Source: Pseudomonadota bacterium
GTDB taxonomy: Bacteria; Pseudomonadota; Alphaproteobacteria; Rhodospirillales; 2-02-FULL-58-16
Reading direction: 5' to 3'
DNA: 44,102 nucleotides
NCBI GenBank assembly: GCA_022560215.1
Contig: JADFTO010000001.1
Location: forward strand, 1-44,102
Below, piece after piece: positions 1 to 44,102 of this stretch (position 1 is its first letter; each line of letters starts with the position of its first letter). A program made the position numbers and the translations under genes. Under the pieces are notes generated by a model. It searched no databases. It worked only from the letters and a program-made list of their open reading frames with translations, and was not told the origin of the DNA.

Positions 1-152
1 TTCCGATACCCGGCCAGTAGGCACGGCATCGTGCTCAGATCGTCGGGTCAGCGCCTTGGGACGGCCTGGGCTCATTCTTTCCCCGGGGGCGGTGGGCCCG
101 CTCAATCATCTGGCGGACCTGGCCGCTGCGGCCTCGCCGCCTGGAGGATGGT

Positions 153-200
153 AACAAAAAATGACGGAAGATACCCCCCGTCAGGGGAGCACCTTCCGTC
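153..200 (-). terminator. Intrinsic terminator about 110 nt downstream of the lysine-rich mini-gene
   Basis: Read on the minus strand: GACGGAAG, then 22 nt with inner CCCC/GGGG pairing, then CTTCCGTC (163-200). This is followed directly by ATTTTTTGTT (A-run 155-161 on the + strand). Confidence 0.6.
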
Positions 201-311
201 TTGTGATGTCCTGTCTTGCAAGCAAGACCTAGCATCGCAGCCCACTGTCCCAGCCACCGTGGCGCGAAGAGCTGAGCGAGTCGCTGCGAAGCTGCCGCAT
301 CACGCGGGAGA

Positions 312-467
312 CTACGTCTTCCGCTTCTTACGGCGTTTCTTTGCGGCTTTCTTCTTGGGGGCGGCTTTCTTCTTCTTGGTCGCCTTGCGCTTCTTGGTCG
401 ACTTCTTGGCCGCCTTGCGCTTCGTGGTCGACTTCTTCGCAGCCTTCTTCTTACGACGTTTCGCCAT
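312..467 (-). CDS. 51-aa lysine/arginine-rich histone-H1-like basic protein
   Basis: Lies within ORF 312..521(-). AAGGAGGTGA sits 8 nt upstream of the ATG at 467; an alternative ATG at 473 is only 2 nt from the SD. Product is MAKRRKKKAAKKSTTKRKAAKKSTKKRKATKKKKAAPKKKAAKKRRKKRKT, with 32 of 51 residues K or R. It has its own promoter and terminator. Confidence 0.7.
   Translation of the reverse strand: MAKRRKKKAAKKSTTKRKAAKKSTKKRKATKKKKAAPKKKAAKKRRKKRKT
381..440. repeat. 30-nt tandem duplication inside the lysine-rich gene
   Basis: 381-410 (cgccttgcgcttcttggtcgacttcttggc) against 411-440 (cgccttgcgcttcgtggtcgacttcttcgc) matches 28/30. It encodes the repeated KKST(T)KRKAA units. Confidence 0.85.
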
Positions 468-493
468 GGACATCACCTCCTTTCTGTCCGGGA

Positions 494-551
494 ATCGTAA
501 CACGTCCACCAGTCGTGTCAAAAAAAATAAAAAAAATTTCGATTTTTTTTT
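494..551 (-). promoter_or_regulatory. Sigma70-type promoter with A/T-rich UP-like tract for the lysine-rich gene
   Basis: Minus strand: TTGACA (521-516), a 16-nt spacer, then TACGAT (499-494). A 32-nt nearly pure A/T tract (520-551) lies immediately upstream, in an otherwise GC-rich sequence. Confidence 0.6.
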
Positions 552-811
552 GGCGGCTCAATCGGGTGCCTGCGCGACGATTCCGTCGGTAGCGCGCATG
601 GTTGCGCTTACCACCATCTGGACCGTTGTGTTTCGCGCCCAGTATTTCGTCGGATGATTCACGCCGCGCACTCGATCGAACCACGATCGGAATCACGGAG
701 ACGCATTTGCCCGGCCCGTCGCACGGTTTATGTGCGCACACGGCGTCGGATGCGCAGCGGTCCGACTACGTCGACACGAGGAGCTTGCGTCGGGCACAAG
801 CAGCTTGCACG

Positions 812-1168
812 ATGCAGTCCGATTTGAGGGCGTCGGGGGGAGTGCGGTGGTGGAGCAGCGATGATGGCGCGCCGCGCGATGGGCAGCGGATGACCTTCGT
901 CGAGTATTGGACCTGGGATGCCAAAGCCGGCAAATACCGCACCTGGTACTTCAGCGACTGGGGCGAGTTCGGCGGCGGTTGGGTCACCTCCGCTACGGAT
1001 GGCAACAAATACAGAATGACCGGGAATGGGCAAGATGCCAAAGGCAACAAAACGGGCGGCTCGGGAACCATGACGTTCACCGACAAGGACACCCTCGAAT
1101 GGACCTGGAATGAGAGCGGCCCCGAGGGCAAGATGGAGTTCAAGGGCACCATGAAGCGCAAGCGCTAG
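812..1168 (+). CDS. DUF1579-like small beta-barrel protein, possibly 5'-truncated
   Basis: The C-terminal ~95 aa (MTFVEYWTWDAKAGKYRTWYFSDWGEFGGGW...TFTDKDTLEWTWNESGPEGKMEFKGTMKRKR) resemble the DUF1579 family as I recall it. The upstream part of ORF 602..1168 does not look protein-like. Start is uncertain (ATG 812 or 890). Confidence 0.45.
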   Translation: MQSDLRASGGVRWWSSDDGAPRDGQRMTFVEYWTWDAKAGKYRTWYFSDWGEFGGGWVTSATDGNKYRMTGNGQDAKGNKTGGSGTMTFTDKDTLEWTWNESGPEGKMEFKGTMKRKR

Positions 1169-1202
1169 CACCTCGTTTCCGAAGCTCTCTGACTAGCTGA
1201 GC

Positions 1203-1281
1203 CGCGGGCTTTAGCCCGCGCGATGCCGGGATCGCCGTGGCGTCGGCGACTTTCGTGAATTCGCGCAGGCTAAAGCCTGCG
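1203..1281. repeat. Pair of REP-like 7-bp-stem hairpins in inverted orientation
   Basis: CGCGGGC-TTTA-GCCCGCG (1203-1220) and CGCAGGC-TAAA-GCCTGCG (1264-1281). One is the reverse complement of the other apart from a compensatory G:C to A:T stem pair. Confidence 0.6.
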
Positions 1282-1368
1282 GCTCGGCGCTTCGCCCCTA
1301 CATTCGTCGGCATTCTTGACGTAAGATGGCTCGGACGCAAGATCGCTCAACACGAAGGATACCCAACC

Positions 1369-1980
1369 ATGTCCGACATTTCATCCATAACGGCTGCCGA
1401 ACTGGCTGAGCGGCTCGGAGGGACGCTTGAGGGTGACGGCGCGATCGTGATTTGTGACGTCACCGTGCTCGACAAGGCTGGACCGGACGACCTCTCATGG
1501 GTCGGTACGCCGGACCTCCTGCCCAAAGCGGTGGAATCCAAGGCGGGCGTCGTGCTGGTGCCCCAAGGATGTTCGTTACCGCCGGGACGGACCGCGATCG
1601 GTGTGGCTGATCCCGATGCGGCGCTGGCTGATGCCCTGGGCATCCTGGCTCCGCCGAGTGATCCGGTCGAACCCGGTGTTCATCCGACAGCTACGGTGAG
1701 CCCGGACGCAAACGTCACCGGGGCGTCCATTGGTGCCCACGTGTATGTTGGCCGCAGTGCGGTGGTCGGTGAGGGCACACAGCTATGTCCGGGCGTCTAC
1801 GTGGGGGCGTGGTCAAAGATCGGGCGAGACTGCGTATTGTGGCCGCACGTTGTGGTCCGCGAGCGCATTACGATCGGTGATCGCGTCATCATTCACCCCA
1901 ACAGCACGATCGGTGCGGACGGTTTCCGCTATCTGTTTAGAGAAGGACGACACCGGAAGATTCCGCAGATCGGGACCGTG

Positions 1981-1995
<15 letters not shown>
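1369..1995 (+). pseudogene. lpxD: UDP-3-O-acylglucosamine N-acyltransferase (LpxD) N-terminal fragment, ~209 codons
   Basis: MSDISSITAAELAERLGG...VADPDAALADALGIL..., then left-handed beta-helix hexapeptide repeats and ...IGADGFRY...KIPQIGTVVIEDD. Homology stops at ~1995, where the frame runs into the antisense of iolD. Full LpxD is ~340 aa. Confidence 0.75.
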
Positions 1996-3468
<1,473 letters not shown>

Positions 3469-3504
3469 TGTTAGGTCCCTCCCTCCTCTTATAAGATTGC
3501 CAGA

Positions 3505-3648
3505 CTACTCCCTTTCACGCCAGAGGGAGACCAGGCGTTCGAAAGCGCCGGCCATGGCCTCGACGGCCGACCGGTCGCCCGTTTTTCCGCCGAGCCAGGC
3601 CTCGGCCGGGCCGCCGAAGATGCTGTGCCCGATACGGATCGGCCGTCT
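3505..3648 (-). pseudogene. 47-codon gene remnant resembling the C-terminal tail of IolC/DUF2090-type kinase-aldolase proteins
   Basis: Directly after, and in frame with, the transaldolase TAG: RRPIRIGHSIFGGPAEAWLGGKTGDRSAVEAMAGAFERLVSLWRERE*. It is followed 36 nt later by the iolD start, as in iolC-iolD operons. The family assignment is from memory of the GRTIF...W...M..F..L..W tail pattern. Confidence 0.3.
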
Positions 3649-4731
3649 CTATGCCACTCCTGGCAACATGAAACCACGGATGACCCGGACAAGATCCTGG
3701 TACCCGCCGATGAAACCCGAAAGGGTCTTCTTGGTCGGCCCGAATCCGTCGAATTCGCTTTGAGCCATCCCTTCTTCCTCGTACGCCCTGCGGAAATCGA
3801 CGAACTTTTCCAACAGTCCGTCGATGACGTCGGTGTCTACCGGGTTGTCGATCCGGGAGATGACCTCGATGTCCGAGGCGTTGAATCTCTTCTGCCACTT
3901 GTGGGTCAACGTCACGACCATGTCGGCGCCGACGAATTCGGACCAATGCATGTGATGGCGCGTCGCCGCGGCGAGCAGCCGGGGGGTGTAGCGCCGCTCC
4001 TTGAAAAGGCGGTACGCTTTCTTCATGACGGCCACCCCGGCCCAGTCCAAATGCGCCGGATCCGTGACGATGCCGTCGTCATTGGCCACTTGCTTGAGCC
4101 AATCATCGAGGCGCCCGACCATGATCGTGCACACGGGTCCCATCCGGGATACGTCCTCGCCGGCCTTGCGTCGCCGCTCGATCCCTCTTCCCACGGCTTC
4201 GGCCACCGCCACCGCCTGGGGAACGCTAAAGCAGACCGTCGCGTTGATGCTGACGCCGCGGAAGGACGCCTCTTCGATGGCCGCCACGCCGGCCTCGGTA
4301 ACCGGAATCTTGACGATCATGTTGGGAGCCAGGCCGTCGAAGTAGACCGCCTGCTCGACCATCAAATCGGCATTCCGGTAGTATTGAGGATTGGTCTGAA
4401 TGGAAAGCCGGCCATTTTTTCCTTTTTCCCGCTCGAAGATGGGGAGCAACAACTCGGCGCACTTGATCGACATCTCTTCGGTGAGTTTCCACGCGATCTC
4501 GTCTTCCGTTGCCCTCGGTCTTTCCGCGATGAGCTTTATGATACGGGGCCCCCACAGGTCCATCTCCTGCTTTAGCACTTCACCGACAATCGACGGATTG
4601 GCCGTTGCCCCGACGGCGCCATTCTCGATCGCGTAAGTCAGCTCGGAGGTGGAGCAGGAGTCGTTCCAGAGATCGGTGTCGGTGGTCGAGACCATTTTGT
4701 GTAGCGGGCTCTTGAATTCATGTTCATCCAT
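3649..4731 (-). CDS. Transaldolase-family protein (360 aa)
   Basis: ORF 3649..4731(-). Contains TDLWNDS, GATANPS and the NMIVKIPVTEAG Schiff-base lysine motif typical of the transaldolase/fructose-6-P aldolase superfamily. Confidence 0.8.
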   Translation of the reverse strand: MDEHEFKSPLHKMVSTTDTDLWNDSCSTSELTYAIENGAVGATANPSIVGEVLKQEMDLWGPRIIKLIAERPRATEDEIAWKLTEEMSIKCAELLLPIFEREKGKNGRLSIQTNPQYYRNADLMVEQAVYFDGLAPNMIVKIPVTEAGVAAIEEASFRGVSINATVCFSVPQAVAVAEAVGRGIERRRKAGEDVSRMGPVCTIMVGRLDDWLKQVANDDGIVTDPAHLDWAGVAVMKKAYRLFKERRYTPRLLAAATRHHMHWSEFVGADMVVTLTHKWQKRFNASDIEVISRIDNPVDTDVIDGLLEKFVDFRRAYEEEGMAQSEFDGFGPTKKTLSGFIGGYQDLVRVIRGFMLPGVA

Positions 4732-4869
4732 CTGAAAGAGTTCCTCTTGTTCGCAGCGCCATCCCGCGATCTGCGTCCCGAACGGGTGCGTTGACGTCTG
4801 CCGTGCCTTGATTCCACCTGTTCGCCATAGAGGTCCACCGATGACCGCCCGAGGCAGATCAGGTCGAGC

Positions 4870-5688
4870 TCAACCCTCGTCCTCCCGGCCGGCCGGGCGC
4901 CAGAACTCGGCCCCGTCGTCCATGATCCAGCGGTGTTCCTCGGTGAACTCGGGAACCGTGTAGGGCTTGCCCGGCAGGTGACGGATGACCCATGAATAGT
5001 ACATGCCGTACCCCGGGGCGGCGCACTGGGCGTGGTCGCGGCCGTCGATTATCTTGACCGTGTCGTACTGCCTGACCTTCAGCACCGTCTCGCCCAGCTC
5101 GGCGTGGCCATACCCCTGGGGCTCGGTGAACCGGTAGTGATAGATTTCCGGCTGCGGATGGTGGTGGGGCGGGTAGCTGGACCAGCGGCCGGGCATGGTC
5201 ACCACTTCGCCGAGGACCAGTTGGGCTTCCGCCTCGGAATTGGAGCCGTCGAAGATGGTGCGCACGAACCTGAGACAAGTCCCCCCGACCTGGCCCGCGC
5301 CCCGGTGCTCGTTGGGCACGTCGCCGGGAAAAAAGAAGCGGCAGCCGAAGGACTTGTCGTTGGCGACGGTATAGCGCGTGAACTCCACGGGTCCGTGGGC
5401 CGAAAAGCGCGTCTCGACGCCGGCGGGGAGGTGGAGGCAACTGGCGCTTTCGTCGAAGAGAGATGTCCGTTCCAGGTCCTCGGTCCTGCCGCCCGCCGCG
5501 GCCGTGACCCGGCCGTCCATGAGCAGCCAGGCGGTTTCCGTCGCCGCCGTTTCCTTGAATTCCTGGCCGGGCACGAGCTTGAGGACGGCCAGGCCGATGC
5601 CGGTGTCGTCAACTGTTTCGTCCAGGTGCGTGATTTCGGTGAGGCCGGTCTCGAAGCCCCCCCGGTGCTGTGTCAGGTGCAAGGCCAT
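4870..5688 (-). CDS. iolB: 5-deoxy-glucuronate isomerase
   Basis: 272-aa cupin-type ORF with IolB-like SSYPPHHHPQPEIYHYRF and a C-terminal region matching the family. Sits in iol gene context. Confidence 0.8.
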   Translation of the reverse strand: MALHLTQHRGGFETGLTEITHLDETVDDTGIGLAVLKLVPGQEFKETAATETAWLLMDGRVTAAAGGRTEDLERTSLFDESASCLHLPAGVETRFSAHGPVEFTRYTVANDKSFGCRFFFPGDVPNEHRGAGQVGGTCLRFVRTIFDGSNSEAEAQLVLGEVVTMPGRWSSYPPHHHPQPEIYHYRFTEPQGYGHAELGETVLKVRQYDTVKIIDGRDHAQCAAPGYGMYYSWVIRHLPGKPYTVPEFTEEHRWIMDDGAEFWRPAGREDEG

Positions 5689-5812
5689 GGGGCCATCCTC
5701 CCGGCCCGGGGCCGCCGGGCCACCTGGAAAGGTGATAAATCAAGGCTAACGGGCTAGAGTAGAAACTTTCTCGGGCCTCAACAAGGCGGTTTCACTAAGG
5801 CGAGGAGTCATC

Positions 5813-6811
5813 ATGGGTGAAGGATTGGTCAAGATATGTCAGTTCGGTGCCGGGCGCATCGGCAAGATCCACGCGGCAAACGTGGCGCTCAACCCCCGGG
5901 CCGTCCTCGCCCATGTGGTCGATGTGGATGAGGCCGCGGCAGGGGAACTGGCCGCCAAGCACGGGGCCCGGGCCTCGGAGCCCGAGGCCGCGCTCGGCGA
6001 CGGGGCGGTGGACGCGGTGCTCATCGCGTCCTCCACCGACACCCACGCCGAGCTTGTGGAGGCGGCGGCCCGGGCCGGCAAGGCGATCTTTTGCGAAAAG
6101 CCCATCGATTTGGACTTACGCAGGGTGAACGAGGTCCTAGACGTGGTGGAGAAGGCGGGCGTCCCTTTTTTCGTCGGCTTCAACCGGCGCTTCGACCCCA
6201 GCTTCCGGGCCCTGCACGAGGCGGTGGCCGGGGGCCGGATCGGCAAGGTGGAGCTGGTCGCCATCACCAGCCGCGACCCGGGCCTGCCGCCGCTCGACTA
6301 CATCCGGGTGTCGGGCGGCCTGTTCCGCGACATGATGATCCACGACCTGGACATGGCCCGCTGGCTGATGGGCTCCGAACCCGTCAAGGTGTACGCCGCC
6401 GCTTCCATCCTGGTCGATAAAATCGTCGCCGAGGCGGATGACGTCGATTCGGCCGTGGTCACGCTGAAATCGGAAAGCGGCGTGCTCTGCCAGATCAACA
6501 ACAGCCGGCGGGCGGTCTACGGATACGACCAGCGGATCGAGGTGTTCGGGTCGGCCGGCATGGCGCGGGCCGAAAACGTCACCCCCACCACGCTGGAGGT
6601 GATGGACAAGGACGGCGCCCTCACCGACAAGCCGCTGCATTTCTTCCTGGAGCGCTACGCGGATGCCTACAGGCTGGAACTCGACCACTTCCTGGACTGC
6701 GTGATCGACGGCGCCGCCCCCCTCACCGGGGGCGAGGAAGGCCGCCGCGCCCTGGAGCTGGCCGACGCCGCCCTGGAATCGGTGAAGACCGGGAAGCCGG
6801 TGAAGGTGTAG
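5813..6811 (+). CDS. iolG: myo-inositol 2-dehydrogenase (Gfo/Idh/MocA family)
   Basis: 332 aa with N-terminal Rossmann motif ICQFGAGRIGKIHA, then CEKPI and GFNRRFDP motifs. A GAGGAG RBS lies 4 nt upstream. Divergent from iolB. Confidence 0.85.
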   Translation: MGEGLVKICQFGAGRIGKIHAANVALNPRAVLAHVVDVDEAAAGELAAKHGARASEPEAALGDGAVDAVLIASSTDTHAELVEAAARAGKAIFCEKPIDLDLRRVNEVLDVVEKAGVPFFVGFNRRFDPSFRALHEAVAGGRIGKVELVAITSRDPGLPPLDYIRVSGGLFRDMMIHDLDMARWLMGSEPVKVYAAASILVDKIVAEADDVDSAVVTLKSESGVLCQINNSRRAVYGYDQRIEVFGSAGMARAENVTPTTLEVMDKDGALTDKPLHFFLERYADAYRLELDHFLDCVIDGAAPLTGGEEGRRALELADAALESVKTGKPVKV

Positions 6812-6840
6812 GGCGCTATCCGGCTAGTTGGATAGCGCCC
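6811..6840. terminator. Perfect 11-bp-stem hairpin between convergent iolG and the ABC ATPase gene
   Basis: GGGCGCTATCC-ggctagtt-GGATAGCGCCC spans both stop codons. There is no U-tract, so terminator function is inferred only. Confidence 0.5.
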
Positions 6841-7934
6841 TAGCCGTCGTCCGCGGCGGGCGATTTATCTGGGCGGACAAGGGTCACGCCCCGGTCGTCC
6901 AGCACCACGGTGACGGCAGCGCCCCGGGACAACATGGAGCCGATCTCGTGGTCGATGACGAACAATTCGCCGATCGCCGTCTCCACCATGTATTCCATGT
7001 GGTTGCCGAGATAAGTGGCCTTGAGCACGTTTCCCTCGATCCCGCCGTCCACCGCCACGGTCTCGAGACGGATGGATTCGGGGCGGATCGCCACGTCTGC
7101 GGGTCCGGGGCCGAGGCCATGGGAGACCAGGCTCTTCTCGATGCCGCCGATGCGCACCCGGGCCATGTCCCCATCAACGCTGACGATCTCCCCCTCGACC
7201 AGGTTTGAATCGCCGATGAAGTCGGCGACGAAGGCGTCGGCCGGCTCCTCGTAGAGCTGCCGGGGGTTTCCTTCCTGGGCGATGGCGGCGTTTCTCATGA
7301 CGATGATCCGGTCGGAGACCGCCAGGGCCTCCTCCTGGTCGTGGGTGACGTAGACCGTGGTCAGGCCCAGGTTCTGCTGGAGATCCCGGATCTCCTCCCG
7401 CATGTGGCGGCGCAGCTTGGCGTCCAGGTTCGACAGGGGCTCGTCGAACAGCAGGACCTGGGGTTCCAGGACCAGGGCCCGGGCCACGGCCACCCGCTGC
7501 TGCTGGCCGCCGGAAAGTTCGCTGGGAAGGCGGGCGCCGAACCCCGCCAGGCCGACCAGCTCCAGCACCTCCTCGCCCTGGGCGTGGGCTTCCGCTTTCG
7601 CCATGCCGCTGACGACGAGCCCGTAGGCCACGTTGTCGAGGACGGTCATGTGGGGGAACAGCGCGTAGGACTGGAACACCATGGACACGTCGCGGTCGGT
7701 GGCGGACAGCCGGGTCACATCCTCGCCGCCGATGAAGATGGAGCCCGAGTTGGCCATCTCCAGGCCGGCGATCAGGCGCAGCGTGGTGGTCTTGCCGCAT
7801 CCCGAGGGCCCGAGCAGGGTCACCAGGGTCCCGGCCTCGATGGTGAAATTGATGTCGGCGACCGCGACCACGGGTCCGAAGGCCTTGGTCACGTCCTGGA
7901 AACGGACCGCTTCCGCTTTGCTCCCGATGGTCAC
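6840..7934 (-). CDS. ABC transporter ATP-binding protein (FbpC/PotA-like, with C-terminal TOBE-like domain)
   Basis: Walker A GPSGCGKTT, signature LSGGQQQRVAVARAL, Walker B LLFDEPLS. The GTG start overlaps the permease stop (GTGA), with AAGGAGGAAG upstream. Confidence 0.9.
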   Translation of the reverse strand: MTIGSKAEAVRFQDVTKAFGPVVAVADINFTIEAGTLVTLLGPSGCGKTTTLRLIAGLEMANSGSIFIGGEDVTRLSATDRDVSMVFQSYALFPHMTVLDNVAYGLVVSGMAKAEAHAQGEEVLELVGLAGFGARLPSELSGGQQQRVAVARALVLEPQVLLFDEPLSNLDAKLRRHMREEIRDLQQNLGLTTVYVTHDQEEALAVSDRIIVMRNAAIAQEGNPRQLYEEPADAFVADFIGDSNLVEGEIVSVDGDMARVRIGGIEKSLVSHGLGPGPADVAIRPESIRLETVAVDGGIEGNVLKATYLGNHMEYMVETAIGELFVIDHEIGSMLSRGAAVTVVLDDRGVTLVRPDKSPAADDG

Positions 7935-10132
7935 GCCGCTTCCTCCTTGAGCCCGAGCTGCTCGGCATCGCGCCGTCCCAGGACCCTTTTGCCGACGCCG
8001 ATCTGGATGAGGAGAATGGCCATCAGCATGACCAGGATCAACACCGACGAATAGCTTATGGCGAGGCCGTAATCGCTGTTCTCCACCCGGCCGATGATGT
8101 AGGACGTGGCCATGTCGTATTCGGCGCTGACCAGGAAGATGACGGCGCTGATCGCGGTCATGGCGCGCACGAAACCGAACACTAGCGCCGCCACGATGGC
8201 CGGCCTCAAGAGCGGCAGCACCACCTTGCGCAGGGTGGTGAAGCTACTGGCGCCGAGGGTCAGGGAGGCCTCGTCCAGGTTCTGGTCGATCTGGCTCATG
8301 GCGGCGACGCCGGCGCGCACGCCCACCGGCATGTTGCGGAAGACGAAGCAGATGACCAGGATGGCGCCGGTGCCGGTGAGTTCTATGGGCGGCACGTTGA
8401 AGGCCAGGATGTAGCTGACGCCGATCACCGTGCCCGGAATGGCGAAGCTGAGCATGGTCCCGAACTCGAAGGCGTCCCTGCCGTAGAACTTCTGGCGCAC
8501 CAGGATATAGGCGGTGAGCAGTCCCATGCCGGCGGTCAATGGCGCCGAGATGGCGGCGATTTGCAGCGTCGTCCAGAAGGAATTCCAGGCGGCGCCGCTC
8601 CACACCAAGCCATGGGCGGCGGTGGTGATGGAGAAGGCCTCGATGTAGTGCATGAGGGTGAAGCTGTGGTCGAATCCCCAGGCTTTGACGAAGCCGCCGA
8701 ACATGATCATCAGATAGATGACCGCGGTGAGCGCCGCCCACGGCAGGGTTGTCCCGTAGATCAGCCACCGGACCCTGGACGGGAGCCTGATGGGAATGCC
8801 GGCGTCGCCCTTGCCGGTCACCGTGGCGTAGGACTTCTGGCCCAGCCACCGGCGTTGGGCGTAAAAGGCGGTAAGCGTGAACGACAGGAGCACGATGGCG
8901 AGCACGGCGGCGAGGCCCTGGTCGTTCTGGGCGCCGACGATGGCGAAGAATATCTCCGTCGACAGGACGTCGTAATTGCCGCCGAGGACCAGTGGGTTGC
9001 CGAAATCGGCCAGGCTTTCGATGAACCCGATGAGGAAGGCGTTGGCCAGCCCCGGGCGCATGAGGGGGAACGATATGGTGGTGAAGGTGCGCCAGTTGTC
9101 GGCGCGCAGAGTCAGCGCGGCTTCCTCCATGGAGGGGCTCACCCCCTCGACCACCCCGATCATGACCAGGAAAGCGATCGGGGTGAAGGCCAGCATCTGG
9201 GCCAGCCAGATGCCGGGCAGGCCGTAGATCCACCTGGACGGGGTAACGTCGAAGCCCCATTCCAGGAAGGTGCTGATCGCGCCCGCGCGGCCGAAGAGCA
9301 GGATCACGGCGAGCCCGATGACGAACGGCGGGGTGACGATGGGCAGCACGGTGAGCACGCGCAGCAGTTTCTTGGCCCGGAAACCGGTGCGCGTGGCGAC
9401 CAGCGCGAAGGCGAAGCCGAGCAACGTGGTGCTGGCGCCGACCACGATCGCCATGACCAGCGAATTCCAGGCCACGCCGCACGATACGGTCGTGCTCAGG
9501 CAGTCAAGTCCCCAGATCTTGGACGAGAAAAGCTTGTCGAAGAAAAGCATCGGGGCGAAGTTTTCGTCGTTGTCCTGGACGGCGCTGAGCAGGATACGGG
9601 AGACGGGAAAGATGATGAAAGCGATGACCAGGGCGATGACCAGGCCGATGGAGCTGACGACGAACACGTCCCCCTTGATGGCGCCCCGGGCGGCGACACC
9701 GCGGGTGATGAAGAAGAGAAAGGCGCCCATGACCAGGAGCGCGCCGTAGCCCATGCCGAACTGGCGGTCGCCAAGCTCGCCGAAGGCATCTTTGAGGGAT
9801 TCGTATTCCCAGCCCTGGATGCCGATGGCGAATCCCTGGGCAAAGGTGACGGCGAAGCCGAAGATTCCCGCGCCCAGGAGCACGGACGCGAACAAAGGAT
9901 CCGTGCGGCCGCGCCGGAGAACGGCGAGGGGGGGAAGCAAGGCCAGGCCGACGGGGATCAGCCACCACCGGTCGTGGGCCGGAATCTGGACGATGGCCGG
10001 GGCGAATTCCTTATCCAGGGGAAAACCGTCGAGCCAGACGAAGCTCCAGAACCCACCGTCTATGGCGTGCCATGGAAGAAGGGTGAAGCCGACCCATCCC
10101 ACGGCAAGCCACAGAACGGTGGTCCTGTTCAT
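7931..10132 (-). CDS. Fused two-domain ABC transporter permease (FbpB-like, 733 aa)
   Basis: Highly hydrophobic ORF with two permease modules of the binding-protein-dependent transport type. Sits between the SBP and ATPase genes. Confidence 0.85.
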   Translation of the reverse strand: MNRTTVLWLAVGWVGFTLLPWHAIDGGFWSFVWLDGFPLDKEFAPAIVQIPAHDRWWLIPVGLALLPPLAVLRRGRTDPLFASVLLGAGIFGFAVTFAQGFAIGIQGWEYESLKDAFGELGDRQFGMGYGALLVMGAFLFFITRGVAARGAIKGDVFVVSSIGLVIALVIAFIIFPVSRILLSAVQDNDENFAPMLFFDKLFSSKIWGLDCLSTTVSCGVAWNSLVMAIVVGASTTLLGFAFALVATRTGFRAKKLLRVLTVLPIVTPPFVIGLAVILLFGRAGAISTFLEWGFDVTPSRWIYGLPGIWLAQMLAFTPIAFLVMIGVVEGVSPSMEEAALTLRADNWRTFTTISFPLMRPGLANAFLIGFIESLADFGNPLVLGGNYDVLSTEIFFAIVGAQNDQGLAAVLAIVLLSFTLTAFYAQRRWLGQKSYATVTGKGDAGIPIRLPSRVRWLIYGTTLPWAALTAVIYLMIMFGGFVKAWGFDHSFTLMHYIEAFSITTAAHGLVWSGAAWNSFWTTLQIAAISAPLTAGMGLLTAYILVRQKFYGRDAFEFGTMLSFAIPGTVIGVSYILAFNVPPIELTGTGAILVICFVFRNMPVGVRAGVAAMSQIDQNLDEASLTLGASSFTTLRKVVLPLLRPAIVAALVFGFVRAMTAISAVIFLVSAEYDMATSYIIGRVENSDYGLAISYSSVLILVMLMAILLIQIGVGKRVLGRRDAEQLGLKEEAA

Positions 10133-10155
10133 GGCGGCATGTCAAAGCCGGTTGT

Positions 10156-11193
10156 TCAGCGAGGCAATGACTTCACTTCTTTGTCCCACTTGGTCAGCAG
10201 GCGCTTGCGCTCGGCGGACGAGCCGTACTTGGCGAAATCGTAATCGATCAGCTTGATCTGCTTCATGTCCGGCGCCTCCGGCGGCGGGGGGACGGCGGAG
10301 TTGGACGGCACCTGATAGGCCTTCGCCTGAGGCATCAGCCTCTGGGCCGCCGGGCTCAACGCCCAATCAACCCATTTCTTGGCGCTGTCCAAGTTGCGGG
10401 CGCCCTTGATGATGCTCATGGAGCCGATCTCGTAGCCGGTTCCCTCGCACGGCGCCACGGCCACGATGGGGCGGCCCTTGATGATCTGGGTCGTCACATC
10501 GTGGAGGAAGGTGATGCCGATGGTGGTCTCGCCCCGGGCCGCCGCCTTGATGGGGGCGGAGCCGGACTTGGTGTACTGGTTGATGTTCTTGTGCATTTTC
10601 TTCAACAAGTCGAAGCCGCCCTCCTCGCCGAACAGCTGGACCATGGTGGCGAGCGTCGTATAGGACGTCCCCGACGAGTTGGGATTGGCGATCTGGACCT
10701 CACCCTTGTAGACGGGCTTGATCAGGTCGTTCCAGCATTTGGGAACGGGCAGGCCCTTCTTGGCCAGGAGTTCCGTGTTGTAGCCGAAGCCCAAGGCACC
10801 CATGTAAATGCCGACGGTCTTGTAGTTCGCCTGCTTGGCCTGCTTTTGCGCCCACGGGTGCAGGTCCTTCAACAGGGGGGACTTGTACTCGATGGTCAGG
10901 CCTTCCTCGGCGGCCTGCAGGTGGGGGTCGCCGGTGCCGCCCCACCAGACGTCGCCCTTCGGGTTCTTGCGCTCGGCCTTGATCTGGGCGAAGGTCTCGC
11001 CGGAGCTCTTGCGGGTCATCGCCACCTTGATCCCGGTGGCCTTCTGGAACTCCTTGATCACCAGCTGGCACCATTCGATCTGGGGGCTGCAATAGAGTGT
11101 CATTTTGCCGGCCGCCTTGGCGCCGGTGCCCGCCGCGATGGTCATTGCCGCGGCGAGAAGGGACAAGCCGAAGATTCTTGATGCGGTCGTCAT
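10156..11193 (-). CDS. Periplasmic substrate-binding protein (family 1, Fe3+/polyamine/thiamine-type)
   Basis: Start moved to MTTASRIFGLSLLAAAMTIAAGTGAKA (signal peptide) with a GGGAGGA RBS 5 nt upstream. The mature part is typical of FbpA/PotD-like SBPs. Ligand not assignable. Confidence 0.8.
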   Translation of the reverse strand: MTTASRIFGLSLLAAAMTIAAGTGAKAAGKMTLYCSPQIEWCQLVIKEFQKATGIKVAMTRKSSGETFAQIKAERKNPKGDVWWGGTGDPHLQAAEEGLTIEYKSPLLKDLHPWAQKQAKQANYKTVGIYMGALGFGYNTELLAKKGLPVPKCWNDLIKPVYKGEVQIANPNSSGTSYTTLATMVQLFGEEGGFDLLKKMHKNINQYTKSGSAPIKAAARGETTIGITFLHDVTTQIIKGRPIVAVAPCEGTGYEIGSMSIIKGARNLDSAKKWVDWALSPAAQRLMPQAKAYQVPSNSAVPPPPEAPDMKQIKLIDYDFAKYGSSAERKRLLTKWDKEVKSLPR

Positions 11194-11465
11194 GTGTTCC
11201 TCCCTTGGGGTGAGCCGGGTATGAAAATCCCGGCTCAAATTTCAAAATATTCGACTAAGGAAGCCCCATGACTCCTTGCGTTTGGGGGAGCAACGGGACT
11301 CCCAAGACTCATTATAAGCACGGTGTATCGAATAATCCTAGTTCCTATCTCAGGCGCCCGTATTCGCCCGGGAACGCGCCTCAGGCTCCCTTAGGCCCGC
11401 CCCCGGTCGGCGCACGCCGGCCCTCCCGGCCCCGGCCGCCGTCCCCCGGATCTCTCGATGGGGCT

Positions 11466-12254
11466 TTAGTCGTAGGCGCCCATGACGTTCTGGTCGTAGT
11501 CGATCAGGGCGCCGGTCATGATGCCTGATTCGGGCCCGAGCAGGAACAGGGTCAAGCGGGCCACGTCGTCGGGCTTGACCAGGCGTCCGAAGGGCTGCTC
11601 GGACTCGGCCCGGACCAGCCAGTCGTCCGGCTTGCCCTCGGCGATCTGCACCTTGTGTTCGTTGGGCGTGTCGGCCCAACCCATGTTGACCCCGTTCACC
11701 CGGATGCGGTCGGCACGCACGGCATGGGCCACGTTCTTGGTGAGGGTGGCGAGCGCCCCCTTGGAGGCGGAATAGGCGCTGATGAAAGGCTGCCCGCCGT
11801 GGCTGGACATGGTGATGATGTTGACGATGGCGCCGGCAATGGCGTCCCGGCGCATGAGGGCGATGGCATCCTGCATGAGGAAGAACGGCGCCCGCGCGTT
11901 GACCGCGAACATGCGGTCCCAGAGCTCGACGCTGGTATCCTCGATGGTGCCGCGGTCGGTCATGCCGGCCGCGTTCACCAGGCCGTCCAGGCGGCCGAAG
12001 CGCTTGTCGCAGGCGGCGATCACGGCACGGCAGTCATCGATTTCCACCAGGTCCGCGCGCAGGTATTCGCAGTCCGCCCCTTCCCCTTCCACGGCGGCCT
12101 TGACGCGGCCGCCGGCCTCTTCGTTCCTGCCGCAGATGAGCACCCCCCTGGCGCCGGCGCGGGCAAGTGCTACTGCCACCTCCGCCCCGATTCCCTGGGT
12201 CGAGCCCGTGACCACGTAGACGCGGCCGGAGAACCCCGCTGTGCGCTCGCCCAT
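11466..12254 (-). CDS. Short-chain dehydrogenase/reductase (SDR)
   Basis: TGSTQGIG cofactor motif, NAAG, S...YSASK catalytic motif. Last gene of the beta-oxidation operon, 19 nt after fadE. Confidence 0.85.
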   Translation of the reverse strand: MGERTAGFSGRVYVVTGSTQGIGAEVAVALARAGARGVLICGRNEEAGGRVKAAVEGEGADCEYLRADLVEIDDCRAVIAACDKRFGRLDGLVNAAGMTDRGTIEDTSVELWDRMFAVNARAPFFLMQDAIALMRRDAIAGAIVNIITMSSHGGQPFISAYSASKGALATLTKNVAHAVRADRIRVNGVNMGWADTPNEHKVQIAEGKPDDWLVRAESEQPFGRLVKPDDVARLTLFLLGPESGIMTGALIDYDQNVMGAYD

Positions 12255-12273
12255 GGCTTCTGGCCTCTCGGAA

Positions 12274-14694
12274 TCAGCCCTTCAGGGAACGATAGGTCTC
12301 GGGCTCGAACACGTCCACCTGTATGACGTCGGTGCGGATCTCGTCCCATTCCTTCAGCACCCGGCGCTCGCCTTCGTCGATGACGCCCTGGGCATAAGCG
12401 GCCTCGGCGAGGGCCTCTTCGGGGGCCTGCGCCAGGGTCCCGTCGCGCACGGCCCGGCGCAGCTTGTCCCTGACGGGCAGCGCCTCCATGGCCTTGTCCA
12501 GGGCCGCCTCCAGCCGGCCCAGCCCGGGCTCGCCGGGGGGCGGGACGTAGATGTCGGCGGTCAGGTGCAGGCGCAGCTCGCCGTCCTCCAGCAGGCCGGC
12601 CGCGACGCGGGCGCCGAGGTCGTCGGCGGGCGGGCGCATGGCGCGCCCCAGGGGGAAGACCAGCGGCCTCAATATCCAGGACGCGGCCCGGCTGGGAAGG
12701 TTGTCGATGACGCCGCCCAGCGCCTCCTGCACCTGCCACAGCGCGTGGTCCAGGGACCACTGGAGGAGCGCCCTGTCCCGCTCGGGCCGGCCCTCGTCGT
12801 GGAAGCGCTTGAGGGCGGCGGAGCCGAGATACATCCAGGCCAGGGCGTCGGCCATGCGGCCGCTGATCTTCTCGCGCCGCTTGAGGGAGCCGCCGAGGGT
12901 CGCCAGCGCCGTGTCCGAGACCAGGGCGAAGGCGGCGCTGAAGCGCGTCAGGAGGCGATAATAACGGGCTTCCGGCCCCTGCACGGGAGCCGCCGCCACC
13001 CTGCCCCCGGTCAGGGCCAGGAACAGGGAGCGGACGGCGTTCCTGAAAACGAAGTTCACGTGCCCGAAAAAGGCCAGATCGAAGCGGGCCAGGTCCCCGC
13101 TTTGGACGGCCTCCATCTCGTCGCGGACGAAGGGATGGGAGCGGATGGCCCCTTGCCCGTAGATGATCAGCGTGCGGGTCAGGATGTTGGCGCCTTCCAC
13201 CGTGATGCCGATGGGAATGCCGACATAGGCGCCCCCGACGATGTTCCTGGGCCCCCGGCAGATGGCCGCCCCGGCGAGCACGTCCATGGCGTCGTTGATG
13301 ATGGCGCGCATGTTTTCCGTCAGGTAGGCCTTGACGATGGCGGACAGCACGGCGGGTTTTTCGCCCGCGTCCACGGCGCCGCAGGTGAGGATCCTGGCGG
13401 CGTTCATGAAGTACGCCCCGGCGGCGGTGCGGGCCAGGGGCTCCTCGATGCCCTCGAAGCGGCCGATGGGCATGTTGAACTGCTCGCGCACGGTGCCGTA
13501 GGCGCCGATCACCCGGGTCGCGAGCTGGACGGCGCCCACCGACAGCGACGGCAGCGAGATCGCCCGGCCCTCCGCCAGGCTTTCCATGAGCATGCGCCAG
13601 CCCTGGCCGATCCCAGCCTTGCCGCCGATGACGGCGTCGATGGGCACGAACACGTCGGTACCGAATATGGGGCCGTTGGGAAAGGGGATGCCCATGGGAT
13701 CGTGATACCTGCCGATGTCTATCCCCGGCAGGCCGGGCGGGATCAGGGCGCAGGTGATGCCGAGATCCTCCTCGCCGCCCAGGAGCCCGTCGGGATCGAG
13801 CATGCGGAAGGAGAGGCCGATGACGGTGGCGACCGGAGCCAGGGTGATGTAGCGCTTCTCCCAGTTGAGGCGGATGCCGATGACTTCCTTGCCTTCGTAT
13901 GTGTCCCGGCAGACGACGCCCGTGCTCCGGGTGGCCGCCGCGTCGCTGCCGGCCTCCGGTTCGGTGAGGGCGAAGCACGGGATGTCCTCGCCGCTCGCCA
14001 GGCGGGGCAGGTAGTGTTTCTTCTGCTCGTCCGTCCCGTAGTGCAACAGCAGTTCCCCCGGCCCCAGCGAGTTGGGAACCATGACGATGACGGCGGCGGC
14101 GAGGCTGCGGCTGGAGATCTTGGTGACCACGGCGGAGTGCGCGATGGCCGAATAACCGCGCCCGCCGTATTCCTCGGGGATGGTGAGGCCGAAGAAGCGC
14201 TGCTCTTTCAGAAACTCCCAGGCGTCGGGCGGCAGGTCCCGATCCTGGGCGATCTTCCAGTCGTCTATCATGGCGCAGAATTCCTCGACCGGTCCGTCGA
14301 GGAAGGCGCGTTCGGACTCCGACAGGGGCTGGGGCCGGAAGTCGAGCAGCTTCCGCCAATCCGGATCGCCGGAAAACATCTCCCCGTCCCACCACACCGT
14401 GCCCGCCTCCAGGGCGATGCGCTCGGTGTCGCCGATGCTGGGAAGGGCCTTGCCCACCAAGCCCAGAATCAGCTTGGAAACCACCAGCCGGCGAATGGGA
14501 GGAACGCCGAACAGCAGCGCCATGGCGGCGGCGATCACGGCCACGGCGATGAAGGACGGCCAGGCCTCGACGCCGGCGGCCGACCAGGCGAGCAGGCAGG
14601 CCGCGGCCAGCGCCACCCAGGCCCAGAACCCGCGGCCGGCGTAAAGCAGCCCGATGAAAAGAAGCGCCCCGATGGCGACGATGAGTATGGGCAT
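12274..14694 (-). CDS. fadE: Large membrane-anchored acyl-CoA dehydrogenase (FadE type, 806 aa)
   Basis: Start placed at MPILIVAIGALLFIGLLYAG (hydrophobic N-terminus, GGGAGA RBS), not at the 989-aa ORF start that overlaps the upstream gene. The acyl-CoA dehydrogenase core and long C-terminal extension are as in FadE. Confidence 0.85.
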   Translation of the reverse strand: MPILIVAIGALLFIGLLYAGRGFWAWVALAAACLLAWSAAGVEAWPSFIAVAVIAAAMALLFGVPPIRRLVVSKLILGLVGKALPSIGDTERIALEAGTVWWDGEMFSGDPDWRKLLDFRPQPLSESERAFLDGPVEEFCAMIDDWKIAQDRDLPPDAWEFLKEQRFFGLTIPEEYGGRGYSAIAHSAVVTKISSRSLAAAVIVMVPNSLGPGELLLHYGTDEQKKHYLPRLASGEDIPCFALTEPEAGSDAAATRSTGVVCRDTYEGKEVIGIRLNWEKRYITLAPVATVIGLSFRMLDPDGLLGGEEDLGITCALIPPGLPGIDIGRYHDPMGIPFPNGPIFGTDVFVPIDAVIGGKAGIGQGWRMLMESLAEGRAISLPSLSVGAVQLATRVIGAYGTVREQFNMPIGRFEGIEEPLARTAAGAYFMNAARILTCGAVDAGEKPAVLSAIVKAYLTENMRAIINDAMDVLAGAAICRGPRNIVGGAYVGIPIGITVEGANILTRTLIIYGQGAIRSHPFVRDEMEAVQSGDLARFDLAFFGHVNFVFRNAVRSLFLALTGGRVAAAPVQGPEARYYRLLTRFSAAFALVSDTALATLGGSLKRREKISGRMADALAWMYLGSAALKRFHDEGRPERDRALLQWSLDHALWQVQEALGGVIDNLPSRAASWILRPLVFPLGRAMRPPADDLGARVAAGLLEDGELRLHLTADIYVPPPGEPGLGRLEAALDKAMEALPVRDKLRRAVRDGTLAQAPEEALAEAAYAQGVIDEGERRVLKEWDEIRTDVIQVDVFEPETYRSLKG

Positions 14695-14726
14695 CTCGAA
14701 TGTCTCCCGGTTCCTGGTCTCCCGTT

Positions 14727-17054
14727 TCAGTTCCTCAGCGGCTTGCCGGTTTTCAGCATGTGCTTGACCCGCGCGATGGTGGCGGGGGTGCGTACCAGTT
14801 TGGCGATGGCCGCGCGCTCCAGCGCCAGCAGGTCGTCTTCGGCGAGGGTCTCGGTGGAGTCCGTATCCCCGCCGCTCAAGACCCCGGCCAGGACGCCCGC
14901 CACCACTGCGTCGTGGGGCGTCGCCAGCCCGCGCAAGCGGAATCCCCTGACCGCCATGTCCAGGGCCACCTTGGCGGACGGGCCGGGCAGGGAGATTTCC
15001 CGGGGCCCGGGCGGGGCGTAGCCGTCCACCAGGGCCAGGGCCCTGGCCTTGGCGTCGGCCAGCAGGCGGTCCCGGTTCATGGTGATGCCGTCGCTGGGCC
15101 TGAGGATCAGGAAGTCCCGGGCCTCGGCCGCCGACTTGGCCACGCTGGCCATGCTCAGCATCTCGAAGACCTTGGTCACCGGGGGCATGGGGCCGCCGGG
15201 GCGGTCGGGCGAGGCATCCCAGCGCATGAGCATTTCCTTGCATCCCCCCCAGGCCGGCACGATGCCGACGGCGGTCTCCACCAGGCCGGCGTAGGTCTCG
15301 GCGTGGGCCTGGACGGCGTCCGAGTGGAGGAGCACTTCGCAGCCGCCGCCGAGCGCCAGCCCAGAGGGCGCGGCGACCACCGGGAAGGGGGCGTATTTAA
15401 GGGCCATGAAGGCCTTTTGCCCGAACCAGATCAAAAGCCGGATCAAGAACCAGGCCTTGACCATGGCCGGGACCACCACCAGGCCCAGGTTGGCGCCGAC
15501 GGAAAAGTTGCTGCCCTCGTTATAGATCACCAGCGCCTTGTGGTCCCGGCCGACGATCTTCACGGCCTTCAGGATCATGGCGATGATGCCGGGGCCGATG
15601 GAATTCATCTTGGAATGGAACTCCAGGCAGCACACCCCGTCGCCCGCGTCCCACAGGCTGGCGGCCCAGTTCCGCGCCAGCGGCCTGGTCCCGGCCTTGA
15701 TATCGGCGAGCAGGAGCACGCCCTCGGGCCTGGTCACGTCGGCATAGGCCAGATCGACGCCGAGGTGCTGGAGCCGCCCTGCCCGGGTGCGGTAGAAGGA
15801 CTCGGCCCCGGCCGCCGCCAGCAGGTCCGGCACGGCCTGGCCATCGGCCGCCAGGCGCTCGGCGAACCAGGCGGGGCCGATCTTGTCCATGAGCTCGAAG
15901 GGCCCGGATTTCCAGTTGTAGCCGAGGCGCATGGCCTCGTCGACGGCGACGATGTCGTCGGCGATCTCCGGCACCAGGGAGGCGGCGTAGGCCAACGTCC
16001 TGGACATCACCCGCCAGGCGTAGCGTCCGCCCTTGTCGGGATGCTCCAGCAGCGCCCGCGGCCCCCCCTTGCGGGCCGCCGCTACGCTCGCCAGCTTGGG
16101 CTTGGCGGCGGCCTGGTAGGCGCGGGAATCCAAGTCCATGGCCTCCTTCACGCGCTCGCCGGAATCCACCTTCAGCCGGTAGAAGCCCCCCTTGCCCTTG
16201 CGGCCCGTATAGCCGTCGGCGATCATCGCCCGGATCAGTTCGGGATCGCGGTTGACGGCGTGGAAGTCGTCGCCGTCGGGCAGGGCCTGGGCCAGGCTGT
16301 CCAGGATATGGGGCATGAGGTCGAGGCCCACCAGGTCGAGCAGGCCGAAGACGCCGGTCTTGGGGAAGCCCATCGGCCTGCCCAGGACCGCGTCCGCCTC
16401 CTCGATGGAAACGCCCCCGTCCATGGCCTCGATGACGGCGCATTGCAGCCAGTAGATGCCGATGCGGTTGGCGATGAACCCCGGCGTGTCCTTGCATTTG
16501 ACGACGCCCTTGCCGAGGCGGACGTCGGCGAACTCGCGGACGGCGGCGGCGGCATCGGCACGTGTGTCGGGGCCCGTGACCAGCTCCAGGAGGCGCATGT
16601 AGCGGGGCGGGTTGAAGAAATGCGCGATCAGGAAATCCCGGGCGAAGCGTTCCCCCAGGCCCCGGGTCAGGCGGGCCAGGGGAATGGTGGATGTGTTGGA
16701 CGAGACGATGGAGCCAGGCTTCCTCGCCTCCTCGATTTTTCGGTAGAGGGATTGCTTGATCTCCAGGTTCTCGGCCACGGCCTCGATGATCCAGTCGCAG
16801 CCCGACAACTGACCGATGTGGTCGTCCACGTTGCCGGGCGTGATCAGGCCGGCGTTGCTTTTGTGCATGAAGGGGGCGGGATCGGCCTTGATAAGCTTTT
16901 CCACCGCCCCCTTGGCGATGGCGTCCCTGTCGTCGCCCTCGTCCGGCACCCGGTCGAGGAGCAGGACGGGGACGCCGGCGTTGGTCACGTGGGCGGCGAT
17001 GCCCGCGCCCATGACGCCGGCGCCGATGACGGCGACCCGGTTCATGGCCGCCAT
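14727..17054 (-). CDS. Bifunctional 3-hydroxyacyl-CoA dehydrogenase / enoyl-CoA hydratase (HADH N-terminal, crotonase C-terminal, 775 aa)
   Basis: VAVIGAGVMGAGIA Rossmann motif at the N-terminus and a crotonase-like ALGGGCEVLLH region in the C-terminal half. The start abuts the thiolase stop (TAGATG). Confidence 0.85.
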   Translation of the reverse strand: MAAMNRVAVIGAGVMGAGIAAHVTNAGVPVLLLDRVPDEGDDRDAIAKGAVEKLIKADPAPFMHKSNAGLITPGNVDDHIGQLSGCDWIIEAVAENLEIKQSLYRKIEEARKPGSIVSSNTSTIPLARLTRGLGERFARDFLIAHFFNPPRYMRLLELVTGPDTRADAAAAVREFADVRLGKGVVKCKDTPGFIANRIGIYWLQCAVIEAMDGGVSIEEADAVLGRPMGFPKTGVFGLLDLVGLDLMPHILDSLAQALPDGDDFHAVNRDPELIRAMIADGYTGRKGKGGFYRLKVDSGERVKEAMDLDSRAYQAAAKPKLASVAAARKGGPRALLEHPDKGGRYAWRVMSRTLAYAASLVPEIADDIVAVDEAMRLGYNWKSGPFELMDKIGPAWFAERLAADGQAVPDLLAAAGAESFYRTRAGRLQHLGVDLAYADVTRPEGVLLLADIKAGTRPLARNWAASLWDAGDGVCCLEFHSKMNSIGPGIIAMILKAVKIVGRDHKALVIYNEGSNFSVGANLGLVVVPAMVKAWFLIRLLIWFGQKAFMALKYAPFPVVAAPSGLALGGGCEVLLHSDAVQAHAETYAGLVETAVGIVPAWGGCKEMLMRWDASPDRPGGPMPPVTKVFEMLSMASVAKSAAEARDFLILRPSDGITMNRDRLLADAKARALALVDGYAPPGPREISLPGPSAKVALDMAVRGFRLRGLATPHDAVVAGVLAGVLSGGDTDSTETLAEDDLLALERAAIAKLVRTPATIARVKHMLKTGKPLRN

Positions 17055-18191
17055 CTAGACGGCCTCCAGGACGGTGGCGATGCCCTGGCCGCCGCCGATG
17101 CACTGGGTGGCCAGGGCGTAGCGGCCGCCGATGCGGACCAGGATGGCGGCGGCCTTGCCGGTGATGCGCGCCCCGCTGGCCCCCAGGGGATGGCCGATGG
17201 CGATGGCGCCGCCGTCGATGTTCACCTTGGCGGGGTCCAGGCCCAGCTCGTCAATGCAGACGATGGACTGGGAGGCGAAGGCCTCGTTCAGCTCCACCAC
17301 GTCCATGTCGGCGGGGGTGAGGCCGGCGCGCTCCAGGGCCTTGGACGAAGCGCCCACCGGGCCGATCCCCATGATCTCGGGCGCGCAACCGGCGACCGCC
17401 ATGCTCTTGACCCGCGCGATGGGCTTCAAGCCGTTGGCCTCGGCGTACTCCTGGCTGCAAACCAGGGTCGCCGCCGCCCCGTCGGTGAGCGGCGAAGACG
17501 TGCCCGCGGTGACCGTTCCCTTCTCGTCGAAGGCCGGCTTCAGCTCGGCCAGGGCTTCGGCGGTGGTATCGGGGCGGATGCAGCCATCCGTCTCCACTAA
17601 GGCTTTCTTATGGGCGATGGGGATGATCTCGTCGTCGAACAGGCCCTGACCCTGAGCCGCCGCCGCCTTGGCGTGGCTTTGCACCGCGAACTCTTCCTGG
17701 CGGGCGCGGGAGACATGGTATTTTTCGGCCACGTTCTCGGCGGTCTCCCCCATGGAAATGTAGGCCTGGGGATAGCTCTCGAAGAGGTCCGGGTCGGGCA
17801 GCGGGTTGAACCCCATCATCGGCACCCGGGTCATGGACTCGACGCCGGCGCAGATGAACACCTCGCCCGCGTTCATCGCGATGGCGCCCGCGGCCATGTG
17901 GATGGATTGCATGGACGAGCCGCAGAAGCGGTTGACCGTGGTGCCGGCGACGGAAATCGGCAGCTCGGCCTTGAAGACGACGAGGCGCGCCATGTTGAGC
18001 CCCTGCTCGCCCTCGGGGAGGGCGCAGCCGAGGATCAGGTCCTCTATGTCGGCCACGTTGACCCCGGTCTTCTCGACCAGCCCCCGGACCACCTGCGCGG
18101 CCAGCCCGTCCGGGCGCACCTTGACCAGGTCGCCCTTGTTGGCGGGCGTGAACGGGGACCTGACGTATCCTGCTATGACGATGTCTTTCAT
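17055..18191 (-). CDS. fadA: Acetyl-CoA C-acyltransferase (3-ketoacyl-CoA thiolase)
   Basis: 378 aa with NRFCGSS active-site Cys, NEAFA, and C-terminal GGGQG with Cys (QCIGGGQG). Confidence 0.9.
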   Translation of the reverse strand: MKDIVIAGYVRSPFTPANKGDLVKVRPDGLAAQVVRGLVEKTGVNVADIEDLILGCALPEGEQGLNMARLVVFKAELPISVAGTTVNRFCGSSMQSIHMAAGAIAMNAGEVFICAGVESMTRVPMMGFNPLPDPDLFESYPQAYISMGETAENVAEKYHVSRARQEEFAVQSHAKAAAAQGQGLFDDEIIPIAHKKALVETDGCIRPDTTAEALAELKPAFDEKGTVTAGTSSPLTDGAAATLVCSQEYAEANGLKPIARVKSMAVAGCAPEIMGIGPVGASSKALERAGLTPADMDVVELNEAFASQSIVCIDELGLDPAKVNIDGGAIAIGHPLGASGARITGKAAAILVRIGGRYALATQCIGGGQGIATVLEAV

Positions 18192-18220
18192 GTGTCTGTT
18201 CTCCGCTGGCGCCCGTGGCG

Positions 18221-21200
18221 TCAGGACGCCATGCTGGTCTCCTTGGGCGCTGTCTTCGGCGTCTCCCCGGGCCGATCCTGGCCCCTTTCCGAAGCCAGCT
18301 TCTTCTTGTCGGGCTTGCCGATCAGGGTCTTCGGAAGCTGGTCCCGGAACTCGATCTCGCCGGGGCGCTCGATGGGCGAGAGCTTGTCGTCGAGGAATTC
18401 CAGCAAGGCTCTAGCGCTTAAACTTTCGCCTTCCCTCACCTTGACGAAGGCCTTGGGGCTCTCGCCGCGGTAGGCGTCGGGCACGCCGATGACGGCCACC
18501 TCGGCCACGGCGGGATGGAGGCTGATGGCTTCCTCGACGATCCTCGGATAGACGTTGTATCCGCCGCAGAGGATCAGCTCCTTCAGCCGGTCGATGACGA
18601 ATACATACCCTTCACGATCCATGTATCCGATGTCGCCGGTATGCAGGCAGCCGTCGGGGAGCGTCTCGGCCGTTTCCTCTTCGTTGTTCCAGTAACCGGC
18701 CATGACCTGGGGCCCGATGACGCAGATTTCGCCATTCTCCCCTATCGGCACGGGCATGTCCCTATCTTTGAGGGAGTGAATTTCCACCACCGTCTGCGGC
18801 AGGGGGATGCCGATGGACCCTTCCTTCCGGGTGCCGCCGACCGGATTGCAGGCGACCACCGGGGAGGCCTCGCTGAGGCCGTAGCCCTCGACCAGGACGC
18901 AGCCGGTCAGTTGCTCGAAACGGTCCTTGATGTCCATGTGCAGGGGGGCGCCGCCCGAGATGCAGAACTTGATCGAGGAAAGGTCGTAGTCGTCCAGGTC
19001 GCGGCGTTCGTTGATGGCGGCGAAAATGGTGGGAACGCCGGGGAAGATCGTCGGCCGGTCGCCGTCGATGGTCTTCAGGACCTGACCAATCTCGAAACGC
19101 GGCAGCAGGATCAGCTCCGCCCCCGAGGCGATGCCGAGGTTCATGACCGTGGTCATGGCGAAGACGTGAAACAGCGGCAGCACGGCCAGGATCCGCTCCC
19201 GGCCCTGCTCCATCGCCGGGTACCAGAGGCGGACCTGCTCGGTGTTCGCCGAAAGATTGGCGTGGGTGAGCATGGCCGCCTTGGGCGTCCCCGTCGTGCC
19301 GCCGGTGAATTGGAGCACGGCCAGGTCCTGCCTGGGATCGATCTCCAGCCGCCCGACGTCGCCGTCGTTGGCGGTGAGTTCCTCGAAGGTGGTCAGCCGG
19401 GCGTCCTTGGGGATGGAGGCGATCTCGCTTCTTCTCAGCACCGAGAACAGGAGGCCCTTGACGGCGGGCAGGATGCCGCTCATCGGGCAGACGATCAGCC
19501 TTTTCAGCCCTGTGCGCTCCAACAGGCGGGCCACCTTCGGGTAGATCTGCTTCAAGTCGAGCGTGACCATGATCTCGGTCCCGGAATCCTCGATCTGCTG
19601 GATCAGCTCCCTCTCGACGTAGAGGGGATTGTAATTGACCACGGTGCCGCCGGCCTTGAGGATGGCGTAATAGCAGATCACGAAGTATGGCGTGTTGGGC
19701 AGGCATAACCCGACCCTCGTCCCCTTGCCGACGCCGAGGTCCTGGAACCCCTTGGCGGCCCTGTCCACCAGTTCGCCCACCTCCCGGTAGGTATAGCCCT
19801 TGCCGAGAAAGTCCAGGCACGGCCTTTCCGCGAAAAGGCGGGCCGATTCGTCCATCAGGGAATGGACGGTCCTGTCCCGGATCGGCTCGGCCCAGTTCAG
19901 GCCCTGGGGATAGTAGGGCAGCCACGGGTGGACGGGCTCGGCTTCCGGCAGGAAGGCGTCCGCCCCGATGACGATCCTGGGGGCCTCGACCGGAGCCGTT
20001 GGGACGAGCGAGCGGATGAAACCGGCGACCAGCTCCTGGCTGCCGCCGATGTCTTCGTTCAAAATGCCGTGGCGGTCCGAGGCCACCATGTGGAGGGTTT
20101 TTTGCCCGCTCCCCAGCCTGTCCCGGATCCTCTCCCCGCTTTTCGGATTGACCACCTGGTCCCCCGTGCCTTGCAGGATGGTGACCGGGCATTGGACATC
20201 CCCCAGCCGGCGCTTGAGCTCGTCGGCCATGAGGCGAATCTCGTAGAGCCCGCGCACGGGCATGTTCCGGTAGTTGATGTCGGGGTGCTCCGAATCGTTC
20301 GCTCGAAAGGGCATCACGCCCTCGAAGGAGGACACCCAGCGGACCAGCTTGTTGGCGCCGTGGATCAGGGGCACGAAAACCAGGTTCCTGTTGCGGAACT
20401 TGAGCGGCGCCGAGACGGCCGCCACGCCGGCGAGCCTGTCGGGCTTCTCGGCGGCCAGAATGAGGGACAGCGCCCCGCCAGTGGAAAACCCGACCAGGCA
20501 AATGCGCTCGGCGAACGCCTGCATGATGCGATAGCCGCGGCGGACGGAATCCAGCCAGTCCCGCCAGCTTCGGCCCCTCAGGTCCCAGGGCGACGTGCCG
20601 TGGCCCTTGAGGCGGACGCCGATCACCGGATAGCCCTCGGCCCTCAGTTTTTCGGCGAAGCCGCGGAGTTCGGCGGGAGAGGCGAGGAACCCGTGCACCA
20701 TGACGATGCCCAGCCCCTTGGGATTCTCAGGCAGGAACAGGTAGGGCTCGGCGTTTGCCGTGGCCGTCTCCTGGTCGTTGATGTTCTTGTACTGGGCAAG
20801 CGAGAAAAACCGCTTGTTCCAGGAAAAGGCGGCCATCTCGTCGTCGAACAGCAAATGCGCCAGGGCCTTGTCGTCCCGTTTCGAGGCGTCTTCCATGGCC
20901 CGCCGGACCGCGCGCCGGGCGGCTGCCACGGGGGCGACCTCGTTGGCGTAGACGAGGATGAAATTCTCCAGGCGCACTTCGTGGAACGAGTGCTCTTCCA
21001 GCATCTTGGGCATGAACCGGTAGCCTTCCGCGCCCCTCTTCACGAGGCCGGATTCCGTCGCCGTCTTCAGGAACTGCTCGAGACCCGGGGAGCGGCCGTC
21101 CAACACGCCGTCGTAACCGGCGGGCACCTCCAGGCTGCGATGGAGGTGGATGGAGGGCTCCTGCCGCGCGTACTTGATCGCCAGGTAGAGGGTCCTGTGG

Positions 21201-22291
21201 AAGGTCTCGTAATCGACCTCCATCCGGCCCCCGTCCACTAAGGAACAGAAGATCAGCGACGCCAGGTGGCTGAGGTTGACGGTGACGCCCGAGTACATGG
21301 CGTGCATGTAGGCGTCGCGCATTCGCAGGTACCTCCGGCCGAGTTTCCTGGCGATGAACTTTTCGTCCAGCCGCCGGGCGCCGTCATCCAGGTCAAACAG
21401 CTGATCCAGGGACTCCATGCGCCGGACCAGCTTGGCGAGCAGTTTCCTGTCCCACCAATGCAAGACCTTTCCCGGGTCTTCCGGATCCCCCAGGCGTATG
21501 TCCATGTCGGTGTTCTTGAGCAGGATGTTCCCCTCGATGAGGAGTTCCTCGGACAACCGCTCGCTCAGGCCCCTGGCGAAGAATTCCACGCCCTTGTGCA
21601 GGATGTTGTCGCTGACGCGGATCGGATAAAAGGTGATGTTGGCGGGAACCAGCAGGGACGGCCGCCGGGCCGCGGCCAGCAGGTCGTCGGTCCCATCCAT
21701 CCCCAGAATCCCCGCCCACCTCCTGAGGGTGGGCGTATCCCCGTCCTTGTGGATTTCCAGGATGCCCGCCTTGAAGGCTTCCAGGGTGAGGGCCAGGACG
21801 GCGGCGCCCGTGTGGTGCTTGCGGCGCTCCCTGGAGGTGCTCGAATAGATGCTGTAGGCGCCCTGTTCGTCCAGGACCCGGCGGTCCTTCACCATGCCGC
21901 CTTCGGGGAACACGATGACCTTCCGCCCGCGCAGGATCTCCTCGGCGAGGAAGGGCAGCAACCGGGGATAGTCGTGGGGCACGGCGCCGAGCCCCATCAG
22001 ATAGTTGGAAAAGACGTCGTCCTTGTCGAAGAATTCGCTGGCCGCGACGGAACGGCAGTAGGCCCCGGTCTCCTGGTGAATCAGGTATTGGGGGATGAAG
22101 GTCTCGAAGCGCGCGAAGTGGTTGAAAAGGAATATCTGGCCCGAGGCGAGCAAGTCCTTGCGGCCGCACAGCCTGATGTTGACGCTGAGCCTCGACCTCA
22201 GGGCCGAGAGCACCCGGACGGTGAGGGCGCAAGCCGCCTCGTTGATCTCGAAATCGCTTTCCTCGAAGGCGTATTCATCGGTCATGGACAT
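18221..22291 (-). CDS. Tri-domain fusion: LPLAT/PlsC-like acyltransferase, alpha/beta-hydrolase (lipase/esterase-like) and long-chain acyl-CoA synthetase (1356 aa)
   Basis: Single uninterrupted ORF. Start placed at MSMTDEY (22291); the ORF track starts at 22336. N-terminus has NHFARFE (H-x4-E in place of H-x4-D) and VIVFPEGG. The middle has HGF...GFSTGG nucleophile elbow with later D (GTGDQVV) and H (DRHG). The C-terminus has [15 protein letters not shown] and [23 protein letters not shown] adenylation motifs. Confidence 0.85.
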   Translation of the reverse strand: [1356 protein letters not shown]

Positions 22292-22514
22292 TTCGCCGAA
22301 ATTTCGCCCCCCAGATACCCACATACATAGTATCAAGAAACCGTGATTCTCGGCATATATTCGGTGCTGGCGTCTTCAATTGTGCGCACGATGCCGTGAG
22401 GCGCGGCCCCCGGCCGGGCGAGGACAACCCTGGACCGGGGGCGAGGCCATGGGCTATTCCCTCGCATCCAGATAGACTCTAGGCAGGCCTGATCAGGTGA
22501 ACGGAGGGAAACCC

Positions 22515-22742
22515 ATGGCGACCCGGACACTGGATACCAAGGGGCTGAACTGTCCCCTGCCGGTCCTCAAGGCGAGGAAGGCCATCAAGGACCTGGGCCC
22601 GGGAGACACCCTGGAGGTCCTGTCCACCGATCCGAGCTCCGTCGAGGACTTCGAGGCCTTCTGCCATACCACCGGGAACGAGTTGCTGGAATCGGCGGGG
22701 GAAGAAGGCGTGTTCCGCTTCCTGATCAGGGTTCGCGCCTGA
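22515..22742 (+). CDS. tusA: TusA/SirA-family sulfurtransferase
   Basis: MATRTLDTKGLNCPLPVLKARKAIKDL with the conserved CPxP cysteine motif. A GGAGGGA RBS lies upstream of the ATG at 22515. Confidence 0.8.
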   Translation: MATRTLDTKGLNCPLPVLKARKAIKDLGPGDTLEVLSTDPSSVEDFEAFCHTTGNELLESAGEEGVFRFLIRVRA

Positions 22743-22834
22743 AGCCGGGGCCATCCCGGCCTGTTCAATCGATCCCCATATTCCCTATACTGCGCGGTCA
22801 TGGCGGCGCCACACCAGGGACGGGGGGCATTCCA

Positions 22835-24340
22835 GTGATCAGGGAGCTTAAACATTTCATCGGCGGCAAGCCGGTCAAGGGCGAGAGCGGCCGCTTCGCA
22901 GACGTCTACGATCCGGCCACCGGCCAGGTGACGGCGAAGGTGCCCCTGGCCGGCCCCGGCGAGGTGGGCCGCGCGGTCTCCGCCGCGGCCGCCGCCCTGC
23001 CCGGGTGGATGGCGACGCCGCCCGCGAAACGGGTCCAGGTCCTGTTCCGCTTCCGGGACCTGATCCTCGAGCACCTGGACGACCTGGCTGCTACCCTGGC
23101 CTCGGAACACGGCAAGACCCTGGATGACGCCAAGGGCTCGATCAGGCGCGGCGTGGAGGTGGTGGAATTCGTCTGCGGCATCCCGCATCTGCTGAAGGGC
23201 GAATACTCCGAAGGCGTGGCCTCCGGCGTGGACGTCTTCGCGCTCCGCCAGCCCGTCGGCGTGTGCGTCGGCATCACGCCCTTCAACTTCCCCGCCATGG
23301 TGCCCATGTGGATGTTTCCGGTGGCCATCGCGTGCGGCAACACCTTCATCCTCAAGCCCTCGGAAAAGGACCCCTCGACGGGCTTCAGGCTGGCCGAGTT
23401 GATGTCCGAGGCGGGCCTGCCCTCGGGCGTCCTCAACGTGATTAACGGCGACAAGGAGGCCGTGGACGCCCTGCTCGCCGATCCCACCGTCGCCGCGGTC
23501 AGCTTCGTCGGCTCCACCGCCGTCGGCGAATACATCTACGCCACCGGCTGCGCCAACGGAAAGCGCGTGCAAGCCCTTTGCGGGGCCAAGAACCACATGG
23601 TGGTGATGCCCGACGCCGACATGGACCAGGCCCTGGACGCGGCCATGGGCGCGGCCTACGGCTCCGCCGGGGAGCGTTGCATGGCCATTTCGGTGGCCGT
23701 CACCGTGGGCGAGGAGACCGGCGACGAGTTCGTCCGCCGACTGGCGCCGCGGGTGCGCGCGCTCAAGGTCGGGCCCTACGTGGACCCCCAATCCGAGATG
23801 GGGCCGGTGATCACCGCCGAGGCCAAGGAGCGCATTCTCGGCTACATCGACAAGGGCATCGAGGAAGGCGCGGACCTGGTGGTCGACGGCCGGGGACTCA
23901 GCCTCCAGGGGTACGAGGACGGCTATTTCATCGGCGGCTGCCTGTTCGACCGCGTCACCCCTTCCATGAGCATCTACAGCGACGAGATCTTCGGGCCCGT
24001 GCTGTCGGTGGTCCGGGCCAAGGACTACGAAGAGGCCCTGGGGCTGGTCAACGACCACCCGTACGGCAACGGCGCCGCCATCTTCACCCGCGACGGGGAC
24101 GCCGCGCGCAACTTCGTCAACCGGGCGAAGATCGGCATGGTCGGGGTCAACGTGCCGATCCCGGTGCCCGTCGCCTATTACAGCTTCGGGGGGTGGAAAA
24201 GCTCGCTCTTCGGCGACCACCACATCCACGGCCCCGAGGGGGTGCGCTTCTACACCCGGCAGAAGACGGTGACGGCGCGCTGGCCGTCGGGCATCCGCGA
24301 GGGCGCCCAGTTCCACTTCCGCGGCGGCGCCGAGACCTAG
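22835..24340 (+). CDS. mmsA: Methylmalonate-semialdehyde dehydrogenase (CoA-acylating)
   Basis: 501 aa, GTG start, HFIGGK N-terminus, aldehyde dehydrogenase motifs (FNFPAMVPMWMF, GERCMA catalytic Cys) and the MmsA/IolA-typical C-terminal tail TARWPSG. Confidence 0.9.
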   Translation: MIRELKHFIGGKPVKGESGRFADVYDPATGQVTAKVPLAGPGEVGRAVSAAAAALPGWMATPPAKRVQVLFRFRDLILEHLDDLAATLASEHGKTLDDAKGSIRRGVEVVEFVCGIPHLLKGEYSEGVASGVDVFALRQPVGVCVGITPFNFPAMVPMWMFPVAIACGNTFILKPSEKDPSTGFRLAELMSEAGLPSGVLNVINGDKEAVDALLADPTVAAVSFVGSTAVGEYIYATGCANGKRVQALCGAKNHMVVMPDADMDQALDAAMGAAYGSAGERCMAISVAVTVGEETGDEFVRRLAPRVRALKVGPYVDPQSEMGPVITAEAKERILGYIDKGIEEGADLVVDGRGLSLQGYEDGYFIGGCLFDRVTPSMSIYSDEIFGPVLSVVRAKDYEEALGLVNDHPYGNGAAIFTRDGDAARNFVNRAKIGMVGVNVPIPVPVAYYSFGGWKSSLFGDHHIHGPEGVRFYTRQKTVTARWPSGIREGAQFHFRGGAET

Positions 24341-24347
24341 GCCGCGA
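24266..24347 (+). repeat. Direct repeat copy A (last ~24 codons of mmsA plus 7 nt)
   Basis: 24276-24347 is identical (72/72) to 30047-30118. Similarity extends imperfectly, with 2 mismatches, to 24266/30037. Offset is 5771 nt. Confidence 0.9.
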
Positions 24348-24377
24348 ACCGCCTGGCGGAGACGCCGGTATTGGAGC

Positions 24378-24691
24378 TCAGTTCTTCACGATATCGTTGA
24401 TCCAGGACATGGTTGACATGGCGGTCGGGAATCCCAGCGTCGTGATTGCCAGGACGGCGACTTGCCGGAGCTCCCCGGGCGCCAAGCACTCCTCCATGGC
24501 CTGGCGGGTGTGGGAATGAACGGCCCCTTCCGAATCGGCGCCGCTGGAAAGGGCCAGTTTGATCAGCCTGCGCGTGCGCCCATCCAGCGGACTCGATTTC
24601 CCGGCGGCCGCGCCGAGGGCTTCGTACGCCTCCCACACCTCGGGGAACTCCTGGGCGAAGATGCCGGCTCCTGAAGGGGCAATGTCGTCAT
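24378..24691 (-). pseudogene. Carboxymuconolactone decarboxylase (CMD/AhpD-like) family gene with an apparent 1-nt frameshift near its start
   Basis: The family-like frame (..PSGAGIFAQEFPEVWEAYEALGAAAG..ITTLGFP..) has no canonical start before GTG 24638. An ATG at 24691 overlaps the TorD stop (ATGA) but is in another frame. Adding one C to the CCCC run (24676-24679) gives MTTLPPSGAGIFAQEFPEVW. Confidence 0.6.
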
Positions 24692-25383
24692 ATTTCTCTC
24701 CTTTTAAGATTCTCGCTTTCCCGGCTGTCGATTGTATTCGCCCGTTCGGATTCGATGAAATCCTTCGTCAGGGCCGCCATGCCCCTGTAGAACGTCAGTT
24801 CCGCGCGATCGATCACCAGATCGCAGAACTTGGGAATCCAGAGGGAGAGGTGGCTGGCGACGAATTCGGATCCGACCGCCCTTAATTGTCCGGCCTCTGC
24901 CGGGTCTCGCTTTTCGAGCGCGGCCGCTTCCCTGGCGGTGATTTCCCGCATGAACTCGAGCTCGGCGCTGATATGGTCGGGAAGGTCGTGATAGTCGGGC
25001 CGGTATTCGAACCCCGCGGCCTCGATGTATTTCTTGACCCAGACCGTCGGCCGCCCCCAGAGCAACGCCCCCTCGCCGCCTAGATGGACAGCGGCATAGG
25101 GCGGAACATGATTGCCGGGCCCGATGAACAAACGCGTATACTCGACGGCCAGGAGCTCGATCAGCTCGTCTTCGGCGTGATCGGCGAAGGAGGTTCCTAA
25201 ATCAACCCCAGTGTCGGCTAGCAAGTCCAGTGAATCAGGGTCCCTGATCCAGCGTAACAGCTCGGCCGTCGGCTCGGTCCGGTAGACCGCGGCCAGAAAG
25301 CCATAGAGGCTGCTGCACTCCATGGCCGTTCCGGCCGGGCCGTTTGTGTCGACTATGAGACCGCCACCGGCCTCATCCCTCAT
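24688..25383 (-). CDS. TorD/DmsD-family redox-enzyme maturation chaperone
   Basis: 231 aa with the EYTRLFIGPG motif and the DHISAELEFM region typical of TorD-like chaperones. The ATG overlaps the catalytic subunit stop (ATGA). Confidence 0.8.
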   Translation of the reverse strand: MRDEAGGGLIVDTNGPAGTAMECSSLYGFLAAVYRTEPTAELLRWIRDPDSLDLLADTGVDLGTSFADHAEDELIELLAVEYTRLFIGPGNHVPPYAAVHLGGEGALLWGRPTVWVKKYIEAAGFEYRPDYHDLPDHISAELEFMREITAREAAALEKRDPAEAGQLRAVGSEFVASHLSLWIPKFCDLVIDRAELTFYRGMAALTKDFIESERANTIDSRESENLKRREI

Positions 25384-27920
25384 GCGATAGCTACTTTAGA
25401 AACCGAGACCACGGTATCCATGAACCGCAGCTGCCCGTTGATGGGATCGGGCGCGTTGGCGATGATCCAGTTGGGGTGGACGCCGTTGTCCTTCCACCAC
25501 TTGCGCTTCAGCTCCGGATCGTCGTCCGTGCCCAGTGGCGCCTTCTTGCCCGAGGCGTACCGGCCGTACTCCCAGTGCCCGCAGTGATGGGAGATGGCGA
25601 TGACGCCGGGCACCACGGCGGGCGTTACCCTTGCCCTGGTCTCGATCTCGCCGATCGGGGACTTGACCTTGATGGCGTCGCCGTCGCTGATCCCCCTGGC
25701 CGCCGCGGTGACCGGGTTAATCCAGCCCGGGTTCTCGTAGTAGATCTCGGTCAGCCACTTGCAGTTCTGGCTGCGCGAGTGGATCTGGACGGCGACCTTG
25801 TAGGTGGTGAGGATCAGCTCGCCGGGCTTCATGGCCTCGTGCTCGGGAATCGGCATATAGGTGGGCAAAGGGGCGAAGCCCTTGTCCTCCATGATGGTTG
25901 AGTAAAATTCCATATACCCCGACTTGTTCAGCTTGTCGGGTTTGAAGCCGATGAAGACCTCGCCGCCGATCTTTTGTGCGACGTAGCCCTTGTAGGCGTT
26001 CTTGGTGTGGGCGTAGCCCTTCTCGCGGGCTTCTTCCTCGCTCTTGGCCTTGGTCTTCTTCCAGTTCCAGTAGACGTCCGTCGCCTCGTCGAGGATGACT
26101 CCGTCGGCGTCGAGCTTTTTGGCGTTCACCCTCTTACTATACGAATAGAACTTGGGCTTGGCCTTGGGATCGTGCCAGACGCCGTGCTCCTTCATGTACT
26201 CGAAGCCGCCGGCCTCCTTGACACCCGGGGTCATCTCGCAGGACAGCCTGACGAACTCCTCCTTGCTCTTGAAGCCGAGCGGGAAACCCATCCTCTCGGC
26301 CAGATCGCAGCAGACGTCGCCGAAGTCCCGGGCCTCGCCGAGGGGCTTGACCACGGGCTGGCGGATATAGAACTCGGGGATCTGCCTGGGCGACACCATG
26401 TCCTCCCAGTCCCAGCGCTCCAGGTAGGTGGCGTCGGGAAGGATGAGGTCGGCGAGCGCCGCCGATTCGTCGTAGAAGGGATTGACGCAGACCGTAAAGG
26501 GGATCAGCGACTCGTCCTTGAGGATGTCGATGTTCTCCTGCACCTCGCCGTTGGCGTAGACGGGGGTGTAGCAGTACCACATGTAGACCTCGGGCCGGCC
26601 GGCCTTGCCGTCCTTGATCATCTTCAGCACGCGGTGGCTCACGTGGTGGGTGGGCAGGGCGGCGTCGCCCTTGAAGCCGTCGAGGATTTCCAGCTTCTTG
26701 CCCTTGGGCTTGTTCTTCGGTCCCTTGGGGTACTTCCACTTGGCGCCGACCGCCTTGCAGCGGCCGCCGGGGTTGTCGACGTTGCCGGTGATGGCCGCCA
26801 GCATCTGGATGGCGCGTTCCGTGTCGTTGCCGTTGTAATGGGCGACGGCGCCGCGGTAGCTGATCACGCAGGCCGGCTTGGTGGTGGCGAACTCCCTGGC
26901 CAGCGCCCTGATCTTGTCGGCGCCGACGCCGCTGATGTTCTCCGCCCACGCCGGGGTGTAGGAGGCCAGGTGCGCCTTCAGCGCGGCCACCTTGTCGGCG
27001 GGCGTGGCGTTGGGATCGTTGGTGAACTTGCAGAACTTCATGAACGCCTCGCCCTCGCCGCGGTAGAGGTCCTCGCTCATGATCACGTGGCACATGGCCA
27101 GCGCCACGGCGCCGTCGGTGCCCGGCTTGATGGGCACCCACTCGCTCGATTTGGCGGCGGTGTTGGACATCTTCACGTCGAAAGTGACCATCCTGACACT
27201 GCGGTCGACCAGGGCCCGCACCAGCCGGTGCGCCACCGGGACATGGTTGGTGTGGGCCTCCAGGCAGTTGCTGCCGAAGTTGAGCACGAACCGGGTGTTG
27301 TCGAAGTCCCAGTTGTCGAAGTGCGACCCCCAGGTCAGCTCCTGGGCGGTCCACTTGCCGCCCTCGCAGATGCTGGTGTGGTTGCCGATGGTGTTGGTCC
27401 CGTAGGTGGCGAGGAAGACGCTCTTGATGAGCTTCGAGGAGCTCGCCTTCATGCGCCCGTAATGGAACATGAACTTCTCGGGCTGGCCCTCGTCCCGGAG
27501 CTTCTTGAGCCTGCCCGCGACCTCGGTCAGGGCCTCGTCCCAGGTGATCCGCTTCCACTTCCCTTCGCCACGCTTGCCGACGCGCCGGAGCGGATAGAGG
27601 ATGCGGTCGGGATCGTAGACCTGGTTGACGCCGGCCTGGCCCTTGGCGCACATCTTGCCCTCGGTCCTGATGGAGTCGGGCTGGCCGCCCATCTTGACGA
27701 GCCGGCCGTCCTCGACGTAACCGATCGCCGCGCAACGGGTCACGCACTGCCAGCAGGCGGTGGGGATGCCGGCGCGCTCCTTTCCGGTCTTCGGAGAGAA
27801 GTCCTTGCCGCCCTTGATCGGAAGGTCCTTGGCGCGGGTGAGCGCCCCGGCGCCGGCGAGGGCCGCCGAGGCGGCTGCCGTTGCCGCGCCGAGCTTGAGG
27901 AAATTACGACGGGAAACCAT
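25380..27920 (-). CDS. Molybdopterin (bis-MGD) oxidoreductase catalytic subunit, Psr/Phs/Ttr/Arr-like, Tat-exported (846 aa)
   Basis: Start placed at MVSRRNFLKLGAATAAASAALAGAGA (twin-arginine signal, GAGGAGG RBS). N-terminal FeS motif CWQCVTRCAAIG...CAKG. NHTSICEGG is a candidate Mo-ligand Cys region. Substrate not assignable from sequence. Confidence 0.85.
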   Translation of the reverse strand: MVSRRNFLKLGAATAAASAALAGAGALTRAKDLPIKGGKDFSPKTGKERAGIPTACWQCVTRCAAIGYVEDGRLVKMGGQPDSIRTEGKMCAKGQAGVNQVYDPDRILYPLRRVGKRGEGKWKRITWDEALTEVAGRLKKLRDEGQPEKFMFHYGRMKASSSKLIKSVFLATYGTNTIGNHTSICEGGKWTAQELTWGSHFDNWDFDNTRFVLNFGSNCLEAHTNHVPVAHRLVRALVDRSVRMVTFDVKMSNTAAKSSEWVPIKPGTDGAVALAMCHVIMSEDLYRGEGEAFMKFCKFTNDPNATPADKVAALKAHLASYTPAWAENISGVGADKIRALAREFATTKPACVISYRGAVAHYNGNDTERAIQMLAAITGNVDNPGGRCKAVGAKWKYPKGPKNKPKGKKLEILDGFKGDAALPTHHVSHRVLKMIKDGKAGRPEVYMWYCYTPVYANGEVQENIDILKDESLIPFTVCVNPFYDESAALADLILPDATYLERWDWEDMVSPRQIPEFYIRQPVVKPLGEARDFGDVCCDLAERMGFPLGFKSKEEFVRLSCEMTPGVKEAGGFEYMKEHGVWHDPKAKPKFYSYSKRVNAKKLDADGVILDEATDVYWNWKKTKAKSEEEAREKGYAHTKNAYKGYVAQKIGGEVFIGFKPDKLNKSGYMEFYSTIMEDKGFAPLPTYMPIPEHEAMKPGELILTTYKVAVQIHSRSQNCKWLTEIYYENPGWINPVTAAARGISDGDAIKVKSPIGEIETRARVTPAVVPGVIAISHHCGHWEYGRYASGKKAPLGTDDDPELKRKWWKDNGVHPNWIIANAPDPINGQLRFMDTVVSVSKVAIA

Positions 27921-27930
27921 TTGATCCTCC

Positions 27931-28899
27931 TCAGATTCCAACCGGTCCGGTGATCTGACCGGCGACCACCACCACGTAGCGAAGCATGAACCCACCGGCC
28001 AGGATGGCCGTCGGCACGATGATCTCCATGCTCCGCGGTGCTTTGAATTCCTTTTGGTAAAGCAGCTTGGGAATGATGTAGTAGAGTTCCACCAGCGCCG
28101 GGAACAGAAGGCCGACGGCGATGAACCAGAACCAGAACTCAGTCATCAAGCTGCCGCCCGGCAGGATCACCGAGACGGCTTCCTTGACGCTGCCGATGGT
28201 CAGGTACGCATATATGATGAACAGGAAGACGACCACCAGCTCGAAGCCGATCAGCAGCAAATCGGACGCCGTCAGCAGATAACCGCTGTGGTGATGCTGC
28301 GCCCGGGCTTCCGGCGTGTCCTCCGCCACGCGGCCGTGGATGGCCCGCACCAACAGGATCAAGGCGATGCCGGTGGAGAGCGCCGAAACCAGGAACAGGA
28401 GCGCCAGGATGGGCGAGTTCCAGAACGGCCTCGACGGCATGGCGCCCAACAGGATGCCCGTATAAACGGCGGTCGCGATTCCCAGTGGGATGGCGATCCA
28501 GCACATCAGCCGCCGCAACGCATAGCGCCGCTCAATCGGCAGCCCCGGCGCGTTTTGGACAAAAGTGTAGGCATATAGCAGGCTGACGCCGATGAACCCC
28601 GTCAGCAGCCAAGTGCCGATGGACATGGGCGACAGGTTGATGGTCATGTAGAGGTTGATCCATCTGAACCAGTTCCCGGCCTCGAAGGACCCGAGTTCGA
28701 GGATCAGCAGTCCGCAGCCAATCATCAGCGGAAGCGGCGCCACGAAGGCACCGTAGCGGGCCACTTCCACGTGCATGCCGCGGGCGGAATCGCCGCCGCG
28801 CAGGAAGATGGAGGCGCTGACCGTGAGCGCTCCGGCGCCGACGCCGGCCAGAAACAGGTACCCGATGACGGGCATGCCCCAGTTGAGTTCCGCGGTCAT
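27931..28899 (-). CDS. NrfD/PsrC-type integral membrane quinol-interacting subunit (322 aa)
   Basis: Start placed at MTAELNWGMPVIGYLFLAGVGAG (AGGAGG RBS, 2 nt after the FeS-subunit stop). Polytopic hydrophobic protein with an NrfD-like N-terminal motif. Confidence 0.8.
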   Translation of the reverse strand: MTAELNWGMPVIGYLFLAGVGAGALTVSASIFLRGGDSARGMHVEVARYGAFVAPLPLMIGCGLLILELGSFEAGNWFRWINLYMTINLSPMSIGTWLLTGFIGVSLLYAYTFVQNAPGLPIERRYALRRLMCWIAIPLGIATAVYTGILLGAMPSRPFWNSPILALLFLVSALSTGIALILLVRAIHGRVAEDTPEARAQHHHSGYLLTASDLLLIGFELVVVFLFIIYAYLTIGSVKEAVSVILPGGSLMTEFWFWFIAVGLLFPALVELYYIIPKLLYQKEFKAPRSMEIIVPTAILAGGFMLRYVVVVAGQITGPVGI

Positions 28900-28901
28900 G
28901 G

Positions 28902-29657
28902 CTACCTCCTTTCCAGTTGACGCCGGTGCGTATCGATCCGGACGTACTTGCCGTTCTTCTTGGCGTAATGCGGATCGGTGTGGTCCGCGGCGATGTAATA
29001 GACGTTGGGTTCCGTCCCCATCTCCTCGCGGAGAACGGTGACCGGGTTCATGGCGATCATCCTCGAAATCTCGCTGTCCGGATCGTTGAGGTCGCCGAAG
29101 ATGCGCGCCCGGCCGGTGCAGGTCTCCACGCACGCCGGTTCCAGACCCTGGGAAACCCGGTGCAGACAGAAGTCGCACTTGTCAGCGGAGCCAGTGACGG
29201 GGTTGAGGAAGCGGGCGTCGTAGGGGCAGGCCAGGATGCAGTACTTGCAGCCGATGCAGATGTCCGGATCGATGACGACGATGCCGTCTTCCTCGCGCTT
29301 CCAGGTCGCGTTCGTGGGACAGACCGTGACGCACTGCGGTTCCGAACAATGAAAGCACAGCCTCGGCAGGTAGCTAAGCGAGACGTGCGGGTAATCGCCT
29401 TTCTCTATGTACTCGACCCAGGACCGGGTCTCGCCGAGGGGAACGTCGAACTCAGCCTTGCATGAGACGCTGCACGCATGGCAGCCAATACATTTTCGCA
29501 GGTCTACCAGCATGCCGTACTGGGTCTTGCGCTTGGTTTTGGCGGCGCGGGCGGCTTTGGGAAAGGCGGTCGCCACGGCGCCGGCGGTGACAGCGGCGGC
29601 TGACTGTTTGAGGAACTTTCTGCGGGGAATGGCCGATTTCAGAGGAATGTCACTCAC
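28902..29657 (-). CDS. 4x[4Fe-4S] ferredoxin-type electron-transfer subunit with its own Tat signal
   Basis: IPRRKFLKQSAAAVTAGAVATAFPKAARA, followed by CIGCHACSVSC, CFHCSEPQCVTVCP, CIGCKYCILACP and CDFC cluster motifs. GTG 29657 is preferred (AGGAG 6 nt upstream) over the TTG 29675 of the ORF track. Confidence 0.8.
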   Translation of the reverse strand: MSDIPLKSAIPRRKFLKQSAAAVTAGAVATAFPKAARAAKTKRKTQYGMLVDLRKCIGCHACSVSCKAEFDVPLGETRSWVEYIEKGDYPHVSLSYLPRLCFHCSEPQCVTVCPTNATWKREEDGIVVIDPDICIGCKYCILACPYDARFLNPVTGSADKCDFCLHRVSQGLEPACVETCTGRARIFGDLNDPDSEISRMIAMNPVTVLREEMGTEPNVYYIAADHTDPHYAKKNGKYVRIDTHRRQLERR

Positions 29658-29683
29658 AGCGGTCTCCTGTGCCAAGGGGACAT

Positions 29684-29732
29684 TGGGGCAATTATATTTA
29701 AAGGGGGATCGGCACTCTTTGATCTAAATCAA
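29684..29732 (-). promoter_or_regulatory. Class II FNR/CRP-family-dependent promoter of the molybdoenzyme operon
   Basis: Perfect TTGAT-CTAA-ATCAA (29719-29732) and a perfect TATAAT on the minus strand (29696-29691). The predicted +1 at ~29684 puts the box centre at -41.5. The resulting leader is ~27 nt to the GTG. Confidence 0.7.
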
Positions 29733-29934
29733 ATCTAAATCAAAGATAGGTATAGTCGGGTCCGGATTATTCATAATACAGGCCAAGTATCCGACCGATT
29801 CACGATTGGCCCAGAAGGTGCGTGGCAATCGGCCGGTTCCCATGAAACCGTTTCTCACGCGGCAGGCGGCTTGGTGGAAATTTCTGGCGGGCCCAGGCGC
29901 GGGGTCGCGCGCCTTCCGGGAGCCCCCATGCCCG

Positions 29935-30032
29935 CCTACCACTTCCGGCACTTGGCCTGGATGGCGCGGTAGCTGGTCACCGAGTCGATCTCGGCGTTGG
30001 CCAGTTCGGCGGCGGTCTCCATTTTCTTCACC
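29935..30032 (-). repeat. Repeat copy X': detached copy of the 3' end of the DUF922 gene
   Basis: 93/98 identical to 31124-31221. Encodes ..KKMETAAELANAEIDSVTSYRAIQAKCRKW* against the resident ..IDTVTSYRAIHAKCRKW*. Two of the five differences are synonymous third-position changes. Confidence 0.9.
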
Positions 30033-30036
30033 CGCC

Positions 30037-30118
30037 ACGGGGACGCCGCGCTGGCCGTCGGGCATCCGCGAGGGCGCCCAGTTCCACTTCCGCGGCGGCG
30101 CCGAGACCTAGGCCGCGA
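30037..30118 (+). repeat. Repeat copy A': detached copy of the 3' end of mmsA
   Basis: 30047-30118 is identical to 24276-24347, including the TAG stop and 7 nt beyond. It abuts X' back-to-back, with only ~4 nt (30033-30036) between them. Confidence 0.9.
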
Positions 30119-30235
30119 GGGGGCGGTGGAAGGCAAGGTCCCACCAATCCTCCATGGAACCCACGCTATCCCCCCGGAAAAGACGGGATTCCATGGCCCC
30201 GGGCGTGGCCTCATTTGACGCCATTTCCATCCGCA

Positions 30236-31014
30236 CTACCGTGATTCGACATGGTACATGACGTTTCGATCCTCCCAGCTCACCTTTTCCAGGTCCTCGA
30301 ACCGTTCTTCGATATTCCTCCTGAAGGCATTGCATGAGGCGTCGAATTCATCCCGGGCATAGAGCGAGAAGGTCGAATAGTGCTTTGCATGAACCCGATC
30401 CATCAGACACCTCAACGAAGCAGAGCGCTTGAAAAGGAACGTCTTGGCCTCGATCAGCCCGAGTCCTTCCGCCGAGTCGATGAAGTCGCGCATGGTTTTC
30501 TCCGCATACAGACGCGTTTCAATTTCGTTGAAGCGGGGAAAATATCGTCCCCAGATCGTTAGGGCGTTCTGTTCGGGCGTTCGCGAGTAAACGAACAGGC
30601 GGCCGCCCGGGCCGCCTTCGACAGGAAAACATGCAAGTCGAAGTGGTGCACCGAGTTGAAACTGAACATCGCCTGCAAGGAGTTCTCCCCCAGGTCCAGG
30701 TCTTCGATCGCGGACAGCCTGGTTTCGAATCCGTTGATCCCTTCGCCGGTCAAGCGACTCCCGAGCTGGGCCAGCATGCCTTCGTTGGCATCAACGCAAA
30801 TGAGATGGAGACCCGGCAGGTGGCGGAACAGCAGCCGATCGTAGCGCCCCTCGCCGCAACCCACGTCGGCGGCGAGAAGCGATTGGCGCCCCTGAAGGGC
30901 GTCGCGGATGTAGAGGATGGGATCCTCGTCCGTCGTCCTCACGGTCCCATACGCGTCGGCCAGTTTGGAGAAATGGCCGCGCTAGGACGAATTTGCAGTT
31001 TCCTCCGAGATCAT
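30236..31014 (-). pseudogene. Class I SAM-dependent methyltransferase pseudogene (in-frame TAG plus frameshift)
   Basis: ATG 31014, MISEETANSS, then TAG (30984-30982), then RGHFSKLADAYGTVRTTDEDP...VGCGEGRY (motif I)...FSFNSVHHF. The frame is then lost in a G/C run (~30597-30608). The continuation PGGRLFVYSRTPEQN...MRDFIDSAEGLG...MYHVESR* is in another frame, ending at 30236. Confidence 0.75.
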
Positions 31015-31124
31015 AAGCCCCCCCTCTCGGTTGAATGCCGAATTCGGACCCGGCCGAGGCGCGGCAGCCGAGATCGTTTATTGGCTACGCGTGACGGGGA
31101 ACCGCGCTCTCCCCTCCACTTATC

Positions 31125-31826
31125 CTACCACTTCCGGCACTTGGCGTGAATGGCGCGGTAGCTGGTGACGGTGTCGATCTCGGCGTTGGCCAGTTCGGCG
31201 GCGGTCTCCATTTTCTTCACCAGCGGCCGGAGCTTCCCCATCAACAGCTTCTTCACCCGCTCCGCCGCCCGCTCCCGGGAGCCGACGGTGACGGGGCGAA
31301 GGCGCCGCACCTCGAGGGCCAGGCGTTCCTCGATCCAGGGCGCGTAGCGCCTGAGCGTGTCGCGGTAGACGGCCACGTGCTCCTCTTCGTGGTCCAGGAT
31401 GGCGCGGTAGGCGCAGCCCCCCCGGCGGTACTTGCGGTCGATGTAGATGACGAAGGTCGTGAACCCGGCCGTCACCTCCACCTTTACCGGCGCGGCGCAG
31501 AAGCGGTTGGCGGAAACGGGGACCACGCGCACGCCGAGCCGCATGTCGATGCGCAGTTCGGCCTGGGTCAGGCCGAGGGGATACCAGCCCCGCTTGCTCC
31601 CCTTGCCGCCGTGGCGTTCCTGGATGCGCTTGAGGTCGCTGCGGGTATGGCCGGCGCGGTGAACCACCTTGCCGGGATCGCTGTTCAGGACCACGGTGGC
31701 TCTAACGCCGTCGCAGGGGCCGGCGCCGAGAACGGGAAGGGGAAAGGCGGAGAACGCCGCCGCCCATGCGAGGGCCGCCGCCAACGGCAGCCGTGCCGCC
31801 GTCAGCGGGGCTTCCGGGGTTTCCAT
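31125..31826 (-). CDS. DUF922-family predicted secreted Zn-metallopeptidase
   Basis: Signal-like N-terminus (LPLAAALAWAAAFSAFPLPVLG) and HEEEH (HExxH) in ILDHEEEHVAVY. The ATG 31826 start overlaps the upstream Sel1 gene by 25 nt. The upstream part of the 271-aa ORF is not protein-like. Confidence 0.65.
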   Translation of the reverse strand: METPEAPLTAARLPLAAALAWAAAFSAFPLPVLGAGPCDGVRATVVLNSDPGKVVHRAGHTRSDLKRIQERHGGKGSKRGWYPLGLTQAELRIDMRLGVRVVPVSANRFCAAPVKVEVTAGFTTFVIYIDRKYRRGGCAYRAILDHEEEHVAVYRDTLRRYAPWIEERLALEVRRLRPVTVGSRERAAERVKKLLMGKLRPLVKKMETAAELANAEIDTVTSYRAIHAKCRKW

Positions 31827-32623
31827 TCCTTGGCCAGGCGCTCCGCCTCGGCGACCTGGTCGGCGCTCAGAGTCTTGGCCAGGGCCTTGCGGTTGTCGAT
31901 GGCCTGGGTATGGTTCCGGGCCGCCGCCAGGGTCAGCCACATGAGGGCCCTGACCTCGTCCTTGGGCGTGCCAACGCCCCGCGCCAGGCGGACGCCGATG
32001 TGGTTCTGGGCCTTGGCGTAGCCCTGTTCGGCGGCGGCCAGGAACCAGCGGGCGGCGGCTTCCGCGTCCTCGGGCGTGCCGTCACCGTCGCGGTAGAACT
32101 TGCCCAGGTTGTACTGGGCCTTGTCGAAGCCGGCCTCGGCCGCCTTCTTGATCCAGGTGAAGGCGCGCTCGAAGTCCTTGGATACGCCATAGCCATAGTG
32201 GAACATCTTGCCCAAGGTGTACTGGGAACGGATGAGCCCTTGGCCCGCCGCCTTTTCCAGCCAGGCCACCGCCTTGTCGTAATCCTGCTCGACCCCTTTC
32301 CCCGCGATATAGGCCTGGGCCAGACTATGCTGGGCCTGGACATCGCCCTGATCGGCGGCCCTGGTCCACCAGCGGATGGCCTCGGCCGTGTCCTGGGCCA
32401 CGCCCCGTTCTTCGTCGTACATGATGCCGAGGTTGAACTGGGAGCGGGCGTCGCCGCCGTCCGCCAGGGGCCGCCACTCCTTGAGGGCGGTGGCGAAATC
32501 GCCCTCCTGGTAGGCCCGCCATCCGTCTTGGAAGTCGGCGGCGGCCGGCAGGGCCAGCGTCCCGGCGAGGACGGCCCAGGCGACAGCCTTGATCAAGGCG
32601 CCCGGCGTCAATAGCTTTCGCAT
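31802..32623 (-). CDS. Sel1-like repeat (SLR/TPR-family) secreted protein
   Basis: Signal peptide MRKLLTPGALIKAVAWAVLAGTLALPAAA, then ~6 Sel1 repeats (A..W...AA.QG...AQ..LG..Y..G.GV..D). Alternative starts at 32641 or 32650. Confidence 0.8.
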   Translation of the reverse strand: MRKLLTPGALIKAVAWAVLAGTLALPAAADFQDGWRAYQEGDFATALKEWRPLADGGDARSQFNLGIMYDEERGVAQDTAEAIRWWTRAADQGDVQAQHSLAQAYIAGKGVEQDYDKAVAWLEKAAGQGLIRSQYTLGKMFHYGYGVSKDFERAFTWIKKAAEAGFDKAQYNLGKFYRDGDGTPEDAEAAARWFLAAAEQGYAKAQNHIGVRLARGVGTPKDEVRALMWLTLAAARNHTQAIDNRKALAKTLSADQVAEAERLAKEWKPRKPR

Positions 32624-32652
32624 GTTCCCAATCTTCCACATCTCGTTCAAGC

Positions 32653-33273
32653 CTATGACGCCCGGGCGGCGAACTTGGTCACCTGCACCCTGAGCACCTC
32701 GATCAGGCCATCCACGCCCTGGGAGCGGACCACGGAGGCGAACTCCGAGCGCTGGGTGGCGAGCATGCTCACCCCCTGCACGATCACGTCCAGGATCTTA
32801 TAGGCGCCCGCCCCGCCCCGGACCCGCCACCCGGCCACCAGGGGGGGGCCGCTCGGGCGGCCGATCTCGGTCACCACAACCGCGTCGATCTTGCCCATGG
32901 GTTCCACCTTGACGATCTTGAAGATCTGTCCCGAATAGCCGCCGAGCCGCCTGGTATAGGTGCGCAGCACGAACTCCTTGAACAGGCGCTGGTATTCGTC
33001 CCGCTGATCCGGCGTCGCCGTGCGCCAGGCCCTTCCGAGGACGAAGCGGCCGATCTTCTGGAAGTCGAAACTGCGGCTCAGGAGGGCGCGCAATTCGGCT
33101 TCCCGCCGCTCCAGGGTCGAGCCCCGGGCGCCGAGGATGGCCATGGCCTCCCCGGACAGGCTTTCCATGAACTTGCCGGCCTCCTGGAGCGGCGTCTTCC
33201 CGGCGCCGGCGGCGGGCGGTGCCCAGGCCACCCAGGCCACGATCACGACCATCAGGGAGCGGCGTGCGTTCAT
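32653..33273 (-). CDS. MlaC/Ttg2D-family periplasmic lipid-binding protein
   Basis: 206 aa with a signal peptide, then FDFQKIGRFVLGRAWR...QRDEYQRLFKEFVLRTY, typical of the toluene-tolerance Ttg2D/MlaC family. Confidence 0.7.
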   Translation of the reverse strand: MNARRSLMVVIVAWVAWAPPAAGAGKTPLQEAGKFMESLSGEAMAILGARGSTLERREAELRALLSRSFDFQKIGRFVLGRAWRTATPDQRDEYQRLFKEFVLRTYTRRLGGYSGQIFKIVKVEPMGKIDAVVVTEIGRPSGPPLVAGWRVRGGAGAYKILDVIVQGVSMLATQRSEFASVVRSQGVDGLIEVLRVQVTKFAARAS

Positions 33274-33379
33274 GGCCGAAACCTTATCCCGAAACCGGCG
33301 GGGCGCTGGCCGGCCCGCTCACCATAAGGCGGCCGGTTTCGGGTTTCAACCGGCGCGGAAGCCCCAAGGGGGCTGGTTT

Positions 33380-33646
33380 AGAGCGGGTCAGGATTGATAG
33401 GAACCATTTGACCGGGATTATTTTGTCCCGTGGCTAGGCACGCTCCGAAAGGCGATGCTTGCGCATCGGATGAGGGGCGTAACGACGCCACGGGGCAAAA
33501 GAACCCGGCCTCCGGTGGGGCAGATCGGTCCCCCGGGTGCGTTGCAACGCTTGCCCGATGCTGCGGCATCGCGCGGCGCGCCGCGCCTGCCCGAATGAAC
33601 CGATCTGCTCCCATCAAATTGATTCCTATCAATCCTGAACCGCTCT
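33380..33646 (+). mobile_element. 267-bp MITE, copy 1
   Basis: Terminal inverted repeats AGAGCGGGTCAGGATTGATAGGAA and TTCCTATCAATCCTGAACCGCTCT (23/24). Internally rich in hairpins and has no credible ORF. Identical (267/267 by eye) to 36998-37264. Confidence 0.85.
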
Positions 33647-34353
33647 GGAGCGCTTGGGCCGCTTGCCGCCCAAGGGAGCCACCCCTTGCCCAGCAGGTTG
33701 ACCCGGATCGGCTGGTCGAATTCCCAACCCGCGGCCGTCTCGCGGCCGTGCTTCATGAAATTGGCGCGCAAGGCGGTCCCGTCGGCCCGGAAGGCGGCCC
33801 GGCGGCCGGGATTTATACGCGTGGTGTTTTCCCTGTAGGCCTCGAAACTTTCGTGGCGGCGGACGTGGGTATAGGTAACTTCCCTTTGCCCCTTCAGGCC
33901 CACGGCGGCGGCGGCCAAGATGGCCTCGTAGGCGCGCGCGCGCACACCCGCTTCGTCGTCTACGGCGCGGCCCATCTCGTAGTGGGAACCTTCGGCCAGA
34001 GGCTCGGCGATATAAGCGAGGCCGACTGGCCCGAGCACCCGGGCCGCCTCGGCCAAGGCCCTGGCCGGGTCGTCCACGTGGTGCAGGCTGTTGAAGAAGA
34101 CGACGATGTCCATGGCCCCGCCGCCGAAGGGCAGGTCCCCGGCCACGCCCTCGAGATACGTCTCGTCCCCCGCCGCCCCGGCCGCCAGCGCCACTTCCAT
34201 CTGCCCGGCGTTGCAGTCCAGGCCCCAGACCCTGGCCCCGCGGCGGGTCATCAGGCGGACCAGGCCGCCCGTGCCGCAACCCACGTCCAGGACCCGCTTG
34301 CCGCCGAGGTCGAGCAACTCGACAAGCACCTCTTCCTGATTCCGTATCTCCAT
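33418..34353 (-). CDS. Class I SAM-dependent methyltransferase whose 3' end runs into MITE copy 1
   Basis: VLDVGCGTGG motif I, DIVVFFNSLHHV. The native sequence ends at ~33647 (..WAASGPSAPE). The last 76 codons (RFRIDRNQFDGSRS...) and the stop are supplied by the MITE. Confidence 0.75.
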   Translation of the reverse strand: MEIRNQEEVLVELLDLGGKRVLDVGCGTGGLVRLMTRRGARVWGLDCNAGQMEVALAAGAAGDETYLEGVAGDLPFGGGAMDIVVFFNSLHHVDDPARALAEAARVLGPVGLAYIAEPLAEGSHYEMGRAVDDEAGVRARAYEAILAAAAVGLKGQREVTYTHVRRHESFEAYRENTTRINPGRRAAFRADGTALRANFMKHGRETAAGWEFDQPIRVNLLGKGWLPWAASGPSAPERFRIDRNQFDGSRSVHSGRRGAPRDAAASGKRCNAPGGPICPTGGRVLLPRGVVTPLIRCASIAFRSVPSHGTK

Positions 34354-34447
34354 GACATCCCTTGAAGTCGCCTAACCCCTTATACATCACTCCGGGTAAG
34401 CGGGCCCTCTTCGTGACGGGCGGCGGAAAAGCTGTTAAATCGGGGGC

Positions 34448-35650
34448 ATGGACGGAAAACCCCTGTCGGGGGTGCGCGTGCTGGACGCCGCCACCTTCAT
34501 CGCCGCCCCGTACACGGCCTCCATCTTGGGCGAGTTCGGGGCCGAGGTGATCAAGGTGGAGCGGCCGGGCGAGGGCGACCCCTTCCGCCGCTTCGGCACC
34601 CCCAGCGGGCGCCCCGATTCCACCCTGGCCTGGCTCAGCGAGGGGCGCAACAAGAAGTCCGTGACCATCGATCTGGGCACGACTGAGGGGGCGGACCTGT
34701 TCTTGCGGCTGGCCGCCGTCAGCCACGTGGTGTGCGAGAACTTCCGCCCCGGCACCATGGAGAAATGGGGCCTGGGATGGGAGGAGCTGAGCGCCGCCAA
34801 TCCGGGGCTCGTCATGCTCAGGATTTCCGGCTACGGGCAGACCGGGCCCTACAAGGACCGGCCCGGCTTCGCCCGCACCGCGCACGCCTTCGGCGGCCTG
34901 ACCCATCTCGCCGGCATGCCCGGCGGGACGCCCGTGACGCCGGGGTCCACGTCCATCGGGGACTACATGTCGGGGCTCTACGGCGCCGTCGGCGTGCTGC
35001 TGGCGCTGCGCCACCGGGAGCAAACGGGCCGCGGGCAGGTCATCGACGTGGCGCTTTACGAATCCGTGTTCCGGGTGCTGGACGAGATCGCGCCCGCCTA
35101 CGCACAGGAAGGCAAGGTCCGGGGGCCCGAGGGCGCGGGGACGCTGAATGCCTGCCCCCACGGCCATTTCCAGGCCGGCGACGGGAGCTGGATCGCCATC
35201 GCGTGTACGTCGGACAAGATGTTCGAGCGCCTGGCCCGGGCCATGGGCCGGCCGCAGCTGGCGTCTCCCGAACGCTACGGCGAGCAGTCCAGGCGGCTGG
35301 CCGCGCGGGCCGACGTTGACCGCCTGGTGACCGAATGGACCGGGTCCATGGACCGGGACCGGCTGATGGAAATCTGCCTCGCCCATGAGGTGCCGGCGGC
35401 GCCCCTGAACACCATCGCCGACATCTTCGCCGACCCCCACTTCAAGGCGCGCGACAACCTGGTGGAGGTGAACGAGGGCGACCTCGGCCCCGTGGTCGTG
35501 CCTGCGGTGATCCCCCGGCTGTCGGAGACCCCGGGCGAGATCACCAACCTGGGCCCGGCGCTGGGAAACGCCACCGACGAGGTGCTGGGCGGCCTGCTCG
35601 GCCTCGACGAAGACGAGATCGCCCGCCTCAGGCAGGCCAAGGTGATCTAG
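34448..35650 (+). CDS. Family III CoA-transferase (CaiB/BaiF/Frc-like)
   Basis: 400 aa with N-terminal PLSGVRVLD....AAPY....[14 protein letters not shown] and conserved GxG...D regions of the family. Confidence 0.85.
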
Positions 35651-35740
35651 ACTCCGCGACCATCCGGGCCGACCCTCGTCGAGGGCCGGCATTCCCGGTT
35701 GCGTCCCTCGGGTCGGGGGGTTTACGTTGGCGCCCCTTGA

Positions 35741-36970
<1,230 letters not shown>

Positions 36971-36997
36971 GCCCTATAGCGCTCCAGACCACGTTCA

Positions 36998-37264
36998 AGA
37001 GCGGGTCAGGATTGATAGGAACCATTTGACCGGGATTATTTTGTCCCGTGGCTAGGCACGCTCCGAAAGGCGATGCTTGCGCATCGGATGAGGGGCGTAA
37101 CGACGCCACGGGGCAAAAGAACCCGGCCTCCGGTGGGGCAGATCGGTCCCCCGGGTGCGTTGCAACGCTTGCCCGATGCTGCGGCATCGCGCGGCGCGCC
37201 GCGCCTGCCCGAATGAACCGATCTGCTCCCATCAAATTGATTCCTATCAATCCTGAACCGCTCT
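36998..37264 (+). mobile_element. 267-bp MITE, copy 2
   Basis: Identical to copy 1 and in the same orientation. Sits 28 nt after the aminotransferase stop and 97 nt upstream of the adenylate cyclase start. Confidence 0.85.
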
Positions 37265-37361
37265 AAGTCTCCGGCGTCACGGCCTTTTGCGCACCCGTGA
37301 TGACGCGCCGGGGGTAAGCCGGTATATACTTGAGCGGACTGATCCGAGGGGTTCGCAGGCA

Positions 37362-38693
37362 ATGCTGAAGAACTTGGCGGAATTCGTCTTCGGCGCGCGG
37401 CTCGACAGGCATCTACCCGAACGGGTGAGCCATTCCATCGCCGAACAGCAGATCAAGAGCGAAATCCTGATCGGCTGGGTCCAGCTGACATTGGTCTTGT
37501 TCTTCGGCACCCTTTACACCATCGCGCCCAAGACCTCCGCCGGCACCGTGTTCACGCCCGTCCCCTGGGCGCTGGCGCTCTATTTTCTGTTCACCGTGCT
37601 GCGCCTGGCGGCCAGCTACCGGCGCTTCCTTCCGCGCTGGCTCCTGATGGCCTCCGTGGTCATGGACATGGGCCTGCTCATGCTGCTCATCTGGAGCTTC
37701 CACCTGCAATACGAGCAGCCGGCGTCGTTCTACCTGAAGGCGCCGACCATGCTCTACGTCTTCATCTTCATCGCGCTCCGGGCCTTGCGCTTCGATGCGT
37801 CCTATATCCTGTTCGCCGGGGCGGCGGCGGCGGTGGGATGGCTGGTCCTGATCCTCTACGTGCTCTACGCCGACCCCGACGATCCCATGATCACCCGCGA
37901 CTACGTGGAATACTTGACCTCGAACAGCATCCTGGTGGGGGCCGAGATCGACAAGATCGTCTCCATCCTGCTGGTCACCGGCGTGCTGGCGATCGCCTTG
38001 CTCAGGGCCGAGCGCTTGCTCAACAGGGCCGTCCTCGACAGCACCACGGCCCACGACCTGTCCCGTTTCGTGGCCCCGGAAGTCGCCGACAGGATCACCA
38101 CGGCGGACGAGGAGATCCAGCCCGGGGACGGCGAGGTCAAGCCGGCCTCCATCCTGTTCACCGACATCGAGAAATTCACCACCATCTCCGAGAAATTGGA
38201 GCCCGACGAACTCATGCGAACCCTGAACGAGTACTTCGCCGCGGTGTCCGCCGTCATCGACCGCTTCGGCGGCGTCATCACCCAGTTCGAGGGCGACGCC
38301 ATGCTGATCACCTTCAACACGGTCAAGTCCGACCCGGACCACGCCGCCAACGCGGTCCGCACCGCCGCCGGCATCCAGGACGTGGTGAGGAACAACACCT
38401 TCGGCAAGGGCATCCGTATGAAGACCCGGTGCGGCATCAGCACGGGGAAACTCGTCGCCGGCGCGGTGGGAACCAGAGACCGCCTGCTGTTCACGGTGCA
38501 CGGGGACGAGGTCAACATCGCGGCGCGCCTGGAGCAGCTCAACAAGGAGCACGGCACCTACGTGCTGGCCAGCGAAAGCACGGTCGAGGAGGCCGGCGGC
38601 GAATTCGCCTTCGAACGCATCGGAGAGATCATCGTGCGCGGCCGCACGACGCCGACCGTCGTCTACACCCTCGCCGACCCGGCGGCTGGTTAA
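37362..38693 (+). CDS. Membrane-anchored class III adenylate/guanylate cyclase
   Basis: Start at MLKNLAEF. About 6 predicted TM helices, then a cyclase homology domain: ILFTDIEKFT, FEGDAMLITF, RCGISTG, VHGDEVNIAARLE. Confidence 0.85.
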   Translation: MLKNLAEFVFGARLDRHLPERVSHSIAEQQIKSEILIGWVQLTLVLFFGTLYTIAPKTSAGTVFTPVPWALALYFLFTVLRLAASYRRFLPRWLLMASVVMDMGLLMLLIWSFHLQYEQPASFYLKAPTMLYVFIFIALRALRFDASYILFAGAAAAVGWLVLILYVLYADPDDPMITRDYVEYLTSNSILVGAEIDKIVSILLVTGVLAIALLRAERLLNRAVLDSTTAHDLSRFVAPEVADRITTADEEIQPGDGEVKPASILFTDIEKFTTISEKLEPDELMRTLNEYFAAVSAVIDRFGGVITQFEGDAMLITFNTVKSDPDHAANAVRTAAGIQDVVRNNTFGKGIRMKTRCGISTGKLVAGAVGTRDRLLFTVHGDEVNIAARLEQLNKEHGTYVLASESTVEEAGGEFAFERIGEIIVRGRTTPTVVYTLADPAAG

Positions 38694-38717
38694 GAGAAAA
38701 AATTAGCCGGAAAGACT

Positions 38718-38942
38718 CTAGACCCGGATGTTCAGGTAGAAGCCCCGAGGCATCTCGCCGTCGAGGGGCCGGCCGCTGGTGAGTATCCTGTTGAGCCGCG
38801 TCACCGACTTTCGGATTTCTGGCGAATCTGCCGGGCGCGTCACCGAGGCGCGCGCCTTGACCCGGTGGGCCGCCTTGTAGTCCCCGGAGCGCGCGCCCGA
38901 CTGGGCCGCCCCGGGGTTTGGAACCTTCGAGGCCTCGGTCAT
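38718..38942 (-). CDS. Hypothetical 74-aa protein
   Basis: ORF only. No convincing RBS and no family recognised (the C-terminus PRGFYLNIRV looks vaguely familiar but I cannot place it). Confidence 0.25.
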   Translation of the reverse strand: MTEASKVPNPGAAQSGARSGDYKAAHRVKARASVTRPADSPEIRKSVTRLNRILTSGRPLDGEMPRGFYLNIRV

Positions 38943-39127
38943 GGCGCCGACGTTAAGGCGGAAAGGTTAAGGGAATCTCAAGGGTCCGCGTCTCCGGCAT
39001 GACCGCGAGAACGGCCCCCGCCCGTGGATAGAGGGGCACGGCCGAAGGAGGGATGGGATTTCATGGGGCGGGAAAACTGTGCTATTCCCAGCGCCTGGAC
39101 AATCCTGGGAACACCGCATCCGTGACC

Positions 39128-40786
39128 ATGGACGGCAGCACCTCTATCAGCGACTGGAAAAGCCCGGCCGAGGAGCGGACTTTTCTCGGCGGCCTGAGCG
39201 TCGGCACCAGGATCGCCCTGCTGGCGCTCCTCGGGCTGGCCCTGCTGGCCGCGTTCGGCGCCCTCTACGCCGTCGGCGAAGGGTGGCTCGAGGAGGCCCG
39301 GAAACAATCGACAAATTCTCTTAAGGTCAGGGCGCTGGCCGCCGAAGTGGAGGCCGGGGTCCTGCGCATGCGGCAGCGGGAAAGGGCCTTCCTGTTGCGC
39401 AAGGACCTCGAATCGGCCGCCGCCTACGAGCGGGAATCGTCCGCCGTGCTTTCGACCCTCGCCCCCCTATCCGGGATGGCGGAGGAGGCCAAGACCCACA
39501 TCGACACCATCAACGACGGCGTCCTCCAGCACATCGCCCAGTTCAAGGAGGTGCTGGAGGGTGAAATGGCCCTGGGCCTGGATCAAGGGAAGGGACTGAA
39601 AGGTCGCCTGGCCGAGTCCTTCCGGGAACTCCAGTCCAAGGTGTCCAAGGCGGGCAGCGATCCCCTGTCGGCCCAGCTCAGGGCGATGCGCAGATCCGAG
39701 AGGAACTTCATGCTTACCGGGGACGGAAGGCACCTCGACCGGATCAGGAAGCGCCGGCAGGACTTCGATTCCCTGCTCGCCGCGCCGGCCCCTGACAACC
39801 AGGCCGGCATCGCCGCCTCGATGGACGACTATCAGAAGGCCGTCCAGGATTTCGGAGAAGCCAGCCTGTCACAGTTCGGGAAGATCAAGCGGCTCGGCGA
39901 AATCTATTCCTATATGGAGCCGAGCCTGGAGGCCCTGGCCGAATTCGCCGGCCACACCGGCGCCCAAACGGAGTTGCGAAGGCTCGGCCGTTCCGTCGGC
40001 CGGATGCGCATCGCCGGCGCGGCGGCGGCGGTCCTGTTGCTGGCCATATTGGGCTACCCGGTCTGGCGCAGCATCTCCCTTCCGCTGCGCGCCGTCACCG
40101 AGGCGGCCCAAAGAATAGCCGTGGGAGAACCGAACGTGGAGCTCCCGGGCCTGGGCAACGCCGACGAGTTGGGCCGCCTTGCCCGCGCCCTCAGCATCAT
40201 CCATCACGACAGGCGGCGGCTTGGCGTGACCGGGGAAGACGGTGAAGGGCCGGATCAGGGCGCCGTGGGGGCGCGCCTGGCCGGTGACTTCGAGGCCAGC
40301 CTAGCCGGGGTGGTCAAGGGCGTGACCGAGGCCTCCACCCGGCTCCAGTTCGCGGCCCAGGCCATGTCGGCCACCACCGAACAGATGAACCGCCGGGCGT
40401 TCACCGCATCGGCGGCGGCCGAGGAAGCCTTCTCCGGCGTGCAGGCCATGCTGGCGGTCGTACTCGAGATTTCCGAGACCGTCTCCGAAACCAGCCGGCT
40501 GCTGGAAGGGGACGGAAACGGGCCCGGGGCGGGCGCCGGCAACCTGGACCGGGCGAGCCGCAAAATCGCTTCCGCCGTCAAGCAAATCGTCGACATCACC
40601 GAGAGGATCGACCTCCTCGCCCTGGAAGCCACCATCCAGGCGACGCGGGCCGGCTTCGCCAAGGCGGCGAGCGAAAACGACAAGACCGCCGAGCAGGTGC
40701 TCGACGCCGTCGGCCAGCTATCCCAGAGGACCATGGACCTGCGCCAGGGCGTAGGCGCCTTCCTCGACCGGGCCCGCAATTCCTAG
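39128..40786 (+). CDS. MCP-like transmembrane sensor with HAMP and a degenerate, shortened signalling domain
   Basis: Start at MDGSTSIS. TM1, a helical periplasmic region, TM2, HAMP (PLRAVTEAAQRIAVGE...ELGRLARAL). The tip-like motif DLLALEATIQATRAGFAKAASEN replaces the canonical [25 protein letters not shown].EV. Confidence 0.7.
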   Translation: MDGSTSISDWKSPAEERTFLGGLSVGTRIALLALLGLALLAAFGALYAVGEGWLEEARKQSTNSLKVRALAAEVEAGVLRMRQRERAFLLRKDLESAAAYERESSAVLSTLAPLSGMAEEAKTHIDTINDGVLQHIAQFKEVLEGEMALGLDQGKGLKGRLAESFRELQSKVSKAGSDPLSAQLRAMRRSERNFMLTGDGRHLDRIRKRRQDFDSLLAAPAPDNQAGIAASMDDYQKAVQDFGEASLSQFGKIKRLGEIYSYMEPSLEALAEFAGHTGAQTELRRLGRSVGRMRIAGAAAAVLLLAILGYPVWRSISLPLRAVTEAAQRIAVGEPNVELPGLGNADELGRLARALSIIHHDRRRLGVTGEDGEGPDQGAVGARLAGDFEASLAGVVKGVTEASTRLQFAAQAMSATTEQMNRRAFTASAAAEEAFSGVQAMLAVVLEISETVSETSRLLEGDGNGPGAGAGNLDRASRKIASAVKQIVDITERIDLLALEATIQATRAGFAKAASENDKTAEQVLDAVGQLSQRTMDLRQGVGAFLDRARNS

Positions 40787-40945
40787 CCATTCGACGAACG
40801 TTTCTACTATTGGCGGCGCCCCGCCGCGCCGTGGCGGTGGAGGTCAGGGAAGCGGACTCATACCAGCGGCCCTTAAGAAGGACCGCTGGGCGTTCATGCG
40901 CCACGCAGGCTCTCAGGCATAAGCGCCGGCGCGCGGTCGCGCTTG

Positions 40946-40980
40946 CCAAAGGGCGATTTAACAAGCTCAACGCCCTTTGG
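40946..40980. terminator. 10-bp-stem hairpin between the convergent MCP-like gene and pgk
   Basis: CCAAAGGGCG-(15 nt)-CGCCCTTTGG, 13 nt downstream of the pgk stop on the minus strand. No U-tract. Confidence 0.4.
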
Positions 40981-40992
40981 TATCAAGCCCGG

Positions 40993-42189
40993 TCAGGCGC
41001 CCAGGGCCGCCACGCCGGGCAGGGTCTTGCCCTCAAGCCATTCCAGGAAGGCGCCGCCCGCGGTGGTCACGTAGGAGAACTCATCGACGACGCCGGCCCG
41101 GACCAGGGCCGCCACGGTGTCGCCGCCGCCGGCCACGCTCAACAGCCCGCCGCCGGCGCTCAACCGGGCCACGGCCCGGGCCACTTCGGTCGTGCCGGCG
41201 TCGAAGGGGGACACCTCGAAGGCCCCGAGAGGCCCGTTCCACAAGAGGGTCCGGCAGCCCTCGATCCTCTCCTTCAGGTCCGCCACCGTCGCCGGGCCCA
41301 CGTCCAGGATCATGGCGTCGGCCGGCACGCTGCCCAAGGAAACCGTCTCGCAAGCGACGCCTTCCTTGAGTTCGCTGGCGACGACGGCGTCCTTGGGCAG
41401 CACCATCTCGCAGCCCGCCGCCCGGGCCGCCGCCTCGATGTCGTGAGCGGCTTCGGCCATGTCGGGTTCGCACAAGGACCTGCCCACGTCGACCCCGCGG
41501 GCGTGGAGGAAGGTATTGGCCATGGCACCGCCGATGATCAGCTGGTCCATCTTGCCAGACAGGTTTCCCAGGACTCCCATCTTGGTGGAAATCTTCGCCC
41601 CGCCGACCACCGCCACCACCGGGCGGTCGGGGTTGCCGAGGATCTTGGCCAAGGTGTCGAGTTCGGCCTGCATCAGCCGCCCGGCGGCGGAAGGCAGCAG
41701 CCGGGCGACGGCTTCCGTCGAGGCATGGGCCCGGTGGGCCGTGGAAAACGCATCGTTGACGTAAACGTCGCCGAGGGCCGCCAGCCTGGCGGCGAAGGCG
41801 GCATCGTTGAGCTCCTCGCCCGGGTGGAAACGCAGGTTCTCCAGCAGCACCACGTCGCCCTCGTTCATGGCGGCGACCGCCGTCTCTGCTTGCATGCCGA
41901 TGCAATCGCCGGCAAAGGCCACGCGCCGGCCGTCCAGGGCGCGGCTGAGGGCATCGGCCACCGGCCTCAGGCTCAAGCCGTCGTCCACCCGCCCCCCGGG
42001 ACGGCCCAAATGGGAGATCACGATCACCTTCGCGCCCTTGTCGGCCAGCTCGATCAGGCCGGGCGCCGTGCGTTCGATGCGCGTCGCATCGCCGATGCGG
42101 CCGTCCTTCATGGGGACGTTGAGGTCGGCGCGCACCAGCACCCGCTTTCCCTTCACCCGCAAATCGTCGACGGTCTTGAACTCTGTCAT
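40993..42189 (-). CDS. pgk: Phosphoglycerate kinase
   Basis: 398 aa with [19 protein letters not shown] and the C-terminal GGGDT..A motifs. Confidence 0.95.
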
Positions 42190-42324
42190 GGCTCCCCCGG
42201 CGGGGAACCATGCCCGCCCCCGGGAACGGCCGTCAAGGATTACGGCCGCGAAGGACTAAACCGCCTTGAACGGGAGGTGGAAGAGTGCTTTGTTGTCGCC
42301 CTTTGTCTCGAACGGATATCCAGC

Positions 42325-43305
42325 ATGGCCGAAGAACATCCCCTGCCCCTTCTCTCCATCGAAGACACGAAAAGGGTCGTCCACGAGTTGGAGACCGCGT
42401 TGGACACGCAAAGGGACTGGCTAAAAAATTTCCAGGCCATGCTGGCCTGCCGGACCCGGCCCGATCCCGAAGACCTCGATGTCGACTCCCACAAGAAAAG
42501 TAGCTTCGCCCTCTGGTACTACAAGGAGGCCAGCTCCCCCCTCAAGAAGCACCCCGATTTCACCGCCGTCGGAAAATGCCATCGCGACATGCACGACCAG
42601 GCGCGAATCCTGGCCGAAGCGGTCGACAGTGGCGCCGACATCGGGCCCGACCGCTACGAAGCCTTCATGTCGAGCACCGACCGCTTCGAAATGGCGCTGC
42701 GCAAGCTGCATGGCGAAGCCCGGGGACTGCTCAGCGAAACCGACCCGGTGACCGGGGTGGCGACGCGCGTGGCCATGCTCACCCACCTGGAACAGGAGCG
42801 GGCCAGGCTGAAACGCAGCGGCACCCTGAGCAGCATCGGCATGGCCGATCTGGATCATTTCAAGATGGTCAACGACACCTACGGCCATCAGGCCGGCGAC
42901 AAGGTCCTGCGCTCGGTCGCCGCTTACATGCTCGAACACCTGCGCCAATACGACCAGGTATACCGTTACGGGGGCGAGGAATTCCTGCTTCTCCTGCCCA
43001 ACACGTCCGTGATCCGGGCAAAGGTCGTCCTCGACCGTCTGCGCCGGGGTCTGCAGCGCCAGCGGAAGCGCATAAAAGGCGGCATCTACATCTCCATGAC
43101 CGTTTCCTTCGGCGTCACCGCGCTGCTGTCCACCGTGTCGGTGAAGACGGCCATCGGCAGGGCCGACAAGGCGCTCTACGCCGCCAAGGCGGCGGGACGC
43201 AACCAGGTCCTTGTGTGGGGGTCGAAAAAACGGAAGCCCGCGAAAGCCGCCGGCGGCAAGAAAACCGCGGCCAAGAAAACCGCGGCCAAGAAATCCGCGG
43301 CCTGA
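42325..43305 (+). CDS. Diguanylate cyclase (GGEEF) with an N-terminal CZB-like helical sensor and a C-terminal lysine/alanine-rich tail
   Basis: Only the last 326 codons of the 831-aa ORF are credible (start MAEEHPLP). RYGGEEF active site with an RQYD I-site 5 residues upstream. The N-terminus has a H...W...SHKKSSFALWYY...CHRDMH pattern. The tail is KKRKPAKAAGGKKTAAKKTAAKKSAA. Confidence 0.85.
   Translation: MAEEHPLPLLSIEDTKRVVHELETALDTQRDWLKNFQAMLACRTRPDPEDLDVDSHKKSSFALWYYKEASSPLKKHPDFTAVGKCHRDMHDQARILAEAVDSGADIGPDRYEAFMSSTDRFEMALRKLHGEARGLLSETDPVTGVATRVAMLTHLEQERARLKRSGTLSSIGMADLDHFKMVNDTYGHQAGDKVLRSVAAYMLEHLRQYDQVYRYGGEEFLLLLPNTSVIRAKVVLDRLRRGLQRQRKRIKGGIYISMTVSFGVTALLSTVSVKTAIGRADKALYAAKAAGRNQVLVWGSKKRKPAKAAGGKKTAAKKTAAKKSAA
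43258..43302 (+). repeat. 15-nt x3 tandem repeat encoding the KKTAA/KKSAA tail
   Basis: aagaaaaccgcggcc (43258-43272), aagaaaaccgcggcc (43273-43287), aagaaatccgcggcc (43288-43302). Confidence 0.9.
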
Positions 43306-43335
43306 GCGTCCGCTCTATGTCGATAAGTCAGGGCA

Positions 43336-43371
43336 CCGGATTGATGGATCGCTGATCCGCGATCAATCCGG
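43336..43371. terminator. Nested hairpin between the convergent diguanylate cyclase gene and ccmI
   Basis: CCGGATTGAT-[GGATC-gct-GATCC]-gcg-ATCAATCCGG: a 10-bp outer stem plus a 5-bp inner stem. No clear U-tract. Confidence 0.5.
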
Positions 43372-43378
43372 ATTCGCC

Positions 43379-44101
43379 CTAGGGCCGTGGGGCTTCCCCC
43401 GGCGTCTTCGGTTTTCTCCCGGCCTGCCCGGCGGCTTCGGGCGAGGGCTTGACGCTCGCCGGATCGACGCCGAGCTCGGCCGCCAGCCGCTCGATCTGCT
43501 GGAGAACGGCGGCGTGCCACGACGCGTCCGGGGGAGAGACCGCCGCCAGGTCCACCCAGGCCCGCAAGGCCTCGTCCAGGCGGCCTTCCTGGGCCAGGGC
43601 CAGGGCCAGGTAATAGCGGGCCTTGGGGTTCAGGGGGTCGCCCTCGAAGGAAGACTGGAATTGGTCGCGGGCGGCGGGGGTGACGATTCCGTCGGCGGCG
43701 GCCACCAGGGCCTCGCCGTAATTGGCGACGATGTCGGGACGGTTGTCGCCGAGGCGGCTGGCGTTGGCCAGCGCCTTGGCGGCGGCGTCGAAACGCTCCT
43801 GGACCATGTAGGACCGTCCCAGGAACAGCCACCCCTTGAGGTCATCTGGATTTTCCTCCATGCGCCGGGCCAGGCGTTCGACCATATTCTCAATGTCCGG
43901 GGATCCGTCCTCCGCCGGCGGCCCCTCGGCCAGCCGCCCCGCCAGGGGCTGGTCCGGCATGCCCGGCGTGCCCAGGTGGAGGTAGAGCGCGAAGGCCCCG
44001 GCCGGCACCAGGGCGGCGACCACGGCCACGGCCCAAGAACCGTCCCGCCCGTCCGCCGGCGGTGTCTCCTCGCCGGCGCCGTCCGCCGCCGCCGCCAGCA
44101 T
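43379..44101 (-). CDS. ccmI: Cytochrome c-type biogenesis protein CcmI/CycH (C-terminal TPR part; 5' end lies beyond the window)
   Basis: The ORF runs off the right edge. It shows a TM segment (WAVAVVAALVPAGAFALYLHLG), then LEENPDDLKGWLFLGRSYM-type TPR repeats typical of CcmI. Confidence 0.7.
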   Translation of the reverse strand: MLAAAADGAGEETPPADGRDGSWAVAVVAALVPAGAFALYLHLGTPGMPDQPLAGRLAEGPPAEDGSPDIENMVERLARRMEENPDDLKGWLFLGRSYMVQERFDAAAKALANASRLGDNRPDIVANYGEALVAAADGIVTPAARDQFQSSFEGDPLNPKARYYLALALAQEGRLDEALRAWVDLAAVSPPDASWHAAVLQQIERLAAELGVDPASVKPSPEAAGQAGRKPKTPGEAPRP

Positions 44102-44102
44102 G

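Follow-up and report, generated by a model that had tools for sequence, protein, structure and literature searches.

Two alternative cargoes of an mmsA/X slot in tandem in a proteobacterial contig, probably joined by one homologous and one illegitimate exchange

Two alternative alleles of the slot between mmsA and a convergent gene, here called X, appear in tandem in the window, the whole analyzed stretch of 44,102 nt (contig JADFTO010000001.1, positions 1 to 44,102). We consider it quite probable that they were recombined from an operon-bearing donor and a methyltransferase-bearing recipient, through one homologous and one illegitimate exchange. Relatives carry either cargo singly, and one novel joint between X and mmsA links the two in the window, which bears out an earlier proposal, made from the DNA letters alone (the sequence-only reading), that two alternative cargoes of one slot now lie side by side.

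The left flank is mmsA (22835-24340, plus strand), a full-length gene for a CoA-acylating methylmalonate-semialdehyde dehydrogenase of 501 aa, assigned by TIGR01722 (706 bits, cut-off 448.5), by Pfam Aldedh and by synteny of its region with three relatives (L001-L003). The right flank, convergent with mmsA, is gene X (31125-31826, minus strand; NCBI protein MCH7485378.1). The N-terminus of its 233-aa product resembles a signal peptide. The protein also contains an HEEEH motif and falls in a narrow orphan family made up of 9 clusters. Searches of Pfam and NCBIfam with gene X returned zero matches even at E = 10, so the label DUF922, given to it previously, is unsupported.

Along the plus strand the order is mmsA, operon, X', A', methyltransferase pseudogene and gene X, as had been read before. 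Repeat A (24276-24347, plus strand) consists of the last 65 nt of mmsA and a 7-nt trailer, and its right end is the left edge of the operon insertion; the same boundary between mmsA and operon is found in L046 and L047. The claimed duplication of this mmsA 3' end is exact: all 72 nt recur at 30047-30118 (plus strand) as A', a second, non-functional mmsA 3' end with the 7-nt trailer. The repeat search itself paired 24266-24347 with 30037-30118 (80/82 identical). X' (29935-30032, minus strand) duplicates the final 98 nt of gene X, namely 31 codons and the stop codon. It matches the intact gene's own 3' end, repeat X (31124-31221, minus strand), at 93/98 positions, the value reported earlier; the search paired 31124-31224 with 29935-30035 at 94%. 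A/A' and X/X' are the two longest direct repeats in the 22-33 kb interval and far exceed chance. The arrangement in which mmsA through A, the operon and X' are joined to a filler, A', the native spacer, the methyltransferase pseudogene and X is referred to as type T.

Cargo 1 (24348-29934, minus strand) is a 5.6-kb, five-gene Psr/Phs/Ttr-like molybdoenzyme operon, as judged from Pfam, NCBIfam and PDB matches and from the gene calls of L046; the best PDB matches were thiosulfate/polysulfide reductase 2vpw and ArrA. Genes for a 4Fe-4S subunit (28902-29657), NrfD (27931-28899), a Mo subunit (25380-27920), a TorD/NarJ-like chaperone (24688-25323) and an AhpD/CMD-like protein (24378-24638) were assigned on the minus strand by Pfam/NCBIfam, the last being frameshifted near its ATG at 24682. 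The promoter region (29658-29934) contains an exact predicted FNR box, TTGATCTAAATCAA, at 29719-29732 (0.01 expected by chance), in agreement with the FNR promoter attributed to the operon earlier. Together with an 11-nt tandem duplication, ATCTAAATCAA (units 29722-29732 and 29733-29743), the box occupies 29719-29743, and the duplication is polymorphic among strains. The GC content of cargo 1 is 62.7%, versus 66.6-67.2% in the flanks.

Cargo 2 (30236-30984, minus strand) is a class I SAM-dependent methyltransferase pseudogene (Pfam Methyltransf_25/11). Its defects were read from tblastn against the intact P0261 and P0130 and from nucleotide comparison with L066 and L048. Relative to intact homologues, 13 nt are deleted between two 9-nt direct repeats, GGCCCGGGC (about 30604-30616), and the TTG start has become TAG (30982-30984), so the gene described earlier as decayed is a true pseudogene. 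The GC content of 30228-31123, the pseudogene with its flanks, is 58.6%. The native mmsA-X intergenic spacer of the window lineage lies at 30119-30227; it is homologous to the spacer of L003 (72.7% over 30024-30227), and stands after full-length mmsA in L050.

In this proteobacterial group, which is probably alphaproteobacterial, the gap between convergent mmsA and X serves as a variable slot; in relatives it is empty, or holds a methyltransferase gene or the molybdoenzyme operon. In L001, L002, L003 and L008, mmsA and X are adjacent, separated by a 33-236 bp spacer; the flanks of the first three are otherwise collinear over 10-20 kb, and L008 is only 1.5 kb long. The ancestral state of the slot is, judging from these alignments, the empty one. 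Both single-cargo alleles that the sequence-only reading predicted are present. In L066, a 41-nt spacer separates a normal mmsA 3' end from the intact gene for a 253-aa methyltransferase; an intact methyltransferase gene also stands beside X in L048 and L049; and L050 has full mmsA, the same spacer as the window and the same pseudogene at 98.9% identity. The methyltransferase-only allele evidently predates type T, and the intact gene of L066 and L048 speaks against a tandem form from which every methyltransferase-only allele descends. The mmsA of L050 is mosaic (about 70% identity in its 5' third) and its upstream genes differ, so this best proxy for the recipient allele is not a clean ancestor, and the contig itself may be chimeric. 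The operon-only allele (type D) is represented by 11 contigs (L004 and L056-L065), in which full-length X abuts the operon at the same boundary as in the window (GCCCGC/CTACC). Ten of the eleven are nearly identical and most come from one run series, so they represent roughly one population; none of the eleven reaches mmsA. Types T and D share one sample, ERZ27267417 (L052 and L062, respectively).

The novel joint lies between X' and A'. X' ends in TCTTCACC, and the same 8 nt begin an mmsA-internal stretch, 24081-24107 (plus strand), which 30025-30051 matches at 26/27 positions; the match is unique in the window (0.00 expected). This 8-nt microhomology, common to gene X and mmsA, is followed by a 19-nt filler, CGCCACGGGGACGCCGCGC (30033-30051, plus strand), that would have been templated from mmsA 24089-24107, its only match in the window at two or fewer mismatches (one mismatch, at 30036; 0.02 expected). 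The filler ends in CGCGC, and these 5 nt are also the first of A'. Three template positions (24100, 24103 and 24106) vary across the seven mmsA alleles compared, and at each of them the filler agrees with resident mmsA. By its sequence, the joint between X' and A' is a microhomology scar. What had been described as a junction at 30033-30036 is really the 19-nt filler, and two mismatches previously thought to mark a crossover zone both fall inside the templated stretch 30025-30051. All seven mmsA alleles read ACGGT[G/A]ACGGCGCGC at 24266-24280; thus, the left end of A' is not simply a variant of that segment.

An assembler that stitched two strain alleles of the slot in tandem could have created such a joint. 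The window, from an uncultivated bacterium, was assembled from metagenomic data, related samples contain the two single-cargo alleles together, and the breaks of short-read contigs fall at or inside the repeats; no type T short-read contig covers the whole 7 kb, and the window alone links all parts. However, the same X', filler and A' sequence is present, without a single difference at the junction, in three other assemblies (L051, ERZ23499613; L052, ERZ27267417; L054, ERZ24945578) made by other assemblers (one SPIRE scaffold, one MEGAHIT k141 contig and one SPAdes NODE), one contig being 1.7% diverged. Each leads from the pseudogene through the junction into the promoter, and two of them (L051 and L052) extend to the X 3' end as well. 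The 8 nt that X and mmsA share at the junction are far below any assembler k-mer, and X' in all three contigs has gained a TGG>TGA change of its own. We conclude that the joint and the duplicated copies are real, as supposed earlier, and that artefactual assembly is effectively refuted. Strains as much as 1.7% apart have the junction in identical form, so the tandem arrangement is inherited.

X' differs from X at five positions, with T>S, H>Q and two synonymous changes, as the sequence-only reading had described. Five differences in 98 nt stand against a between-strain divergence of 0.3-0.5% in X (Poisson P about 2e-4), and at 5/5 sites the X' state is that of L008. These shared states argue that X' is a genuine diverged allele of another, L008-like lineage, and uphold the diverged donor allele proposed before. 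The donor allele itself (operon beside full-length X with the five X'-type states) was not found among the alleles compared, so the donor lineage is deduced from the 98-nt X' fragment alone.

RecA-independent duplications, like template switching, typically have join points at microhomologies with templated filler. The joint could thus stem from a within-genome tandem duplication, running from mmsA 24081 to X position 98 and closed at TCTTCACC, after which one cargo was swapped by homologous recombination with a different allele. The form of the joint fits, resident mmsA matches both the filler and A', and allelic exchange via the flanks clearly occurs (the mosaic mmsA of L050 and the hybrid X of L004). 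However, two independent rare events would be needed, the second of which must use the 98-nt X' or the 72-267-nt A' as a homology arm, and no allele with two identical cargoes was present among about 25 contigs. The five foreign X' states, moreover, lie directly beside the operon, as expected for joint arrival in one event. We regard the duplication route as unlikely.

The genome holds an active-looking MITE, in two identical 267-nt copies at 33380 and 36998. This, and the different slot cargoes of relatives, would suit a mobile operon, in the form of a genomic island, a transposon or an integron-like cassette, whose insertion was catalyzed by a site-specific recombinase or a transposase with its gene at another place in the genome. 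However, no terminal inverted repeats, target-site duplication or att-like repeats were found at the operon edges (24347/24348 and 29934/29935), a tRNA search revealed none, and the absence of any recombinase gene, asserted earlier, agrees with a Pfam/NCBIfam scan of ten ORFs in 22835-31940 that detected no such domain. The bracketing repeats are the neighboring genes' own ends, and the novel joint connects the interiors of two coding sequences at a microhomology, unlike the products of site-specific systems. Such an insertion is very improbable. The plasmid comparison gave no close relative. The Rfam search gave no family above its threshold; the single match at E <= 0.1 was a eukaryotic apoB element inside the NrfD gene (36.8 bits versus a threshold of 55).

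Under the preferred reading, recombination of two slot alleles, operon-bearing DNA of another lineage, with an L008-like X 3' end, would have met a chromosome carrying the methyltransferase allele. One exchange would have been homologous, in a shared flank; mmsA is the simplest choice, its final 72 nt being the same in the two copies. The other would have been illegitimate, leading from X, 98 nt in from its stop codon, into the mmsA interior at the 8-nt microhomology, with the 19 templated nucleotides added at the joint. Beyond the filler, the sequence jumps 173 nt and resumes downstream, at mmsA 24281. An imperfect 15-nt repeat (ACGGGGACGCCGCGC versus ACGGTGACGGCGCGC) bridges this jump, which may reflect either another template switch or slippage that later deleted the intervening DNA. 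The topology is that of a Campbell insertion and would follow equally from homology-facilitated illegitimate recombination (HFIR) of a linear fragment or from unequal exchange between two alleles; the three routes give the same product, and the sequence cannot separate them.

The sequence-only reading favored one sub-case of this explanation: a circle comprising the mmsA 3' end, the operon and the X 3' end, closed at the joint between X and mmsA and integrated, Campbell-type, by a single crossover in mmsA. Its topology is exact, with 72-nt identical direct repeats around the insert and one internal closure joint. Both parental allele types exist, and a linear fragment circularized by end-joining would leave such a microhomology joint. 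The product does not call for a circular intermediate, however: the sequence bears no sign of any circle, and an identical product arises from a linear fragment or unequal allele exchange. The crossover homology is only 72 nt today and was at most 267 nt before the 173-nt loss, and the filler would be donor DNA, yet it matches resident mmsA at the three variable sites. A circle is possible but doubtful.

HFIR during natural transformation is described for Acinetobacter baylyi, Streptococcus pneumoniae and Pseudomonas stutzeri in PMC6382021, which cites de Vries & Wackernagel 2002, Prudhomme et al. 2002 and Meier & Wackernagel 2003 for it and, from the first two, gives short, G+C-rich microhomologies of 3-10 bp at the joints. 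The window likewise combines one homologous anchor with one illegitimate joint at a short G+C-rich microhomology (8 bp); a dedicated recombinase is dispensable, and cargo entry between conserved flanking genes is accounted for. Classical HFIR usually deletes recipient DNA, whereas the illegitimate joint of the window lies inside the anchor gene, so recipient DNA was duplicated (at first up to 267 nt, of which 72 nt are left) and the recipient cargo was kept; the 19-nt templated filler is a further difference. The window is also a natural metagenomic footprint and not an experiment. Transformation of S. pneumoniae yields merodiploids or tandem duplications holding both alleles (Johnston et al. 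2013, PMC3784515). As there, resident and incoming cassette alleles stand in tandem with direct repeats at the borders, would have formed by unequal exchange and would be resolvable by recombination between the repeats. However, the pneumococcal duplications measure 100-900 kb and pair via pre-existing IS-derived repeats, whereas the window unit is about 1-6 kb and was joined de novo at 8 nt of microhomology.

Campbell-type single-crossover integration of a non-replicating circle, as in suicide-plasmid cointegrates, has a topology identical to that of the window, with direct repeats of the homology segment around an insert that the reverse crossover can remove precisely. The window differs in having no evident circle, origin or vector, and in that its "closure joint" consists of a microhomology scar linking two chromosomal genes. 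MMBIR/FoSTeS-type junctions reflect microhomology-mediated template switching, and RecA-independent tandem duplications give similar join points. The window shares with them the joint at a short microhomology, a filler template that is about 6 kb off in the present contig but <200 nt from the joined segment, and the second jump across the imperfect repeat. Its "copies", however, differ in cargo and X allele, and a purely intragenomic duplication is thus insufficient without further exchange.

Once formed, type T would be resolved slowly by RecA-type recombination between its short direct repeats. Recombination between X' and X would remove the junction and the pseudogene, leaving operon-only type D. 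In L056-L065 (ten contigs), X-type states are present at 5/5 sites; L004 switches from X'-type states (sites 1-2) to X-type states (sites 3-5), and is an X'/X hybrid whose crossover falls within the 98-nt repeat. Since X' carries the allele states of another lineage, the operon-only alleles look like later X'/X deletions, and type D looks derived from type T, the direction (resident allele identity; T to D or the reverse) being assigned by parsimony. This resolution looks to have occurred at least twice, at different crossover points. Recombination between A and A', suggested earlier as a way to lose the cassette, would remove the operon, but its product was not observed in the population; the resolution seen there is that of X' with X, in which the pseudogene side is lost. 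We conclude that the window is a well-documented natural example of an already known process.

A repeat search over 22-33 kb returned two outstanding direct repeats. The 3' end of mmsA with its trailer (A) recurs as A' (24266-24347 versus 30037-30118, 80/82 positions), and within this pair 24276-24347 and 30047-30118 are identical (72/72, also on reading the sequence). The 3' end of the facing gene X recurs as X' (31124-31224 versus 29935-30035, 94%), the truly homologous part matching at 93/98 positions. The sequence and an ORF scan gave the order mmsA, molybdoenzyme operon, X', A', methyltransferase pseudogene, gene X. The duplications and this order, both proposed in an earlier sequence-only reading, were borne out, as was the identification of mmsA (22835-24340, plus strand) as a methylmalonate-semialdehyde dehydrogenase gene (TIGR01722, 706.2 bits versus a cut-off of 448.5). 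The label "DUF922" given there to gene X (31125-31826, minus strand, from the ORF scan) is unsupported, since the product matched no Pfam family even at E ≤ 10; there were no NCBIfam matches either. Gene X represents a narrow orphan family, none of whose nine homologous clusters found has a Pfam domain, and its product has a signal-peptide-like N-terminus and a HEEEH motif. The window is a complete contig (44,102 nt) of an NCBI MAG labelled 'Proteobacteria bacterium', with proteins recorded as MCH7485375-78.

The junction between X' and A' was recovered in three further assemblies: contigs L051 (ERZ23499613, covering window positions 31178-29653 at 98.6% identity), L052 (ERZ27267417, 31222-29870, 99.8%) and L054 (ERZ24945578, 30914-29862, 98.3%). 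Each extends from the pseudogene over the spacer, A' and X' into the operon promoter, and L051 and L052 also reach the 3' end of X. The four assemblies agree exactly in the junction sequence, ...CATTTTCTTCACCCGCCACGGGGACGCCGCGCTGGCC..., and the boundary between mmsA and the operon (24347/24348) recurs in contigs L046 (99.5%) and L047 (99.9%). Because both features recur in other contigs, we conclude that the junction is inherited, and an assembly artefact is ruled out. Linkage of all the parts on one molecule was seen in the window only. X' in L051, L052 and L054 carries an additional TGG>TGA change, at the final TGG of a 92-aa antisense ORF, as expected of a dead fragment. This chimeric ORF (29936-30214, minus strand) reads across the spacer and A' in antisense, with the last 31 codons of X' forming its end; the NCBI record annotates no gene there. 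Further contigs, including those that confirmed the junction, were obtained by exact look-up of an 85-aa pseudogene fragment. ORFs spanning the junction had no exact-sequence match in the collection, since its gene calls do not extend across the junction.

X', which covers 98 nt of X, gives way at 30032/30033 to sequence derived from mmsA. The last 8 nt of the X homology, TCTTCACC (31214-31221 in X, 30025-30032 in X'), also occur in mmsA at 24081-24088, and the longer stretch 30025-30051 (TCTTCACCCGCCACGGGGACGCCGCGC) matches mmsA-internal positions 24081-24107 at 26/27, the sole match in the window with three mismatches or fewer (0.00 expected). A 19-nt filler between the end of the X homology at 30032 and the A-only part at 30052 has a single counterpart, 24089-24107 (two mismatches or fewer; 0.02 expected), and differs from mmsA by one private mismatch at 30036. 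Two mismatches in the leftmost 10 nt of A' had previously been taken to mark a crossover zone. The corresponding mmsA positions, 24266-24280, read ACGGT[G/A]ACGGCGCGC in 7/7 alleles compared; given this conservation, the left end of A' is not an allelic variant of that stretch, and we rejected the view that its leftmost 15 nt are diverged mmsA in favour of the 24081-24107 match. The joint is thus read as 98 nt of X counted from the stop and ending in TCTTCACC, followed by 19 nt of mmsA and a 173-nt jump downstream, from mmsA 24107 to 24281, across an imperfect 15-nt repeat (13/15, with CGCGC in common). Judged by its sequence, such a joint bears the hallmark of illegitimate joining mediated by microhomology. 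At the jump, either the template was switched a second time or slippage later deleted the intervening stretch; an event of this latter kind inactivated the methyltransferase. That class I methyltransferase gene, already called decayed in the sequence-only reading, is a true pseudogene: against intact homologues it shows a 13-nt deletion between two 9-nt direct repeats (GGCCCGGGC) and a start codon altered from TTG to TAG.

Relatives carry the mmsA/X slot in several forms. It is empty in contigs L001, L002, L003 and L008, where mmsA and X are convergent neighbours 33-236 bp apart and X is 83-93% identical to that of the window; L001-L003 align collinearly with the window for 10-20 kb on each side, the only large difference being window 24341-31123. 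A methyltransferase-only allele is found in L066, which has a normal mmsA 3' end, a 41-nt spacer and an intact 253-aa methyltransferase extending to within 10 nt of X. The 3' end of X likewise adjoins an intact 239-aa methyltransferase in L048 and L049, and in L050, from a second MAG, full-length mmsA is followed by the spacer and pseudogene of the window at 98.9% identity. In L003, the native spacer is homologous to the 109 nt that follow A' on its right (30119-30227). From these contexts and this homology, we conclude that A', the spacer, the pseudogene and X stand in their native context. Operon-only (type D) alleles are found in L004 and in L056-L065, ten contigs from eight Logan runs and two ENA assemblies; in these, full-length X abuts the operon at ...CATGCCCGC, followed directly by CTACC..., as X' does in the window. 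Most type D contigs come from one sample series, and in sample ERZ27267417 the tandem (type T; L052) and type D (L062) co-occur. Both single-cargo alleles predicted by the sequence-only reading therefore exist, the opposite of a tandem with no relative carrying either cargo alone.

Several further features of the slot were observed. The mmsA-X spacer of L002 (10679-10913) contains four tandem copies of a ~60-nt repeat, GCAAATCCCGAGCGGATCAACGATCCGCGACGACGCATTT..., present as a single copy at L001 10697-10770. Downstream of the intact methyltransferase, L048 (1260-1398) carries a small hairpin-rich dispersed element, GTTTCCACTTCAGTGGAAACATGCGATAAGCCGGCG..., which recurs, inverted, immediately upstream of X in L002 (9928-10007) and L008 (97-183) and is missing from the window. 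The DNA downstream of X at L005 4875-5960 (also in L006, L007 and L045) has no match in the operon, the methyltransferase or mmsA and lacks a convincing ORF; in this relative, whose X is 84% identical, it may be a further slot variant. L050 (GCA_022564275.1, contig JADFLT010000048.1) has a mosaic mmsA (797-2344), whose identity to that of the window is ~70% over the 5' third and 96-100% over the final 650 nt; the mosaic is due either to recombination between lineages within mmsA or to a chimeric contig. Its upstream genes (class III aminotransferase, alanine dehydrogenase, TPP enzyme) also differ from those of the window, and for both reasons L050 is an imperfect proxy for the recipient. Window mmsA 23979-24244 differs from L050 at 11 positions, with perfectly matching stretches of 218 nt and 103 nt on its two sides, and has several states private to the window lineage; the capture event may have left this patch behind as a conversion tract.

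The operon comprises five genes on the minus strand, encoding a 4Fe-4S subunit (28902-29657), an NrfD-type membrane subunit (27931-28899), a molybdopterin subunit (25380-27920), a TorD/NarJ-like chaperone (24688-25323) and an AhpD/CMD-like protein (24378-24638). The molybdoenzyme is predicted to be an anaerobic respiratory reductase of the Psr/Phs/Ttr/Arr type; among PDB entries, Thermus polysulfide/thiosulfate reductase and ArrA match it best, and it clears no equivalog cut-off. Upstream of the first gene, positions 29719-29732 form an exact FNR box, TTGATCTAAATCAA, in agreement with the earlier claim that the operon has its own FNR promoter, and a reductase under such a promoter is plausibly adaptive. 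No Moco riboswitch was found upstream of the operon by an Rfam search of 22-33 kb, whose lone hit at E ≤ 0.1, the eukaryotic apoB cis-element RF00463 inside the NrfD gene, was below the gathering score (36.8 versus 55 bits) and was taken as chance. An 11-nt tandem duplication, ATCTAAATCAA (29722-29743), overlaps the FNR box and may alter the predicted FNR-dependent control; L046, L056 and L065 are among several short-read contigs that terminate at it. The AhpD/CMD-like gene has lost one base in a C-run just past codon 5 (24638-24682), so that ATG 24682, despite its good ribosome-binding site, no longer shares the reading frame of the domain, and just an 86-aa ORF from GTG 24638 is left (homologues, ~104 aa). 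This is not a sequencing error, since L046 and L047 call the same 86-aa product. Between 28497 and 29055, the window has 13 clustered private substitutions relative to L046 and the five type D contigs that extend over this part (L057-L060 and L063), the operon being ~99.9% identical elsewhere; the cluster looks like a short recombination tract.

The two copies of the X 3' end have different origins. X' differs from X at 5/98 positions, while X of type T and type D strains differs by 0.3-0.5% (Poisson P ~2e-4). At all five sites the X' states (C, G, C, C and A at 29957, 29960, 29978, 29981 and 29983) are those of the relative L008, and three of the five also occur in L048. X' is thus a genuine allele from elsewhere rather than a decayed copy, and the diverged donor allele postulated by the sequence-only reading is upheld. 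A simple tandem duplication would consist of units of equal content, whereas here a 5.6-kb operon faces a spacer and pseudogene; the states of another lineage in X' contradict it as well. Intragenomic duplication followed by cargo replacement is possible, but two rare events would be required. A donor with the operon and a full X of the X' type was not found among the contigs compared.

All ten type D contigs L056-L065 are X-type at 5/5 sites, and L004 is a hybrid, X'-type at the first two sites and X-type at the last three. We rejected a k-mer chimera as the source of this hybrid, since the switch occurs between sites only 13 nt apart, if a Logan assembly k-mer of ~31 is assumed. In the simplest reading, the operon would have come into the species along with a foreign X 3' end, the tandem would be the founding form, and recombination between X' and X within it would have produced type D alleles at least twice, with different crossover points. 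The operon-only allele thus looks derived from the tandem. Promoter haplotypes fit more than one event, since the FNR-box duplication, present in the window, L056-L063 and L065, is missing from L051 (type T) and L004 (type D); L064 stops short of this region.

What is seen, then, is one novel illegitimate joint, duplicated gene ends, and two alleles of different origin in tandem. An incoming operon-bearing fragment would have met a resident methyltransferase-bearing locus through one illegitimate and one homologous exchange, and three routes lead to the same product. The sequence-only reading proposed a circle closed at the microhomology and integrated by a Campbell-type single crossover. Direct repeats of the crossover segment do bracket the insert (A and A', 72/72), and the joint at 30032/30033 does link the distal ends of the captured segment as closure would; these parts of the proposal stand, and the crossover zone in the leftmost nucleotides of A' does not. 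The sequence fits a linear donor equally well. The second route is homology-facilitated illegitimate recombination (HFIR) of a linear fragment. The filler agrees with the window's own mmsA at the polymorphic positions 24100, 24103 and 24106. This agreement, within 19 nt bearing one private mismatch, points mildly to the filler and A' being resident DNA, and hence to a linear route. The third is unequal exchange bridged by donor DNA, as described for pneumococcal merodiploids (PMC3784515).

The locus offers HFIR its homologous anchor, since mmsA and X are 84-99% conserved among alleles and the mosaics L050 (in mmsA) and L004 (in X) reveal exchange within both genes. HFIR joints form at 3-10 bp of microhomology (PMC6382021), and that of the window has 8 nt. 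HFIR usually deletes or replaces recipient DNA, whereas the window keeps the mmsA 3' end, spacer and pseudogene, with the mmsA end duplicated instead. In this it resembles transformation-generated merodiploidy, here read from sequence alone. The structure works like HFIR or Campbell capture, and like such merodiploidy, and we conclude that the window is an unusually well-documented natural instance of known recombination processes, representing no new mechanism or kind of system.

A dedicated mobile element was sought as well. As the sequence-only reading had stated, there is no recombinase gene: none of ten ORFs scanned in 22835-31940 had a recombinase domain. No tRNA was detected in the whole window, and the cargo boundaries showed no att site, terminal repeat, target-site duplication, or inverted or direct repeats; a site-specific genomic island, a transposon and an integron cassette were rejected on these grounds. 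A comparison with PLSDB for a plasmid donor of the operon gave only distant matches (65-72%). A MITE-like element is present in two 100%-identical 267-nt copies (33380-33646 and 36998-37264) with ~31-nt terminal inverted repeats (AGAGCGG[G/T]TCAGGATTGATAGGAA...). Both copies are intergenic, where L001-L003 do not align; two extra 'FNR-box' hits, TTGATTCCTATCAA, fall in the right terminal repeat, and the short-read contigs L062 and L064 terminate in the element. It was rejected as the operon vehicle, its terminal repeats being missing at the operon boundaries. Among GTDB representative genomes, a set in which the genus has no representative, peptide patterns of X found no relative, and a 21-mer invariant in all X copies gave 36 matches, none similar to the window. 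In JGI metagenomes, a scan for the junction gave no hits, and a degenerate motif of the X 3' end recovered only L005/L045.

The locus offers a rare natural snapshot of an operon gained without mobile-element machinery in an uncultivated organism. The capture scar is still visible as the 8-nt microhomology, the templated filler and the duplicated gene ends, and empty, methyltransferase-only, operon-only and tandem alleles are all four present in public metagenomes, which makes the order of events inferable. With scar, retained intermediate and resolved alleles all in public data, the pathway is testable, and the locus is a system in which the resolution speed of short direct repeats (72 nt; 98 nt at 95% identity) could be followed by PCR. 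A wider proposal, which we regard as rather unlikely, is that the mmsA/X gap is a recombinase-free 'cargo-swap' locus and an example of general 'capture, then trim' at conserved convergent gene pairs. One-sided homology and a microhomology joint would capture new operons, old and new cargo would at first both be retained in a tandem of two different alleles, and recombination between the short duplicated gene ends would trim it to single-cargo alleles. If this were true and general, such tandems would be the ancestors from which many 'clean' island insertions between conserved genes arose by resolution, and the tandem state would be a standing polymorphism from which a population can segregate either cargo.
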